Source: an uncultured Phycisphaerales bacterium
GTDB lineage: Bacteria > Planctomycetota > Phycisphaerae > Sedimentisphaerales > Anaerobacaceae
DNA length: 64,000 nt
Direction of reading: 5' to 3'
Assembly (NCBI GenBank): GCA_963718665.1
Contig: OY970359.1
Location: forward strand, 192,001-256,000
In this document: positions 1-64,000 of the stretch, piece after piece
Numbering within the stretch: position 1 is the first letter of the stretch
Layout: every line of letters begins with the position of its first letter
Made by a program: the position numbers and the translations under genes
The notes under the pieces: model-generated
The model's input: only the letters and a program-made list of their open reading frames with translations
Database searches by the model: none
What the model was told of the DNA's origin: nothing

Positions 1-75
1 TCTCTCCGGAAGCATCCATCCTTCGCCCCCACGTCTTCTCGCCGAAGAGAATGGCGGTGGCTACGGAATACACAA

Positions 76-100
76 GGTGGGGGTCTTTACAACCCCCACC
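76..100 (-). terminator. Hairpin downstream of pilin gene (possible terminator or REP-like hairpin)
   Basis: GGTGGGGGT...ACCCCCACC inverted repeat about 60 nt past the pilin stop codon; U-tract weak. Confidence 0.4.
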
Positions 101-158
101 CTTTAAGTCAACAAACTCAAGCGTGTACCTTTTGTTACACACCAAACCAGACACCGGA

Positions 159-578
159 CTATGGAGTAAATGTTCCGGTATTGTCCAAAACTTCTGTTGC
201 CGGCGTTGTCGGTGCCTCTGTGCTTGTAGACTTTGCCGCAGTGCACGTAATAGTATAAACATCGTAGCCAGTCATGGCGACAGTATAGCATTCCTCTGTG
301 AAGTACTTGCCGTCAAGGTCGCTGACTTTGGCGCCACTTGAGCGCAAGGTGAAGCCAAGGTCACTCAGAGCCGTCCCGGGATAGGTCCAGGTCGTGCCTT
401 TCTCAGCTTCGTAGGCACGAATCGCAGTGCGGATACTGCCCATCGCGGCCTTGCCTTCCGACCACTTGGCAGCATCGATACGGCCACGCATAATCGGTAT
501 GGCGACCGCTGCCAGGATGCCGACGATGAATATGACCACCATCAGCTCGATAAGTGTAAAACCTTTTCTGTTCATCAT
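159..578 (-). CDS. pilA: Type IV major pilin (prepilin N-terminal cleavage/methylation domain)
   Basis: KG^FTLIELMVVIFIVGILAAVAIP class III signal peptide; AGGAG RBS; follows pilB/pilC. Confidence 0.85.
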   Translation of the reverse strand: MMNRKGFTLIELMVVIFIVGILAAVAIPIMRGRIDAAKWSEGKAAMGSIRTAIRAYEAEKGTTWTYPGTALSDLGFTLRSSGAKVSDLDGKYFTEECYTVAMTGYDVYTITCTAAKSTSTEAPTTPATEVLDNTGTFTP

Positions 579-690
579 TTGCTTTCTCCTTTTTAAAAAC
601 TGTAAACCGGTTTAATTACCATTTCCGACTTGCTACTATGCAAATCGGCAAATTTTGGAGGCAACTTTATTACCTCCAACGTCCGACTTG

Positions 691-1909
691 TTAGCCACCG
701 TTGCCGTTGCCGCCCATCGTGAAGATAGGCAGGTATAAGGCCAGGATGACAATCAATACAATCCCTCCGACCGTTACAATCATAATAGGCTCGAGCAGGC
801 CAAGTACCGTGTTTATAGTGGTATCGACCTTCCGCTCGTAATAATCGCTGGTTCTTTCGAGGACCTGGGGCAGGGAGCCGCTTTCCTCGCCTACCTGAAT
901 CATCTTGATGACCATATTCGGGAAAAATCCGGCCGAGGCCAAACTAAGCGATACATTTGACCCCTGAACAATATGTTCGCGGCTTCGAATAATCGCGTCT
1001 TTAATTACGTCGTTTTTGGTCATAGTGGAAAGAATATCGAATACCTCGAGGACGGAAACGCCCGCCGCAAGCAGCGTCGCCATTGTTTTACAGAAACTGG
1101 CAACAAAGGCCTGGCTGATAATTTTACCTATCAGCGGTATTCTCAGGGCAAGCTTGGAATAGAAAATGTGACCTTTCGGCGTCTTGTTGATAAAAGTGGC
1201 GACGAAGGCAAACAGAAAGCACGAGCCGATGATGTAAATTATATTTAAACGAAGAAAGTCGTAGAAATCCATAAACGCCTGTGTAAAGGCGGGCAACTTG
1301 CCGCCGAACTGGTCGAATATGGCGCGGAATCTCGGGATGATGAACGTCATAATGCCCGTAACAATCAGGACAATAAAACACAAGACAAATATCGGATATG
1401 ACATAGCGCTCTTGACCTTTTTGGCCAAGCGGTCACGGCTGTCAAAATGTTCCGCGACTCTCTTTAACGCGCCGGGCAGATTACCGCTGGTCTCGCCGGC
1501 AAGAACGATGGCTTTGGAGAGCTGGTCAAAGACCTTTGGAAACTCGGCGATACCGCTGGAGAAGTTTTCGCCCTTTCGCATTTTATCGAGAATGCGATGC
1601 AGCACTTCCTGGAGCTGGAGGTTTTCTATATCGGATGATATGGTTTCAATCGCGGTGGTAATTGGAATACCACCCTCGACCATCGTCGTCAACTGCCAGC
1701 AAAGAGCCGCGATTTCGGCGGACTTGATTTTCCTTCTTTTCTGTTTTTTGGGCGACATGTTTAACGGCTTCAACAATTTCCTGAATCGATATCGGCGTCA
1801 ACCCTCGCTCGCGAAGCCAGCCGATTACGTCATTGGCGGAATTGGCCTGTGTCAGCCCTTCTTTCCGCGAACCCGTTGTATCACACGCACTATATTTGAA
1901 GGTCTTCAT
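691..1909 (-). pseudogene. pilC: PilC/GspF inner-membrane platform protein, split by a frameshift near 1740-1770
   Basis: N-terminus MKTFKYSACDTTGSRKEG (ORF 1646-1909) continues in the +1 frame as KKQKRRKIKSAEIAALCWQL with two T2SSF repeats (AGETSGNL, VGEESGSL; ORF 691-1776). Confidence 0.85.
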
Positions 1910-2053
1910 TAAAAGAATCCTTGAAAAATCACTCCTCGCTCGTCTAATGTTTGCAGTTCCCTCCGCTGCTTGTGTATCGTCCCGTGGAAAACGGACCTTT
2001 AATAAAACCCGTTTTAACTGCTGTTAAATCAATATCAGCGGTTTTTACGTCCT

Positions 2054-3889
2054 CTATTTTTCAGGCGTTTCCAAAATCACAACTGTCTGCCCCTCCTGCT
2101 CCACCTCTATATCCCCTATATCCTCACTAAACGTTACACCCAGCACCTCCTCTGCAGTTGTAAGCCCCTGAAGCATTTTTATCACGCCACTTTCGAGCAG
2201 CCCGCCATAACCTTTTTCCCTCGACGCAGCCCTAAGCTGCGACTCTGTCGCGGCAGCGGTAACAAGTTCCCGCATTTCATGGTCCATAACCAGAAACTCA
2301 AAAATTGGCAGCCGTCCGTGGTAGCCGGTGTTTCCGCATGCGGGGCAACCCCTGCCACGACAAAGCTTGGCGTTTTTCAATTTTGCCGGGTCAACTTTCA
2401 GCCGTTTCAATACCTGTTCGCTGAGTGTTGTCGGTTCCTTACATTTTTCGCAAATCTTTCTGACTAATCGCTGGGCGACTACCAGGTTAAGCGATGAAGA
2501 CAACAGGTACGGCTCAATTTCCATATTAATCAAGCGAGTTATAGCGCTGGGAGCGTCGTTGGTGTGGAATGTGCTCAGCACTAAGTGCCCCGTCAATGAC
2601 GCCTTTATCGCAATTTCAACTGTCTCTTTGTCTCGAATTTCTCCTATCAGGACAATATCAGGGTCCTGTCTGAGTATGGATCGCAGGCAGGACGCAAACG
2701 TCAGGTCAATTTCCGGCTTGACCTGGACCTGGTTAATGCCTGCAAGACGATATTCAACAGGGTCCTCAACCGTGGTTATATTCACTGTCGGGTCTTTGAG
2801 GTGATTAAGACAGGCATAAAGCGTGGTGCTTTTGCCGCTCCCCGTAGGCCCCGTTACAATCATAATGCCGTGCGGCTGGTTTAGTGCGTTCTTCAGCACG
2901 GCCAGCAGCTCCGGCTCGATGCCGAGCTTATCGATATTGTGTGATGTCCCGGCAGTATCGAGAATACGCATAACTATCTTTTCGCCGTATATCGTTGGAA
3001 GCGTTGATACGCGAACGTCAATATCCCTGCTGGCCGTCCTGATTTTGAGACGACCATCCTGAGGAAGACGACGTTCGGCAATGTTCAGATTCGAAAGAAT
3101 CTTTATCCTGGCAAGGACTGCGCCCTGCATATTCCTCGCAGGAGGAACCATATCTCGCAATATGCCGTCGATTCTCATGCGAATCATCATCGTCTTTTCC
3201 TGCGGTTCGATGTGCACGTCGCTTGCGCGGCTTTTTACTGCCTGGCTCAACAGCAAATCGACAAATTGAATAACCGGGGCTTTGCCCGCCTCTTCTTCAC
3301 TGTCGCTATCGCCGTCCGCAGCCTCTTCGAGAATCGACTCGACTTTTTCGTCGGCATCCCGGTCAAACCTGTCACCTTCCGTCTGCACCAGCTCTCTTAG
3401 CCGCTGTTCCTCCACATCTGAACCGTGATAGATAATCTCAATGGCCTTGCGAATTTCGGGGGCAGAGCCGATGACGACCTTGATAGGCCGTTTTATTTTA
3501 AGCGTTATGGTATCGATAGCTATGACGTTGAGCGGGTCTGCCATAGCGACGACAATTCTGCCGTCAACTTCGCCGATGCCAACGAGGCAAAATCGCTTGG
3601 AGACGGCCTCGTCGAACATTCTCGCGATATTCATGTTGATTTTGGACATGTCGTCAAAATGAAAATATTCCATAGAGAGATGCTCGGCCAGGGCCTGTGT
3701 AACCTGTTCCTCAGTCATCATATTGAGACGAACAATGGCCTCGCCGAGCCGGCCGCCGAACCTGCGCTGTTCATCAAGCACCTTGCTCAACTGGAGACGG
3801 GTAAACACTCCCTTGGACACCAAAAACTCACCAAAAAGATGCGTGGTTTTAGGCTTTTCCATAACAGAGGTCTCTGGAGCTACCTTCAT
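2054..3889 (-). CDS. pilB: Type IV pilus assembly ATPase PilB/GspE
   Basis: MshEN-like N-terminus (LFGEFLV, RLGEAIV), ASDVHIEP, Walker A GPTGSGKSTT, LRQDPDIVLIGEIRD, Zn-binding CxxC pairs. Confidence 0.93.
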   Translation of the reverse strand: MKVAPETSVMEKPKTTHLFGEFLVSKGVFTRLQLSKVLDEQRRFGGRLGEAIVRLNMMTEEQVTQALAEHLSMEYFHFDDMSKINMNIARMFDEAVSKRFCLVGIGEVDGRIVVAMADPLNVIAIDTITLKIKRPIKVVIGSAPEIRKAIEIIYHGSDVEEQRLRELVQTEGDRFDRDADEKVESILEEAADGDSDSEEEAGKAPVIQFVDLLLSQAVKSRASDVHIEPQEKTMMIRMRIDGILRDMVPPARNMQGAVLARIKILSNLNIAERRLPQDGRLKIRTASRDIDVRVSTLPTIYGEKIVMRILDTAGTSHNIDKLGIEPELLAVLKNALNQPHGIMIVTGPTGSGKSTTLYACLNHLKDPTVNITTVEDPVEYRLAGINQVQVKPEIDLTFASCLRSILRQDPDIVLIGEIRDKETVEIAIKASLTGHLVLSTFHTNDAPSAITRLINMEIEPYLLSSSLNLVVAQRLVRKICEKCKEPTTLSEQVLKRLKVDPAKLKNAKLCRGRGCPACGNTGYHGRLPIFEFLVMDHEMRELVTAAATESQLRAASREKGYGGLLESGVIKMLQGLTTAEEVLGVTFSEDIGDIEVEQEGQTVVILETPEK

Positions 3890-4207
3890 TCCAACACCTT
3901 AGTCCACATAAGTTCTTTCACGAGCATAATTCACACTAACCACCATGCAAAACCCGGCATTTAAATTAACACAGCCATATAGAACGCCGGGATTATCCTC
4001 CCTCTTTAAAACAGGCAGTCGCACACAATTAAAATATAGAGAAAAAACGGGGTGCTGCCAAAAATAACGGTCTAATAAAAACCTGTGAAACACATCCGAT
4101 GACGCTGCCTCTCTCGTATTTGCCCTCCGCCATCCAAAAGATATTGTTTTATGGGACCGGCACAGTCAATTCGAGACATTAATACTTTCAAAGTCGCGGC
4201 AAATGTA

Positions 4208-4561
4208 TTAAACTTTTTGCCTGCTGCCGCTCGGGGATTGAATTGCCGCCAGAGCAGCAAACTTGTCGTCGGCAAACTCAAATACCTCGTCGAGTCCGAC
4301 CACGCTGAAAACGCTCCTGGTAGCTGACGGAACATTGCAGAATATCAGGCGATGCCCGCAGTCGCTGAGCAGCTTGCGCAAGCGTAAAAGCCCGGATATG
4401 CTCGTCGAGGTCATTATGTCCACGCTCGAAAAATCCACAACAACATCACAGTCGCCGCGGTCTCGGACGATTTCGACAAGTGTTTTAAGCTCACTCCTCA
4501 TCCGCGGTTCGCGCGGCAGGTCAACAAGAATAATATCATCAGACCAGTTCTGAAATCCCAT
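4208..4561 (-). CDS. STAS-domain anti-sigma-factor antagonist
   Basis: VVVDFSSVDIMTSTSISGLL motif with phosphorylatable Ser; start placed at MGFQNW after AGGAG. Confidence 0.88.
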   Translation of the reverse strand: MGFQNWSDDIILVDLPREPRMRSELKTLVEIVRDRGDCDVVVDFSSVDIMTSTSISGLLRLRKLLSDCGHRLIFCNVPSATRSVFSVVGLDEVFEFADDKFAALAAIQSPSGSRQKV

Positions 4562-4793
4562 CACTTTTCTCCTAAAAGACCATACAGCTATATCCTGTTC
4601 CAATCACCCCTATCGGCACATAAAGCCGGATGGTTAATCAAAAAGACCTGCACAAAATCAGCCAAAAACCCTCGCCGACAACCGATAATAATTCGATTAA
4701 TCGCGACTACGCAAGGACAGGAAAATTGAAAGGATTAGCCAAAAGGGGGCTTGTTTTCCGATTACCGAACAGTAATGGCGACTAATTGAACGG

Positions 4794-6068
4794 CTACTGA
4801 ACTTCCAGACCCAGGGCAGTGATATCGTCAACCTCTGAAGGGGCAATGTTCTGGTTCTGCGCCATCATATTAAATCTGTCCATCATTTCGACAATCTGCA
4901 GGTCTTTAAGCTCGAGGAATTCCTTCATAAAATGAAAGCCCGTCAAATCATCGTAGCTGCCTATGAACGGCTCAGCGCCGTCGGAATAGAGCAGAATTTT
5001 GTCGCTGGGTTGAAGCTGGACTTTGTCCTCGGAATATTCGGCTTCCTTGAAGACGCCGAGTAATGACCCGCGTACCTCGAGCTGTTTTGGCTTCTCACCC
5101 TGCCTCAATAGTATGGGATAAGGATGCCCCGCGCGGGCGAATGTCATCTCGAGCGTCTCGGTATTCAGTAGGCAATAACAGCAGGTGGCAAACTGGTAGC
5201 CGGAAAGTTTCTGTGTGGCCATTTTCTTGTTGAGATTCTTCATTACCTCGGCAGGCGAGAAAATGTGATACGCATTGTCAACGGTGGTTCTCATAACCAG
5301 CGCCTGTTTGAGAAAAATGGTCAACAACGCCGCGGGCATACCGTGCCCAACAACGTCGGCTACATAGAAGCCAAGATGCTTTTCATCAATTCTGACGGCA
5401 TTATATATATCACCGGAAACCCACTCAGCAGGCAAAAAGACCGATGCCCATTTGATTTTGTCGGTATTTGGCATTTGGGTGGGCAGGAAGTCCTGCTGGA
5501 CGAGACCGGCAAGGCGAAGCTGCTCGGTAAGGTTGTCAACAAGAGCACCAGTCATACTGAGCTGCTCGGCGAGCTTGTTTTTGTAAATGGTTTGTATCTG
5601 CTTTGGCGGAATGGCCGGCTTAACCGCTATCCCATCGCTTTTCTTGCGATAGGCAAGATTCACGCTTACCCTGGTCCAAAGCTCATCTATCGAAACGGCC
5701 TCGGTCATCCCCCCCATGCTGAAACTGCTCTTCACCGGCGCCAGTGAAAAACTTTTCACCGGGACTTTTACGCGGTCGGTAATTAGTATTACGCCGATAT
5801 TTTCCATTTCGAGCGTCTCAATTATCCTGGCAAGCTTCTGCTGCTGAGCGGCATCTGAATCCTGGGCGTCAATGATGACCGTTCCGACAAGACCAAGCTT
5901 GTCTCTGACGTCACCGAATTTATCTACGCGCAGGATTTGATGCGTAAGGTTCCTTTCCTTAAGCAGGTGCTTTATTTCCTGTGGTATCTGCTTATCGTTG
6001 GTCAGGTAAAGCACATCAACAAAATGTTTTTGAAGCTCGATGGCACTTAATAATTCGCTCTGGACCAT
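4794..6068 (-). CDS. PP2C/SpoIIE (RsbU-like) serine phosphatase with degenerate N-terminal domain
   Basis: VSGDIY, ADVVGHG, AGHPYP, LLYSDG and DDIT motifs. Confidence 0.9.
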   Translation of the reverse strand: MVQSELLSAIELQKHFVDVLYLTNDKQIPQEIKHLLKERNLTHQILRVDKFGDVRDKLGLVGTVIIDAQDSDAAQQQKLARIIETLEMENIGVILITDRVKVPVKSFSLAPVKSSFSMGGMTEAVSIDELWTRVSVNLAYRKKSDGIAVKPAIPPKQIQTIYKNKLAEQLSMTGALVDNLTEQLRLAGLVQQDFLPTQMPNTDKIKWASVFLPAEWVSGDIYNAVRIDEKHLGFYVADVVGHGMPAALLTIFLKQALVMRTTVDNAYHIFSPAEVMKNLNKKMATQKLSGYQFATCCYCLLNTETLEMTFARAGHPYPILLRQGEKPKQLEVRGSLLGVFKEAEYSEDKVQLQPSDKILLYSDGAEPFIGSYDDLTGFHFMKEFLELKDLQIVEMMDRFNMMAQNQNIAPSEVDDITALGLEVQ

Positions 6069-6369
6069 TTATTTATCCCCTTTTTAATACCAGCCCGAAC
6101 TGGGCAGTAACAAATGCAATTCAATACACAACGATAATAATCAACAGGCAACAAATATGATTTTCGTCTTGTTCCCCGCAACACTTTGTTAGTTTTTTTC
6201 TTTTTTTGCGTCTTTAGAGATTATCGGCTATAAGCCGTACCTGCCGGGAGTTTTGCGGATTTTAGACCGATAAAAAAAGAGTGCTATTCGAAAATATACT
6301 GATTTGGGTCCGAGAATAACAATGGTTGCAGTGTGATTGAATTTTGTGATGAGTTTTACCCGACAGCCG

Positions 6370-7101
6370 TCAGCCGGAGAAAATCGCTGAACCGATTCGC
6401 AAAATTGTGGCCCCCTGCTCCACCGCAATTTCGTAATCTGAGCTCATCCCCATACTCAGCTCTTCAAAATTATGCCCGACAACCCTCCCGCCCCGCATTT
6501 CGAGGAAAAGCTCCCTGGCACGGGTAAAACACTTGCGAATCACGTCCTTGTTGTGCGTCAGGGGCCCCATCGTCATCAGTCCCACCAGTTTTATATTAGA
6601 CAGGGTATCAATCTGCTCAGCCAGGTGCAGTGCGGCCCCCACGGGAACCCCGTATTTCTGCGACTCCTCAGAGGTATTGACCTGAAGCAGTACACGCGAG
6701 ACGGTATTCATTTTGGCGGCTGCGGCGTTGATTTCCTCGGCCAGACGAAGAGTGTCAACGGAATGTATAAGCGTAACCATAGGCAAAACCTGCCTGACCT
6801 TGTTTCGCTGAAGGTGCCCTATCATGTGCCAGTTCACCTTGCGTGGCATCCCCGGCTCATCGGCGTTATGCTGAATAAACTCATCAACCTGGGTAACAAC
6901 CTTTTTGAGCTGCTGGACCCTGTTTTCGCCAAGCTCGGAGAACCCAAGTCGAACAATCTCCTCGATTGCCTCCTGCGAGGCGGACTTCGTTACGACAACG
7001 AGTTTGACCTCCGCGGGGTCCCTGTCCACGCGGGCACAAACCGAAGATATGTTTTCCCTGAGACGCTTAACACGTTCGGCTATCTTTATCATAAACAACA
7101 A
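6370..7101 (-). CDS. yggS: YggS/PLPBP pyridoxal-phosphate homeostasis protein
   Basis: VVVTKS, GENRVQ, WHMIGHLQRNKV, LSMGMSSDY, RIGSAIF. Confidence 0.95.
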   Translation of the reverse strand: MLFMIKIAERVKRLRENISSVCARVDRDPAEVKLVVVTKSASQEAIEEIVRLGFSELGENRVQQLKKVVTQVDEFIQHNADEPGMPRKVNWHMIGHLQRNKVRQVLPMVTLIHSVDTLRLAEEINAAAAKMNTVSRVLLQVNTSEESQKYGVPVGAALHLAEQIDTLSNIKLVGLMTMGPLTHNKDVIRKCFTRARELFLEMRGGRVVGHNFEELSMGMSSDYEIAVEQGATILRIGSAIFSG

Positions 7102-7513
7102 ACAGCAAAATACACTGTTTCACTCACCCCAACAACACCACAACGGGATATGTCCCGCACGCCAGTAATTTACGCCAATACCGCCTGTGTTGCAAGCACA
7201 TTTGGCAGATTTGAGCATGAGTTTTGAGTCGCCAAAAAAGGTGCTAATTGGGTGTTTTTAACTTGCTTTTTGTGGCTGGCAGGTATATAATAATCAGAGT
7301 TCAGGCAAATTGTTGTGAACAGGCCCAATTCTGAACAACGGGGGCAGTGATACTTTTTGTTTGACAGGTCAATCAGGGGCGGGTTAGATTCCACTTTTTG
7401 CCATAGTTATTTTACATCGATAAATACTGCGTTGGAGCAGTTCTTGAACCTCGGCGAGGCAGCGTGGTTTACCGGTTTCCCCCCCAGCCGGCCCCACCAC
7501 CTCGCCTTTTTTA

Positions 7514-8728
7514 TTAATTCTTAATCACCTTTTGGCCTGTAAAATGCCGGCTTAAAATCACAAAAACCGCAATAGCCGCAATCGCAGTCGCCCCGCCAAA
7601 GATAAAAGTATAAACAGGCGATTTGTCCCATAAAAATCCCGCAACGATGCCAGCGGGCAAAGCGGCCAGACCTGTAATAGTAGAGTATGTTCCAAGAGCG
7701 GTCGCCTTGTAATCAGGTCCCGCCAGGTCGGATACCAACGCCCTTTCCGTGCCGTCAACTGCCGCGAACACCACGCCATATAACGCAAACAGGATAATAT
7801 AAAACCCCAGCGAATTGCAAAATGCGAAGCCAAACGACACAACCGCGAACAGCCCGAATCCGAAAATAAGAACCTTCTGCCGGCCAATCTTGTCTGAAAC
7901 AACTCCCAGCGGGATAGACAGCACACTGTAAAATATATTGAAAAGTACATATAAAAGAATCGGTGCGGTAGTCCTCCAATGCCCCTCGAACAAATGCTGC
8001 GACCTCAGGACAAAAAACATATAGCTGAAATTGCCGAGAGCAAAAATGGCAGCCACCAAAATAAAAAGCTTCAGAGGCCTCGGCAAAATCGACAAGCTGA
8101 GTTTCAATTTTGCGTTTTGCCGGCCTGTTTCCGGCTCGCTGACAAACCGAAGCGGAACCAGCGACGCAAGACCTATTACCGCAGAGATAATTATTATGGC
8201 GTTGAATCCAAGCCCCGTGAATTGTAAAAATAGAAACGCTACTCCCGCGCCAAGAACGGCTCCCGCACTATCCATCCCACGGTGAATGCCAAAGCTTTTC
8301 CCCCGCTGAGCCGCGTCCACCGATTCGGCTATGATAGCATCGCGAGCAGCAGTGCGAAGCCCTTTACCAACCCGCTCAACTGAGCTGAAAACAACCGCCC
8401 CACCGGCTGTTTTTGTCAGACCAAGCAAAAGTTTGAAAACCGAGGAAATACCGTAACCCGCGTAAACGAATATCTTCCGCTTGCCCGTTTTGTCCGACCA
8501 GTACCCGCACAACACCTTCAATAAGCCCGATATGCCATCACGAATACCGCCGACAAGGCCAACAATCTGCCCCGTCGCCCCCAGCGATTCCAAAAACATC
8601 GGCAGTATGGGCATTATCATTTCGCTGCTCAGGTCATTGAGGAAACTGACTATACTGAGAATTATGACGTTCCTAAACCCGCCCTTTTTGCCGGCCTGCG
8701 GTGAGCTTGCCGAATCCGTGTTTTCCAT
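7514..8728 (-). CDS. MFS transporter
   Basis: About 12 hydrophobic segments; GYWSDKTGKRK and SDKIGRQK motif A repeats. Confidence 0.92.
   Translation of the reverse strand: MENTDSASSPQAGKKGGFRNVIILSIVSFLNDLSSEMIMPILPMFLESLGATGQIVGLVGGIRDGISGLLKVLCGYWSDKTGKRKIFVYAGYGISSVFKLLLGLTKTAGGAVVFSSVERVGKGLRTAARDAIIAESVDAAQRGKSFGIHRGMDSAGAVLGAGVAFLFLQFTGLGFNAIIIISAVIGLASLVPLRFVSEPETGRQNAKLKLSLSILPRPLKLFILVAAIFALGNFSYMFFVLRSQHLFEGHWRTTAPILLYVLFNIFYSVLSIPLGVVSDKIGRQKVLIFGFGLFAVVSFGFAFCNSLGFYIILFALYGVVFAAVDGTERALVSDLAGPDYKATALGTYSTITGLAALPAGIVAGFLWDKSPVYTFIFGGATAIAAIAVFVILSRHFTGQKVIKN
8694..8717. repeat. 24-bp repeat (family B) in frame in the MFS N-terminus
   Basis: GCCTGCGGTGAGCTTGCCGAATCC; 21/24 identical to 10032-10055. 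Confidence 0.7.
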
Positions 8729-8731
8729 ATC

Positions 8732-9142
8732 CTATTGTCCCCGAACCTGAACCGTAAAATTCCTGCTCCTCGGCCCGTCAAATTCGCAGAAGTATATCCC
8801 CTGCCATGTCCCAAGAGCCAGTTGACTATCCTTTATCAAAACCGTTGTGCTGCAGCCGACAAGCGAACTTTTGCAGTGAGCGTCTGAGTTGCCCTCGTCG
8901 TGCCGATAGCCCGCGCGAAGATGAGGAATCAATTCTTCCAGAGTAAGCAAAATATCGTGGGTAACGGACGGGTCCGCATTTTCATTTATTGTAATGCCCG
9001 CCGTCGTATGGGGACAATATATTATCGCGTCGCCCTCTTTAACACCTGATTTACTAACAGCCGAAGCGACCTCGCTTGTTATGTCAACAAACTCGCAGTG
9101 ACTTTTCGTACTTATGTGAAAATCCTTAGTAATGATTTTCAT
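8732..9142 (-). CDS. yjbQ: YjbQ/UPF0047 family protein
   Basis: PHTTAGITINENADP, GNSDAHCKSSL, LGTWQGIYFCEFDGPR. Confidence 0.92.
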   Translation of the reverse strand: MKIITKDFHISTKSHCEFVDITSEVASAVSKSGVKEGDAIIYCPHTTAGITINENADPSVTHDILLTLEELIPHLRAGYRHDEGNSDAHCKSSLVGCSTTVLIKDSQLALGTWQGIYFCEFDGPRSRNFTVQVRGQ

Positions 9143-9151
9143 TATGCCCCC

Positions 9152-11011
9152 CTACATTTGCTCGATGACTTCGATACCCAGAAGATTATGCAGGCCGTGC
9201 TCGATTGTCTTCGCCGTCAAATCGCAAAGCAACAGGCGCGTTGGCCGTTTATCAGCAGATGCGTCAAGAACGGGACAATCATTATAAAAGCTGCTGAACC
9301 TCTGCGCAAGGTCATAAAGATATGCCGTAAGATAATTGGGCCTGTAATCACCCGCTGATGACTGCACCGCTTCGCCATAGCGAATCAAATGCTTCGCCAA
9401 ATCCAGCTCACTCGGCCCTGTAATGCTTAATGTCTTTATGCCCGCAAGCTCTCGCTCGATATCAATGTTCCTCTCGCCGGCCTTTCTCTCAATCGACCTT
9501 ATTCGAGCGTAGGCGTACTGCATATAGGGAGCGGTGTTGCCCTCCATCGCCAGCATCTTGTCGAAACTGAAAATATAATCGCTCGTCCGGTTATTTGTAT
9601 AATCTGCGTATTTCACCGCACCTATACCAACGGCGTTGGCAATTTTTTTCTTCTCATCTTCAGATAAACCCGGATTTTTCTCTTCGACAACCTTCCTCGC
9701 CCTATCGACTGCTTCATCCAAAAGCTCTTTGAGTTTTACGTTCTCGCCCGACCGCGTCTTTAAGGGTTTGCCATCCTCGCCAAGCACCGACCCAAAAGTA
9801 ACGTGAACCAGTTCGGTCTCCGGCTTAACCCACTTGGCCATTCTCGCTACCGCAAATACCATTTCAAAATGCAAACCCTGACGGGCATCGGTAACGTAAA
9901 TTATTTTATCCGCCTTCAATTCCCCTACCCGATATCGAATCGCCGCCAAATCAGTCGTCGCATACAAATACGCCCCATCGCTCTTTTGCACAATCACCGG
10001 CAGCGGTTTGCCTTCCTTATCCTTAAACCCCGCCTGTGGTGAGCCTGTCGAATCCACCGGAAAAACACACACCGCCCCTTCCGACTTTTCAGCAATACCA
10101 CGTTTTAATAACTCGTCTACAACTTTGTGTAACTCATCTTTATAAAAACTTTCACCACGAACATCTTCTTCGGTAAGCGTAGCATTTAAAAGGTCATATA
10201 TTCGTTGGCATTCTTTCAGCGTAATATCTCGCGCTTTTGACCAAAAGCTTAAGCAATCCGCTTTACCCTGTTGTAATCCCAATAAAATGTTTCTAGTTTC
10301 ATTTTCAACATCAGGATGCGGATTTTCGATGGATGCTTTATTTGCTCTAACATACAGCTCTTCCAATTGCTCTAAACTCAAATTAATTCTTTTGAGAGAT
10401 TCCTTTTCATATTCTGTGCGATTTGTTGAATATAGGTCAAAAAGATATTTATCATTATCAGTAAGATTAAAACACGCAACGCTAATTGCCTGAACCACCA
10501 TCCCCATTTGCAGGCCCCAGTCGCCGATGTGATTTTGGCGGATGACCTTGTGGCCCTGGAGCTCCAGCAATCGGCAGATACAGTCGCCTATGATTGTGCT
10601 GCGTAAATGCCCCACGTGCATTTGTTTGGCAATGTTGGGGCCTGAAAAATCGACGACGATTGTCTTCGGCTTTTCGGCCTTTTCTATACCAAGCCGGTCG
10701 GTGTCTTTGCTGATTTGCACAAGATTCGCCGAGACGAATCCGGGTTTCAATCGCAGGTTTATAAAGCCGGGGCCTGCTATTTCAGGCGTCTCGCAAATAT
10801 CGCTGATATCAAGTTTAGCGACGATTTGTTCAGCTAATTTTCGAGGATTGGTCTTGAGTTGTTTTGCTAAGGGCATTACGCCATTGACCTGATAATCGCC
10901 GAATTTGGCATCCGTTGCGGGCCGAACCAAAGCGACACATCCCGCCTGCCCGGAGACCTCGCCCATCACTTCGCTGATTCTCGTTTCAAGTATATTAAGA
11001 ACGGACTGCAT
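9152..11011 (-). CDS. argS: Arginine--tRNA ligase
   Basis: FGDYQ, GPGFIN, DFSGPNIAKQMHVGHLRSTIIGD (HIGH-type motif), GNTAPYMQYAYAR. Confidence 0.97.
   Translation of the reverse strand: MQSVLNILETRISEVMGEVSGQAGCVALVRPATDAKFGDYQVNGVMPLAKQLKTNPRKLAEQIVAKLDISDICETPEIAGPGFINLRLKPGFVSANLVQISKDTDRLGIEKAEKPKTIVVDFSGPNIAKQMHVGHLRSTIIGDCICRLLELQGHKVIRQNHIGDWGLQMGMVVQAISVACFNLTDNDKYLFDLYSTNRTEYEKESLKRINLSLEQLEELYVRANKASIENPHPDVENETRNILLGLQQGKADCLSFWSKARDITLKECQRIYDLLNATLTEEDVRGESFYKDELHKVVDELLKRGIAEKSEGAVCVFPVDSTGSPQAGFKDKEGKPLPVIVQKSDGAYLYATTDLAAIRYRVGELKADKIIYVTDARQGLHFEMVFAVARMAKWVKPETELVHVTFGSVLGEDGKPLKTRSGENVKLKELLDEAVDRARKVVEEKNPGLSEDEKKKIANAVGIGAVKYADYTNNRTSDYIFSFDKMLAMEGNTAPYMQYAYARIRSIERKAGERNIDIERELAGIKTLSITGPSELDLAKHLIRYGEAVQSSAGDYRPNYLTAYLYDLAQRFSSFYNDCPVLDASADKRPTRLLLCDLTAKTIEHGLHNLLGIEVIEQM
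10032..10055. repeat. 24-bp repeat (family B) in frame inside argS
   Basis: GCCTGTGGTGAGCCTGTCGAATCC encodes DSTGSPQA on the minus strand. Confidence 0.75.
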
Positions 11012-11026
11012 CCACGACGACCCGCA

Positions 11027-11100
11027 AAATTCTAAATTCTTACTTCTTACTTCTAAATTTTTAATTATAATTCTCTGTGTGCTCTGTGTCCTCTGTGGCT
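11027..11100. repeat. Heptamer tandem repeats followed by CTCTGTG nonamer repeats
   Basis: AAATTCT x2, TACTTCT x2, then CTCTGTGTG-CTCTGTGTC-CTCTGTGGCT (second copy at 18117-18144). Confidence 0.75.
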
Positions 11101-11115
11101 AAAAAAACTCGGTGG

Positions 11116-11472
11116 CTAAATTTTGACTTTTTTCGCATCGCCCCAGAGCATTTCCAGGTCATAGTAGCCGCGTGACTGCTTATCGAAGATGTGGACGACA
11201 ACATCGACAAAATCGAGCAAAACCCAGTGCGAGGTCTCATAGCCCGCTCTGCCGAAAAGCGACGATTTTTGCTTTTTGGCGATGTCTGTTATCTCGTCAG
11301 CCACGCTTCGCATCTGCCTGTCGCTTGTGCCGGTAAGAATAACGAAATAATCGGTAACCTGCGAGACCTTCCGCAGGTCGAGGACGACGACGTCGGTGCA
11401 ATGCCGCTCGCCGGCTAATTTGGCCGCCGCGACCGCTAATGTCTTTGCCTTACGATTTAATTTTCTTATCAA
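11116..11472 (-). CDS. rsfS: Ribosome silencing factor RsfS (Iojap)
   Basis: DVVVLDL, TDYFVILTGTSDRQ, WVLLDFVDVVVHIF, YYDLEMLWGDA. Confidence 0.95.
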   Translation of the reverse strand: MIRKLNRKAKTLAVAAAKLAGERHCTDVVVLDLRKVSQVTDYFVILTGTSDRQMRSVADEITDIAKKQKSSLFGRAGYETSHWVLLDFVDVVVHIFDKQSRGYYDLEMLWGDAKKVKI

Positions 11473-11630
11473 ACTGTCTTCCTGAAAATATCAATAAACG
11501 ACCACAATAATACAATCAACCGTCCCGTAAGTCAATTGTCTGGCCTAACAACGCCGACTTCGCCCCCGAATTCCTTTACAAAATCGGAAAATAACTCTCA
11601 CATAGGGTGGGTTTTATCCCAGCGGAACAC

Positions 11631-11658
11631 TATCCGCTATACGCTGCACGCTGAACGC
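11631..11658. repeat. Heptamer tandem repeat TRNNCGC x4
   Basis: TATCCGC TATACGC TGCACGC TGAACGC; same family as 22281-22336. Confidence 0.75.
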
Positions 11659-11662
11659 TGAT

Positions 11663-12868
11663 TTACGTGTGATAATCCGCATTTATTGTCACATAACCCT
11701 TGCTGAGGTCGCAGCCGACGCAGAAATCACTGTATTTGCCCACGCCCAAATCAACCGTTATCGTGTGGCTTTTCTGTGAGACAATCTTGCTCGCTTTTTT
11801 GCGGTCGAAATTCGTCGGTGCTCCGTTTTTGAATACCGCTAAATCGTCGAGTTTGCAGGATACCTTTTGCGGATTCAGCTTAACGCCCGATGAGCCGACT
11901 GCGCAGATGATTCTGCCCCAGTTAGGGTCTCCGCCGTGAACTGCGCATTTGACCAAATCATAATCCGCGACCGCTCTTGCTGCCTTTGCCGCATCCGCCT
12001 GGTTTGCCGCACCTGTGATAATCACTTTAAATATCCGCGTCGCGCCCTCCGCATCGAGGGCCATTTGCTTGGCCAAATCCTGGCACAGGTCTATCAGCGC
12101 AGCCGCGAACTTCTTGTATGACGAATCCTGATTTTTTATCAGCTTATTTCCCGCTAAACCAGACGCGAGGATTATCGCCGTATCATTGGTGCTTTGATGG
12201 CCATCAACGGTTAGCTTATTCAGTGAATCGCCTATCGCTGCCTTGAGCGCCTTCGCTAGTAATGGTTTTGTAATCGCGGCATCGGTCGTTATAAAGCACA
12301 AAGTTGTCGCCATATTCGGCCCAATCATCCCCGCGCCCTTGGTTGTCCCGGCTATTACGATTTTCTTACCAGATATCTCAATCCGCCGACAGGCAATCTT
12401 GGCTTTGGTATCCGTTGTCATTATCGCCTTTGTAAAATTCATCCCCGCTGTCGCTGAATCCGACAACTCCCCTATCGCGTCTTCGATACCCGCAGTAACG
12501 TTTCCCATCGGCAAATGCTCGCCGATGATACCCGTTGAGGCAACCAAAACCTCGTGCGGGTCAACCACAAGATAACCGGCAGTTTCCGCGCACATTCGGA
12601 CTGCCGTTTTGATTCCCTTTTCACCCGTGCAGGCGTTAGCATTGCCCGAATTGACAACCACCGCGTAAATCGTATCGCTTTTGGCGTGCTTTTGACTAAT
12701 CTGCACCGCCGCCGAGATGATTTTATTCGTCGTGAACACTGCCGCCGCCTTCGCCCCGGCCGGGCAGACAATCATTCCCAAATCGTGCTTACCCGATTTT
12801 TTTATCCCGCACTTCACACCCGAAGCCAGAAAACCCTTCGGAGCAGTTACCGTATTATCAACACTCAT
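11663..12868 (-). CDS. argJ: Bifunctional glutamate N-acetyltransferase/ornithine acetyltransferase
   Basis: NSGNANACTG, KGAGMIGPNMATTL, VDGHQSTND, DPNWGRI, YVTINADYHT. Confidence 0.97.
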   Translation of the reverse strand: MSVDNTVTAPKGFLASGVKCGIKKSGKHDLGMIVCPAGAKAAAVFTTNKIISAAVQISQKHAKSDTIYAVVVNSGNANACTGEKGIKTAVRMCAETAGYLVVDPHEVLVASTGIIGEHLPMGNVTAGIEDAIGELSDSATAGMNFTKAIMTTDTKAKIACRRIEISGKKIVIAGTTKGAGMIGPNMATTLCFITTDAAITKPLLAKALKAAIGDSLNKLTVDGHQSTNDTAIILASGLAGNKLIKNQDSSYKKFAAALIDLCQDLAKQMALDAEGATRIFKVIITGAANQADAAKAARAVADYDLVKCAVHGGDPNWGRIICAVGSSGVKLNPQKVSCKLDDLAVFKNGAPTNFDRKKASKIVSQKSHTITVDLGVGKYSDFCVGCDLSKGYVTINADYHT

Positions 12869-12901
12869 TATTCACACCTCTTTATTGTCTCGTTGTTTGT
12901 C

Positions 12902-13720
12902 CTATCCGTTGCTAAGTTTGCCTGCGATAGCGATTTCACGAAAACCCGCCATCGGGTCGTAAAATTTCTTACTCAAATCAACGGCGTTTACCATAACGCC
13001 CGCTTTATTCTGCTCCAACTGTCCCGCAATCACCCCATCGGGCTGTATAAAACACGATGGATACGGCGAATAATATCCCGACGCATTTGATATACTCACC
13101 CAGAAATGGTTCGTCGCCGCGTGACACTGCATCGTCTGCCTCATAATATGCGTATGCACGCTTGGCCCTTTTTGCCGGGCGTTATAAAACGATTGAAATA
13201 CACAGTTAACCCCCTGCTTATACAACGCCCTGTATAATTCAGGGAAACGCAAATCGAAACAAATCAGCAGCGAACACTTCACACCATTTATGGTAAAAAA
13301 TACGAACCTGTTGCCGGGCGCAAATCGCCGTATTTCCCCAGCCGTGCAAAACCGCTTGTCATATCTGTCAACCATTTCCCCGTCGGAGTTTATTAGATAA
13401 AGGCAGTTATATGGTTTATCAGGACTGGTTAGCGGATGAACACTGCCCAAAACTACCCACAGTTTCAATTTGCCTGCCAATGTCATTATCCTGCTGGTTT
13501 CCTTTTCGAGGAGTTCCCAGTCGAAACCATCGAAGTTGGGAAAATCAAAACCGATATAGCCCGCCAATGCACACTCCGGAAAATGCGCAATCTCCGCCCC
13601 GGCCTTTTTGGCCTTTTGCATTTGAACGCAAATCTGCTGCGCATTCCGCGTAATCGATGCGCTCACAGCAAACTGACACGTCGCTATTTTGATATTACTT
13701 TTCACCTTTTTCAGTCTCAC
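12902..13720 (-). CDS. Carbon-nitrogen hydrolase (nitrilase superfamily)
   Basis: FPECAL, YDKR and LICFDLRFPE give the Glu-Lys-Cys triad. Confidence 0.92.
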   Translation of the reverse strand: MRLKKVKSNIKIATCQFAVSASITRNAQQICVQMQKAKKAGAEIAHFPECALAGYIGFDFPNFDGFDWELLEKETSRIMTLAGKLKLWVVLGSVHPLTSPDKPYNCLYLINSDGEMVDRYDKRFCTAGEIRRFAPGNRFVFFTINGVKCSLLICFDLRFPELYRALYKQGVNCVFQSFYNARQKGPSVHTHIMRQTMQCHAATNHFWVSISNASGYYSPYPSCFIQPDGVIAGQLEQNKAGVMVNAVDLSKKFYDPMAGFREIAIAGKLSNG

Positions 13721-13737
13721 ATAATCAACCTAATTTT

Positions 13738-14541
13738 TTAAGAAGGTAAGGCGTAAACAATATCAGAGAACGATTTTTCGATATTACCTTTTGGGAAGGT
13801 TATGTGTTCATAATCAGTCCCAATGATGCCTTTTTTAAAATCGATTCCATCCTCACAAATTATGATTATGTACTTGTTGTGCGCCATCGCAAATGTCGTT
13901 TCACCAATTATCCAAGAACTATCTCCTGGAGTAACGAGACAAAGAAAAATATCTTGTGAGAAGATACGATCTTTAATTTTTTGTGGTATATCTCGCGCTT
14001 CATATCCTTCACCTTCAACGATTTGAAACCCAATTCTTCGAAGAAGCTTTTCTAATGCAGCGCTAATATTTCTTCCGCTTTCATCAAATCTATGCGCCAT
14101 AAAAATCGTTTTCTTCAGATTATATCGAGATAGATATGGAGATTTTTCAGGGGTCGGATTAGACGCCTGAAAGATTCTGCGTGACTGCTCATGTAATCCA
14201 TCGAGAAAAGTTAAATCGTCTGCCTCTATATCTAAAGTAATACTCGAAGATGTTAATCGAATACCCCACATGATTTCCTGTTTACCTTTTTTGTTTTTCC
14301 AATGAGAGTGGACATTAACTTCTTGGGGATTTGGATGTTTTCTAAGAATTTTCAAAATATCAGCGTAGTTACGACCTTGAAGCCACTGCTTATCATCCAA
14401 ATCAACGTGATACTTGTCGTTGGAACATACTCCAGTGCGCTCTTCAAATCCTGTTTCGGTAAAATAGGTCTCAATATCACAAAACGCATTTAATAAATTG
14501 AGAGTGCTTGGGTAAATTGAGTATTTTCTACCATCACGCAT
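13738..14541 (-). CDS. Protein with unknown N-terminal domain and C-terminal TIR-like nucleotide-binding domain
   Basis: IFMAHRFD...IKDRIFSQDIFLCLVT...SSWIIGETTFA matches the TIR/NDT-like pattern with catalytic Glu; AT-rich relative to neighbours. Confidence 0.7.
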   Translation of the reverse strand: MRDGRKYSIYPSTLNLLNAFCDIETYFTETGFEERTGVCSNDKYHVDLDDKQWLQGRNYADILKILRKHPNPQEVNVHSHWKNKKGKQEIMWGIRLTSSSITLDIEADDLTFLDGLHEQSRRIFQASNPTPEKSPYLSRYNLKKTIFMAHRFDESGRNISAALEKLLRRIGFQIVEGEGYEARDIPQKIKDRIFSQDIFLCLVTPGDSSWIIGETTFAMAHNKYIIIICEDGIDFKKGIIGTDYEHITFPKGNIEKSFSDIVYALPS

Positions 14542-14566
14542 ACTTTCCTCAATTCTTTAATAGAGT

Positions 14567-15574
14567 TTATTTTAATCCCAGTGTTTCATCCAAACCGAAA
14601 ATTATATTCATATTCTGAATCGCCTGGCCCGATGCGCCTTTAATCAGGTTATCGATAGCCGAGAAGCAAACGACCGTCCCTTTTACGACCGTCGGGAAAA
14701 CGTGGCAGTAATTTGTCCCCGCAACGTCCTTGACGTTCGGGCTGCCCTCGCAAACCTGCACAAACGGCTCACCCGCGTAAAAATCCTTATATAGCTTGGC
14801 CAAATCGTCGTTGTACACCTTGTCCTTCGGCTTGCAATACACCGTCGAAAAAATCCCGCGGTCGAAAGGCCCTGCGTGCGGCTGAAACAGAACACCCACC
14901 CATTTACCCCCCACCTCTACCGCAATCTGCTCTATCTCAGGCAAATGCCGGTGCGTCCCGATGCCGTATGCAAATATATTCTCGTTCATATTCGGGTAAT
15001 GAAATTTAACAGACGGATTTTTACCCGCGCCGGATACGCCAGTCACGGCGTTGACGATAATCTCATAAGGATCTATCAGCCCCTTTTTCAAAAGCGGCGC
15101 AATCGCCAGAATCGCCCCCGTTGGAAAACAGCCGGGATTGGCTACAAGCTGAGCGCCTTTTATTTTATCACGGAAAAGCTCCGGCAGACCATAAACAGCC
15201 TTGGCCAGATTGCCCGTGTCAGTGTGCTTTTGATAAAACTTCTCATACACCGCCACGTCCTTTATCCGGTAGTCCGCGCTGAAATCGACAACCTTCATCC
15301 CCGCCTCCAGCATCTTCGGCACAAAGCCCATCGATACCTTATGAGGCAGGCAGCACAACGCAACGTCCGCCACGTCCGCCAGCTTTTCCAAATCCAGCGG
15401 CGTAACCTCCATTTCGCAGCGGCCCTTGAATCGCCCGAATATATCGCTGATAAGTCCGCACTCTTCAGGCAGCGCGCTCAAATACGTCAGTTTCGCCCCG
15501 CTGTGCCGAAGCAGTATCTCAATCGACTCCGCGCCCGTATATCCGCTTGCCCCGATAATCGCAACACGTACCAT
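14567..15574 (-). CDS. argC: N-acetyl-gamma-glutamyl-phosphate reductase
   Basis: IIGASGYTG, VANPGCFPT, GVSGAG, IDNLIKGASGQAIQNMN. Confidence 0.97.
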   Translation of the reverse strand: MVRVAIIGASGYTGAESIEILLRHSGAKLTYLSALPEECGLISDIFGRFKGRCEMEVTPLDLEKLADVADVALCCLPHKVSMGFVPKMLEAGMKVVDFSADYRIKDVAVYEKFYQKHTDTGNLAKAVYGLPELFRDKIKGAQLVANPGCFPTGAILAIAPLLKKGLIDPYEIIVNAVTGVSGAGKNPSVKFHYPNMNENIFAYGIGTHRHLPEIEQIAVEVGGKWVGVLFQPHAGPFDRGIFSTVYCKPKDKVYNDDLAKLYKDFYAGEPFVQVCEGSPNVKDVAGTNYCHVFPTVVKGTVVCFSAIDNLIKGASGQAIQNMNIIFGLDETLGLK

Positions 15575-15585
15575 ATTTTCTCCTT

Positions 15586-15618
15586 AAAAAAAAGCCGTCG
15601 AGTATTGTTCTCGACGGC
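15586..15618 (-). terminator. Intrinsic terminator after rpsI
   Basis: GCCGTCGAG/CTCGACGGC stem followed by 8 T on the minus strand. Confidence 0.85.
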
Positions 15619-15664
15619 CATTGTAATAATCAAATTGTAGTTTTGCAAACCTGCCCCCAAGGGG

Positions 15665-16120
15665 TTAGCGTTTCGAGAACTGGTATCTCTTTCGAGCGCC
15701 CGACTGGCCGGCTTTCTTCCTTTCGACCATTCTCGGGTCGCGTGTCAGGAATCCGCTTTCGCGCAGCATCTGGGCAAGACTCGGGTCGTATATCTTCAGC
15801 GCCCTTGCTATTCCCAGCACCGTCGCGCCCGCCTGCCCCGTCGTGCCGCCGCCGTTTACGTTGACAAATACGTCAAGCGTCTTTTCGGCTTTGGCCGCCG
15901 CAAGCGGAGCCATCACTGCGCTTCTGTCCTGGTCGCTCCTGAAAAAATTATTAAGCTCCCTCTTATTGATGAGCATCTTGCCGTCGCCGGGTCTTATCCG
16001 CACACGGGCAACCGATGTTTTTCTTCTGCCTGTGCCCCAGTAAAAACCGCCCTTATCTGGCCCTTTTGCCGCCGGAGCCGGCGTCTCTGTTTTTACTACT
16101 GTTTCCTTTGCCTTTGCCAT
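15665..16120 (-). CDS. rpsI: 30S ribosomal protein S9
   Basis: GTGRRKTSVARV, GGGTTGQAGA, LTRDPRMVERKK, QFSKR. Confidence 0.98.
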   Translation of the reverse strand: MAKAKETVVKTETPAPAAKGPDKGGFYWGTGRRKTSVARVRIRPGDGKMLINKRELNNFFRSDQDRSAVMAPLAAAKAEKTLDVFVNVNGGGTTGQAGATVLGIARALKIYDPSLAQMLRESGFLTRDPRMVERKKAGQSGARKRYQFSKR

Positions 16121-16142
16121 AACCTGCTATCTTTCCGAAAAA

Positions 16143-16577
16143 TTATATCTTCATCTCTTCGGGTTTTTGCGCCTGATACGTATGTTCCGGCCCGCGGACA
16201 ATCTTGAGCCGAAGAATCATATGCCTGCCTAATTTGTTCTTCGGCAGCATCCTTTTGACCGACATCTCGATTACCTTTTCGGGTTTCGATTTGAACATAT
16301 CCGCGAACGTCGTGTATCGGTGTCCGCCCGGATAATGCGTGAAATAATCGTATTCCCGCTGTTCGGCTTTTGCGCCCGTAACGCGGACCTTTTCGGCATT
16401 AACGACGACTACACAATCGCCGCCGTCAACGTAAGGCGTATATGTCGGCCTGTTCTTGCCCATCAGTATCCGGGCTATCCTGGTTGACATTCTGCCAAGA
16501 ACCAACCCATCGGCGTTTACCAGCCACCACTTACGCTGGGCCTGCACTTCTTCTGCTTTCATCATAAACGTCTTCAT
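16143..16577 (-). CDS. rplM: 50S ribosomal protein L13
   Basis: RKWWLVNA, LGRMST, YTPYVDGGD, VKRMLPKNKLGR. Confidence 0.98.
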   Translation of the reverse strand: MKTFMMKAEEVQAQRKWWLVNADGLVLGRMSTRIARILMGKNRPTYTPYVDGGDCVVVVNAEKVRVTGAKAEQREYDYFTHYPGGHRYTTFADMFKSKPEKVIEMSVKRMLPKNKLGRHMILRLKIVRGPEHTYQAQKPEEMKI

Positions 16578-16705
16578 ACGAACTCCATACAATCATCTAA
16601 AGCCCCTTATTTTAGCGAATTTCGACGATATGTCAAATGCCTAAATGCCTTTTTTAAAGATTTTTTCCCATTTACCTGTTTTGGGCGGATTTAGCTACCG
16701 CGCAG

Positions 16706-16733
16706 CGTCATTCCGAGCGAAGTCGAGGAATCT
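16706..16733. repeat. CGTC-tagged REP-like palindrome
   Basis: CGTCATTCCGAGCGAAGTCGAGGAATCT; shares the GTCATTCC...GGAATC ends of family C. Confidence 0.6.
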
Positions 16734-16822
16734 GTTAAAATCTTTTGCCCTTGGCATCCTTATCCGTATTTAGTATTTGTAGGGCATGTTTTCCCCCGCC
16801 TCCGGCGGCTTCCGAATATACG

Positions 16823-16852
16823 ACACGTAGCGAAGCGCAGGGCCCGCTTCGG
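16823..16852. repeat. 30-bp GTAG-tagged palindromic repeat (family D), copy 1
   Basis: ACACGTAGCGAAGCGCAGGGCCCGCTTCGG; 29/30 identical to 51270-51299; inverted variant at 29351-29380. Confidence 0.8.
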
Positions 16853-16986
16853 CAATACTAACGACTATCGACTACTAACTGTTCACTGAACGCTGTAAAA
16901 TTAACTGGACAGACGCCTCCGCCGGAGATATTCTCATTTGGTACGGAAATCCAATAAAAAACCATTTTTTTAAGGAGAGGCGAATT

Positions 16987-17736
16987 ATGAAGTCAATCAG
17001 AGCAATTCTGGCAGTCGCGGCACTTGCGGTCGTTTTGTCGGCATCGGTTGTGATAGCGGCCCAGGGCGTTACCGGCGAATGGAATTTCACAAGCAAATTC
17101 GAGGCCATGACATCTGACGCGACAATGACAATTACCAAAAACGCGGACGGCAAATACACCGGGACGTGGTCAGCGCAATGGGGTGAAAGCACACTATCGG
17201 ATATTACGGCAGATGCCGGCAAAGTTAAATTCACCCAGACCAGCAACTTCGGCGGCCAGGATATGAAAACCTCTTACGAAGGCACTCTCGAAGGCGGAAA
17301 ACTCAAGGGCGCAGCCAAAGGCCCCTGGGGTGAGTTTACTTTTGAAGGAACTCGCGGAGAAACAAAAAACCAGGCAGACCCCCTCGTCGGCGAATGGCAA
17401 ATGAATATTATGATCCCAGCCAGAGAAATCGTTGAGAAATTGACCATAACCCAAAACGCCGATGGCAACCTCGCAGGTAAATGGGAAGGAATGCGTGGTG
17501 GAGAAAATACAATCTCCAATTTGAAATTCGCCGACGGCAAACTGACGTTTACGCGCACCAGCAAAATGGGCGGCAACGACTTTACATCGACCTTCACGGG
17601 CACTGTTACAGGCGACACGATAAAGGGCTCTTTCAGCAGTGACTTTGGCGAAAGGGAAGCAACCGCCTCGCGCGCCGCCGCTAAAATGGAAATGCCAAAG
17701 GCCGAACCAAATAAACCCCCTCCCCCCAAAAGATAG
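16987..17736 (+). CDS. Secreted protein with two tandem beta-rich repeated domains
   Basis: Signal peptide; two ~100-aa repeats (GEW...TITxNADGx.xGxW...GKxxFTxTS..GGxD); AGGAGAGG RBS. Confidence 0.8.
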   Translation: MKSIRAILAVAALAVVLSASVVIAAQGVTGEWNFTSKFEAMTSDATMTITKNADGKYTGTWSAQWGESTLSDITADAGKVKFTQTSNFGGQDMKTSYEGTLEGGKLKGAAKGPWGEFTFEGTRGETKNQADPLVGEWQMNIMIPAREIVEKLTITQNADGNLAGKWEGMRGGENTISNLKFADGKLTFTRTSKMGGNDFTSTFTGTVTGDTIKGSFSSDFGEREATASRAAAKMEMPKAEPNKPPPPKR

Positions 17737-17756
17737 GGTTATTCTTTCCGAATCCG

Positions 17757-17800
17757 TATTTAGCCCCGTCATCATCGCCGAAGGCGTGTGACGGGGTTTT
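17757..17800 (+). repeat. TTAG-tagged REP-like hairpin (family A)
   Basis: TATTTAGCCCCGTCA...TGACGGGGTTTT. Confidence 0.75.
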
Positions 17801-17830
17801 GGTATGCTGTTAATTTAGGCAATTTAATCA

Positions 17831-17862
17831 TCCCCCATCGCCAAGAGCTACGGCGGGACAGG
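17831..17862 (-). repeat. CCTGTCCCGCCGTAG repeat (family E)
   Basis: Reverse complement CCTGTCCCGCCGTAGCTCTTGGCGATGGGGGA; same ends as 19565-19600. Confidence 0.7.
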
Positions 17863-18182
17863 CACGCTCACACGCGAGGGTCAAAAAAAATCCGGCGACT
17901 CTCTAAATATTTTTTTATTCTTTACAGCAAAAGAACTTACCGATTTTGGGCATAAAAATAATATGTCGTAACTCCTTAAAACCCACGCAATTTCACCCTA
18001 TATATAGAGGGACGTTGTTCCTCTGTAGCAGCGCAGAAGCACAAAACATTTCGCCCCGGGTGGGCACGGTCGCAGGAACAGAAGTTCCATTTCGGATTTC
18101 AATTAAACCAGAAAAACTCTGTGAACTCTGTGCCCTCTGTGGCTGAAAAATTTGCTCTGTGGCAAGAAAGGGAGAGGACAGT

Positions 18183-18764
18183 ATGTTTGCACAACTAATA
18201 AAGATTCAAAATTGTCTCGACTTTATTATCACCTGTCCACTGCTCGCCTGTCGCCTGTTCCGTTATGGCTACACCTTCCGCAAAATCGACATCGGCGAAG
18301 GTTATTTCACGCTCGTCGAGCCGCGCGACTATTACCGAATCAGACGCTTCAAATGGTGTGTTTGGGGAAACGGTAGTAAATTTTACGCTGTCAGAATTAT
18401 GGTAACTGGGCCGGGAAAGACAAAGATAATGTATTTACACAGACAGTTATTGAATGCGCCCAAGGGGGTTTTGGTTGACCATAGAAATCGCGACCCATTG
18501 GATAACCGCCGAGAAAATCTGCGGTTCGCGACACAGTCAGAGAATATGCAAAACAGGGGCAAAAGAAAAAATGGCACCTCGAAATTCATCGGCGTATGGT
18601 TTGTGAAGGTAAAAGGAAAATGGGAAAGCAGAATCACCCATAAAGGCAAACTAATATACATCGGCTGCTTCGACTCCGAAATCGACGCCGCCCGCGCCTA
18701 TGACGCCGCCGCAAAAAAATTTCGCGGGGAATTCGCGAGGTTGAACTTTCCGGAAAATACTTGA
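18183..18764 (+). CDS. HNH endonuclease-AP2 DNA-binding domain protein
   Basis: YLHRQLL...VDHRNRDPLDNRRENLR...ENMQN (HNH_3 type) then SKFIGVW...KWESRI...IGCFDSEIDAARAYD (AP2); GGAGAGG RBS. Confidence 0.92.
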   Translation: MFAQLIKIQNCLDFIITCPLLACRLFRYGYTFRKIDIGEGYFTLVEPRDYYRIRRFKWCVWGNGSKFYAVRIMVTGPGKTKIMYLHRQLLNAPKGVLVDHRNRDPLDNRRENLRFATQSENMQNRGKRKNGTSKFIGVWFVKVKGKWESRITHKGKLIYIGCFDSEIDAARAYDAAAKKFRGEFARLNFPENT

Positions 18765-18802
18765 ACCCCGTCACTCGCCGGGGGCGGAGATGACAGGGCT
18801 AA
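18765..18802 (-). repeat. TTAG-tagged REP-like hairpin (family A) filling the gap between the HNH-AP2 and transposase stop codons
   Basis: Minus strand TTAGCCCTGTCATCTCCGCCCCCGGCGAGTGACGGGGTT; the TAG within TTAG is the transposase stop codon. Confidence 0.8.
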
Positions 18803-19257
18803 TTATTCTTGCGGTGATTTTTATTTACATAATTGATTTTTATTTGAAGGGTATTCGCGTCGAAACAATATCGTTTATTAAAGCCGGCCGTCCATACCCG
18901 GCCCCGCATTCCATTTTTACGAAGCGCATACACGGCACAACTCTTGTATCGCTGCACAACAATCCCGATTGGCTTGGGAATATATTCCGCCACAAGGTGA
19001 ACATGCTTTGCGCAAACCGACAGGGCATAAATTCGCTGGCCCAACTGAATCGCTTGTTGCCGGATGGCCTCTGCCGCAATCCGTCGCTGGTTAAAAGACA
19101 ACTGCACCGCGTCTTTCGTAAGCGCCTTTGAATTTGCGTCCGCCAGTTCTTCATTTGGGGGCATAATTTCCCCGTCTTTGGAATATTTGCGTTTGTCCCC
19201 TTGCAGCCAGCTTCCGTAGGTTGTCCACGTCACCATATATCCGATTGTCTTCGCCAT
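18799..19257 (-). CDS. Y1 HUH transposase, REP-associated tyrosine transposase (RAYT/TnpA-REP)-like
   Basis: YMVTWTTYGSWLQGD N-terminal motif, HUH motif KHVHLV, VWTAGF, putative catalytic Tyr in INYVNKN; 152 aa; hairpin repeats on both sides. Confidence 0.85.
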   Translation of the reverse strand: MAKTIGYMVTWTTYGSWLQGDKRKYSKDGEIMPPNEELADANSKALTKDAVQLSFNQRRIAAEAIRQQAIQLGQRIYALSVCAKHVHLVAEYIPKPIGIVVQRYKSCAVYALRKNGMRGRVWTAGFNKRYCFDANTLQIKINYVNKNHRKNN

Positions 19258-19264
19258 ATCGCAA

Positions 19265-19293
19265 ATTTTATGAAATCATATTTTCTTTTTCAA
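19265..19293 (-). promoter_or_regulatory. Sigma70-type promoter of the transposase (leaderless)
   Basis: TTGAAA-17 nt-TAAAAT-7 nt-ATG. Confidence 0.65.
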
Positions 19294-19325
19294 TTGATAT
19301 TTAACGTTCTTCCTCATCCATATAA

Positions 19326-19526
19326 TATTTAGCCCCGCCATCTCCGGCTTGCCCGAAAGGGCAAGACGAGTGGCGGGGTTAATTTGTCGTTCCCCTGCCA
19401 TCTCCGGCTTGCCCGAAAGGGCAAGACGAGTGGCGGGGTTAATTTGTCGTTCCCCTGCCATCTCCGGCTTGCCCGAAAGGGCAAGACGAGTGGCGGGGTT
19501 AATTTGTCGTTCCCCTGCCATCTCCG
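19326..19526 (+). repeat. Tandem array of three 60-bp family A hairpins plus the start of a fourth
   Basis: Unit GCCATCTCCGGCTTGCCCGAAAGGGCAAGACGAGTGGCGGGGTTAATTTGTCGTTCCCCT with exact 60-bp period; no variable spacers. Confidence 0.95.
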
Positions 19527-19714
19527 CCCGCCTGCCCTCGAATGTTTTTGTCGGGGGTGGCGAGCCTGTCCCGCCGTAGTCCCTTAGGGACGAAGGGGGA
19601 TGGCAGGGTTAATTTCGCGTGTGATGGGGTTTATCCGCCGCAGGCAGATTACACAATGAACGCCCGCATCGGGCGTTTGTATTTACCACCATACCGCCGA
19701 CCTTGTCGGCGGCG

Positions 19715-19756
19715 TATTTAGCCCCGCCATCTCCGCCCTTGGCGAGTGGCGGGGTT
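19715..19756 (+). repeat. TTAG-tagged REP-like hairpin (family A), minimal form
   Basis: TATTTAGCCCCGCCATCTCCGCCCTTGGCGAGTGGCGGGGTT. Confidence 0.85.
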
Positions 19757-19981
19757 ATTTAATCTTATGACGGGGTTTTTGAAATTGTGTGGCAGGGTTA
19801 CTTTCGCAACGCAGGCAACTCCCGTAAGGGATGCTGCAACAACGATTTTTACACAAAAAACTGGTCTGGTCCCTGACAGAAGACCCCCTGTGGGGCAGGC
19901 AGAGGAGCATCCACCTTGGGATCTGCGCTGCGCTCCGAGGGGCGGGGAAAAACGGCTGATGGCCCCATTATTCCGACAAGG

Positions 19982-21664
19982 TCATTTTGCCGCTTTAGCA
20001 GCGGTTCGTATCATTTCTGCGATCTTCCCTTGTTTGTGCTTGTATGCAATGTCCAAAGCTGTCATATCATCACGGTCTTTGATGCTAGTATTAGCCCCTG
20101 CCTTAAGTAGCATCTCTGCTACATCGGCACTTCCTAGAAAAGTAGCTATCATTAACGCGGTCTGACCAGATATATCTTTGAGATCAGGATTTGCGCCAGA
20201 TTCAAGCAGGAGTTTGCATACTTCGATATTTTTGTAACGCGCACCGTACATTAGTGGTGTAATTCCGTGTACATTCCCCATGTCTGGGTTTGCACCAGCA
20301 TCTAACAATAACCGCATAATCTGCGGATAACCCTGCGCCGCGGCCATCAAAAGAGCTGTCCAGCCAGCTTCTGCTCGTTCATTGACATCGAGGTTCTTTT
20401 GTTGCAAGATATCTCGTACTTGCTGTTCTTGACCGTGCTCAACAGCTCTGTGCAGCAAATGCTCAGCATAATGCTCAGCATATTGATCACTCATACTTTT
20501 TATTACGGCTTGATTGATTGCGAAGGATAATAATTTCCGGGGTGTCTCGTTATCCTGATCAGGGTGAGCGCTGATATACTCCTCCGCATAGCTCTCCACA
20601 AGATTGATGGGAATTGTGATTTCCCGATTGCCATCCTTAGGATTTTCAGGAATGCACAGAACTCGGAGTGCTTCCTTCTTACTATGCAGATTTTGAATCC
20701 TGACACCACGGTTCTCGGGGCTCTCATTCTTTGGATTGTCGTCTTTGTGATATATTAGGAGTTTAATATCCTCCAATGGTATGACACGGAAGTTAATTGG
20801 AGTTTGGGATTGTGTGTCCGAGAATTTCTCCCGTATTGTCTTCTGGATAGCCTGAGGATCTATGACCTTAGAATCTGCATTTATAGGAAGACCAACATTT
20901 TGGGCAGCCTGTTTGCCATATTTATGCAGAAAATAGAAATAGTCGTGGGGATCAAAGATTATTGTCTTTAACTGAACAATACGTTTACGGTAAGGAACAT
21001 GATTTCCTTCTTTATCTTGACTGAAACAAAGTGATGCTACTCGTGGTCCAAGCATGAAAAGATATGCAAAAGTAACGAGGCAAGGGCCTATTACCTGGAG
21101 TACCATTGGTGTGAAGTACCAAAGCACATAGTAGGTAACCATCAGAACAATAACTATAGGAATCGACATCTTGAACACTGCGCGGGTGGCCACAGGCACA
21201 CGGGAAAGATTAATGGCCTTGGCTTCCACCTGGGTCCGAATCATAAGCGAAGCAAATGCTACAACCGACACAAATAAGCCAATGAGAAAACCAACTGCAA
21301 TGAATATGAAATACCATGCCGGTAATACGTCTGCAAAAGAGGTGTTTGCTGCGATAAGTGAATAACTTAACCAGAGTGCCACACAGGAGAAAAGTATTGT
21401 AAGCCCAACATGTAATCGTGCCCGATATAAACGATGCGATAAATGCATCCATTCCCAAATAAGATATAATGTGGCGGCTACAAGCATCGCTGCGACAAAA
21501 CGTGAGTAAAGCTGCTGATTCTCCAAAGTTACATTGAGTATTGGTAAAGTCTGAGAAGGAGCAAGACCTAAAAAGCGCGCGAGTAAAAGAATCCCTCCGA
21601 GCACCCAGATTAACACCTCTGCTTTGTAGGGTACTGCCGACAAATCTGTCTTGATATCATCCAT
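19982..21664 (-). CDS. Multi-pass membrane protein with C-terminal ankyrin repeats
   Basis: About 6 hydrophobic helices in the first 210 aa; GWTALLMAA, GITPLMYGA, GQTALMIAT and MTALDIA ankyrin repeats. Confidence 0.88.
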   Translation of the reverse strand: MDDIKTDLSAVPYKAEVLIWVLGGILLLARFLGLAPSQTLPILNVTLENQQLYSRFVAAMLVAATLYLIWEWMHLSHRLYRARLHVGLTILFSCVALWLSYSLIAANTSFADVLPAWYFIFIAVGFLIGLFVSVVAFASLMIRTQVEAKAINLSRVPVATRAVFKMSIPIVIVLMVTYYVLWYFTPMVLQVIGPCLVTFAYLFMLGPRVASLCFSQDKEGNHVPYRKRIVQLKTIIFDPHDYFYFLHKYGKQAAQNVGLPINADSKVIDPQAIQKTIREKFSDTQSQTPINFRVIPLEDIKLLIYHKDDNPKNESPENRGVRIQNLHSKKEALRVLCIPENPKDGNREITIPINLVESYAEEYISAHPDQDNETPRKLLSFAINQAVIKSMSDQYAEHYAEHLLHRAVEHGQEQQVRDILQQKNLDVNERAEAGWTALLMAAAQGYPQIMRLLLDAGANPDMGNVHGITPLMYGARYKNIEVCKLLLESGANPDLKDISGQTALMIATFLGSADVAEMLLKAGANTSIKDRDDMTALDIAYKHKQGKIAEMIRTAAKAAK

Positions 21665-21731
21665 GTCATTTATCCACAGCTAACAATAATAATGAATAAT
21701 TAGGAAATAATTATCTACTAACGACTACTAA

Positions 21732-22244
21732 CTATCCCCATACCGCGGCGAAGGCGCGCTTCACTTTTTCGGTCTTCATAAAAATCAAAAGCAGGATGGG
21801 GTAAATAAAAGCCATCAGCGTCATGCCTGCATAGGTAACCCAAAAGTGCCACCTGCCTACGTCTTTCGGCAGATTTGCCAAACCCAAAAGAATTATAACA
21901 GCGGGATAACCACGGATAACAGTGTGCAATCCGATACTAACCCATGCGTATATAATCGAACCGCGTCTCGACCATTTTTTCATTCTTAGAAGCCCTATGC
22001 CCAGCACAATCAGCCAAATCGATAAAACAACACTAACAAGGCACGAGAGTAAGAATAATGGCATCCCTGGCATTGCGGTCTTGCCCATTAAAACCGGCGC
22101 TATTATTTTGTATAACTGCGGATAAGTGCTTATAAAAGGGTAACAGCCGAGCACAAAACCCAGCAGCCCGAACACCGCAACAGATATCGGCCTTTCAATA
22201 ACCTGCGGCGGTTCTTGCGTTTGATTGGAATCTAAATCCGACAT
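21732..22244 (-). CDS. Hypothetical four-helix membrane protein
   Basis: 170-aa ORF with four hydrophobic segments; GGAGG RBS. Confidence 0.75.
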   Translation of the reverse strand: MSDLDSNQTQEPPQVIERPISVAVFGLLGFVLGCYPFISTYPQLYKIIAPVLMGKTAMPGMPLFLLSCLVSVVLSIWLIVLGIGLLRMKKWSRRGSIIYAWVSIGLHTVIRGYPAVIILLGLANLPKDVGRWHFWVTYAGMTLMAFIYPILLLIFMKTEKVKRAFAAVWG

Positions 22245-22280
22245 AAATCGATACCTCCCAATATCGTCTTGCGTTTTAAC

Positions 22281-22336
22281 TATCCGCTATCCGCTGCCCG
22301 CTGTACGCTGTACGCTATACGCTATACGCTATACGC
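22281..22336. repeat. Heptamer tandem repeat TRNNCGC x8
   Basis: TATCCGC x2, TGCCCGC, TGTACGC x2, TATACGC x3. Confidence 0.9.
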
Positions 22337-22341
22337 TGACC

Positions 22342-25300
22342 CTACGAACAGCCCATACTGTTTCCGCAATTGAAGCATTTATAGCAGGTTCCGTTGCGGA
22401 CGGTGATTGAGCCGCAAATATCGCAGGCGGGAGCATCATCCTGAAAGTGCTGGAACTGGTAATTGAACTGCTGCATAACCGCGGCGTCGGACTTTGTGCC
22501 ATCCGCCTGTTCGGGTGAGCCGGCAGTTACCACTATCCCCAGACCCGCTAACCTGTTGGCGGATTTGGCTGGTATCTCGACAATTCGAGAGGGCTTGATT
22601 GTATCTTCGCAGGCATCGTCATCCTCATCGACTTTTGAGACGGACTGGATTCCTGCTTTCGCAGGAATGACAGACGCTTCTGAGGAGGCCTTGGCCTCTT
22701 TAACCTCGGCAATTTTCTGGGCGAGGTCGCGGGTCTTTTCCACGACCTGCCGGGCCGTAGTAACGTTCTTATTTTCGCCCCCTGCTGTCGCGGTGCGGTT
22801 CGGGGTATTATGTTCCGCGTAGCCGGGGATGAACTGGCAGCCCATCCAGCAGAAGATATAGTCGATTACGCTCTTGGCGAACGGAATATCTCTGTTCGAG
22901 GTCATTCCCGCCGGCTCGAAACGAGCGTGCCTGAACTTATCCACTAAGGTAATCAGCGGCACACCGTATTGCAGCGCCATCGACGTGCAGGTTCCAATGA
23001 CGTCCATCAATCCGCCGACGGTGCTGCCTTCTTTTGCCATAGTGATAAATAATTCACCGGGCTGGCCGTCTTCGTAAAGACCGACGGTGAGGTAGCCCTC
23101 GTGGTTGGCGACGGAGAATTTGTGGGTGATGCTGTGGCGGGTATCCGCAAGGCGATGCCTGTAAGGTCTGGCGGGGGCAACGACGGCCTTATCCTTGTTT
23201 TTATCTTTGTGATTTTTGGTGGAAACGGGCTGGAGCATCTTGGAGCCATCGCGGTAAATGGCGACGGCCTTGAGGCCCAGTTTCCAGCCCTGCATATAAG
23301 CGGATGCGATTTCATCGGCAGTGGCTTCTTTGGGCATATTTATGGTTTTGCTGATGGCGCCTGTGATGAAAGGTTGCACCGCGGCCATCATTTTGATATG
23401 CGCCATATAGTGAATATAGCGTTTGCCGTTGCGGGGCTTGAAGGCACAGTCGAAGATGGGCAGATGCTGAGTATTGAATTTTTGGGCGCCTTCGATGGTT
23501 TCGTGCTCGTCGATAAAGTCGGCGATTGATTTTATTTCGTCTGCGCTGTAGCCGAGGCGCTCGAGGGCCATACCAACGGTGTTATTGACGAGCTTGAGCA
23601 TACCGCCGCCGGCTAAGAGCTTGTATTTTACGAGAGCGATATCGGGTTCGATACCCGTTGTGGCGCAATCCATAAGGAAGCCGATTGTGCCTGTGGGGGC
23701 GAGGACTGTAACCTGGGCATTTCGGAAGCCGGTCTTTGAGCCGGCGTCGAATGCCTCATCCCAGGCGTCCTTGGCGGCGTTGCGGAGATAAGCCGGACAA
23801 TGTGATTCGGGGATGCTGGAAGCATGTTGCCTGTGCATGTTTATAACTTTGAGCATCGATTCGGCGTTTTTGGGAAATTCGTCGAATGCGCCTTTTACGG
23901 AAGCGATTTCGGCACTGACGGTATAGGCGGCGCCTGTCATTACCGCGCTAATGGCGGCGGCCAATGCCCGTGCCTGGTCGGAGTCATAAGGAAGCGCCAA
24001 GGCCATAACCAGCGAACCGAGATTGGCATAGCCAAGACCGAGGGGCCTGAAAAGATGACTGTTGATTGCGATTGCCTTATCGGGGTAGGAGCCGTTATCG
24101 ACGAGGATTTCCTGTGCGATAATGAACAGGCGGACGGCCTTTTTGAATGCGGTGATATCGAATGTGCCATCTTCTTTGAGGAATTTCATCAGGTTGAGCG
24201 AGGCGAGGTTGCAGGCGGAATCATCGACGAACATATATTCGCTGCACGGATTGGAGGCGTTAATCCGTCCGGAGGCCGGGCAGGTATGCCAGCGGTTGAT
24301 GGTGCTGTCATATTGAACGCCCGGGTCGCCGCAGAGACGAGTGCCTTCGGCTATAAGGGTCATAAGCTCGCGGGCGTTGTGCTCTTCGATTTTCTGGCCA
24401 TTGGTTACGGCGTAGGTGGCCCACTTGGCGTCTTTTTCGACGGCTTCCATAAATTCGTCGGTAACGCGAACCGAGAAATTGGAGTTCTGGAACATTACGC
24501 TGTTATAGGCCTCGGCGTTGTGGTCGCCTGTGTAGCCGGCTTCGATGAGGGCCCAGGCCTTTTTTTCTTCTTCGGTTTTGCAGGTGATGAATTCTTTGAT
24601 GTCAGGATGAGTAACCTTCATTGACTGCATTTTGGCAGCGCGGCGAGTTTTGCCGCCCGATTTGATTACCGCCGCAATCTGGTCGTAAACACGCATAAAG
24701 CTGAGCGGGCCTGACGGTTTGCCGCCGCCTGAAAGCTTTTCCTTGGAGCTGCGAAGGGTTGAAAGGTCTGTCCCTGTCCCTGAGCCGTGCTTGAAGAGCA
24801 TCGCTTCGCTTGTGGCGAGGCGCATTATATCTTCCATTGAGTCCTTGACGGACTGGATGAAGCAGGCGGAGGCCTGCGGGTATTCGTAGGAGTTCTCGCA
24901 GGGGACGGCCTCGCTGTGTTTGGGGTCCCAGCGATAGTTGTGCGAACCGCCCTCGATGCCGTAAACATCATAAAGGCCTATGTTGAACCAGACGGGGGAA
25001 TTGAATGCGCCGCACTGGTTGACGCAGAGCCAGGTTAATTCGTTATAGAAGATTTCTGCGTCTGCGTCGGAGGCGAAGTAGCCATCTCGTTTGCCGCGGT
25101 CTGCGATTGTCCGGCAGACACGGTGGACTAACTGCTTTACAGAATTTTCGCGAGCGAATGTTGTAACGTCGCCGTAGAAATATTTACTGGAGACAACTTT
25201 GGTCGCCAGTTGTGACCAATTGGTCGGGACTTCGATATCATTTTGCTCGAAGACGGCTTCGCCCGTGTCGTTGGTAATTTTGGCGGAGCGCTTTTCCCAT

Positions 25301-25455
25301 TGCAGCTCGTCAAAAGGATGAACACCCGGGGCGGAGAAGCACTGCTCTATCTTCATACCCCGATTGAAGTTAGACGAAACGGGGACAGTTTTGCCCATCG
25401 GCTTGTTTGATTGAGTGTTTTTGAAAGGATTATCAGGGTTGAACGAGCCAGCCAT
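22342..25455 (-). CDS. nrdJ: Adenosylcobalamin-dependent (class II) ribonucleotide reductase with C-terminal TSCPD-like and Zn-ribbon regions
   Basis: AFNSPVWFN, SACFI, SNPCSEY, ACNLASLN, APTGTI, AISKTIN, YRDGSK; terminal CDICG...CYKCFNCG. Confidence 0.96.
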   Translation of the reverse strand: MAGSFNPDNPFKNTQSNKPMGKTVPVSSNFNRGMKIEQCFSAPGVHPFDELQWEKRSAKITNDTGEAVFEQNDIEVPTNWSQLATKVVSSKYFYGDVTTFARENSVKQLVHRVCRTIADRGKRDGYFASDADAEIFYNELTWLCVNQCGAFNSPVWFNIGLYDVYGIEGGSHNYRWDPKHSEAVPCENSYEYPQASACFIQSVKDSMEDIMRLATSEAMLFKHGSGTGTDLSTLRSSKEKLSGGGKPSGPLSFMRVYDQIAAVIKSGGKTRRAAKMQSMKVTHPDIKEFITCKTEEEKKAWALIEAGYTGDHNAEAYNSVMFQNSNFSVRVTDEFMEAVEKDAKWATYAVTNGQKIEEHNARELMTLIAEGTRLCGDPGVQYDSTINRWHTCPASGRINASNPCSEYMFVDDSACNLASLNLMKFLKEDGTFDITAFKKAVRLFIIAQEILVDNGSYPDKAIAINSHLFRPLGLGYANLGSLVMALALPYDSDQARALAAAISAVMTGAAYTVSAEIASVKGAFDEFPKNAESMLKVINMHRQHASSIPESHCPAYLRNAAKDAWDEAFDAGSKTGFRNAQVTVLAPTGTIGFLMDCATTGIEPDIALVKYKLLAGGGMLKLVNNTVGMALERLGYSADEIKSIADFIDEHETIEGAQKFNTQHLPIFDCAFKPRNGKRYIHYMAHIKMMAAVQPFITGAISKTINMPKEATADEIASAYMQGWKLGLKAVAIYRDGSKMLQPVSTKNHKDKNKDKAVVAPARPYRHRLADTRHSITHKFSVANHEGYLTVGLYEDGQPGELFITMAKEGSTVGGLMDVIGTCTSMALQYGVPLITLVDKFRHARFEPAGMTSNRDIPFAKSVIDYIFCWMGCQFIPGYAEHNTPNRTATAGGENKNVTTARQVVEKTRDLAQKIAEVKEAKASSEASVIPAKAGIQSVSKVDEDDDACEDTIKPSRIVEIPAKSANRLAGLGIVVTAGSPEQADGTKSDAAVMQQFNYQFQHFQDDAPACDICGSITVRNGTCYKCFNCGNSMGCS
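22645..22673. repeat. 29-bp palindromic repeat (family C) in frame inside nrdJ
   Basis: CTGGATTCCTGCTTTCGCAGGAATGACAG, identical to intergenic 29435-29463; encodes VIPAKAGIQ. Confidence 0.92.
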
Positions 25456-25503
25456 TATAACGCCTCCATGCAAAAGCCGCCTAAAAGGCGGGGATTATTA
25501 AAT

Positions 25504-25549
25504 ATACAATATGTTGTTAAGGCGGGCAAAATAATACCATATATAGTGT
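25504..25549. promoter_or_regulatory. Tandem NrdR boxes upstream of nrdJ
   Basis: ATACAATATGTTGTTA (25504-25519) and ATACCATATATAGTGT (25534-25549) fit the acaCwAtATaTwGtgt consensus, 30 bp apart. Confidence 0.85.
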
Positions 25550-25704
25550 AACGCCCGCAAAATCAGTATCGGCAAGTTAACGGGATTTCGATATGGTGTA
25601 AAGAGCAAATTAACGATTTTTTCATCATTTTTTTGCGCTTTTCATATCTCTTTGTTACTTCACAATCTATGGCGCGAAAATTTTTTTCAAATAATAGAAA
25701 ATTC

Positions 25705-26348
25705 TTATAGACCGGCAGCAATTAACCACTGTTGCGCAATCCATGCGTGCGCCCAAATTTCGGGATGAACCATATCAAGCGACCAGTTTTGGGGCGGAAC
25801 TTCCTTTATACGCTCATTGATTGCCTTTTGCAGGGGAACCAAACAAGCGTTAAAGTCGTCGGCGATGCGGCGAACCACCTCGATATAACGGCGAAGATGA
25901 GCGAACATAGGGTCGTTAAAGTCATCGCAGAACATAAACGGCTCGCATATCACAAGTTGGCTGTTACATCTTTGTGTCACCATCATCAAAAGCTGCCTGT
26001 AAGTCGCTTCGTATTCGTCGAGCGGGACGGCGTAAGGCAAGTCGTCTTCGGTAGCGAACTGTCGCCAGACGTCATTTACACCAATCATAATGCTGAGGAT
26101 ATCGGGGTTGTGGTCGAGACAATCCTTTTGCCAGCGGGATTTGAGATCGCGAATGGTGTCGCCTGAGATTCCGGTGTTAAGGATATTAAAGTTGTATGCT
26201 GGGTATCTGCCAAGAAGAAACCTGGTGACGAAGTTGACATAGCCGAAGCCGAAGGGCTTGTAGGCGCGGCGACTCCTGTCGGCGTCGGTGATGCTGTCGC
26301 CGATGAAAAGATTTTTTGGCCTGGCCTTAGTTCTATCTTGTTGGGCAT
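25705..26348 (-). pseudogene. SGNH/GDSL hydrolase, frameshifted near 26306-26317
   Basis: MPNKIELRPGQKI then, in the shifted frame, FIGDSITD...NTGISG...MIGVND...DMVHP. Confidence 0.85.
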
Positions 26349-26382
26349 ATAAGGGATTTTAACATTTAGACGCGAAGGAACA

Positions 26383-26410
26383 AAGTTAGAAGTGAGAAGT
26401 TAGAAGTGAG
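26383..26410. repeat. Heptamer tandem repeat AAGTKAG x4
   Basis: AAGTTAG AAGTGAG AAGTTAG AAGTGAG; reverse complement resembles 11041-11054. Confidence 0.75.
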
Positions 26411-26429
26411 AAAGGAACACCGATTGCCG

Positions 26430-26474
26430 CCCGCCTTCGTTAAAACTACGGCGGGTAAAATTTTGGGATGCGGA
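26430..26474. repeat. 45-bp dispersed repeat (family E-related)
   Basis: CCCGCCTTCGTTAAAACTACGGCGGGTAAAATTTTGGGATGCGGA; 44/45 identical to the reverse complement of 51111-51155. Confidence 0.9.
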
Positions 26475-26591
26475 TTAAAAAATTGCTGATTTCCGATTGC
26501 CGATTGCCAATTTAGGGATGCGGATTTTGTCTAATAAGGTAAAATGGGCGGCTGATACAGCAGGGGTAATTAATAGAAAGGTAAAACAATT

Positions 26592-27218
26592 ATGACGGAA
26601 AACCATCAAAAAGTGCGTCCGGGCGGATTAACGGGGTTCCTCGATAACATTTTCAGGAGATCGGTTCATAATGAAAGAGTGTGTCCGGTCGGATCAGCGT
26701 GGGTACTCGACAATATTTTCAGGAGGTGGATTCATAATCCGAGGAAGATTTTCAGGGGCCTTGTTAAAGAAGGAATGGTCGTCTTAGATGTTGGCTGCGG
26801 GCCAGGGGTATTTTCTATCGCAATGGCGGAAATGGTCGGCAAAAGCGGGAAGGTCATCGCGGCGGATTTGCAGGACGGGATGCTTGAAAAAGTTAAGAGC
26901 AAACTCAACGAGAGCAACAAGGCGATAATAAAACTGCACAAGTGCCAAGAGGACAAGATTGGTGTTACCGAAAAGGTCGATTTTGTTCTGGTGTTTTATG
27001 TTCTCCACGAGGTCCCCAGCCAAGAAGGGTTTTTGCGGGAGATTAAGACGATTCTGAAGCCGGGAGGCGGGGTTTTGATAATAGAGCCGAATTTTCACGT
27101 AGGTAAAAAGGCATTCGAGGAAAGCATCGCCACGGCAATATCAGTAGGATTCGAGTGCGAACAAGGGCCGAAGGTCTTTAACAGCAGCGCGGTAATTTTA
27201 AGAGTTTTGAGTGCTTAG
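26592..27218 (+). CDS. Class I SAM-dependent methyltransferase
   Basis: VLDVGCGPG, VIAADLQ, LKPGG. Confidence 0.92.
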   Translation: MTENHQKVRPGGLTGFLDNIFRRSVHNERVCPVGSAWVLDNIFRRWIHNPRKIFRGLVKEGMVVLDVGCGPGVFSIAMAEMVGKSGKVIAADLQDGMLEKVKSKLNESNKAIIKLHKCQEDKIGVTEKVDFVLVFYVLHEVPSQEGFLREIKTILKPGGGVLIIEPNFHVGKKAFEESIATAISVGFECEQGPKVFNSSAVILRVLSA

Positions 27219-27340
27219 TTTATGTCACGTCGAAAAACTTCGTTTTTAGCGTAAAAACGCAACTTGCCATTAGTTGTCATTAGTTTTGCCGGCGGCATGA
27301 TAGATTTTTTAAAATATTTTAAAGTTTAGCACAAAAACAG

Positions 27341-27375
27341 TTGATGGTATGTATAGCTTATGCTATACTATAGCA
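27341..27375 (+). promoter_or_regulatory. hicAB promoter with overlapping operator-like palindromes
   Basis: TTGATG-17-TATACT with TG extension; palindromes GTATAGC-N4-GCTATAC (27351-27368) and TGCTATA-C-TATAGCA (27361-27375). Confidence 0.7.
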
Positions 27376-27558
27376 ATGGCAGGAGAACAAAGATTCAGTT
27401 TGGTCAGGAAGGCCTTGGAAAAGAAAGGTTATGAATTAACAAGAATTTCAGGGTCGCATCATATATTTACGAAAAAAGATTCATCGTTAGTAAGCATACC
27501 GGTGCACAAAGGAAAGGTAAAAGGGTTTTATGTTAAACAAATCGAAAAAATTGAATAA
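27376..27558 (+). CDS. hicA: HicA family mRNA interferase toxin
   Basis: LEKKGY...RISGSHHIF...SIPVH; 60 aa, basic. Confidence 0.9.
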   Translation: MAGEQRFSLVRKALEKKGYELTRISGSHHIFTKKDSSLVSIPVHKGKVKGFYVKQIEKIE

Positions 27559-27922
27559 GCCATTTGACCCTCAGATTTTGGGTACTGCCAGGAAAATAGC
27601 TGAAAAGTATGAAGTCATTCTGAGTTTTGAGAACAATGAATGGTATGGTAGAGGTCTTGAAATGCCAAATGTATTTGGAGATGGGAAGACGCCCAACGAA
27701 TGTATTCAGAGTACAAAAGAAGGGCTTGTTTCGGCCATCGCGCATCTTCTGGAACTTGGCGAAACCGTCCCAGCGCCATCAAGTGAAGGAAAGCGTACCG
27801 AACAAGTAAATATACGTTTAACTGTCGAAGAAAGAACCATTCTTTGTGCGTCAGCCAAATCAAAAGGATTTCAGGGCCTCGCTGATTTTATCAGAGCTAA
27901 AGCATTAGCTCCTCAATATTAA
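27530..27922 (+). CDS. hicB: HicB family antitoxin with C-terminal ribbon-helix-helix-like domain
   Basis: WYGRGLEMPNVFGDGKTPNEC...GETVPAP, then RTEQVNIRLT; overlaps hicA. Confidence 0.88.
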   Translation: MLNKSKKLNKPFDPQILGTARKIAEKYEVILSFENNEWYGRGLEMPNVFGDGKTPNECIQSTKEGLVSAIAHLLELGETVPAPSSEGKRTEQVNIRLTVEERTILCASAKSKGFQGLADFIRAKALAPQY

Positions 27923-28017
27923 AATCCATGATATTCTACTAAGTATAAGATCATGGAAATGAGATCATTTCTTGAGGGTGATGTTCTGAAAATTCTCACA
28001 AGCTAACCTTGCCTTTT

Positions 28018-28434
28018 CTACGCACAAAACAAAACCAAAAGAACACTAATACAAGATGCTATTGCCGCTATCGCTGCCCAAAAACAAGACCATTTAGCCA
28101 ACACACAAGCATTGAACATCTCTTCTGTTTGTAGAACGTAATATATGTTGTGGCAGAGTTCTTTATATATCTCTTCGCAAAGTGCTATGCTTTCACGGAA
28201 TAACCACTCATTAGAAAGATGCTGCTCTGCCGTGGCACACAGCTCGTCGGTTGTTTTCAAGTCCGTTCCAAAATATTTAGTGGCACAAACAACATCCGCC
28301 AAGTTTTGAAGCTGTTTTATTCCATCATACAATTTTATCAGTCGTTCCTTCAATTGCTCTTTGTCTGCTATATTAACATCCTTCTGTATATCAGCAAACT
28401 TTTGTTTGTAATCTTTGATTTCTTTGTTTGTCAT
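28018..28434 (-). CDS. Hypothetical helical protein with C-terminal membrane anchor
   Basis: AT-rich ORF with hydrophobic C-terminus; AGGTG RBS-like sequence. Confidence 0.6.
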   Translation of the reverse strand: MTNKEIKDYKQKFADIQKDVNIADKEQLKERLIKLYDGIKQLQNLADVVCATKYFGTDLKTTDELCATAEQHLSNEWLFRESIALCEEIYKELCHNIYYVLQTEEMFNACVLAKWSCFWAAIAAIASCISVLLVLFCA

Positions 28435-28512
28435 TTTTTCACCTGCCTTTTCTTTTTGGCCTACGGCCTTAACCATTTTGCAACAATGCCAACTGAAGCG
28501 AACTACAGACTC

Positions 28513-29175
28513 CTACCGCGGAGCCATCCAGATGACATTCCCGTTCGGGTCGAACAACAAAAGAGAGGATTCGGGATATGTAAAGACCTTCCCATCCGGT
28601 GTGGTAGTTTGGCTAATACCAAGAGCCGCGCGACCCTTGTCGTTCTTGTCGAACAGGTCCAACACTGGCCCGTCTTTGTCCACAGCCAGACTGGCGCGGA
28701 GTTTTCCATTCTTGTCGTTCAGGCCCAGCATTGACCCCTCTTTGCCCACGGACAGATAGGTGCGGATATTTCCGTTCTCGTCGGATATGCTCAGCCCCGG
28801 TCCGCTTTTGTACACGACCAGACCGATGCGGGTCTTCTCGTTCTCGTCGTTCAGGGACAACCCCGGCCCGTCCTTTGACACACTCAGAACGATGCGGGTC
28901 TTGCCATTCTCGTCGCTCAGGCCCAGCAGCGTTGGCCCGTCCTTCACCACGGCCAGCCCAGCGCGGGTCTTGCCATTCTCGTCCACAAGAATGAACTGCT
29001 TGGCCTTGATGACTTCCTCGCGGCTGGCTACGCCTGCGGTTGTTGTTACTCTTACTATGACTGCGGCCATTGCTACTACCGCCACTAGAACCACAACAGC
29101 CAGCAATAGGCGATTACGGCGCTTCGCACAAGCCAGTTCCTTTTCCATTTTTTCTATTCTTTCCTCAATGGTCAT
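28513..29175 (-). CDS. Membrane-anchored protein with ~22-aa beta-hairpin-like repeats
   Basis: Short coiled coil, TM helix, then six repeats of LxDENGKTRxxLxVxKDGP and a degenerate seventh; AGGAG RBS. Confidence 0.82.
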   Translation of the reverse strand: MTIEERIEKMEKELACAKRRNRLLLAVVVLVAVVAMAAVIVRVTTTAGVASREEVIKAKQFILVDENGKTRAGLAVVKDGPTLLGLSDENGKTRIVLSVSKDGPGLSLNDENEKTRIGLVVYKSGPGLSISDENGNIRTYLSVGKEGSMLGLNDKNGKLRASLAVDKDGPVLDLFDKNDKGRAALGISQTTTPDGKVFTYPESSLLLFDPNGNVIWMAPR

Positions 29176-29350
29176 TGATATTCTCCTTTCGTTACCCTTC
29201 TGTAGGTTTCTGCCTTTGCATCTTGTATCTTTTGTCCGAAACAAGTTTAAACCCGATTTATTTGAGCAGAATATCAGATATACACGCCACCGGCAAGGCC
29301 AGTGGTTTAAGGTTAAGCATTCCTCGCGAAGGATTTAAGATTTAAAATTT

Positions 29351-29463
29351 CCGAAGCGGGTTCGTCGCTTCGCTCCGTGTGAGATTTGAGAAATAACAAA
29401 CCCCCACCGCGCGGGGTGGGGGCTAAATCAGAATCTGGATTCCTGCTTTCGCAGGAATGACAG
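29351..29463. repeat. Cluster of three repeat families upstream of uvrC (D, A-like, C)
   Basis: 29351-29380 inverted family D; 29398-29428 reads ATTTAGCCCCCACC...GGTGGGGGTTT on the minus strand; 29435-29463 family C. Confidence 0.8.
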
Positions 29464-29484
29464 CGGGATTACAATAATCGCAAT

Positions 29485-30819
29485 ATGGATAAATCGAAAT
29501 CAATCAAGGAGCAGATACAAGGGTTTCCGACAGGGCCGGGGTTGTATTTTATGAAAGGGGCCAAGGACGAGGTTCTATATATCGGCAAGGCGAAGAACCT
29601 GCGGTCGCGGGTGGCGAGCTACTTCCAGCCGGGCAGCGATATAATGGAATCGCGCGGGCCAAAAATTGTCGAGATGCTCAACAAGGTCGAAACGGTAGAT
29701 TACATCGAGACGGAAACCGAAGTTGACGCGATGCTCAAGGAGGCGCGGCTGATAAAGGACATCCAGCCAGCGTATAATTCCGACCTGCTTGACGACAAGA
29801 CGTTTCCGTATTTAGAGATTACGACGGGCGATGATTTTGCGGGCGTTTATATAACGCGTAAGCCACGGGCGAAGGGGAATCGCCTCTTTGGGCCGTTTGC
29901 CAGCGCGAAGGATTTGCGGGCGGTATTCGTCGAGCTGCAAAAGATATTCAAATTCAGGAGCTGCACGCTGGATATACGGGCGGACGATGAGAAGCGGCGA
30001 TTTTTCAGACCCTGTATATTACACAGCATAAACCAGTGCGTCGCTCCCTGCGGGGCGAGAATCGAGAAGGCGGAATATAAAACGATTATCCGCGATTTGA
30101 TTAAATTCCTGCAATCGAAACGGGCGACGGCGCTGAGGCAGCTTAAAAAAGAAATGGAAGAGGCGTCGGCGAAGATGGATTACGAAAAGGCGGGGATGCT
30201 GCGCGACCGGATTCGGCTGATTGGAAAATTGGACGAGCGAGGTGAGCCGGAAGAGGACGTTCAGCCGGAGGTGTTCGCGGCGGAACCGACCGAGGCATTA
30301 GTGAAACTGCAAAAGATTTTAGACAGCCCAAACCCCGTGCGAATCATCGAGGGAATCGATATCGCCAACATTGGGGGCAAAGAGGCGGTGGGGTCATTAG
30401 TGAAATTTATCGACGGCAGACCTTTTAAGGCGGGGTATCGGCGATTCAAAATCAAGACGGTCGAGGGAAGCGATGATTACGCGATGATTGCGGAGGTTGT
30501 CAGACGCAGATACAAATATGCGCTGGCGGGTGAGGAGCTTTGGCCAGACCTTATCCTCATTGATGGCGGACTCGGCCAACTACACGCCGCTGAAAATGCC
30601 CTTCAACAAATCACCAATCAGAAATCAGCCATCAGCAATGTCAAACTGGCCAGCATAGCGAAACGAGAAGAGGAGCTTTATTTGCAGGAAAGTAAAAGGC
30701 CTTTGAAGCTGCCGAGGAATTCGTCCGCGTTGAAGCTGCTGCAATACGTCCGCGACGAGGCGCATCGGTTCGCGCAGCATTATCATCATCTCCTCAGGAG
30801 TAAAAAACTCCTAGAATGA
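29485..30819 (+). CDS. uvrC: Excinuclease ABC subunit C-like protein (short form)
   Basis: GIY-YIG (PGLYFM...YIGKAKNLRSRV), UVR (YEKAGMLRDRI), RNase H-like (GIDIA, DDYAMI, IDGGLGQL, RDEAHRFA); no C-terminal HhH. Confidence 0.92.
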   Translation: MDKSKSIKEQIQGFPTGPGLYFMKGAKDEVLYIGKAKNLRSRVASYFQPGSDIMESRGPKIVEMLNKVETVDYIETETEVDAMLKEARLIKDIQPAYNSDLLDDKTFPYLEITTGDDFAGVYITRKPRAKGNRLFGPFASAKDLRAVFVELQKIFKFRSCTLDIRADDEKRRFFRPCILHSINQCVAPCGARIEKAEYKTIIRDLIKFLQSKRATALRQLKKEMEEASAKMDYEKAGMLRDRIRLIGKLDERGEPEEDVQPEVFAAEPTEALVKLQKILDSPNPVRIIEGIDIANIGGKEAVGSLVKFIDGRPFKAGYRRFKIKTVEGSDDYAMIAEVVRRRYKYALAGEELWPDLILIDGGLGQLHAAENALQQITNQKSAISNVKLASIAKREEELYLQESKRPLKLPRNSSALKLLQYVRDEAHRFAQHYHHLLRSKKLLE

Positions 30820-30826
30820 TTATAAG

Positions 30827-31747
30827 TTACACAAACCAGGAGGCGAGGCGCATCAGGAGGCGTTTGAGGAACGGTTTGGTATAAGAAGTGGCGATGAGGG
30901 TTTGTCTGATTGCGTCCGAGGAGCCGGGGCCGAAGCCGGTCAGAATTGTGTTGGCGACGTTGGCGGATTCGTTGATTTGGAATTCGTAGCCGCGGATTAC
31001 GGCGACGGGGATTCCTTCGCCGGTCTGGCCGAAGACGAGCGCGGAGGCGGAGCACAATTCGTGGCCGATTAAATCCATACCGCCGAATTTCGGTTTGTCG
31101 AAGATGTCTTTGTGACCGAATAGTTTCGAGACGGGGTTGATGCCGGAGGAGCCGACGGCAAAATCCATTGTGCCGAAGGGAATCATTTCGGTATCGGCGA
31201 GAATTACGGCCAATTTTTTGCCTGTTAATTTCTGAAGTTCTTCACGGATGTCTTTTGCGGCCTGGTCGGGGTCTTCGGGAAGCAAACTGACGACGCCTTT
31301 TTCGTGGTTCGAGCCGTCGATACCTGCGTCGCAGGTATGTAATCGGCTGTCTTTGCCCATAGTGATGCAAAGGGCCTGTTCGTGCTCGACAAGCTCGTTT
31401 GTTACCGCTGCGTTCTCAGAAGAACCGAAGATGTGCTTTTTGATAACGCCCCTGAGGGGCATAATCGCGAGGATTTCGTTATCCTCGTCGAAAATCATCT
31501 GAAGCCACTGTGCGTCCTTGCCGGTTTTTTTTGAGATGAAGAGCGCCTTTTCGCCGGGGACAACGTCGGCCATCCGTCTTATCCGGCCCTGGGCCTTGGA
31601 GACGATTTTGCTCGTGAGGACAACAATATCGTTTTTCTGCAGGCCGCCGATTTCCTGTTCAGCACAGGAACGAATTATTTCGGCGAGGTTGTCGCCCTGC
31701 CTGATTTTGGGGATTGTCCCGAGGCCGAATACTTCTATTTTTTTCAT
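30827..31747 (-). CDS. Coenzyme F420-0:L-glutamate ligase (CofE) family protein
   Basis: IPKIRQGDNLA, DIVVLTSKIVSKAQGR, AGIDGSN, LLPEDPD, VILADT, GIPVAVIRG. Confidence 0.88.
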   Translation of the reverse strand: MKKIEVFGLGTIPKIRQGDNLAEIIRSCAEQEIGGLQKNDIVVLTSKIVSKAQGRIRRMADVVPGEKALFISKKTGKDAQWLQMIFDEDNEILAIMPLRGVIKKHIFGSSENAAVTNELVEHEQALCITMGKDSRLHTCDAGIDGSNHEKGVVSLLPEDPDQAAKDIREELQKLTGKKLAVILADTEMIPFGTMDFAVGSSGINPVSKLFGHKDIFDKPKFGGMDLIGHELCSASALVFGQTGEGIPVAVIRGYEFQINESANVANTILTGFGPGSSDAIRQTLIATSYTKPFLKRLLMRLASWFV

Positions 31748-31749
31748 AG

Positions 31750-34883
<3,134 letters not shown>

Positions 34884-35075
34884 TCAAAAGGGTTATTTTG
34901 CAATACGCAGATAATACTTACCCATCAGGCCATGGGGGATACATTCTTTAAAAAAAGTAAGATAATTGTTGCTTACCGGGCGGTGGGAGCATAGAATACC
35001 ACTGGTTGTGTTTTGCGTATTCAGGCGGTGTTCGCACTGTCAAAATCGGCCAAAGAGATTAAGAAAGGAAAGCAA

Positions 35076-35453
35076 ATGAACATTTATGTGGGTAACCTGG
35101 CACCTGATGTAACCGAAGACGAACTGAAACAGGCGTTCGAGGCGTTCGGTCAGGTACAAACGGCAACGGTAATAAAGGACAAGTTCAGCGGCGAGTCCAG
35201 AGGATTCGGATTTGTCGAGATGCCGGCAAAAGCCGAGGCACAGACGGCTATCACCGAAATGAACGGCAAAGACCTGAAAGGGCGAACACTGAACGTTAAT
35301 GAGGCAAGGCCGAAGACCGAGCATCGCGGCGGCGGCGGATACGGCGGCGGCGGTGGCAGACGCGGCGGCGGTGGTGGTTATGGCGGCGGTGGTGGTGGCA
35401 GACGCGGCGGCAGCGGTGGTGGTTATGGCGGCGGCGGTGGTGGCAGGTACTAA
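35076..35453 (+). CDS. RRM RNA-binding protein with glycine-rich tail
   Basis: RNP2 IYVGNL, RNP1 RGFGFVEM, VNEARP, GGGGY/RRGG tail. Confidence 0.95.
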   Translation: MNIYVGNLAPDVTEDELKQAFEAFGQVQTATVIKDKFSGESRGFGFVEMPAKAEAQTAITEMNGKDLKGRTLNVNEARPKTEHRGGGGYGGGGGRRGGGGGYGGGGGGRRGGSGGGYGGGGGGRY

Positions 35454-35539
35454 CCGTTAGCAACGAAACACAGTATTTTCAGGCAGCCGGAACTCAATAT
35501 TGAGTGTTTCTTAGCGGCGGCCATTAGTCAATAAAATAT

Positions 35540-35574
35540 AAGAGCCCCTCTCAACGATGAGGGGCTCTTTTTTT
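35540..35574 (+). terminator. Intrinsic terminator after the RRM gene
   Basis: AAGAGCCCCTC...GAGGGGCTCTT stem ending in a T run. Confidence 0.88.
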
Positions 35575-35672
35575 GAACAATCAAAAAACTCGAAACGCTG
35601 TTATTCAACCTGTCGTTTTTTTATAGAAATAAACGAAGGGCATTCCCAGCACATATAGTATCCTCTACCTGT

Positions 35673-36548
35673 TTAGCGTGAAGCAGGTTCCATATGAACA
35701 AGCACATCGACAATCTGCGGGAACACATTCATTATCTCTTTTTGAATTGTATGATTTAGCAGATGCGAATCTCGCATCGTCATATCCGCGTCAATCTGGA
35801 TATGAAGGTCGAGATGCACGTCATCGAGCCGGCCGCGGGTGCGAATCTTGTGGCAGCTTTTTACGCCCTTTATTCCAAGCACAACGGCTTCAATCTTCTT
35901 CGTATCCGTCATGGCAACAGCATCGCATAATATCGCCGACTCCTGCCGTATGATAACGAACGCCGAATGGGCGATAAATCCCGCAATAATCAGCGTAATG
36001 ACAGGGTCAACAATCGGCATGCCCAGCTTCACGAAGACCAGCGCCACGATAACCGAAAACGAGGTAAATATGTCCGCCCGCGTGTGCATCGAATCGACAA
36101 CTAAAATGTCACTCTGCAATTGTTTTCCTCGCCGATATTCATAAATCATAACCGCGATATTGACCATAAGAGTAATAACCATTACCGCAAAACTGATAAA
36201 ATCGACATGGGGAACTATGGGCTTGATAATCCGGACGACGCCCGCTTTGCCGAGATTGAACGCCACGATAAGAAGCATCGCGGCTATCCCCAGGGCAAAA
36301 AGTGTCTCGTATTTCTTATGACCGTAAGGATGGTCCTCATCCTTCGGCTGCGAGCAGAAGCGAATCCCGATGAGACCGATTATATTCGAAATGCCATCGG
36401 ACAAAGAGTGAAAACCGTCGGCGGTCATACTGGTCGAGCCGCTTATATATCCAAAAATCATCTTGGCTGCCGCAACCGCCCAGTTCAAAACCAAAACAAT
36501 CCACAGGACTTTTTGAATCTCACGATAATGCTTTTTCATATCAGCCAT
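35673..36548 (-). CDS. Cation diffusion facilitator (FieF-like) transporter
   Basis: ADGFHSLSD, HPYGHKKYE, HTRAD, C-terminal VLVHMEP. Confidence 0.93.
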   Translation of the reverse strand: MADMKKHYREIQKVLWIVLVLNWAVAAAKMIFGYISGSTSMTADGFHSLSDGISNIIGLIGIRFCSQPKDEDHPYGHKKYETLFALGIAAMLLIVAFNLGKAGVVRIIKPIVPHVDFISFAVMVITLMVNIAVMIYEYRRGKQLQSDILVVDSMHTRADIFTSFSVIVALVFVKLGMPIVDPVITLIIAGFIAHSAFVIIRQESAILCDAVAMTDTKKIEAVVLGIKGVKSCHKIRTRGRLDDVHLDLHIQIDADMTMRDSHLLNHTIQKEIMNVFPQIVDVLVHMEPASR

Positions 36549-36691
36549 TATGCGATTCCTCTTGCCCCAAAAGTTGTCTCGGCGACTTGCATACTATCGA
36601 TGGAACTAATCTTTATCTTAACAAAACACCCCCCTTTCACAAGGGAGGCGTTTATCAACAACAATACGAATGTCGTATAGCTGTTCAAAAG

Positions 36692-36764
36692 CTCCCCGAC
36701 CAGGGCTCGAACCTGGAACCTAGCGGTTAACAGCCGCTCGCTCTACCGATTGAGCTATCGGGGA
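36692..36764 (-). tRNA. tRNA-Asn(GTT), CCA not encoded
   Basis: TCCCCGATAGCTCAATCGGTAGAGCGAGCGGCTGTTAACCGCTAGGTTCCAGGTTCGAGCCCTGGTCGGGGAG folds as a cloverleaf; anticodon GTT. Confidence 0.97.
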
Positions 36765-37017
36765 AACACAAATATCGCGTTAGATTATCACAGATTTGGC
36801 GGGGTTGTCAAGTGAAAGGGCCGATTTTGAAGTAGTATCCGCAAAAAATTAAAGTGTAAAACAGGTCTGCCCTCTGGACAAAAAGGTAAATTATTTGTAT
36901 ACTCTAAGTTTTTCAAGGTTTGGACGGTCGCGGCGAGAGCCGATAATAAAGAGGGTTTAAGCCACCCGGCCTATCGACAGACAAGGCAGATACGCGTATT
37001 TCAATGGTTTTAAAGAT

Positions 37018-37866
37018 ATGGCAAGAGACATACTTGACATAGGCGGGTACACTATTAAAAAACGCATCGGGGTCGGTGCGCGCACGACAATCTACCTTGC
37101 CACCGACGACTCGGACGGCAAAGAAATCGCGTTAAAACGCGTCATTCTCGAAAAGCCGGAGGACGTCCGCATCTTCGAACAAGTCGAAACTGAATTCAAA
37201 ATCGCGCGGAAAATAACCCACCCGTATATTCGCAAGTGTTACAAGCTCAAAAAAATCCGCAGCATGCTCAAGACCAAAGAGATGCTGCTTGCGATGGAAT
37301 ATTTTGACGGGCAATCGCTTGAGGAAGGGCCTGCGCTGAGCTTGCTCGACGTAATGCTCGTATTCCGAATGGTGGCGACGGGGCTTAACGCGATGCACCA
37401 GTGCGAGCTGGTTCACTGTGATATAAAGCCGAATAATATCCTGCTGAACAAAGCAGGCGCTATCAGAATCATCGACCTTGGACAGAGCTGCCGGATAGGG
37501 ACAACCAAACGGCGGATTCAGGGGACACCCGATTATATCGCCCCCGAACAGGTTCAACGCAAGCCATTAGGCCCCAAAACCGACATTTTCAACCTCGGTG
37601 CAACAATGTACTGGGCGTTGACCGGCAGAACAATCCCGACCATGATACCTAAAAAAGACCCATTCGGACTGCCCGTGCCACAGGAGCAAGTGCGCCCGCC
37701 TAATGAAATCAGGCCCCAGATACCGGCAGGCATATCCAAATTAGTGATGGATTGTGTCGAGGAAGACCCAATAAAACGGCCCACAGATATGATGGCTGTG
37801 ATATCCCGTCTGGATTTGATGATACACAGCATACTCAGCAACAAGTCAAAGACAAACTCCCAATAA
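37018..37866 (+). CDS. Hanks-type Ser/Thr protein kinase, catalytic domain only
   Basis: IGVGAR, IALK, HCDIKPNN, DLG, GTPDYIAPE, DIFNLG. Confidence 0.93.
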   Translation: MARDILDIGGYTIKKRIGVGARTTIYLATDDSDGKEIALKRVILEKPEDVRIFEQVETEFKIARKITHPYIRKCYKLKKIRSMLKTKEMLLAMEYFDGQSLEEGPALSLLDVMLVFRMVATGLNAMHQCELVHCDIKPNNILLNKAGAIRIIDLGQSCRIGTTKRRIQGTPDYIAPEQVQRKPLGPKTDIFNLGATMYWALTGRTIPTMIPKKDPFGLPVPQEQVRPPNEIRPQIPAGISKLVMDCVEEDPIKRPTDMMAVISRLDLMIHSILSNKSKTNSQ

Positions 37867-37949
37867 CCCTTGACAGAACAAAGCCGTAAAGCTATCCTTC
37901 CCTTAGGTTTAGGCAAGAATCTGCTATTTAAACAATACGGACCCGAAAG

Positions 37950-38798
37950 ATGCCCGAAAAAATCATCGAACTGTTGAATAAAGGCATGGAAGCCAACAAT
38001 GCGGACAAATTCAGACAGGGTAATCTTGTTCGTCTGCCTTCTCACGGGTCTGTAATAATCACGGGCGACCTTCACGGACATCGGAGAAATTTTGAACGGA
38101 TAGTCGCGTTAGCCAACCTGGGGCAGAATAAAAACACCCATGTAATCCTTCAGGAAATCATACACGGCGGCCCGGAGGATGAAGAGGGTGGATGCCTGTC
38201 ATACAAGCTGCTGTTCGACGCGGTTACTTACAAGGTAAATTTTCCGGACCGTGTGCACATAATAATGGGCAATCACGATACGGCGTTCATCAGCAACACC
38301 GACGTTATGAAAAACGGCAAAGAGATGAACGTGGCGATGCGTTCCGCGTTAGACAGGGAATTCCGTCACGCCAGCGAACGGGTAAAACTGGCGATAAAGC
38401 AATTTTTATTTTCCCAGCCGCTTGCGGTCAAATGCAACAACGGAATACTTGTCTGTCATTCACTTCCGGGGGACCATTATGCCGATAAGTTTGACAAACG
38501 CATTTTTGAAAGGCAGCTCAGAATCAACGATATCATCAGGCCGGGTTCGGCGTATTTGCTGACGTGGGGCAGAAGTCACAGTCAGCGTTTGCTGGATGCT
38601 ATGTCAAAGTCGCTTGACGCTGAAACTTTTATCCTCGGCCACCAGAGACAGGAAACCGGATGCAGCAAGGCGGGAAATAATCTGATTATTATCGCCTCGG
38701 ACCACGACCACGGATGCGTGCTGCCCATAGACCTCGCCAAATCATACACCGTCGAGAAACTGCTGCAACTCATTATACCATTGGCGGCGATAGCATAA
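37950..38798 (+). CDS. Calcineurin-like metallophosphoesterase
   Basis: GDLHG, GNHD, HS and GH motifs. Confidence 0.85.
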   Translation: MPEKIIELLNKGMEANNADKFRQGNLVRLPSHGSVIITGDLHGHRRNFERIVALANLGQNKNTHVILQEIIHGGPEDEEGGCLSYKLLFDAVTYKVNFPDRVHIIMGNHDTAFISNTDVMKNGKEMNVAMRSALDREFRHASERVKLAIKQFLFSQPLAVKCNNGILVCHSLPGDHYADKFDKRIFERQLRINDIIRPGSAYLLTWGRSHSQRLLDAMSKSLDAETFILGHQRQETGCSKAGNNLIIIASDHDHGCVLPIDLAKSYTVEKLLQLIIPLAAIA

Positions 38799-39273
38799 GT
38801 TTGTCGCCTTTGTAGCAAACCTGAAAAACACCACGTATCCCGAAACAGCCAAAAAGCATCTCCAGCGTGTGCTTAACTTGCTCAAAAATCATACATCGAC
38901 CAGATGAATGACTTTTTTTGTACGTCCAATAATAAAGACACCCTACGTTATAATATCGGACCATCAAAATTTTAATGGCGTTGAGTTAAAACGCCGGCTA
39001 TACCACATATCACCCCCCTGCCGTTCATAGCACATAACCATCTTATCTACAAGCACTTACGCGCTACGCACTTCGCTTGACGGTTAAGCCGGAGGCGTCC
39101 CGGATTAAACCGCATATAAAAACCGTTCTTTGATTAAATCGGGCCTGAAAGATGCCGATGTTACAACATCGCAACTTTTAGAAAACTGTGCACTTGCGAA
39201 AAAATATTGCAAATAATTGGACGTAAAGTTATTTTTGGCTATTACTTATCGCTAAATATTATGGTCTTAAACT

Positions 39274-39669
39274 ATGAGCGAGCAATTTACGATACTGGTT
39301 GTCGAAGATGAGACGCATATCAGGAGGGTGCTGGAATACAACCTTAAGCTGGACGGCTTTGAGGTGTGTCTGGCCGAAGATGGCGCTATGGGCCTGAAAC
39401 TTGCGCATGAGAAAAACCCGGATGTAATACTGCTTGACTGGCTTATGCCTGTAATGAACGGAATGCAAGTTCTCGCGGAACTGAAGGCCGACAGCAGCAC
39501 CGAACACATCCCGGTCTTTATGCTTACCGCCAAGGGTATGATTAGCGACGTCACACAAGCGATTGAAATGGGCGCCGACGATTACATCACAAAGCCATTT
39601 AACCCAATACAATTAGGCAAAACCATCAGGGAAAAACTTGAAAAATGCGCAAAAGCAAAAAAGAGCTGA
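39274..39669 (+). CDS. Single-domain response regulator
   Basis: VVEDE, LLDWLMP, MLTAK, YITKPF. Confidence 0.93.
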   Translation: MSEQFTILVVEDETHIRRVLEYNLKLDGFEVCLAEDGAMGLKLAHEKNPDVILLDWLMPVMNGMQVLAELKADSSTEHIPVFMLTAKGMISDVTQAIEMGADDYITKPFNPIQLGKTIREKLEKCAKAKKS

Positions 39670-39764
39670 AATCCGTTCTTTCGCCGGTTTTGCCGACGAA
39701 AAGAACCTGGCTTACGTTAATTACCTATGTTGCGGGGCAAATTTTTAATTTGGAGAGTAATGTT

Positions 39765-41943
39765 ATGAAAACGCGGGGAACCCAGCCGGCAACAAACTGG
39801 CTTCTGCTGTTATCCGTCATGATAAGTTTATCTTTGAGCGCACAAACATTGGCGACGGAGCAAAAAGAGGCAAAACAAGGAACCGATTTGACCGAGCTTT
39901 CAATAGAAGACCTGATGAATGTCGAGGTCGTGTCCACAGCGACGCTGACCAAGACCACACCTCGCCTTGTCCCTGCTGCAGTAACCACTATCACCGCCGA
40001 ACAGATTAAGGCCTCCGGCGCCCGCAGTTTGTATGAATTGCTCGATATTTATGTCCCCAACCTGCAGGTGATAAGCCATCACTGGGAATCAGACCACATG
40101 GGATTGCGAGGAATGATAGGCGACCGGGATGATAAATACCTGTTACTCGTCAATGGACGCGTTATGAATGAGCACACACACTATGGAGCACTGACCGAAC
40201 GCGACCTCGTAATGCTGCAGGACATTGATCATATCGACATCGTGCGAGGTCCGGGTTCCGCCCTTTACGGCCCCGGAGCAATATCGATGGTCATTAACAT
40301 AGTTACTTTTAACGCCAATACCTTCAAAGGCACGGAAGTTACAGGCCGGATGGGCGCTATCGAGGAGTTCTATTCAGGCGAAGTGAAACACAGTCATGCA
40401 TTCGACGACAATGACGGCGGCCTCTTCGTATATGCCGGCGGCGGCAAACAAGACGGCGCAAGTAAATATGATGCTCCAGAAGTTTTCCCATATACTTTCC
40501 CCGGCAGTTCCTATAACACCGGCGCAGGCGACCCATTTACAAAAACTCCTATATGTCGTGACGGGCAATCTGCCAACAACGAACCGCCGGCAAAACTGCA
40601 CATCGAGTTAACAAAAGGCGACTGGGATATCTGGGGACGTTACACCCGCGGCGGTCAGCAATTCCCCTGGGCTCCCGGCCTTCTTGCCCCATCACCAGTG
40701 GGGTATAACGTAACGCCTGTTACTAATAACTATTACAGTTATCAACAGATGACCGGCTTCATCGGGCATAAACAGGAACTCACAAAGGATATCGATATTG
40801 ACTACTCATTCAGCTATGACACGATTGATTTTTCGGAATACAGACAAAATTCAATGACCAATGACTATCGTGAAGATGAGTACCTCGGCAAGATATTATT
40901 GCAATGGACGCCCAACGAACAGCACAAGATTGCCTTTGGCTCCGAGCTATCCCACCGTGAACTGGGTTTACAGAATCCACTATCCGATATAGCCCCGATA
41001 AGCCAGACACTGGGTTCTATGCCGCGATGGTCAACAAATATGTATTCACTGCTGGGTGAATGGCAATGGAATATCAACAGCGAGTGGACAACATTCTTAG
41101 GGGGCAGAATGGATAAGCATACATATACCGACGCAATGTTATCGCCCCGTGCGGCGATTATTTACTCGCCGACCGAAAAAGACACTCTTAAGCTGATGTG
41201 GTCTCGCTCGGTGCGCAAACAACGAAGAAGAAATGAAACTACAAGCTATGAATGGCAACAGCACAAGCACCCCGGAAAAAGTCGATACCCTCGAATTTCG
41301 TTATGAAAGACAAGAAAATAAAAACTTCGACCTCGCCGCATCTATATTCATGCATTACAATTTCGAGCTCGTCTCGTGGGACGAAACCAATAAACAAAGT
41401 TCCGTCGTCGGGACACAGAAGGACTGGGGCGCCGAGCTTGAGGCCTCCTACCATACCGAAAAGACCAGTTTAACTCTATCGCACGGTTATACTAAACTGC
41501 TTGCATTTAGTCTTGTACCGGGCGCAAGCACTTATCAAACAGCCAAACCATACGGCTACGGCGACGACCTGGATAACTGGTCCAATAATATTACCAAACT
41601 AACGGCTCAACAAAAACTCGACGACAAATGGACTTTGAACGCATCATTCCGTATCTACTGGGGATTCCCCGGTACGAAGGATTATAATAAATATTATCCC
41701 ACTATCTACTCCGGCGGCGGCCAATTTATCGAAGATGGATGGGAAAAGGCATATCGAGGCGACTACTTCCTGAACCTCGGTCTGCAATATAAGCTGAACA
41801 ATAACCTGACCATAGGTATAACCGGTTACAACCTGCTGGGTATTTTTAATATAGACCTCAACAAACGCAATTACCTGGACAGCAACGGTGATTACCGCTG
41901 CGAGGCGCCGGCCATAGGCGTTTCTGTGGAATATAAATTTTAA
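39765..41943 (+). pseudogene. TonB-dependent receptor (plug and barrel), frameshifted near 41210-41232
   Basis: Signal peptide, LTELSIEDLMNVEV, plug motifs (LLLVNGR, IDIVRGPGSALYG); barrel continues in the +1 frame to C-terminal VEYKF. Confidence 0.88.
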
Positions 41944-41969
41944 CGACAGGATACCATAGGTATAAACTT

Positions 41970-42905
41970 ATGAATCGAGAAAAAACACATAACTTAAAGA
42001 GCAAGACCTCGCGGCCTGCGGCAGGAACAGGAGCCGGGCGAATAGCCGGACTATTTGTCCCCTGCCTCGTATTGCTGAGCTGTATAATGATATCCGATGT
42101 TTACCCGGAATCACAGTCGGCTCAGTATAAGGAATACGAGGTCAAAGCTGCCTTTATGTATAACTTCCTGAAGTTTGTTGACTGGCCCGAAGAAAAAACG
42201 GCAAAAACCGGCAACCAGATAACCATCGGTATCATCGGCCAGGACCCGTTTGGCGCCGCTGCCGATATCCTAAAAGACAAAAAAGTCGAAGAACGCAACG
42301 TTGTTTTAAAACGTATTAACAGCTTACAGCAGCTCAAAGACGCCGCAGAAAAAGACAAGGTGGAATTGACTGAAAAACTTAAAGCCCTGACCAAAAACCA
42401 TATCATATACAGAGACAATGACAACAAAATCGTCATAAAACCGGAGGATGAGTTTGGCGAGCTCAAAAATATAACCGACGCGGCCGCACGAGCTGCAAAA
42501 ATAGAAGAGCTTAAAAAACGGGGATATTTGCTCGCCGACCCGTCAAAGACGGAAGATATCAAGGCAGTAATCGAAACAATTGCCAATGGACAAATGGACG
42601 CTCTCAAAAAGTGCCATTTGCTGTTTATCTGCCAATCGGAGAGAAAAAACACCAGGGAGATAATTGACCTTTTAAAGAATAATGGCGTCCTGACTGTAGC
42701 CGACACGCAGGGATTTCTCGAGGATGGCGGTATCGTAAACTTCGTTATCGAAGACAACAAGGTTCGATTCGACATAAATCTGACCGCATCCGAAAAAGCC
42801 GGATTAAAAATCAGGTCTCAGCTCCTCCGTCTTGCTAAAAAAGTAATCAAAGATGGTTCTGAAGTAACGGGCCTCTCCGAAACCACACAGAAAGAGGCCA
42901 AATAA
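41970..42905 (+). CDS. YfiR/HmsC family periplasmic protein with internal insertion
   Basis: EYEVKAAFMYNFLKFVDWP, CHLLFI, GGIVNF, VRFDINL, GLKIRSQLLRLA. Confidence 0.9.
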   Translation: MNREKTHNLKSKTSRPAAGTGAGRIAGLFVPCLVLLSCIMISDVYPESQSAQYKEYEVKAAFMYNFLKFVDWPEEKTAKTGNQITIGIIGQDPFGAAADILKDKKVEERNVVLKRINSLQQLKDAAEKDKVELTEKLKALTKNHIIYRDNDNKIVIKPEDEFGELKNITDAAARAAKIEELKKRGYLLADPSKTEDIKAVIETIANGQMDALKKCHLLFICQSERKNTREIIDLLKNNGVLTVADTQGFLEDGGIVNFVIEDNKVRFDINLTASEKAGLKIRSQLLRLAKKVIKDGSEVTGLSETTQKEAK

Positions 42906-42907
42906 CC

Positions 42908-44518
42908 ATGCTGCTTATCCGGAATTTGGCCATTAAGCAAAAGCTGATTGTCATCGTTATGCTAACCTGCTTGTTGGCATTGATGGTGGTAGGCGGAGCA
43001 TTTGTGTTCTGGGAATGGCGAGGCCTGCGGAGCAACCTCGTTGAAAAGCTTTTTACCGAAGCACAAATCACCGCAGACAACTGCAAAGCCGCGTTGACAT
43101 TTGAAGACACAGCAGATGCGGAGAAAACCTTAAAAGCCCTCAAGGCCGATCCCTCAATCGTCTTCGGCTGTGTTTACAAGAAAAACGGAAATGTGTTCGT
43201 CAATTACGCAAGGACCAACACGGACAAAGAACATTTGACAATCCATGTTCAGCAGGCGGGTTATAGTTTCTCAGACAATCTATTGACCGTCTTTGAGCCA
43301 ATAGTGCTCGACAACGAGACAATAGGCACTGTATGCCTGCGTTCTGATCTAAGCCCTATGCACGCGGCGTTAAGACGCAACGCACAAAACACTGCTGCCG
43401 TTCTGTTTCTGGCTGTCATAGCCGCATATATTGTCTCAGCGCGACTGCAGCGTTTCATTTCAGGACCGATTCTCGGCCTGGCCAAACTCGCACAAAGCGT
43501 ATCAGAAAAGAAAGATTATTCCGCCAGGGCTCTCAAAAACAGCAATGACGAGGTCGGTCTGCTTATCGATTCATTCAATGAAATGCTTGAGCAAATACAG
43601 GAACGCGACTCAGAACTGGTCAAAGCCAAAGTAGAACTGGAGTTGCGAGTCCAGGAACGCACTTCCGAACTGACCACCGCCAATAAACAGCTCACCTCTG
43701 AAATAACAGAGCGAGAAAAAGCGGAACATAAACAGGTGGAACTGGTCAAGGAACTTGAGGGCGTCAACCAGGAGTTAAAAGATTTCGCCTATATCGCCAG
43801 CCACGACCTTAAAGCGCCTCTTCGAGCGATAAAGACGCTCGCGGACTGGATATCCACCGACTACGCCGACAAGCTCGACCAGGACGGCCAGGAGCAATTG
43901 AAGCTGCTCAGGCAACGAGTTGACAGGATGCACAATCTTATCGACGGCATTCTGCAATACTCCAGGGTAGGCCGTGTCCGTGAGAAACTTACCGATGTCG
44001 AGCTTAATAAGCTCCTGCCGGAAATCATAGATATGCTCGCCCCGCCGGCGAATATAAAGATTACCGTCGAATCGGACCTGCCGACGGTCAAATGCGAGGA
44101 AACACGCATTACACAGGTCTTCCAGAACCTGCTCAGCAACGCCGTGAAATATATGGACAAACCCGAAGGACATATAAAAGTGCTTTGCTCCGAAGACGGC
44201 GAATACTGGAGATTCGGCATCGCAGACAACGGCCCAGGTATCGAGAAGAAACACTGGGAACGCATCTTCAAGATATTCCAGACCCTTGCGCCGCGTGATG
44301 AATTCGAAAGCACAGGTATCGGACTTACGGTCGTGAAGAAAATAGTAGAGCTTTACGGCGGCAAAATCTGGCTCGAATCCGAGGTCGGCAAGGGAACAAC
44401 GTTCCTGTTCACCTTCCCCAAAGCCGGCGCTCCTGAGCCGCCTCCGGAAGAAGATACTGTCGAAGTCGGCGCAGAGGAGAACTCTGATGGCAGCGAAGGC
44501 CAGAACAATGAGGGCTGA
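42908..44518 (+). CDS. Membrane sensor histidine kinase (periplasmic CHASE-like, HAMP, HisKA, HATPase)
   Basis: Two TM helices, NDEVGLLIDSFNEML HAMP, H-box ASHDLKAPL, DNGPGI, GIGL. Confidence 0.93.
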   Translation: MLLIRNLAIKQKLIVIVMLTCLLALMVVGGAFVFWEWRGLRSNLVEKLFTEAQITADNCKAALTFEDTADAEKTLKALKADPSIVFGCVYKKNGNVFVNYARTNTDKEHLTIHVQQAGYSFSDNLLTVFEPIVLDNETIGTVCLRSDLSPMHAALRRNAQNTAAVLFLAVIAAYIVSARLQRFISGPILGLAKLAQSVSEKKDYSARALKNSNDEVGLLIDSFNEMLEQIQERDSELVKAKVELELRVQERTSELTTANKQLTSEITEREKAEHKQVELVKELEGVNQELKDFAYIASHDLKAPLRAIKTLADWISTDYADKLDQDGQEQLKLLRQRVDRMHNLIDGILQYSRVGRVREKLTDVELNKLLPEIIDMLAPPANIKITVESDLPTVKCEETRITQVFQNLLSNAVKYMDKPEGHIKVLCSEDGEYWRFGIADNGPGIEKKHWERIFKIFQTLAPRDEFESTGIGLTVVKKIVELYGGKIWLESEVGKGTTFLFTFPKAGAPEPPPEEDTVEVGAEENSDGSEGQNNEG

Positions 44519-44520
44519 AA

Positions 44521-44574
44521 ATGAAAAACTACAAACCAACATTGTTAGTTGAAGATGACAGCGTAGATGCAATG
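44521..44574 (+). pseudogene. Truncated response-regulator remnant (first 18 codons)
   Basis: MKNYKPTLLVEDDSVDAM matches the N-termini of the downstream regulators (e.g. MRDCKPILLLEDDTVDAM), then similarity stops. Confidence 0.75.
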
Positions 44575-44630
44575 AAGGCACATTATCTGATAATCATGCG
44601 AGCTTCGGCACAAAATGGAGGAAAGGCAAT

Positions 44631-46502
44631 ATGTTGGATACCGTAGCCGTTCCGGAACAGTTTGAGCCGATTTTCCGGAAAGCTCAAGAGTATGTGAGCA
44701 CTTACTTCAGTCAAAAGAAGGAAGACGCCTCAACGGGTACGATAGAGGTATTCGGCCAGAGGTATATTCTTATCAGAGCGGCCTCGATGTCGGTGGATTT
44801 CTTCGACACCATAAAGGGTATGTTCAAGGACTGGGGAGAGGAGAATGCATCAGAAATGGCGAGGACCCTTCTTTTTGACGTTGCACACGCCATCGGAAAG
44901 ATGGACGCCAGGAACTTCCATCAACGAATGGGTCTGCAGGACCCCATAGAGAAGCTTTCCACAGGGCCAATTCATTTTTCTTATACAGGATGGGCTTTTG
45001 TTGACATATCAGCTGAGTCAAAACCAACAACGGACGAGAACTACTATCTTATATATGATCACCCATTTTCGTTTGAAGCCGATGCGTGGGAAAAGAGCGG
45101 CAAAAAGAGCAATTCCTGCGTCTGTACTATGAATGCCGGATATTCATCCGGATGGTGTGAGGAGAGCTTTGGAATTCCGCTGGTTGCCTCTGAGATAATG
45201 TGTAAAGCCAAGGGTGATAGCGCCTGCCGGTTCATTATGGCACATCCCTCCAGGATAACACAGTACCTTCAGGCATATCTGCACAGCCATCCGGAAATAC
45301 CCGACGATGCAATGCTCTATAGAACAGGCGGATTTTTTCAAGATTTCAAGCAGGCACAAGAAACTCTGCGAAAGAGTGAGGAGCGATTTAGAACCGTCTT
45401 TGAGAATACCGTCGTCGGCCTGTACAGAACGACACCCGACGGCCGAATACTGCTGGCAAACCCGGCGCTGGTGAAAATGATGGGGTACCAGTCCTTCGAG
45501 GAGCTGGCACAACTCAACCTCGAAAAAGAAGGTATCGACCCATCCACGCCCCGCTCGGTGTTTAAGGAACGCATCGAAAAAAAGGGCAGCGTCGTTGGGC
45601 TTGAGTCCGTCTGGATAAGACGCGACGGCACCAAACTGTTCGTCTCCGAAAGCGCATCCGCCGTAAGAGACGGCAACGGCAATATTCTTTATTATGAGGG
45701 CACCGCCGAGGACATCACAGAGCACAAAAAAACCAAGAAGGCACTCGATAAACTCAACCAGAACCTTCAGTCGGCAATTGACGAGCTCAGCCGGTCGAAC
45801 AAGCAGCTTCATGATTTTGTCCACGTTGCCGCCCATGACCTGAAAACACCGGTTCGCGGAATCGGCACCCTCGCGGACTGGATTATCACCGACTATGGCG
45901 ACAAACTCGACAACCAGGGCCGCGAACAGGTACGCCTGCTCAAAGCCAGGGTCGTCCGAATCGACAAGCTAATCGATGGAATGCTTCAATTCTCGAAAAT
46001 CGTTCGCACAAAGCACAAAGAGCGGCAGGTCAATCTAAATACCGTGCTGTCCGACATTACAGGCACGATACCATCATCCGACCACGTCGAAATAGCCGTG
46101 GACAGTATGCCCGCTATAACCTGCGAACGCGAACATATTGAACTTATCTTCCAGAATCTTCTGACAAACGCGGTAACCTTTATGGATAAAACGAATGGTA
46201 ATGTGAAGGTCAGCTGCGTCGAACAGGGAGATTTCTGGAAGTTCTATGTCAGTGACAACGGGCCTGGCATTGAGCAGAAGTATTTCGAAAAAATCTTCAG
46301 GATATTCCAGACGCTGCCCAAAAATGATGAGTCGGAAACCACTGGGATAGGCCTGGCAATTGCAAAGAAAATAGTCGAACTCTATGGCGGAAAAATATGG
46401 GTGGAATCACAGCCCGGTTCCGGCAGCACATTCTATTTCACGTTCCCCAGAACCCTTGAGGACACATCATATGCAGCCACTAAAACCAGTACTGCTTGTT
46501 GA
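44631..46502 (+). CDS. Cytoplasmic V4R-PAS histidine kinase
   Basis: V4R-like region (CVCTMNAGYSSGW, EIMCKAKGDSACRF), PAS/PAC, H-box AAHDLKTPV, HATPase. Confidence 0.9.
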   Translation: MLDTVAVPEQFEPIFRKAQEYVSTYFSQKKEDASTGTIEVFGQRYILIRAASMSVDFFDTIKGMFKDWGEENASEMARTLLFDVAHAIGKMDARNFHQRMGLQDPIEKLSTGPIHFSYTGWAFVDISAESKPTTDENYYLIYDHPFSFEADAWEKSGKKSNSCVCTMNAGYSSGWCEESFGIPLVASEIMCKAKGDSACRFIMAHPSRITQYLQAYLHSHPEIPDDAMLYRTGGFFQDFKQAQETLRKSEERFRTVFENTVVGLYRTTPDGRILLANPALVKMMGYQSFEELAQLNLEKEGIDPSTPRSVFKERIEKKGSVVGLESVWIRRDGTKLFVSESASAVRDGNGNILYYEGTAEDITEHKKTKKALDKLNQNLQSAIDELSRSNKQLHDFVHVAAHDLKTPVRGIGTLADWIITDYGDKLDNQGREQVRLLKARVVRIDKLIDGMLQFSKIVRTKHKERQVNLNTVLSDITGTIPSSDHVEIAVDSMPAITCEREHIELIFQNLLTNAVTFMDKTNGNVKVSCVEQGDFWKFYVSDNGPGIEQKYFEKIFRIFQTLPKNDESETTGIGLAIAKKIVELYGGKIWVESQPGSGSTFYFTFPRTLEDTSYAATKTSTAC

Positions 46503-46932
46503 AGACGATAACGTTGACGCTATGACAGTCAAACGGGCGATGCGAGACCTGCACGTCGGGTACTCCGTGATGCATTCTGTCAACAGTGAAGAGGCAATGG
46601 AATATCTGACTAACCCCGACAATGAAAAACCCTTTGTTATTCTGCTGGACCTCAATATGCCCAAAATGAGCGGTATTGAGTTTTTGAAGGTAATTAAAGC
46701 GCATCACGAGCTCAAAACCATACCGATTGTTGTGCTGACAACATCAAAGGAAAAACGGGACGTTCTCGAAAGCTTCGAACTCGGCGCCGCGGGATATATG
46801 GTTAAGCCCGTGGATTACTCAAAATTCGTGGAAATCCTCGGCAAAATAATAACGTACTGGAGCACAAGTGAACTGCCTAAACCCGAACTTATGACTGCCG
46901 AGATACATCGTAAACTTAACGCTCCTTTTTGA
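46471..46932 (+). CDS. Rcp1-like single-domain response regulator
   Basis: LLVEDD, LLDLNMP, LTTS, KPVD, YW. Confidence 0.93.
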   Translation: MQPLKPVLLVEDDNVDAMTVKRAMRDLHVGYSVMHSVNSEEAMEYLTNPDNEKPFVILLDLNMPKMSGIEFLKVIKAHHELKTIPIVVLTTSKEKRDVLESFELGAAGYMVKPVDYSKFVEILGKIITYWSTSELPKPELMTAEIHRKLNAPF

Positions 46933-46970
46933 GCAAAAAAGTCGGACAACTTGAAATTGCCGGATAAAAA

Positions 46971-48266
46971 ATGGAAACAGAACTAATCAAAAATACGCAG
47001 ACGATTGCAGCGGAAAACACTGCTCCCGACAGCTGTCAGCATCAGGAACAGCAAACAAGAGAGCAGTTGTTAAGCTGCATAAGGTCTTTGCGAGCCCGCA
47101 TTGGCGGCCTAGAACGGCTCGAAAGCGAGCACGAACGCGTAGAGCAAGCGCTCATCAAGGCGCTGCGGGAATGGGAGGAGACATTCAACGCGACACGAGA
47201 CCCGATTATGCTCGTGGATAAAGAATTCCAAATCGTGCAGGCCAACCATTCCGCATCGCGATTTTTCGGTAAACCGTTCGGCACGCTGCTTGGGCAAACC
47301 ACCCACAAATTGCTTTATGAAACAGAACTGCCGCCGGACAATTGTCCTTTAAAAATTGCCAGGCAAACCAACAAACACGAGGAAGCGGAATTATACCTGC
47401 CTCAGAAAAACGTATGGGTTGTTGCTTCTGCGGACCCGGTAATGGACGATGACGGAGATACCGCTTATTTTGTCTATATATTCAGGGATATTACCTACCG
47501 CAAAAAATCCGAGGAGACCCTTGCGAAACTAAATCAGAACCTCAGCAAAACCGTCAGGGATTTAGAGGCCTCAAACCAGGAGCACCGCAATTTCGCTCAC
47601 GTTATAGCTCACGACCTCAAGTCGCCCCTGCGAGGTATCGGCTCAGTAGCCGACCGCCTGATTAGAAACTACTCTGACAAACTTGACAAGGAAGGCGCCG
47701 ACCAGCTCCGGCTGCTTATTATCAGGGCCAAGCGAATGAGTGATTTCATCGACGGCATTTTACGATATGCCGAAATCGGATACGTTTGTGAGGAACGGCA
47801 TAACGTGGACGTAAACGCCCTGATGTCGGAAATAATCGGGGAAATAGTAATCCCGGATAATATCGAAGTCGTTATTGAACCAAATATGCCTATCGTGTTC
47901 GCCGAACGGCTGCGGCTCAAACAGGTATTACAGAACCTTTTGAGCAACGCCGTTAAATACATCAACAAGCCAAAAGGGCTGATAAAAATCGGCTGCACCG
48001 AAGAAAGCAATTTCTGGAAATTCAGCGTCGCGGACAACGGGTGCGGAATCAATGAAAAATACTTCGAAAAAATATTCGAGATATTTCAAACGCTCGTGCC
48101 ACGCGATAAAAAGGAAAGCACCGGCATCGGGCTTACCATAGTAAAAAAAATCGTGGAACTATATGGCGGCAAAGTATGGGTAACATCCAAAATCGGCGAA
48201 GGTAGCACGTTTTTATTTACTCTGCCTAAAACCATTAATCAGGGAGACGAAAAATGCCATTGCTAA
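46971..48266 (+). CDS. PAS histidine kinase
   Basis: EWEETFNA PAS start, IAHDLKSPL, DNGCGI, GIGL. Confidence 0.92.
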   Translation: METELIKNTQTIAAENTAPDSCQHQEQQTREQLLSCIRSLRARIGGLERLESEHERVEQALIKALREWEETFNATRDPIMLVDKEFQIVQANHSASRFFGKPFGTLLGQTTHKLLYETELPPDNCPLKIARQTNKHEEAELYLPQKNVWVVASADPVMDDDGDTAYFVYIFRDITYRKKSEETLAKLNQNLSKTVRDLEASNQEHRNFAHVIAHDLKSPLRGIGSVADRLIRNYSDKLDKEGADQLRLLIIRAKRMSDFIDGILRYAEIGYVCEERHNVDVNALMSEIIGEIVIPDNIEVVIEPNMPIVFAERLRLKQVLQNLLSNAVKYINKPKGLIKIGCTEESNFWKFSVADNGCGINEKYFEKIFEIFQTLVPRDKKESTGIGLTIVKKIVELYGGKVWVTSKIGEGSTFLFTLPKTINQGDEKCHC

Positions 48267-48697
48267 AACCAATACTGCTTGTTGAAGATGACATGGTGGA
48301 CGCAGCCACCTCAAAACAAGCCCTGCAGGATATCAGGGTAAAGAATCCCGTCATTCACAAAATGGACGGTGAAGAAGCCCTCGAATATCTCAGGGACCCG
48401 AGCAACGACAGGCCGGCGTTCATACTGCTGGACCTCAATATGCCCAGGTTGAACGGAGTCGAGCTGCTCCAGATTATGAAGGCCGACGTCGAGCTTCAGC
48501 ATATACCTGTGGTTGCGCTGACGGTTTCGAAATATGAGCAGGACAAGCTCGACACATTCAACTTTGGCGTAGCAGGATATGTAATAAAAGAGGTTGATTA
48601 CGACGCTTTCCTGCGGTCTATGGACATTATTATTCAATACTGGGCCTGGAACGGGCTTGTAGAAAAAGAAAGGGAGACAGATAATGCGAGATTGTAA
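48254..48697 (+). CDS. Rcp1-like single-domain response regulator
   Basis: LLVEDD, LLDLNMP, LTVS, KEVD (Pro after the conserved Lys replaced). Confidence 0.92.
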   Translation: MPLLKPILLVEDDMVDAATSKQALQDIRVKNPVIHKMDGEEALEYLRDPSNDRPAFILLDLNMPRLNGVELLQIMKADVELQHIPVVALTVSKYEQDKLDTFNFGVAGYVIKEVDYDAFLRSMDIIIQYWAWNGLVEKERETDNARL

Positions 48698-49148
48698 ACC
48701 TATCTTACTGCTTGAAGATGACACTGTTGACGCAATGACCGTCAAAAGGGCATTGAAGGACCTCAAAGTCACAAATCCGCTGGTACGGGTTGCCAACGGC
48801 GAAGAGGCCCTTGTTTACCTTAGAGACGAAACCAAACCCAAACCTTGCGTCATCCTGCTCGACCTCAATATGCCCAAGATGAACGGCATAGAATTCCTCA
48901 AGGTCGCCAAAGCCGATGACAAGCTCAGGAGAATCCCCGCGATAGTGCTGACCACCTCGAAAGACGACCAGGACAGATTCATAACCTTCCAGCTCAGCAT
49001 CGCCGGCTTTATCGTCAAACCCGTGGACTATATCAAATTCGTTGAGGCAATGAAAATCGTCAACTTGTACTGGACTCTTAGTGAACTGCCAAACACCGAA
49101 CAGGAGAACGTCGATGCGAAGCTCACGACCGATACTGCTTGTCGATGA
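48684..49148 (+). CDS. Rcp1-like single-domain response regulator
   Basis: LLLEDD, LLDLNMP, LTTS, KPVD, YW. Confidence 0.93.
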   Translation: MRDCKPILLLEDDTVDAMTVKRALKDLKVTNPLVRVANGEEALVYLRDETKPKPCVILLDLNMPKMNGIEFLKVAKADDKLRRIPAIVLTTSKDDQDRFITFQLSIAGFIVKPVDYIKFVEAMKIVNLYWTLSELPNTEQENVDAKLTTDTACR

Positions 49149-49536
49149 TGATAATGCCGAGATGATGACGGTAAAGCGGGCATTGAGCGAGCTCAATGTT
49201 CATAATGAGCTTGTGCATCATCTCGATGGCGAAAATGCCCTGAATTATCTCAGGGACGACGCCAACAGGAACCCCTGTGTCATTTTGCTTGACCTGAATA
49301 TGCCTAAAATGAAAGGTGTTGATTTTCTTGCCGCCGTCAAAGCGGACGCGGAATTGAAGCAAATACCCGTGATTATCCTCACCGTTTCCAACGACGAAGA
49401 CGACAAGATAAAATGTTTTGAGTTGTGCGCAGCCGGCTACATTGTAAAACCAGCCACTTACGAAGAGTTCATCAAAGCGATGGATACACTCGACGCATAC
49501 TGGACTCTAAGCGAACTGCCCTTCCCGGACGCATAA
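49114..49536 (+). CDS. Rcp1-like single-domain response regulator
   Basis: LLVDDD, LLDLNMP, LTVS, KP, YW. Confidence 0.92.
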   Translation: MRSSRPILLVDDDNAEMMTVKRALSELNVHNELVHHLDGENALNYLRDDANRNPCVILLDLNMPKMKGVDFLAAVKADAELKQIPVIILTVSNDEDDKIKCFELCAAGYIVKPATYEEFIKAMDTLDAYWTLSELPFPDA

Positions 49537-49540
49537 ACCT

Positions 49541-51076
49541 ATGGAAGAGAACAGATACAGAATACTCCTGGTTGAGGACGACCGGCTTGACCAGATGGCG
49601 TTCAAACGAATGGTCAAGGAGGAAAACCTCCCTTACGATTACACAATCGCCGGCTCGGTCGCTCAGGCCGGCCAAATCCTCGGCGGAGAAAAATTCGACC
49701 TGATTTTCCTAGACTATCTCCTCGGCGACGGAACCGCTTTCGACCTCCTCGATTCCATCGTCAATACCCCTACTGTCTTTGCCACCGGAACTGGCAGCGA
49801 GGAGCTGGCGGTTAAAGCGATGAAGGCGGGAGCATCCGATTATCTCATAAAAGACCCGGCCAGAAATTATCTGAAGGTCCTTCCTGAAATCGTAAAAAAC
49901 GCCATAAGGCATAAAAAGGACAAGGACGAGCTTAAACAATACCACGAGAAGCTTGTCGATTTGGTCAAAGAGCGGACCGAACAACTCGCGGAGGAAAAAG
50001 AGTTGCTGGCGGTAACCCTTTCGAGTATGGGCGACGCCGTAATCGCGGTTGACGCCGAAAACAGGATAACGCTTTTTAACAAAACCGCCGAACAGCTTAC
50101 CGGCTGGCGATTCGAAGAAGTGCATCATAAGCCGGTCGATGAGATAATCAGGATTATCAACGAACAAACCAAAAAGCCCGTTGACAGCCCTATCGACAGG
50201 GTGCTCGAATCAAGAGAAATTGAAAGCGGCACAGGCAATGATGCGCTCATCGCCAGGACCGGGCGAGAATGCCCCATAGCCGCGACGGCCTCGCCCATCC
50301 GAAGAAACGACGGAACTATGACCGGCATCGTAATGGTGCTACGCGACGTCTCGCAGCAGCGTGAAATCGACCGTATGAAGTCGGACTTTATCTCATCGGT
50401 TTCCCACGAGCTGCGAACCCCGCTTACGTCGATAAAGGCATACGCCGAAACAATGCTCGATGACCCAACTATGGCACAACCAACAAGGCAGGAGTTCCTG
50501 CAAATCATCAACGAGGAATCCGACCGGCTCACAAATCTTATAAACGGAATCCTCGACATTTCCAAGATAGAGGCAGGCACAATCGAAATCATTCGCAAAC
50601 CCATCAATGTTGCCTCGGTCGCAAAACGCGCCGCTGAATCGCTCGAATACGTCGCAGGCAAAAAGAAAATCCGGCTGCAAACAGATATCGCGGAGCATCT
50701 GCCCGAGCTGCTCGGCGACGAAAACAAAATCTACTCAATGATTACCAACCTGATTAATAACGCTATCAAGTTCACCCCCGAAAACGGCGCCGTCTCGGTA
50801 TCCGCAAAACTCATCAACAACGAGCTGGTCGTAAAGGTCTCCGATACCGGTATGGGAATACCAAAAGATGACCTGAATAAAATTTTCGGCCGATTCTATC
50901 GCGTCCACCGACCCGGCAAACAAATCCCGGGCACAGGACTCGGCCTTGCAATCGTCAAGGAAATCGTCATCAGGCACGACGGCAGAATCGATGTCGAAAG
51001 CAAGCTCGAAAAAGGCAGCACCTTCACCGTCTATCTCCCCGCCTGTCCCCGAGAAGCTCCTACTTTGGCCCAGTAA
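49541..51076 (+). CDS. REC-PAS-histidine kinase
   Basis: N-terminal receiver (LLVEDD, FLDY, YLIKD), PAS, SHELRTPL, DTGMGI, GTGLGL. Confidence 0.93.
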   Translation: MEENRYRILLVEDDRLDQMAFKRMVKEENLPYDYTIAGSVAQAGQILGGEKFDLIFLDYLLGDGTAFDLLDSIVNTPTVFATGTGSEELAVKAMKAGASDYLIKDPARNYLKVLPEIVKNAIRHKKDKDELKQYHEKLVDLVKERTEQLAEEKELLAVTLSSMGDAVIAVDAENRITLFNKTAEQLTGWRFEEVHHKPVDEIIRIINEQTKKPVDSPIDRVLESREIESGTGNDALIARTGRECPIAATASPIRRNDGTMTGIVMVLRDVSQQREIDRMKSDFISSVSHELRTPLTSIKAYAETMLDDPTMAQPTRQEFLQIINEESDRLTNLINGILDISKIEAGTIEIIRKPINVASVAKRAAESLEYVAGKKKIRLQTDIAEHLPELLGDENKIYSMITNLINNAIKFTPENGAVSVSAKLINNELVVKVSDTGMGIPKDDLNKIFGRFYRVHRPGKQIPGTGLGLAIVKEIVIRHDGRIDVESKLEKGSTFTVYLPACPREAPTLAQ

Positions 51077-51110
51077 CAGGGGATCCAGAATAAAATCACA
51101 AATTCGTTAC

Positions 51111-51155
51111 TCCGCATCCCAAAATTTTACCCGCCGAAGTTTTAACGAAGGCGGG
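51111..51155. repeat. 45-bp dispersed repeat, inverted copy of 26430-26474
   Basis: TCCGCATCCCAAAATTTTACCCGCCGAAGTTTTAACGAAGGCGGG. Confidence 0.9.
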
Positions 51156-51269
51156 CCGCAATCGACAATCGTCAATTATTTAATCCTCATCCCCCCGCCT
51201 GTTCCCGAGAAGTTGCTACTTTGGTCCCGCAGCAGGGAACCCATCTTCAAATCCGCAATCTGCAATCGC

Positions 51270-51299
51270 ACACGTAGCGAAGCGCAGAGCCCGCTTCGG
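51270..51299. repeat. 30-bp GTAG-tagged repeat (family D), copy 3
   Basis: ACACGTAGCGAAGCGCAGAGCCCGCTTCGG. Confidence 0.8.
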
Positions 51300-51542
51300 A
51301 AATCATCAATTGCTTAATCACCCTGCCGAAAAAATGATTGCTACAGGTTATTTAGTAATTGTCATTTCCGTGATATGAGGTAAATGTGTTAATACGTGTT
51401 TTGAGGCCAAAAGACAACTTTCGTCTTTTTGGTATTTCTTATTCAATACTCGCCTAATCTCTTGTATCTTAACGAATTACATCCCTTCGTCCGGGAAAAT
51501 CGGAAAATATTTCAAAAAACACAGATTTTCTGCGTTTTTTGC

Positions 51543-51571
51543 TTGACATTATGGGTGTAGTGGAATAAAGT
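51543..51571 (+). promoter_or_regulatory. Putative sigma70 promoter of the PEP-CTERM gene
   Basis: TTGACA-17 nt-TAAAGT. Confidence 0.5.
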
Positions 51572-51819
51572 GATGTAATCCGAGTATCTCTATTGGATTA
51601 CTGGGAATGACAAATTTGTATAGTTTTAATCGAATCGTTAGCCGAGGCTAAAAGGCATATATCTGAACTTGTAAGAGAAGAGTGAGAGTGATGAGAAGAA
51701 GAGAGCGTTGGTTTTGTACTCATAGTCAGAATGAGTATCCACCTTTTATTTCTCTCCACATCAGCCCTCACCGATTAATTTAATGTCTATTTATTAATCT
51801 TACTTTTGGAGGAAAGAGA

Positions 51820-52611
51820 ATGAAAAAGTCAATAACAATTTGTGCAGTAGTGGTAACTATTTTAGCAATTAGCAGTGCGGCGCAGGCCGCCATCATAGGC
51901 ATCGGTACTCCCAGCAGTTCCTTCGCCAGCATCCAATTCGACGACACCACGTCGGTGAACCCTTCAGCATTGAACGGCATCACAAATTATACTATCAGCG
52001 CGCCCGCGTGGAACGGATCGAGCTTCACCATGCCAACGCAGACCGATCCCGTCACGTTCGACCAAGCCACGGGCAATCTCCTCGGGCAAATCATCAACCC
52101 GACGACCTATGCCGTCAGTTTGAACGGCGTCACGCTCACTCAGTTAGCCGTAAACACCGGCTATGCCCAACTTAATCTCAGCTTCAACATACAGTACCAG
52201 TTGGACAGTGGTGGGCTGGCCAGCCAGGCCACGCTCTTCCCGACCTTCGCTGTGAATGGCACCGTCCAGCCTGCAAGCACAGGCTTTGCCGAATTCGGCG
52301 GCACCATCGACTACTATGGCACGAGCACCTCCGGCACCTTCGGTTTGCTAGATACCGTGACCTACGGCACCACCGGCAGCAACCCCTACGTTTGGAACAC
52401 GCCCGGCCCCTTCAGCGCCACCGTCACTGGCGTGCCGGTCGTCGGAACGACACCCATGCTGCAGGGCAATACCGATCTTTACCTGGTAGGCAATTTTACG
52501 TTCATGGTGGATCCTGCCACGATTAACATCGAAACCGTCCCCGAACCTGCAACAATGTGTCTGCTTGGTCTTGGCGGTTTGCTGCTTCGCAGAAAACGCA
52601 GCAAAGCATAA
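51820..52611 (+). CDS. PEP-CTERM exosortase substrate protein
   Basis: Signal peptide, Thr/Gly/Ser-rich body, VPEPATMCLLGLGGLLLRRKRSKA. Confidence 0.95.
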   Translation: MKKSITICAVVVTILAISSAAQAAIIGIGTPSSSFASIQFDDTTSVNPSALNGITNYTISAPAWNGSSFTMPTQTDPVTFDQATGNLLGQIINPTTYAVSLNGVTLTQLAVNTGYAQLNLSFNIQYQLDSGGLASQATLFPTFAVNGTVQPASTGFAEFGGTIDYYGTSTSGTFGLLDTVTYGTTGSNPYVWNTPGPFSATVTGVPVVGTTPMLQGNTDLYLVGNFTFMVDPATINIETVPEPATMCLLGLGGLLLRRKRSKA

Positions 52612-52650
52612 AGAAATACTAAGTGTGAAGAAAAGTAGTAATTCTAAGTT

Positions 52651-52685
52651 AAAGGGCTGTGTTTAAAAAACACAGTCCTTTTTTT
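52651..52685 (+). terminator. Intrinsic terminator after the PEP-CTERM gene
   Basis: AAGGGCTGTGTTT...AAACACAGTCCTT stem with T run. Confidence 0.8.
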
Positions 52686-52885
52686 GTTATTTCAATTTTA
52701 CAAATAGGCAATTCCGCTTCTCAAATCATAAATGACGTGTGCCTTCGTGGCTAAAAATCCCGCGAAACGCACCCTTGACTTTCCCCCCCTCAGGCGATAA
52801 CCTTATCGCCATAATATTGGGCAGCCCCCTGGCGCAAGGGATTGCAGACGCAAACCACTATAGTAACAAAGGATGGTTTGAACCT

Positions 52886-55600
52886 ATGAAGAAAGACAAT
52901 GAGCCGCAGGAGCGGTTCGAGAATATACCAATACTCGATGAGCTGAAGAACTCATACCTTAATTACGCGATGAGCGTCATCGTATCGCGTGCCCTGCCGG
53001 ACGTCCGCGACGGCTTAAAACCCTCCCAAAGACGAATTCTGGTCGCGATGAACGACCTCAACCTTGGCCCACGAAGCAAACACCGTAAATGCGCAAAAAT
53101 AGTCGGCGACACCGGCGGTAATTATCATCCGCACGGTGACCAGGCGACCTATGGAACCCTCGTCCGCTTGGGCCAGGACTGGAATATGCGTTACACGCTG
53201 GTTGACCCGCAGGGCAACTTCGGCTCAATCGACGCAGACCCCCCCGCCGCGATGCGTTACACCGAGGCAAGAATGACCTCGGCGGCGACGGATATGCTCG
53301 AAGACCTCGAATACGAAACCGTCGATTTTGTGCCCAACTACGATGAGACAAGAACAGAGCCGACGGTATTGCCTTCGAAGCTCCCGAATCTGTTAGTCAA
53401 CGGCTCAACCGGTATAGCCGTTGGTATGGCAACCAACCTCCCGCCTCATAATATCGCCGAGGTTTGCGACGCCCTGCTGCTCGTCGTCGATGACCCCAAA
53501 TGCGGCTTCAAAGACATTATGGCAAAGCTGCCCGGCCCTGATTTCCCGACAGGCGGAATAATCTGCGGCAGACAGGGAATTGTCGAGGCCTACACAAAAG
53601 GCAAAGGGCATTTAGTCGTAAGAGCCAAGACAGAAATCGAACAGTCGAAAAAGGGAAAAGAATGTATCGTCATAACTGAAATCCCCTATATGGTGGTCAA
53701 GACGAGCATCGTTTCAAAAATAGCCGACTGCGTCCGCGATGGGCAAATCGCCGAGATTTCCGACGTCAGGGACGAATCGGACCGCCACGGTATGAGAATC
53801 GTGGTCGAAATCAAAAAAGATTGCGATGCGCAGGTCGCGCTGAACAAACTTTTTGAGTTCACCCAGTTACAGACCACCTTCGCAATCGCCAACGTCGCGC
53901 TGGTCAACAACCGGCCCGAAACGCTCAATATCCGCCAGATGCTCGATCTGTTTATCGACCATCGAAAGGTGGTCATACGCAGACGAAGTATGTTCCTGCT
54001 CAAACGCTGCCAAAACAGGGCGCACATTCTCGAAGGCCTCATCCTGGCGGTCAGCGACATAGATGAAATAATCGAACTCATCAAAAAATCACCCGACGCC
54101 CCCACCGCCAAGCTGAACCTGATGAAAAAGCCGTTGAAACTGGCGGAAACCGAAACCCTGCGAAAACTACTGTCTAAGGAATTCATCAAGGAAAAGACAA
54201 AGGAAAAGCAATTCCTCACAAGCCCGCAGGCGGACGCCATCCTGACGATGCAATTGCAGCGGCTGACGGGCCTCGAAATAGAAAAACTCGCAAAGGAGTA
54301 TAGCGGCCTCGTTGAGCAAATCGAAGGTTACGAGGCGATTTTAGCCAAGGACTCAGTCCTGATGGATATCATCCGTGAAGACATTCACGAGATGAAGACC
54401 AAATACGGCGACGCCAGACGCACAAAAATCACCGCAAAACAGGCCGAGACCTTCGACCTCGAAGACCTCATCGCCGACGAAGAGGTCATCGTTACCGTAA
54501 GCCACTCCGGCTACGTCAAGCGAATGCCTATCGACACCTATAGAAAACAAGGTCGGGGCGGCACCGGCATAATCGGCTCTGACACCAAGGAAGGCGATTT
54601 CATCGAACACATGTTCACCGCCTCCACCCACGACTACCTCCTGATTTTCACCAACCGCGGCAAGTGCTATTGGTTAAAGGTCTATGACATTCCCAGCTTG
54701 ACGCGGCAGAGCAGGGGAAGGAGTATCGCCAACCTGCTCAACCTCGGTGACCAGTCAATCGCCTCGGTAATCAATGTTGCCCGGCTTGTTGAAAACGAGG
54801 AATTACCCGAAGACAAACAGCCGCAGTTAGTGATGGCAACACAGAACGGCCTTATCAAAAAGACAAAACTCTCCGCATACAGCCACCCGCGCTCCGTTGG
54901 CGTTACCGCAATCAAGCTCGACCCCAACGACACGCTCATCGAGGTCGCCCAAACTACCGGCCACGACCACATAATCCTCGGCACACGCGACGGTATGGCG
55001 ATAAGATTCGATGAGCAGCAGGCACGCTCAATGGGCAGGGTATCAAGGGGCGTCCACGGAATCAGGTTACGTTCCGGCGACGCGGTCGTCGATATGGTAA
55101 TCGCTGAAGAAAAGGCATCGCTATTGACTGTCTGCGAAAAGGGTTACGGCAAACGCACCTCGCTCGACAACTACCGCTCCCAGAACCGCGGCGGCGTAGG
55201 ATTGATAAATATCAAGACCACCGACCGCAATGGAAAAGTCGTCGCACTCAAAGCAGTCCAGTTTGAAGACGAATTGATGCTGATTACCGCAAACGGAATC
55301 ATCATCCGCACAGGCCTCGACCAGATTCGTCCGATAGGCAGAAACACACAGGGCGTCCGGCTGATTAAACTCAAAGAAGGCGACAAACTCGTAGCCGCGG
55401 CAAAAATAGGCCCAGAAGTGGCGAAAGAACAGTCCGACGATTCGACAATACAAAAAGCGGAACTGCCGCTGCCGGAAGAAACTGTGCCGGAACCGGAAGA
55501 GGAAGAAGAAATCGAAGCCGAAGATGAGCCGGAAGACAGACAAAAGTCAAAACCGGAAAAGGACGAACCCAAGGACAAGGGTAAAAAGAAACGCAAGTAA
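52886..55600 (+). CDS. gyrA: DNA gyrase subunit A
   Basis: RALPDVRDGLKP, YHPHGD, AAMRYTE, GyrA-box QGRGGTG, C-terminal beta-pinwheel repeats, charged tail. Confidence 0.97.
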   Translation: MKKDNEPQERFENIPILDELKNSYLNYAMSVIVSRALPDVRDGLKPSQRRILVAMNDLNLGPRSKHRKCAKIVGDTGGNYHPHGDQATYGTLVRLGQDWNMRYTLVDPQGNFGSIDADPPAAMRYTEARMTSAATDMLEDLEYETVDFVPNYDETRTEPTVLPSKLPNLLVNGSTGIAVGMATNLPPHNIAEVCDALLLVVDDPKCGFKDIMAKLPGPDFPTGGIICGRQGIVEAYTKGKGHLVVRAKTEIEQSKKGKECIVITEIPYMVVKTSIVSKIADCVRDGQIAEISDVRDESDRHGMRIVVEIKKDCDAQVALNKLFEFTQLQTTFAIANVALVNNRPETLNIRQMLDLFIDHRKVVIRRRSMFLLKRCQNRAHILEGLILAVSDIDEIIELIKKSPDAPTAKLNLMKKPLKLAETETLRKLLSKEFIKEKTKEKQFLTSPQADAILTMQLQRLTGLEIEKLAKEYSGLVEQIEGYEAILAKDSVLMDIIREDIHEMKTKYGDARRTKITAKQAETFDLEDLIADEEVIVTVSHSGYVKRMPIDTYRKQGRGGTGIIGSDTKEGDFIEHMFTASTHDYLLIFTNRGKCYWLKVYDIPSLTRQSRGRSIANLLNLGDQSIASVINVARLVENEELPEDKQPQLVMATQNGLIKKTKLSAYSHPRSVGVTAIKLDPNDTLIEVAQTTGHDHIILGTRDGMAIRFDEQQARSMGRVSRGVHGIRLRSGDAVVDMVIAEEKASLLTVCEKGYGKRTSLDNYRSQNRGGVGLINIKTTDRNGKVVALKAVQFEDELMLITANGIIIRTGLDQIRPIGRNTQGVRLIKLKEGDKLVAAAKIGPEVAKEQSDDSTIQKAELPLPEETVPEPEEEEEIEAEDEPEDRQKSKPEKDEPKDKGKKKRK

Positions 55601-55671
55601 ATCAGGGAATCAGGGAACCAGAAAATCAGGAGAACATTTGGCTGACGCCCTGATTACCTGATGACCTTAAA

Positions 55672-56739
55672 ATGGCTAAAACAACACCAAAAGCTGGTGA
55701 TAAAACAAAAGCTGCCCCCCTGCTCGTGTATGTAATCGCAGGCGAAGACCCCTCCTTAGTAAACGCAAAATACACCGAAATCATCGACGGACTTGTCCCA
55801 GCCGAAGAAAGAGATGCCGGCCTGTTAGTTGTCGATGCCAACAAAGCCGTCATAGCCGAAATTCTCGATGAGCTGAGGACACTTCCTTTTTTCACAAAAA
55901 GAAAAATTGTCGCGATTCGAAACGCCGATAAATTTATCTCAGCCCACGGTCAGCAGGATGAAGAGGATGAGCAAGACAAACAAGACAGCCAAGGCGCCCC
56001 TGCCGGAGCAAGCAACCGCGAAATCCTCGAAAGATATTTTGAAAATCCCTGCCCTACCGGCATACTTGTAATGACGGTTTCCTCCTGGCCGAAAAACACC
56101 CGCTTAGCCAAAAAGCTGCCAACTATCGGAACTCTGGTAGAGATAAAACCACCTAAAAGCGAGGAATTCCCCAGTCGGATTATTAACTACGCTCGCGATG
56201 CTCACAATAAAACCCTTGATTACAGGACAGCCGGATTGCTAATCGAGCTTGCAGGCGAGAACCTTACCCGACTATATACCGAAATCGATAAACTCGCCAC
56301 TTATGCAGCAGCCGAGAAAGCGATAACAACCGCCCACGTCGAATCGCTTATCGGCCGGAATCGAGAATTCGACGCATTCGAGGTCATCGAATCCTGCCTT
56401 CAGCGAAAAACCGGCCCCGCAATCGAACGGCTGCGCAAGATGTTCGCCGAAGATAAATCCGCTGAATACACAACCATCGGCGCATTCGCGTATCACATCC
56501 GCAGGTTATTTACTGCGAAGAAAATGCTTGATGAAGGATGCTCACAGTATGAGGTCGCAGGCAAAGCCCGCATTTTTTACAATAAAGAGGCACACTTTGC
56601 GCTGCTTAAACGATTGACCCTCAAACAAATCGGCGACCAGATTCAGCTCTTAGCTGCAACCGATTACGCCATAAAACGAGGCCAGGCCCAGCCCAGAATC
56701 GCGATTGAGCAATTCGTCCTGCAATTGGCAGCGTTGTAA
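55672..56739 (+). CDS. holA: DNA polymerase III delta subunit
   Basis: VYVIAGED, ELRTLPFF, EIDKLATY, TDYAIKRG. Confidence 0.85.
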   Translation: MAKTTPKAGDKTKAAPLLVYVIAGEDPSLVNAKYTEIIDGLVPAEERDAGLLVVDANKAVIAEILDELRTLPFFTKRKIVAIRNADKFISAHGQQDEEDEQDKQDSQGAPAGASNREILERYFENPCPTGILVMTVSSWPKNTRLAKKLPTIGTLVEIKPPKSEEFPSRIINYARDAHNKTLDYRTAGLLIELAGENLTRLYTEIDKLATYAAAEKAITTAHVESLIGRNREFDAFEVIESCLQRKTGPAIERLRKMFAEDKSAEYTTIGAFAYHIRRLFTAKKMLDEGCSQYEVAGKARIFYNKEAHFALLKRLTLKQIGDQIQLLAATDYAIKRGQAQPRIAIEQFVLQLAAL

Positions 56740-56836
56740 TTGCCCCTGCCAAATAATCGAACATTCTTAATCAATAATCAATTAAAAGCAGCGGGCAAAG
56801 ACGCTTTATTGCCGCGGGGAATTACTTCTGTAAGTA

Positions 56837-58786
56837 TTATTCATCCGTTCTAAAAGATGACGCCGGCAAACCTTCCTTATTGTACAAATTCGCGCCTTCA
56901 GGATTATCAGCCCAGGCATACCGGACTGCGACAGGATTGGTCAGTTGGTCATTCCAAACCACGATTTTATTCCCCTCAATTTTTGCCTTCGCCCAGACAA
57001 ATTTTTTATCAGCGCCGGCAATAGAGAAGTACTTCAGCTCCCCATCTCCTTTTGCTGTTAATCCGCTGCCCGTATTTGTAAACGTCAGAATGATTTTATT
57101 TCCTTCGACTTTCATTGACTGGTAAATCGGGCCTGAATAAACCACTTTTTCATCGCCATAAGCCACCTTTTGAGCTGCGAGCGCCAGCCGTTTGCCTACA
57201 TCCTCTTTATTTAAAGGATGAATGTCGTTCCATTCGCCGAGGTCGATGGTTACAGCCATTCCAGTATTAGGAACAGCAAGCGTTTTAAGTTGTGCTTCTC
57301 TCGTTTCGGCCCAGCCGCTTTCAGAAGGACTGGTTTTAACCTCCATAAAATTGGCCAGTTGAACATACAAGAAAGGGAAATCCCCCTGATTCCATTTTCC
57401 TCTCCAGTCGGCTATCACCGCGGAAAACAGCTTTTGATATTCACTCGGCTTTGCGGTATTGGATTCGCCCTGATACCAAATTACTCCTTTAATTTTATAG
57501 TTTAAAAGCGGAGCTATCATGCCGTTGTATAATCCCGCCGGCTGCCACTCAATAAAAGTTTTGCCTGGTAATGGGTCCATTGCAGCGCCTAATCTGTATT
57601 GCCACTGGCCCTTTAAGTCGATTATCTGCCCTGCTGCTGAGAGATGATACGGCTTATCCAGAACAAAACCGCCCCGGCCTGAGTTACTAATAACTCTTAC
57701 TACGATGATATTCCTGCCTGCCTTTAGAAGGTCTGAAGGAATATCATATATTCTCGGCGGGTACTGGTACGAAACAGAGCCCACAGACCTGCCATTAACA
57801 TAAGTAAAATCGCCATCCACAATCCTGCCCAGCCAAAGCTTTGCCGGTTTACCGGTCATAGAAGCCGGGACGTTAACTTCTTTTCTGAACCAGACAACGC
57901 CGTTCACGTTTCCCAAGTTACCGTCAGCCCAGTACCCGGGCACATTCATTGTCGGCCATTGCGAAGCGTCGTAATTTACATCAAACCAGGGCTTTTGACC
58001 TTTTGTCAAACCATTATCAAGCTGCTGGATACGACTATACCACGCGTCGCTGACAGCTTTATCTTTTTCAGCGATTTGGTTAAGGTAATTGCTGTCTTTA
58101 AATTTTTTCGCTGTTTCCAGGCATTCAGGAAACGTCTTTAAGGCATCCTCGCTCAACCATGCCTGTGCCGGCGAGCCGCCCAAGCTTGCATTTATTAAAC
58201 CTATGGGGACATGATACTTCTCAAACAATTCTTTCGCGAAAAAATAACCCACGGCTGAAAAATGAAGAACGCTCTGGGGACTTGCCGACTCCCATCGGCC
58301 CGACTTCAAATCTTCCTGCGGCTCCTGAAAATCATATCTGTGCAGAACAATAAACTGCCTTATGTTAGGGTTGTCGGCATGAGCGATTACATCCGGATAG
58401 CGGTATTTTACCCTGTCCATAGCCAGTTCCATATTCGACTGACCTGAACATACCCATACATCGCCTATCATGATATTCGTTAGAGTTATATGATTACCGG
58501 CGTTAATATCCATACTGTATGGGCCGCCTGCTTTTAATTCAGAAAGCATTACCGCCCATTTGCCATCTGTGTCTGTAGTGGTATTATATGTTTTGCCGTT
58601 AAAGTTAATTGTTACTTTTTCACCTTTATCAGCCCAACCCCAGATTTTGACATCAGCGTCTCTTTGCAGAACCATACCATCGCTTACCAAAAGTGGAAGT
58701 TTGACCTGGCAAAGGGCTGCCTGAGAAATCAGCAATACAAAACAGCATATTGCCGAACTAAGTATTTTTACCTTCAACTTCATCAT
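56837..58786 (-). CDS. Sialate O-acetylesterase (SASA)-family carbohydrate esterase with inserted sugar-binding domain
   Basis: SDGMVLQR, GDVWVCSGQSNM, WYQGESN, DIHP, VRYAW. Confidence 0.92.
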   Translation of the reverse strand: MMKLKVKILSSAICCFVLLISQAALCQVKLPLLVSDGMVLQRDADVKIWGWADKGEKVTINFNGKTYNTTTDTDGKWAVMLSELKAGGPYSMDINAGNHITLTNIMIGDVWVCSGQSNMELAMDRVKYRYPDVIAHADNPNIRQFIVLHRYDFQEPQEDLKSGRWESASPQSVLHFSAVGYFFAKELFEKYHVPIGLINASLGGSPAQAWLSEDALKTFPECLETAKKFKDSNYLNQIAEKDKAVSDAWYSRIQQLDNGLTKGQKPWFDVNYDASQWPTMNVPGYWADGNLGNVNGVVWFRKEVNVPASMTGKPAKLWLGRIVDGDFTYVNGRSVGSVSYQYPPRIYDIPSDLLKAGRNIIVVRVISNSGRGGFVLDKPYHLSAAGQIIDLKGQWQYRLGAAMDPLPGKTFIEWQPAGLYNGMIAPLLNYKIKGVIWYQGESNTAKPSEYQKLFSAVIADWRGKWNQGDFPFLYVQLANFMEVKTSPSESGWAETREAQLKTLAVPNTGMAVTIDLGEWNDIHPLNKEDVGKRLALAAQKVAYGDEKVVYSGPIYQSMKVEGNKIILTFTNTGSGLTAKGDGELKYFSIAGADKKFVWAKAKIEGNKIVVWNDQLTNPVAVRYAWADNPEGANLYNKEGLPASSFRTDE

Positions 58787-58811
58787 TATATTTTTTCAGT
58801 GTTTATCAGAA

Positions 58812-60416
58812 CTAATCGGATACGTATTCGAACCAGTCGAAATCGGCGGGGGTTGTGGATTTTTGTCCGTTGCCGGTAGCATACATACCAAAATACACGC
58901 CGGTGAAGCACATTCCATCTTCAAAACCAATCGCCTCAACGGACAAATCCTTCGTCAGGGCCGTACCTAATACCTGCATGGCACAATTGGATGACCTGCA
59001 GAAAAATTCGTAAGTCAACGGCGTCGCCTTGACCGACAACACAACAGGCCCTGCCCCGATATCAAAATATTCAACGGGCTCTATAATTTTGCCTTTGAGA
59101 ACTTTCCTGAATAAAACCTGTCGTTTGCCATTTTTAAACGTAACGCCGATTTCATAATGATGTTTGTCATTGCCGCGAATGACAAGGCCGGCTTCCTCAT
59201 TTTCGCTATTGGGGTCAAATTCAAGCAGGGTCGAAGCGACGCAGTTGAAATCGGTCTGGCGACGGCCAACAAAGGCGGGCGAATCCTTGTCGCTCATAGT
59301 TACCGCCGAGCCGTGAAGACGCAGAAAGCCAGGACGTTCCGTGAGAGACCAGTCGCCATCATAAGGATTCCTGAGAAAATTCCACTGCAACGCGAGAGAA
59401 GATTTATCGAAATCGTCCCTTGCAGAGGGCTGTTCCCAGATATGCTGCGGCAGGCGAGGAGCGGGCATAGTCAGCTCTATTGTGCCGCTTCCATTAACCA
59501 CCGGCCAGCCATTGCTGTCGAAGGCAACCGGCGCCAAGAAGGTTTCACGGCCTATGTGGTGAAAGCGACCGCCCTGCGGCCGGGTTCCAAGACAAACCAG
59601 CCACCAGCCATCAGGCGTATCTACTAAATCGGCGTGACCAACGACCTGGATTGGATGGTTTGGAATGTTGCGATGCGTTAGAATGGGGTTGTTCGGGTCA
59701 GATTCGAATGGTCCCCACGGCGTATCGCTGCGCGCGATTGTTACACTATGGTCATAGCTGGTTCCGCCCTCTGAAATCATAAGAAAATATTTGCCGTTGA
59801 TTTTATACAAATGCGGTCCTTCCGCCCAGATACCGCCTGTGCCGCCCCATATTTTTTTCAGGGGCCCTGCAAGTTTGCCTGTTTCGAGATTGAGCGTTCC
59901 CTGAGCAATATAGCCGTCGCCCTGACCTTCGTGGCGAGTGTAATAGACCTTTCCATCGTCATCGAAGAAAAGAGACGGGTCCATGCCGCTTTGGTCGAGC
60001 CAAATCGGCTCAGACCAGGGCCCCGCCGGATTTGCGGCAGTAACGTAAAAATTGCCCCCCCCGTCCACATTGGTTGTTACCATATAAAATTTACCCTTGT
60101 GATAGCGAAGCGTCGGCGCGTAGATTCCGCCTGATGCACGGACTTTGTCTAAGGGCAACTGGCTTTTGCGAGTCAGGCAATACCCGATTTGACGCCAGTG
60201 CACGAGGTCTTTACTGTGAAAAATCGGGACGCCCGGAAAGTACTCAAAGGAACTGTGCACAGTATAATAATCATCACCCACCCGGCAGATACTCGGGTCA
60301 GGATAAAAGCCGGATATAATGGGATTGCTAAAAGTTTTCGGTTGCTGTTGTGTGCAGCCGAAGACCAGAAATACAGACGAAACAAGCGGAATCCAATACT
60401 TCATACTTATAATCAT
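58812..60416 (-). CDS. GH43 beta-xylosidase/alpha-arabinofuranosidase
   Basis: NPIISGFYPDPSICR, YAPTLRY, DPSLF, EGPHLYK, GHADL, GRETFL; C-terminal beta-sandwich. Confidence 0.95.
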   Translation of the reverse strand: MIISMKYWIPLVSSVFLVFGCTQQQPKTFSNPIISGFYPDPSICRVGDDYYTVHSSFEYFPGVPIFHSKDLVHWRQIGYCLTRKSQLPLDKVRASGGIYAPTLRYHKGKFYMVTTNVDGGGNFYVTAANPAGPWSEPIWLDQSGMDPSLFFDDDGKVYYTRHEGQGDGYIAQGTLNLETGKLAGPLKKIWGGTGGIWAEGPHLYKINGKYFLMISEGGTSYDHSVTIARSDTPWGPFESDPNNPILTHRNIPNHPIQVVGHADLVDTPDGWWLVCLGTRPQGGRFHHIGRETFLAPVAFDSNGWPVVNGSGTIELTMPAPRLPQHIWEQPSARDDFDKSSLALQWNFLRNPYDGDWSLTERPGFLRLHGSAVTMSDKDSPAFVGRRQTDFNCVASTLLEFDPNSENEEAGLVIRGNDKHHYEIGVTFKNGKRQVLFRKVLKGKIIEPVEYFDIGAGPVVLSVKATPLTYEFFCRSSNCAMQVLGTALTKDLSVEAIGFEDGMCFTGVYFGMYATGNGQKSTTPADFDWFEYVSD

Positions 60417-61543
60417 TTCGTATTTGCGGCTTTAATCACGGCATCAAAGGCCGGCTTGGGCTTATAGTTACGGTCGAACAACAAAGGATAGTTTGTGCGT
60501 CCCTTTACGGGCCAGTTATTAAGCCAGCTTGTCTTGTCGGAAACGCCCCAGAATGTAACACGGGCGATTGCGTCTTTATGTTTGAGCAGAATCGCAAAAA
60601 ACTCCGCGTAACGGTCAGCGAGTTTTTTCTGAATATCATCGGGAAGGCCATTGGCGTAAGGATTAAGCTCTTTTTGCAGTTCTACCCTGACATTGATATC
60701 CGCCCCGCGATAGTTATTGGCGCTTGGCAGTATGTCGATATCCATTTCGGTAACCATAACCTTGACGCCGAGTGCAGCCATAGCATCGATAAACGCCTCA
60801 AGGTCTTCACGCGGCGGATAATCCATACCCCAGTGCCCCTGAATACCGACGCCGTCGATGTGGAGGCCTTTGGCCTTGAGGTCTTTCACCAAGCGAACGC
60901 AGGCATCACGTTTGGCCGGCTTATCGAGAGAAAACTCATTGTAATACAATTCGGCATTCGGGTCGGCCTCGTGAGCGTATTCAAATGCCTTTGCAATGAA
61001 GTCCTCGCCGACGGTTTCGAGCCACTTCGTTTTGCGAAGCTGACCTTCGTCGCTGAGCGCCTCGTTGACAACGTCCCAGCCGTTGACCCGGCCTTTATAG
61101 CGACCGACGATGGTAAAGATGTGGTCTTTCATACGGGCAAGCATCGCATCCCGGCCCAGCAGGTTGTTGGTATCATCCCTAAACGCCCAGGCGGGTATCT
61201 GGTTTTGCCAGACAAGGGTATGGCCCACGATGAACATCTTGTTTTTTTGGCCAAAGTCCACAAAACGGTCCGCCGCGGCAAAGTCATACCTGTTCGGCTC
61301 CGGATGAATCAACGCCCACTTCATAACGTTTTCAGGCGTAATGGTATTGCAGTGCTTTTCAACAATAGCGGCGGCCTGTGAATCCTTGCCTGAAACCACG
61401 TCATCGTTGACAGCGGCGCCTATTAAAAACGCTTTCGCGAACACGTCCTTGAGAGCCGGAACATCTGCATCAGCAAAACACCTGATAGTGCCTGTCAAAA
61501 CAATTATCAAACATACCACGCAGGTTGGTATCATCACTTTCAT
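60413..61543 (-). CDS. GH10 endo-1,4-beta-xylanase
   Basis: TPENVMKW, GHTLVW, WDVVNE, GIQGH, VTEMDI, TFWG. Confidence 0.96.
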   Translation of the reverse strand: MKVMIPTCVVCLIIVLTGTIRCFADADVPALKDVFAKAFLIGAAVNDDVVSGKDSQAAAIVEKHCNTITPENVMKWALIHPEPNRYDFAAADRFVDFGQKNKMFIVGHTLVWQNQIPAWAFRDDTNNLLGRDAMLARMKDHIFTIVGRYKGRVNGWDVVNEALSDEGQLRKTKWLETVGEDFIAKAFEYAHEADPNAELYYNEFSLDKPAKRDACVRLVKDLKAKGLHIDGVGIQGHWGMDYPPREDLEAFIDAMAALGVKVMVTEMDIDILPSANNYRGADINVRVELQKELNPYANGLPDDIQKKLADRYAEFFAILLKHKDAIARVTFWGVSDKTSWLNNWPVKGRTNYPLLFDRNYKPKPAFDAVIKAANTK

Positions 61544-61561
61544 AGCAAATTCCTTTCCTGT

Positions 61562-63076
61562 TTAAGCGTATTTGAACTGTTTGCGACGTTCCGCCAATTC
61601 GTCGGCCATCTGGATGGTCAGGCGTTTGTTGAGCTTGTAGATGATGAGCAGGACGGTGCAGACGGCAAAGAGCAGGCCAACCACGATTCCGCTGCAGACC
61701 CGGAAACCCTGCACCGCCTGGGGCGCGTCAGGCAACTTGGTATTGTAGTTGAAAAATCCGGCCATGAACCACAGGAACGAGGACGAGCCGAGCGCCAATC
61801 CGGATTTTAACGCAAAGCCGATGGTGGCGAAAACAATGCCGGTAAATCGGCGTCCGGTCTTCCACTCGGAGTAATCAGCCACGTCCGCGTAGATGGCCCA
61901 GATAAGCGGGATGGTTGGGGCATAGCAGATCGCGATCAGAATCGTCAATGCGACCATGCCGTTGACGTTGGTCGGGCCAAGCAAATAGAATGCGAAGGTG
62001 CTTAGGGCAGCCAACCCGAAACCGCCAGCAGCAACGGCCTTCTTGCCGAATTTCATGGAGAGGACCGGCGACAGTAGGAGGACGATGATGGTAACGCCTG
62101 TGCCAATCATGTTGATGATACTGTTGAAGACGTCGGCAACATTGGAATTTGCCAGGTTAGACCTGTCTCCATGCACAATATAACCAAGCCACTCGAGAAT
62201 GCCGGCGGGCCGGGGTGCCCCGGGTTCAATCACAGGCCCGGTGAGGCCCAACTTTTGCACCCAATCGTACATGGCCGCTTTGTCGACATAGTGATGATAG
62301 TAGTTGTAAAGCGCGCCTCCGCGGAATGTCAGGATGGCAAAATGGACCAGCGTCATGGCAAACATCACGACCCACGGACTGTTTTTGATCAGGCCGGTAA
62401 AATCCTGCATGAAATCTGATTTTTGCTGTGGCGGCGGTTGAATGCGTTCTTTGGTGCTGAAGAACGTAATCAGAAACAGCACGAGGCAGAGGGAGGCCCA
62501 GATGGTCATGATCACCCGCCAGCCGTATTGCAGATCATGGCCGACGGCGAATTTGGCGACCAGAGGCAGGGTAAGCCCGCCGACGATAAACTGGGCCGCG
62601 TTCACCGAAATGAACCGAAACGAATTGAGTTTGGCTCGCTCATTGACATCGCCAGTCATCACGCCGCCCAGCGCAGCATACGGCATGTTATTCATTGAGT
62701 AAATCGACATTAGCAGGATATTGGTGATGGCGGCGTACGCAATCATCGCGCCCATGCTCCAGCCCTTGGGTGTGGTGTAGGCGAGGACCATAACGACGCA
62801 CCAGGGCAGCGCCGTAAACAGGACCCAGGGACGAAACTTTCCCCATCGCGTCTTGGTGCGGTCGGCGAGCACTCCCACAATGGGATCAGCGACCGCATCC
62901 CACAACCGTGCCACAAGAAGAATAGTTGCCGCGGCACTGGCCGTGATTCCGAACACATCCGTGTAAAAATTCGTCTGGAAGAGAATCATCGTCATAAAGA
63001 CGAAGTTCGCGGCGGCGTCACCCAAACTGTATCCGGATTTTTCCAAAAACGAGAGCTTTTTCGATGCATCCTGCAT
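61562..63076 (-). CDS. Glycoside-pentoside-hexuronide (GPH):cation symporter, probable xyloside transporter
   Basis: GYSLGDAA, WDAVADPIVG, DRTKTRWGKFRPW, DVADYSEWKTGRR. Confidence 0.93.
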   Translation of the reverse strand: MQDASKKLSFLEKSGYSLGDAAANFVFMTMILFQTNFYTDVFGITASAAATILLVARLWDAVADPIVGVLADRTKTRWGKFRPWVLFTALPWCVVMVLAYTTPKGWSMGAMIAYAAITNILLMSIYSMNNMPYAALGGVMTGDVNERAKLNSFRFISVNAAQFIVGGLTLPLVAKFAVGHDLQYGWRVIMTIWASLCLVLFLITFFSTKERIQPPPQQKSDFMQDFTGLIKNSPWVVMFAMTLVHFAILTFRGGALYNYYHHYVDKAAMYDWVQKLGLTGPVIEPGAPRPAGILEWLGYIVHGDRSNLANSNVADVFNSIINMIGTGVTIIVLLLSPVLSMKFGKKAVAAGGFGLAALSTFAFYLLGPTNVNGMVALTILIAICYAPTIPLIWAIYADVADYSEWKTGRRFTGIVFATIGFALKSGLALGSSSFLWFMAGFFNYNTKLPDAPQAVQGFRVCSGIVVGLLFAVCTVLLIIYKLNKRLTIQMADELAERRKQFKYA

Positions 63077-63276
63077 TTGTGTCCCCTTAAATTTCGTCTT
63101 CGGGTTTACAAACCTAAACTAAACTAATATAAGAGGAGAATAGCAAAACGCCGCCGCTTTTCAACCATAATGTTAAATATTTTTATCATTATAACGCCTT
63201 TGCACATAAGGACATACGTCATTTAAGCCCACTTGGTTTTTTGCTGTCTTGGGTGGGTAAAACTTTGTCGGTAAGG

Positions 63277-63307
63277 TTAATCCCGCCGGTCAGATTTGGC
63301 GGGGTTT
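63277..63307. repeat. Family A-like hairpin
   Basis: TTAATCCCGCC...GGCGGGGTTT. Confidence 0.45.
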
Positions 63308-63554
63308 ACCCCGCCCTGTGATTCGCAATAACGCTGAAAAATTATCTCTACGGCACAACGGATAATACTTCTGTGATAACGCAAACGTCTGCCAGCAACG
63401 TTAAACAGAATGCTGTGAAACCGCAGGAAGAACTGCTTAAATTGCAGAAAACTGCACTATCCTGACTGCAAATGGAATAGACAAAATACTTACCAGAATT
63501 GAATTTGTTTTTTGGCCTCGGCGATTGCAACGGGTGGACCTTAACGGCCGTGTT

Positions 63555-64000
63555 TTACGGCGAACAATTAGCTGTATGGCCTGAGCAATAAAGACCCATA
63601 TCCGCAACCCACATCCCGGGGTTTTGGGGACGACCATCGTAATCCTTTGTGACGAAAATATCCTGTTTTTTCATATATGAGACGTGGCTGTCATAGAACG
63701 CGACATTGGCGCCTTCACTGTGGCGATAAATTGTAGGACCATAAATCACTGTACTACCTGCTGGATATACGGTACCAGCGTCGTGTCTATACGCTCCAAT
63801 AGTCGCCTGGTGGTAAACATCCCATGCTACTCTATAATCAGCGCCATCCCAGCCAACCCACCAGTCAATACCATCTACAAAGGCAAGTTTTTCAGAAGCC
63901 CTTTTTATCGACTGAGCCGTATTGCCTGCAGAAGGGAGAGTAGTCCAGTCTGCACTATCACACACTGTAATATTCCCATATTGTCTAACGAATTCCGCGC
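63555..64000 (-). CDS. 3' part of a prepilin-type (DUF1559-like) protein with H-X9-DG-type motif; start lies beyond the window
   Basis: YRHSEGANVAFYDSHV; reading frame open to the window edge. Confidence 0.75.
   Translation of the reverse strand, partial: AEFVRQYGNITVCDSADWTTLPSAGNTAQSIKRASEKLAFVDGIDWWVGWDGADYRVAWDVYHQATIGAYRHDAGTVYPAGSTVIYGPTIYRHSEGANVAFYDSHVSYMKKQDIFVTKDYDGRPQNPGMWVADMGLYCSGHTANCSP

Follow-up and report, generated by a model that had tools for sequence, protein, structure and literature searches.

A REPtron-like Y1 transposase gene with TTAG-footed hairpins in a planctomycete, apparently from an undescribed sister branch of class 3 TnpA-Y1

The stretch of DNA analysed here (64,000 nucleotides, hereafter the window) comes from an uncultured Phycisphaerales bacterium and carries a tnpA gene for a 152-aa HUH/Y1 transposase, which lies between inverted hairpins having TTAG at their 5' foot. 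Comparison of the homologous sequences indicates that the gene belongs to a clade characterized by TTAG feet and a YxxxH motif, and that this clade is a real, conserved and apparently undescribed REPtron-like branch of the Y1 transposases, probably sister to the class 3 TnpA-Y1 proteins. An initial annotation of the window had proposed an undescribed RAYT/REP system guided by TTAG. A low-copy, RAYT-like Y1 gene with its own TTAG hairpins is confirmed and is conserved across homologues, but the claim of a new system is not upheld, the branch being probably sister to class 3 as that class is described in the parts consulted of Quentin et al. 2018 (PMC6006769).

The tnpA gene, its hairpins and the tandem array

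The tnpA gene occupies 18799..19257 on the minus strand, and its product, P0001, was correctly recognised at the outset as a Y1 HUH protein between inverted TTAG-CC hairpins. The motifs WTTYGSWLQGD, H85-V-H87, W122 and Y143-x-x-x-N-H are all present, with Lys before HVH (KHVH), a WT motif and Asn, not His, at the fourth position after Tyr143 (Y+4). Family profiles match P0001 below their cut-offs: Pfam Y1_Tnp weakly (18.9 bits against 23), NCBIfam RAYT (27.4 against 80) and NCBIfam IS200 (21.6 against 55). The AlphaFold model (mean pLDDT 89.5) has a fold matching IS200/IS605 TnpA structures and the E. coli TnpA-REP structure 4ER8; the latter gives the lowest rmsd among the fold matches, 3.3 Å, which carries no inference because modelling one chain may bias the result toward the monomeric arrangement of RAYTs. 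A homodimer prediction scored 0.00 and gives no reading for or against a dimer. Between P0001 and the product of its closest homologue locus, L001 (92% amino acid identity), a simple count gives a dN/dS of about 0.11; tnpA is intact and, by this comparison, under purifying selection. The Y1 genes of the genome (G000) are three paralogues of 47-51% identity, with no identical copies and with a TTAG hairpin near each. No tnpB was found among the tnpA neighbours scanned, and weak matches of neighbouring genes to Shiga-B and effector families were discarded as far under the cut-offs.

TTAG hairpins of family A start at 17760 (+), 18802 (-), 19329 (+) and 19718 (+), and the two adjoining tnpA are inverted with their feet toward the gene. 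The downstream one (18764..18802, minus strand) supplies with the TAG of its foot the stop codon of tnpA, as the initial annotation had stated, and the same arrangement recurs in 20 of 79 homologues; on the other strand its tail lies at the TGA of an HNH-AP2 gene, which that annotation had missed between the 17760 and 18802 hairpins. The upstream one (19329..19380, plus strand) is also the first unit of a tandem array. A further copy, assigned by sequence pattern and folding, is at 19718..19756 (+), and two right-arm half sites follow at 19768..19800 (+; starts 19768 and 19790). These half sites were noted before, as was a third near 19623, which is degenerate. The hairpin copies were thus rightly located, but their coordinates had been begun 3 nt too early. 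All six segments examined fold more stably than shuffled sequences (z-scores -3.1 to -6.8). Of two more distant hairpins previously considered related, the one at 29398..29426 (-; foot at 29426) is TTAG-tagged but belongs to another subfamily, and the one at 63277 has no TTAG foot and was rejected as a family member. Rfam gave nothing above gathering scores in 17600-20000.

The array consists of three 60-bp units (19333..19512, +) and an expanded fourth unit (19513..19610, +, end approximate), defined by sequence and folding, which has nested repeat insertions. Its presence agrees with the initial annotation, but its supposed TTAG tagging does not, as units 2-4 carry GTTC before the stem instead of TTAG. 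Because in units 2 and 3 a left arm of the unit 4 type is followed by a body of the unit 1 type, the array looks like the product of slippage, or of unequal exchange involving two adjacent left arms, and not of insertion by the transposase, a route rejected for units that have no foot. A CRISPR-like array was also rejected, the units being identical and having no spacers. Between the array and the 19718 hairpin lies a stretch with two unrelated small hairpins (19657..19717, +), which also occurs in the L001 array (88-91% match), although the composition of that array is different. Runs of half hairpins after several other homologues resemble the window array. Public contigs from two runs of one study, one of which may be the source sample, cover most of the region at about 99% identity or more; none spans the whole array, and no hairpin-empty allele was seen among those aligned to the region.

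Conservation of the family and its place among Y1 transposases

In G000, assembled as one 2.61-Mb contig, there are 18-20 family-A copies (20 left-arm matches; 18 matches to the full pattern against none for the reversed control), so that the genome-wide count suggested earlier is now available. About 50 TTAG-CC hairpins of several subfamilies occur in the genome, after 12 of 62 candidates were dropped by eye as non-members. Of 911 TTAG-CC sites, 70 (7.7%) are followed by a hairpin; the overall rate is 2.3%, and TTAG is the sole enriched foot, every other foot reaching at most 3.4%. Family-A copies are most numerous in the genome with this tnpA, 18 against 0-8 in 23 congeners, a difference that may partly reflect the single-contig assembly. 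They are also found (1-7 copies) in all six congeners in which no P0001 homologue was detected; consequently, either hairpins persist without the gene or the assemblies miss it. Nothing ties P0001 to the non-TTAG repeat families of the window, and the idea that the TTAG system drives the spread of those other repeats is not supported.

The association of hairpin and gene is conserved. Among the best 80 of 373 homologue loci, which are kin and in some cases share a genome so that the counts are not independent, a TTAG-CC hairpin lies within 300 nt of the gene at 78 and on both sides at 58, against none in 119 control windows 2 kb away. This is the co-occurrence test that had been proposed, and it favours the proposal. 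The foot points toward the gene in 63 of 76 upstream flanks and 58 of 79 downstream flanks. No such hairpin was seen at two loci, L040 and L072, and the upstream sequence of L072 is only 13 nt long. In 100 distinct flanking hairpins, for which base pairing was a selection criterion and so no independent result, the foot and the first three pairs, as C-G, are nearly fixed and pairs 5-8 take all four types. A P0001 homologue was detected in 17 of 23 congeners and, in a wider sample of the phylum, in 50 of 301 genomes. A search with the profile gave 640 clusters at E up to 1e-10, and the closest homologues are from Sedimentisphaerales by their source records, so that the host is presumably a member of that order too. 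At 60 more distant loci, hand-picked from the phylum sample and scored only where a hairpin could be called, the feet before CC are GTAG, ACAG, TCAG, AGAG, CGAG, TGAG, GAAG, CAAG, AAAG, CTAG and TTAG. Since related proteins use so many NNAG feet, TTAG is to be regarded as one setting of a variable tag.

In a tree of 65 rows (7 ungrouped), with which quick trees agree, the TTAG clade (support 99/94) and a clade with a YxxxxQ motif (98/93) are joined at 95/82, and class 1 (IS200-like, 100/99) and class 2 (with E. coli RayT, 100/99) are each separate. The foot labels of L001-L082 in the trees are TTAG by default and are backed by the count of flanking hairpins, not by the tree. P0001 falls outside the IS200-like clade, so the proposed tree placement supports the earlier statement that it is not an ordinary IS200 TnpA. 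The N-terminal block WTTYGxWLxGD is conserved in both the TTAG clade and its YxxxxQ sister. The TTAG clade has the consensus NHVH plus WT, P0001 having KHVH plus WT, as in the HuH motif of class 3. At Y+4 it has His in 63 of 74 sequences, Gln in 5, Asn in 4 and Arg in 2, with Gln at Y+5 in 3 of 74; class 1 has Gln and class 2 has Asn at Y+4. This position is presumably the one that provides a metal ligand in IS608 TnpA.

Class 3 TnpA-Y1, in the consulted parts of Quentin et al. (PMC6006769), are described with NHVH, W[TA], Y----Q, an extended N-terminus and hairpins with a CnGA foot, in Planctomycetes, Acidobacteria and Proteobacteria. RAYT-like REPtrons are consequently not proteobacterial only, and the earlier assumption that the characterised RAYT/REP systems are proteobacterial gives way to this published REPtron-like class with non-GTAG hairpins in Planctomycetes. 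A scan for the published class 3 repeats gave 80 loci with flanks, a single one of which held a Y1 gene; its product scores 37.5 bits on the TTAG-clade profile against 24.9 and 13.6, and groups in the YxxxxQ sister clade. The proxies L376 and L129, which lie beside class-3-type repeats and are stand-ins for the named class 3 proteins, are placed in the same clade. Seventeen of the 18 class 3 rows of Table S1 contain GAG-CC, so that the class 3 foot may be taken as nGAG, which aligns with GTAG and TTAG, and the AG-CC of nGAG-CC is common to the TTAG family.

As far as the consulted text describes class 3, the two groups are alike in being, by the proxies, sister clades with HVH plus W[TA], an extended N-terminus, planctomycete hosts, low copy number and flanking hairpins with dispersed copies. 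They differ in that class 3 has the CnGA foot and YxxxxQ, whereas here the foot is TTAG and Y+4 is His (Asn in P0001), and in that the basal stems of class 3 are bulged and those of the TTAG family are perfect over 8-9 bp. Because two defining features, foot and Y motif, fail, P0001 is not filed as a class 3 member. Class 2 TnpA-REP/RAYT (E. coli RayT; the Stenotrophomonas and Marinomonas enzymes in the consulted parts of PMC8266576) likewise have one gene flanked by inverted hairpins with a tag, are inherited mostly vertically, and have dispersed copies and mosaic arrays, AG at foot positions 3-4 and C/T junctions (the slash marking the junction between C and T), for which one site here is a candidate; but they have YxxxNP and a C-terminal extension, both absent from P0001, which is in a separate clade, and REPs and BIMEs with a GT[AG]G foot, the repeats numbering hundreds, compared with TTAG and tens of repeats.

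A search of the openly accessible literature on RAYT, TnpAREP, class 3 and Sedimentisphaerales found no TTAG-footed REP family. TTAG does not occur in the main texts of PMC6006769, PMC8266576 and PMC3733652, and in Table S1 of Quentin et al. none of the 26 of 48 TTAG places examined, which include all class 3 rows, is a foot. One TnpAREP paper, in the part consulted, mentions TTAG, but inside an unrelated hairpin.

Signs of movement of hairpins and of the whole unit

A candidate insertion of a single hairpin is seen at 17745..17807 (+), a segment with a family-A hairpin (foot 17760-17763, stem-loop 17764-17796) which G000 and the congeners G361 and G363 have and G366 lacks at its orthologous site. 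T follows C at 17744/17745, C precedes T at 17807/17808, and the empty site reads C/T. GTAG enzymes are reported, in the parts consulted of PMC8266576 and PMC3479197, to cut at C/T on either side of the hairpin in vitro, and A3G4 of the tag is proposed there to select the C/T site; this filled/empty pair is hence a candidate for the footprint expected from C/T cleavage on both hairpin sides. The chance of C/T at both junctions is about 0.003 in intergenic DNA, a value for one site noticed post hoc.

Other comparisons are less clear. The 29426 hairpin is also lacking at the orthologous site of G366, and its filled/empty pair fits C/T only if the T run differs by two bases, while the pair at 37046 has C/T at the left junction only. 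At the 10 remaining sites under comparison, different repeats stand in the congeners, so that no clean pair was obtained. The shared-flank boundaries of paralogous repeats have no CT enrichment, since the eight most frequent ends in 22 5' blocks do not include CT, and the position profile of CT around repeats lacks specificity, the count being 36 of 50 for -24 to -9 and 23-29 of 50 for other windows. In view of the ambiguous pairs, the sites with no clean pair and the boundaries with no CT enrichment, a C/T rule for the TTAG family is suggested by the sequences, not established.

The gene-plus-hairpin unit, for its part, is mostly inherited in place, since, among 23 homologue pairs with at least 80% identity, 17 have common flanking genes and three more have common upstream DNA. 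At the tnpA locus of the window, a Y1 gene is absent from all 12 congeners examined, among them G361, which has the 17760 hairpin and the same HNH-AP2 gene (84% identity). In addition, the L001 REPtron adjoins a different HNH-AP2 paralogue, and the G000 orthologue of that paralogue has no REPtron. From these locus comparisons it is concluded that the window REPtron unit has relocated; they gave no fixed junctions for its ends, and a plasmid search gave no match.

Proposed mechanism, the HNH-AP2 neighbour and significance

The locus is probably a REPtron whose enzyme binds the hairpin in single-stranded DNA, cuts at C/T on each of its sides and inserts it, together with short flanks, at other places in the genome. 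The observed part of this model comprises the gene, the flanking hairpins and their conservation in the clade, the dispersed copies, selection, the tree, presence and absence in congeners and the relocation of the unit. By analogy with TnpA-REP and IS200/IS605, P0001 would bind the single-stranded TTAG hairpin, H85 and H87 would coordinate the metal, Y143 would form a 5'-phosphotyrosine, and A3G4 of the foot would choose C/T by pairing, so that the hairpin with short flanks would be cut out there and re-inserted elsewhere. The cut site would be fixed by the AG that does not vary among feet, and the acting paralogue by the first two foot bases together with the stem-loop; arrays of tandem units and half sites would arise later by slippage.

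It is quite unlikely that the hairpins serve chiefly as terminators or regulatory elements, owe their spread to slippage and gene conversion and are no longer moved by tnpA. Slippage does explain the array best, 15 of the 50 hairpins in G000 lie within 40 nt of gene 3' ends, and hairpins occur in congeners in which no homologue was found. However, several findings would not be expected of plain terminators: the TTAG foot and its orientation are constant at 78 of 80 homologues, the feet of distant homologues differ from clade to clade, tnpA is intact and under purifying selection, and one insertion is clean. In addition, 13 of the 50 hairpins lie between divergent genes. An ordinary IS200/IS605 insertion sequence with the hairpins as its ends is very improbable and is largely ruled out by the tree, the copy pattern and the orientation of the ends. 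P0001 resembles IS200/IS605 TnpA (IS608, ISDra2) in fold, HUH/Y1 chemistry, short length and the use of a hairpin with a 5' tetranucleotide, and weak Pfam Y1_Tnp and PDB sequence matches to IS200-type TnpA, as well as the changed location of the unit, agree with such an element. Nevertheless, those elements have YxxxQ, near-identical multiple copies and end hairpins on the same strand, none of which is seen for P0001, whose clade is separate; the end hairpins are on opposite strands in the window and inverted in most homologue loci. The sub-threshold IS200 score, the lack of a tnpB among the neighbours scanned and the context common to most close homologue pairs also argue against it.

The HNH-AP2 gene (18183..18764, +; 193 aa; Pfam HNH_3 and AP2, PHROGs) is convergent with tnpA and is one of 27 paralogues in G000, there being 2-29 copies in 21 of 23 congeners. 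It is preceded by an upstream module and leader (approximately 17860..18182, +) common to other HNH-AP2 paralogues and not part of the REPtron, the module motifs standing before HNH-AP2 genes in 9 of 10, 8 of 8 and 10 of 13 genome copies, that is, nearly only there. No report of an HNH-AP2 expansion in Planctomycetes was found in the literature. A similar arrangement is that of picocyanobacterial tnpA-REP, which, in the consulted part of bioRxiv 10.1101/2020.03.09.984088, faces expanded prochlorosin genes, a multicopy family, tail to tail with causation unproven; it differs in being a subclass 2.1 enzyme without REPs.

A pairing of REPtron and HNH-AP2 cassette, in which the transposase prefers HNH-AP2 3' ends or mobilises hairpin-flanked cassettes, is unlikely, although several counts agree with it. 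Of 80 homologue loci, 14 have an HNH-AP2 gene at a distance of up to 3 kb, and in 10 the 3' end of such a gene comes to within about 260 nt of the REPtron; the REPtrons of the window and of L001 adjoin different paralogues and each orthologous site is empty elsewhere; a TTAG hairpin lies within 200 nt of 4 of 27 HNH 3' ends, compared with 18 of 725 ends of other genes, and for 17 of 51 hairpins in G000 an HNH-AP2 gene is no more than 1 kb away; and outside the genus HNH-AP2 homologues occur in 4 of 6 genomes with a TTAG-clade gene against 0 of 11 without, these kin being not independent. On the other hand, 66 of 80 loci have no HNH-AP2 nearby, most HNH-AP2 genes have no close TTAG hairpins, and a common junction sequence was not seen. 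Moreover, several unrelated repeat families are also enriched near HNH-AP2 (11-47%, and 86% for one leader motif, against 5% of non-coding DNA, with one family at 6%), so that tolerant, repeat-rich sites are the simpler reading of the adjacency. Equally doubtful is a still-mobile intermediate between IS200 and domesticated RAYTs, in which a His-motif Y1 enzyme would move the whole hairpin-flanked unit, dock at the 3' ends of an undescribed HNH-AP2 cassette and help to spread it as a two-component selfish system of Sedimentisphaerales.

If the locus is a REPtron, as is preferred here, it bears on how REP repeats spread in vivo. To our knowledge, all characterised REP-mobilising enzymes use GTAG. 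In this clade there is a natural enzyme that is small (152 aa) and has TTAG as its fixed tag, and the wider family, with about ten NNAG tags in which AG-CC is kept, would be a natural series for the model in which A3G4 picks C/T. Furthermore, a candidate C/T insertion footprint within a genome and a case of whole-unit relocation are added for the branch that has been proposed as intermediate between IS200 elements and REPtrons. The HNH-AP2 expansion, with up to 29 copies per genome of 2-3 Mb, may be a more surprising lead than the REPtron itself.

Variable region around the REPtron

The tnpA transposase gene and the inverted TTAG hairpins on either side of it, together the REPtron, lie in a variable region (window 17737-22341) that is bounded by a conserved secreted-protein gene and nrdJ. 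The interval between these two genes is 135 bp in the congener G353 and 3-8 kb, with differing genes, in other congeners. An ankyrin gene inside the region (19982-21664) is located elsewhere in G361 and G365, and in the latter it adjoins another TTAG REPtron.

The same region holds an HNH-AP2 endonuclease gene which, together with its upstream module, occupies 17860-18764 on the plus strand and has counterparts at 26 further sites in the genome. The 27 HNH-AP2 genes look intact, those elsewhere being about 38-60% identical to the window copy, and many of them share the upstream module and small leader hairpins. The expansion is genus-wide, with 2-29 copies each in 21 of the 23 congeners compared, and at a given locus congeners carry the gene, lack it or have a different paralogue there. 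The set looks like a separate dispersed element, of which no description was found in the literature searched. At about 2218720-2218780 of the contig, 3' of another HNH-AP2 gene, there is a remnant that resembles the 3' end of the HNH gene together with one half of the 18802 hairpin.

Hairpin clusters and other repeats

BIME-like mosaic clusters, each with several TTAG hairpin subfamilies in a single orientation, occur at contig positions 887541-887720, 989739-989870, 1704899-1705060 and 2484100-2484220, and the orthologous positions in congeners often hold another TTAG subfamily. A distinct family of longer TTAG-CCC hairpins has several members grouped at 1835175-1842504, and these were excluded from the TTAG hairpin counts. 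Other small repeat families without the TTAG foot fill intergenic regions (window 63277 and elsewhere), and a Y1 gene of class 1 or class 2 that could account for them was not found in the genome. Elsewhere in the window, a 267-aa ORF (13738-14541, minus strand) with a weak TIR_2 match (E 0.007) is possibly a defence or signalling gene.

Hairpins of homologous tnpA loci

Among the best 80 of 373 homologue loci, the upstream inverted hairpin ends at most 20 nt from the tnpA start in 25 of 67, and its G-rich arm may cover the tnpA ribosome-binding site there. In one locus (L055), a duplicated hairpin and tnpA 5' part, interleaved with an apparent tRNA 3' end, lie 5' of tnpA, suggesting insertion at a tRNA site.

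In 60 distant homologue loci (L083-L142) across Planctomycetota, which also include a YxxxNP group and an additional YxxxH group with NAAG feet, NN-AG-CC is common to the hairpins adjoining WTTYG-type Y1 genes, the first dinucleotide having about ten variants. The published CnGA foot of class 3 TnpA-Y1 repeats looks like this same motif in a register shifted by one base.
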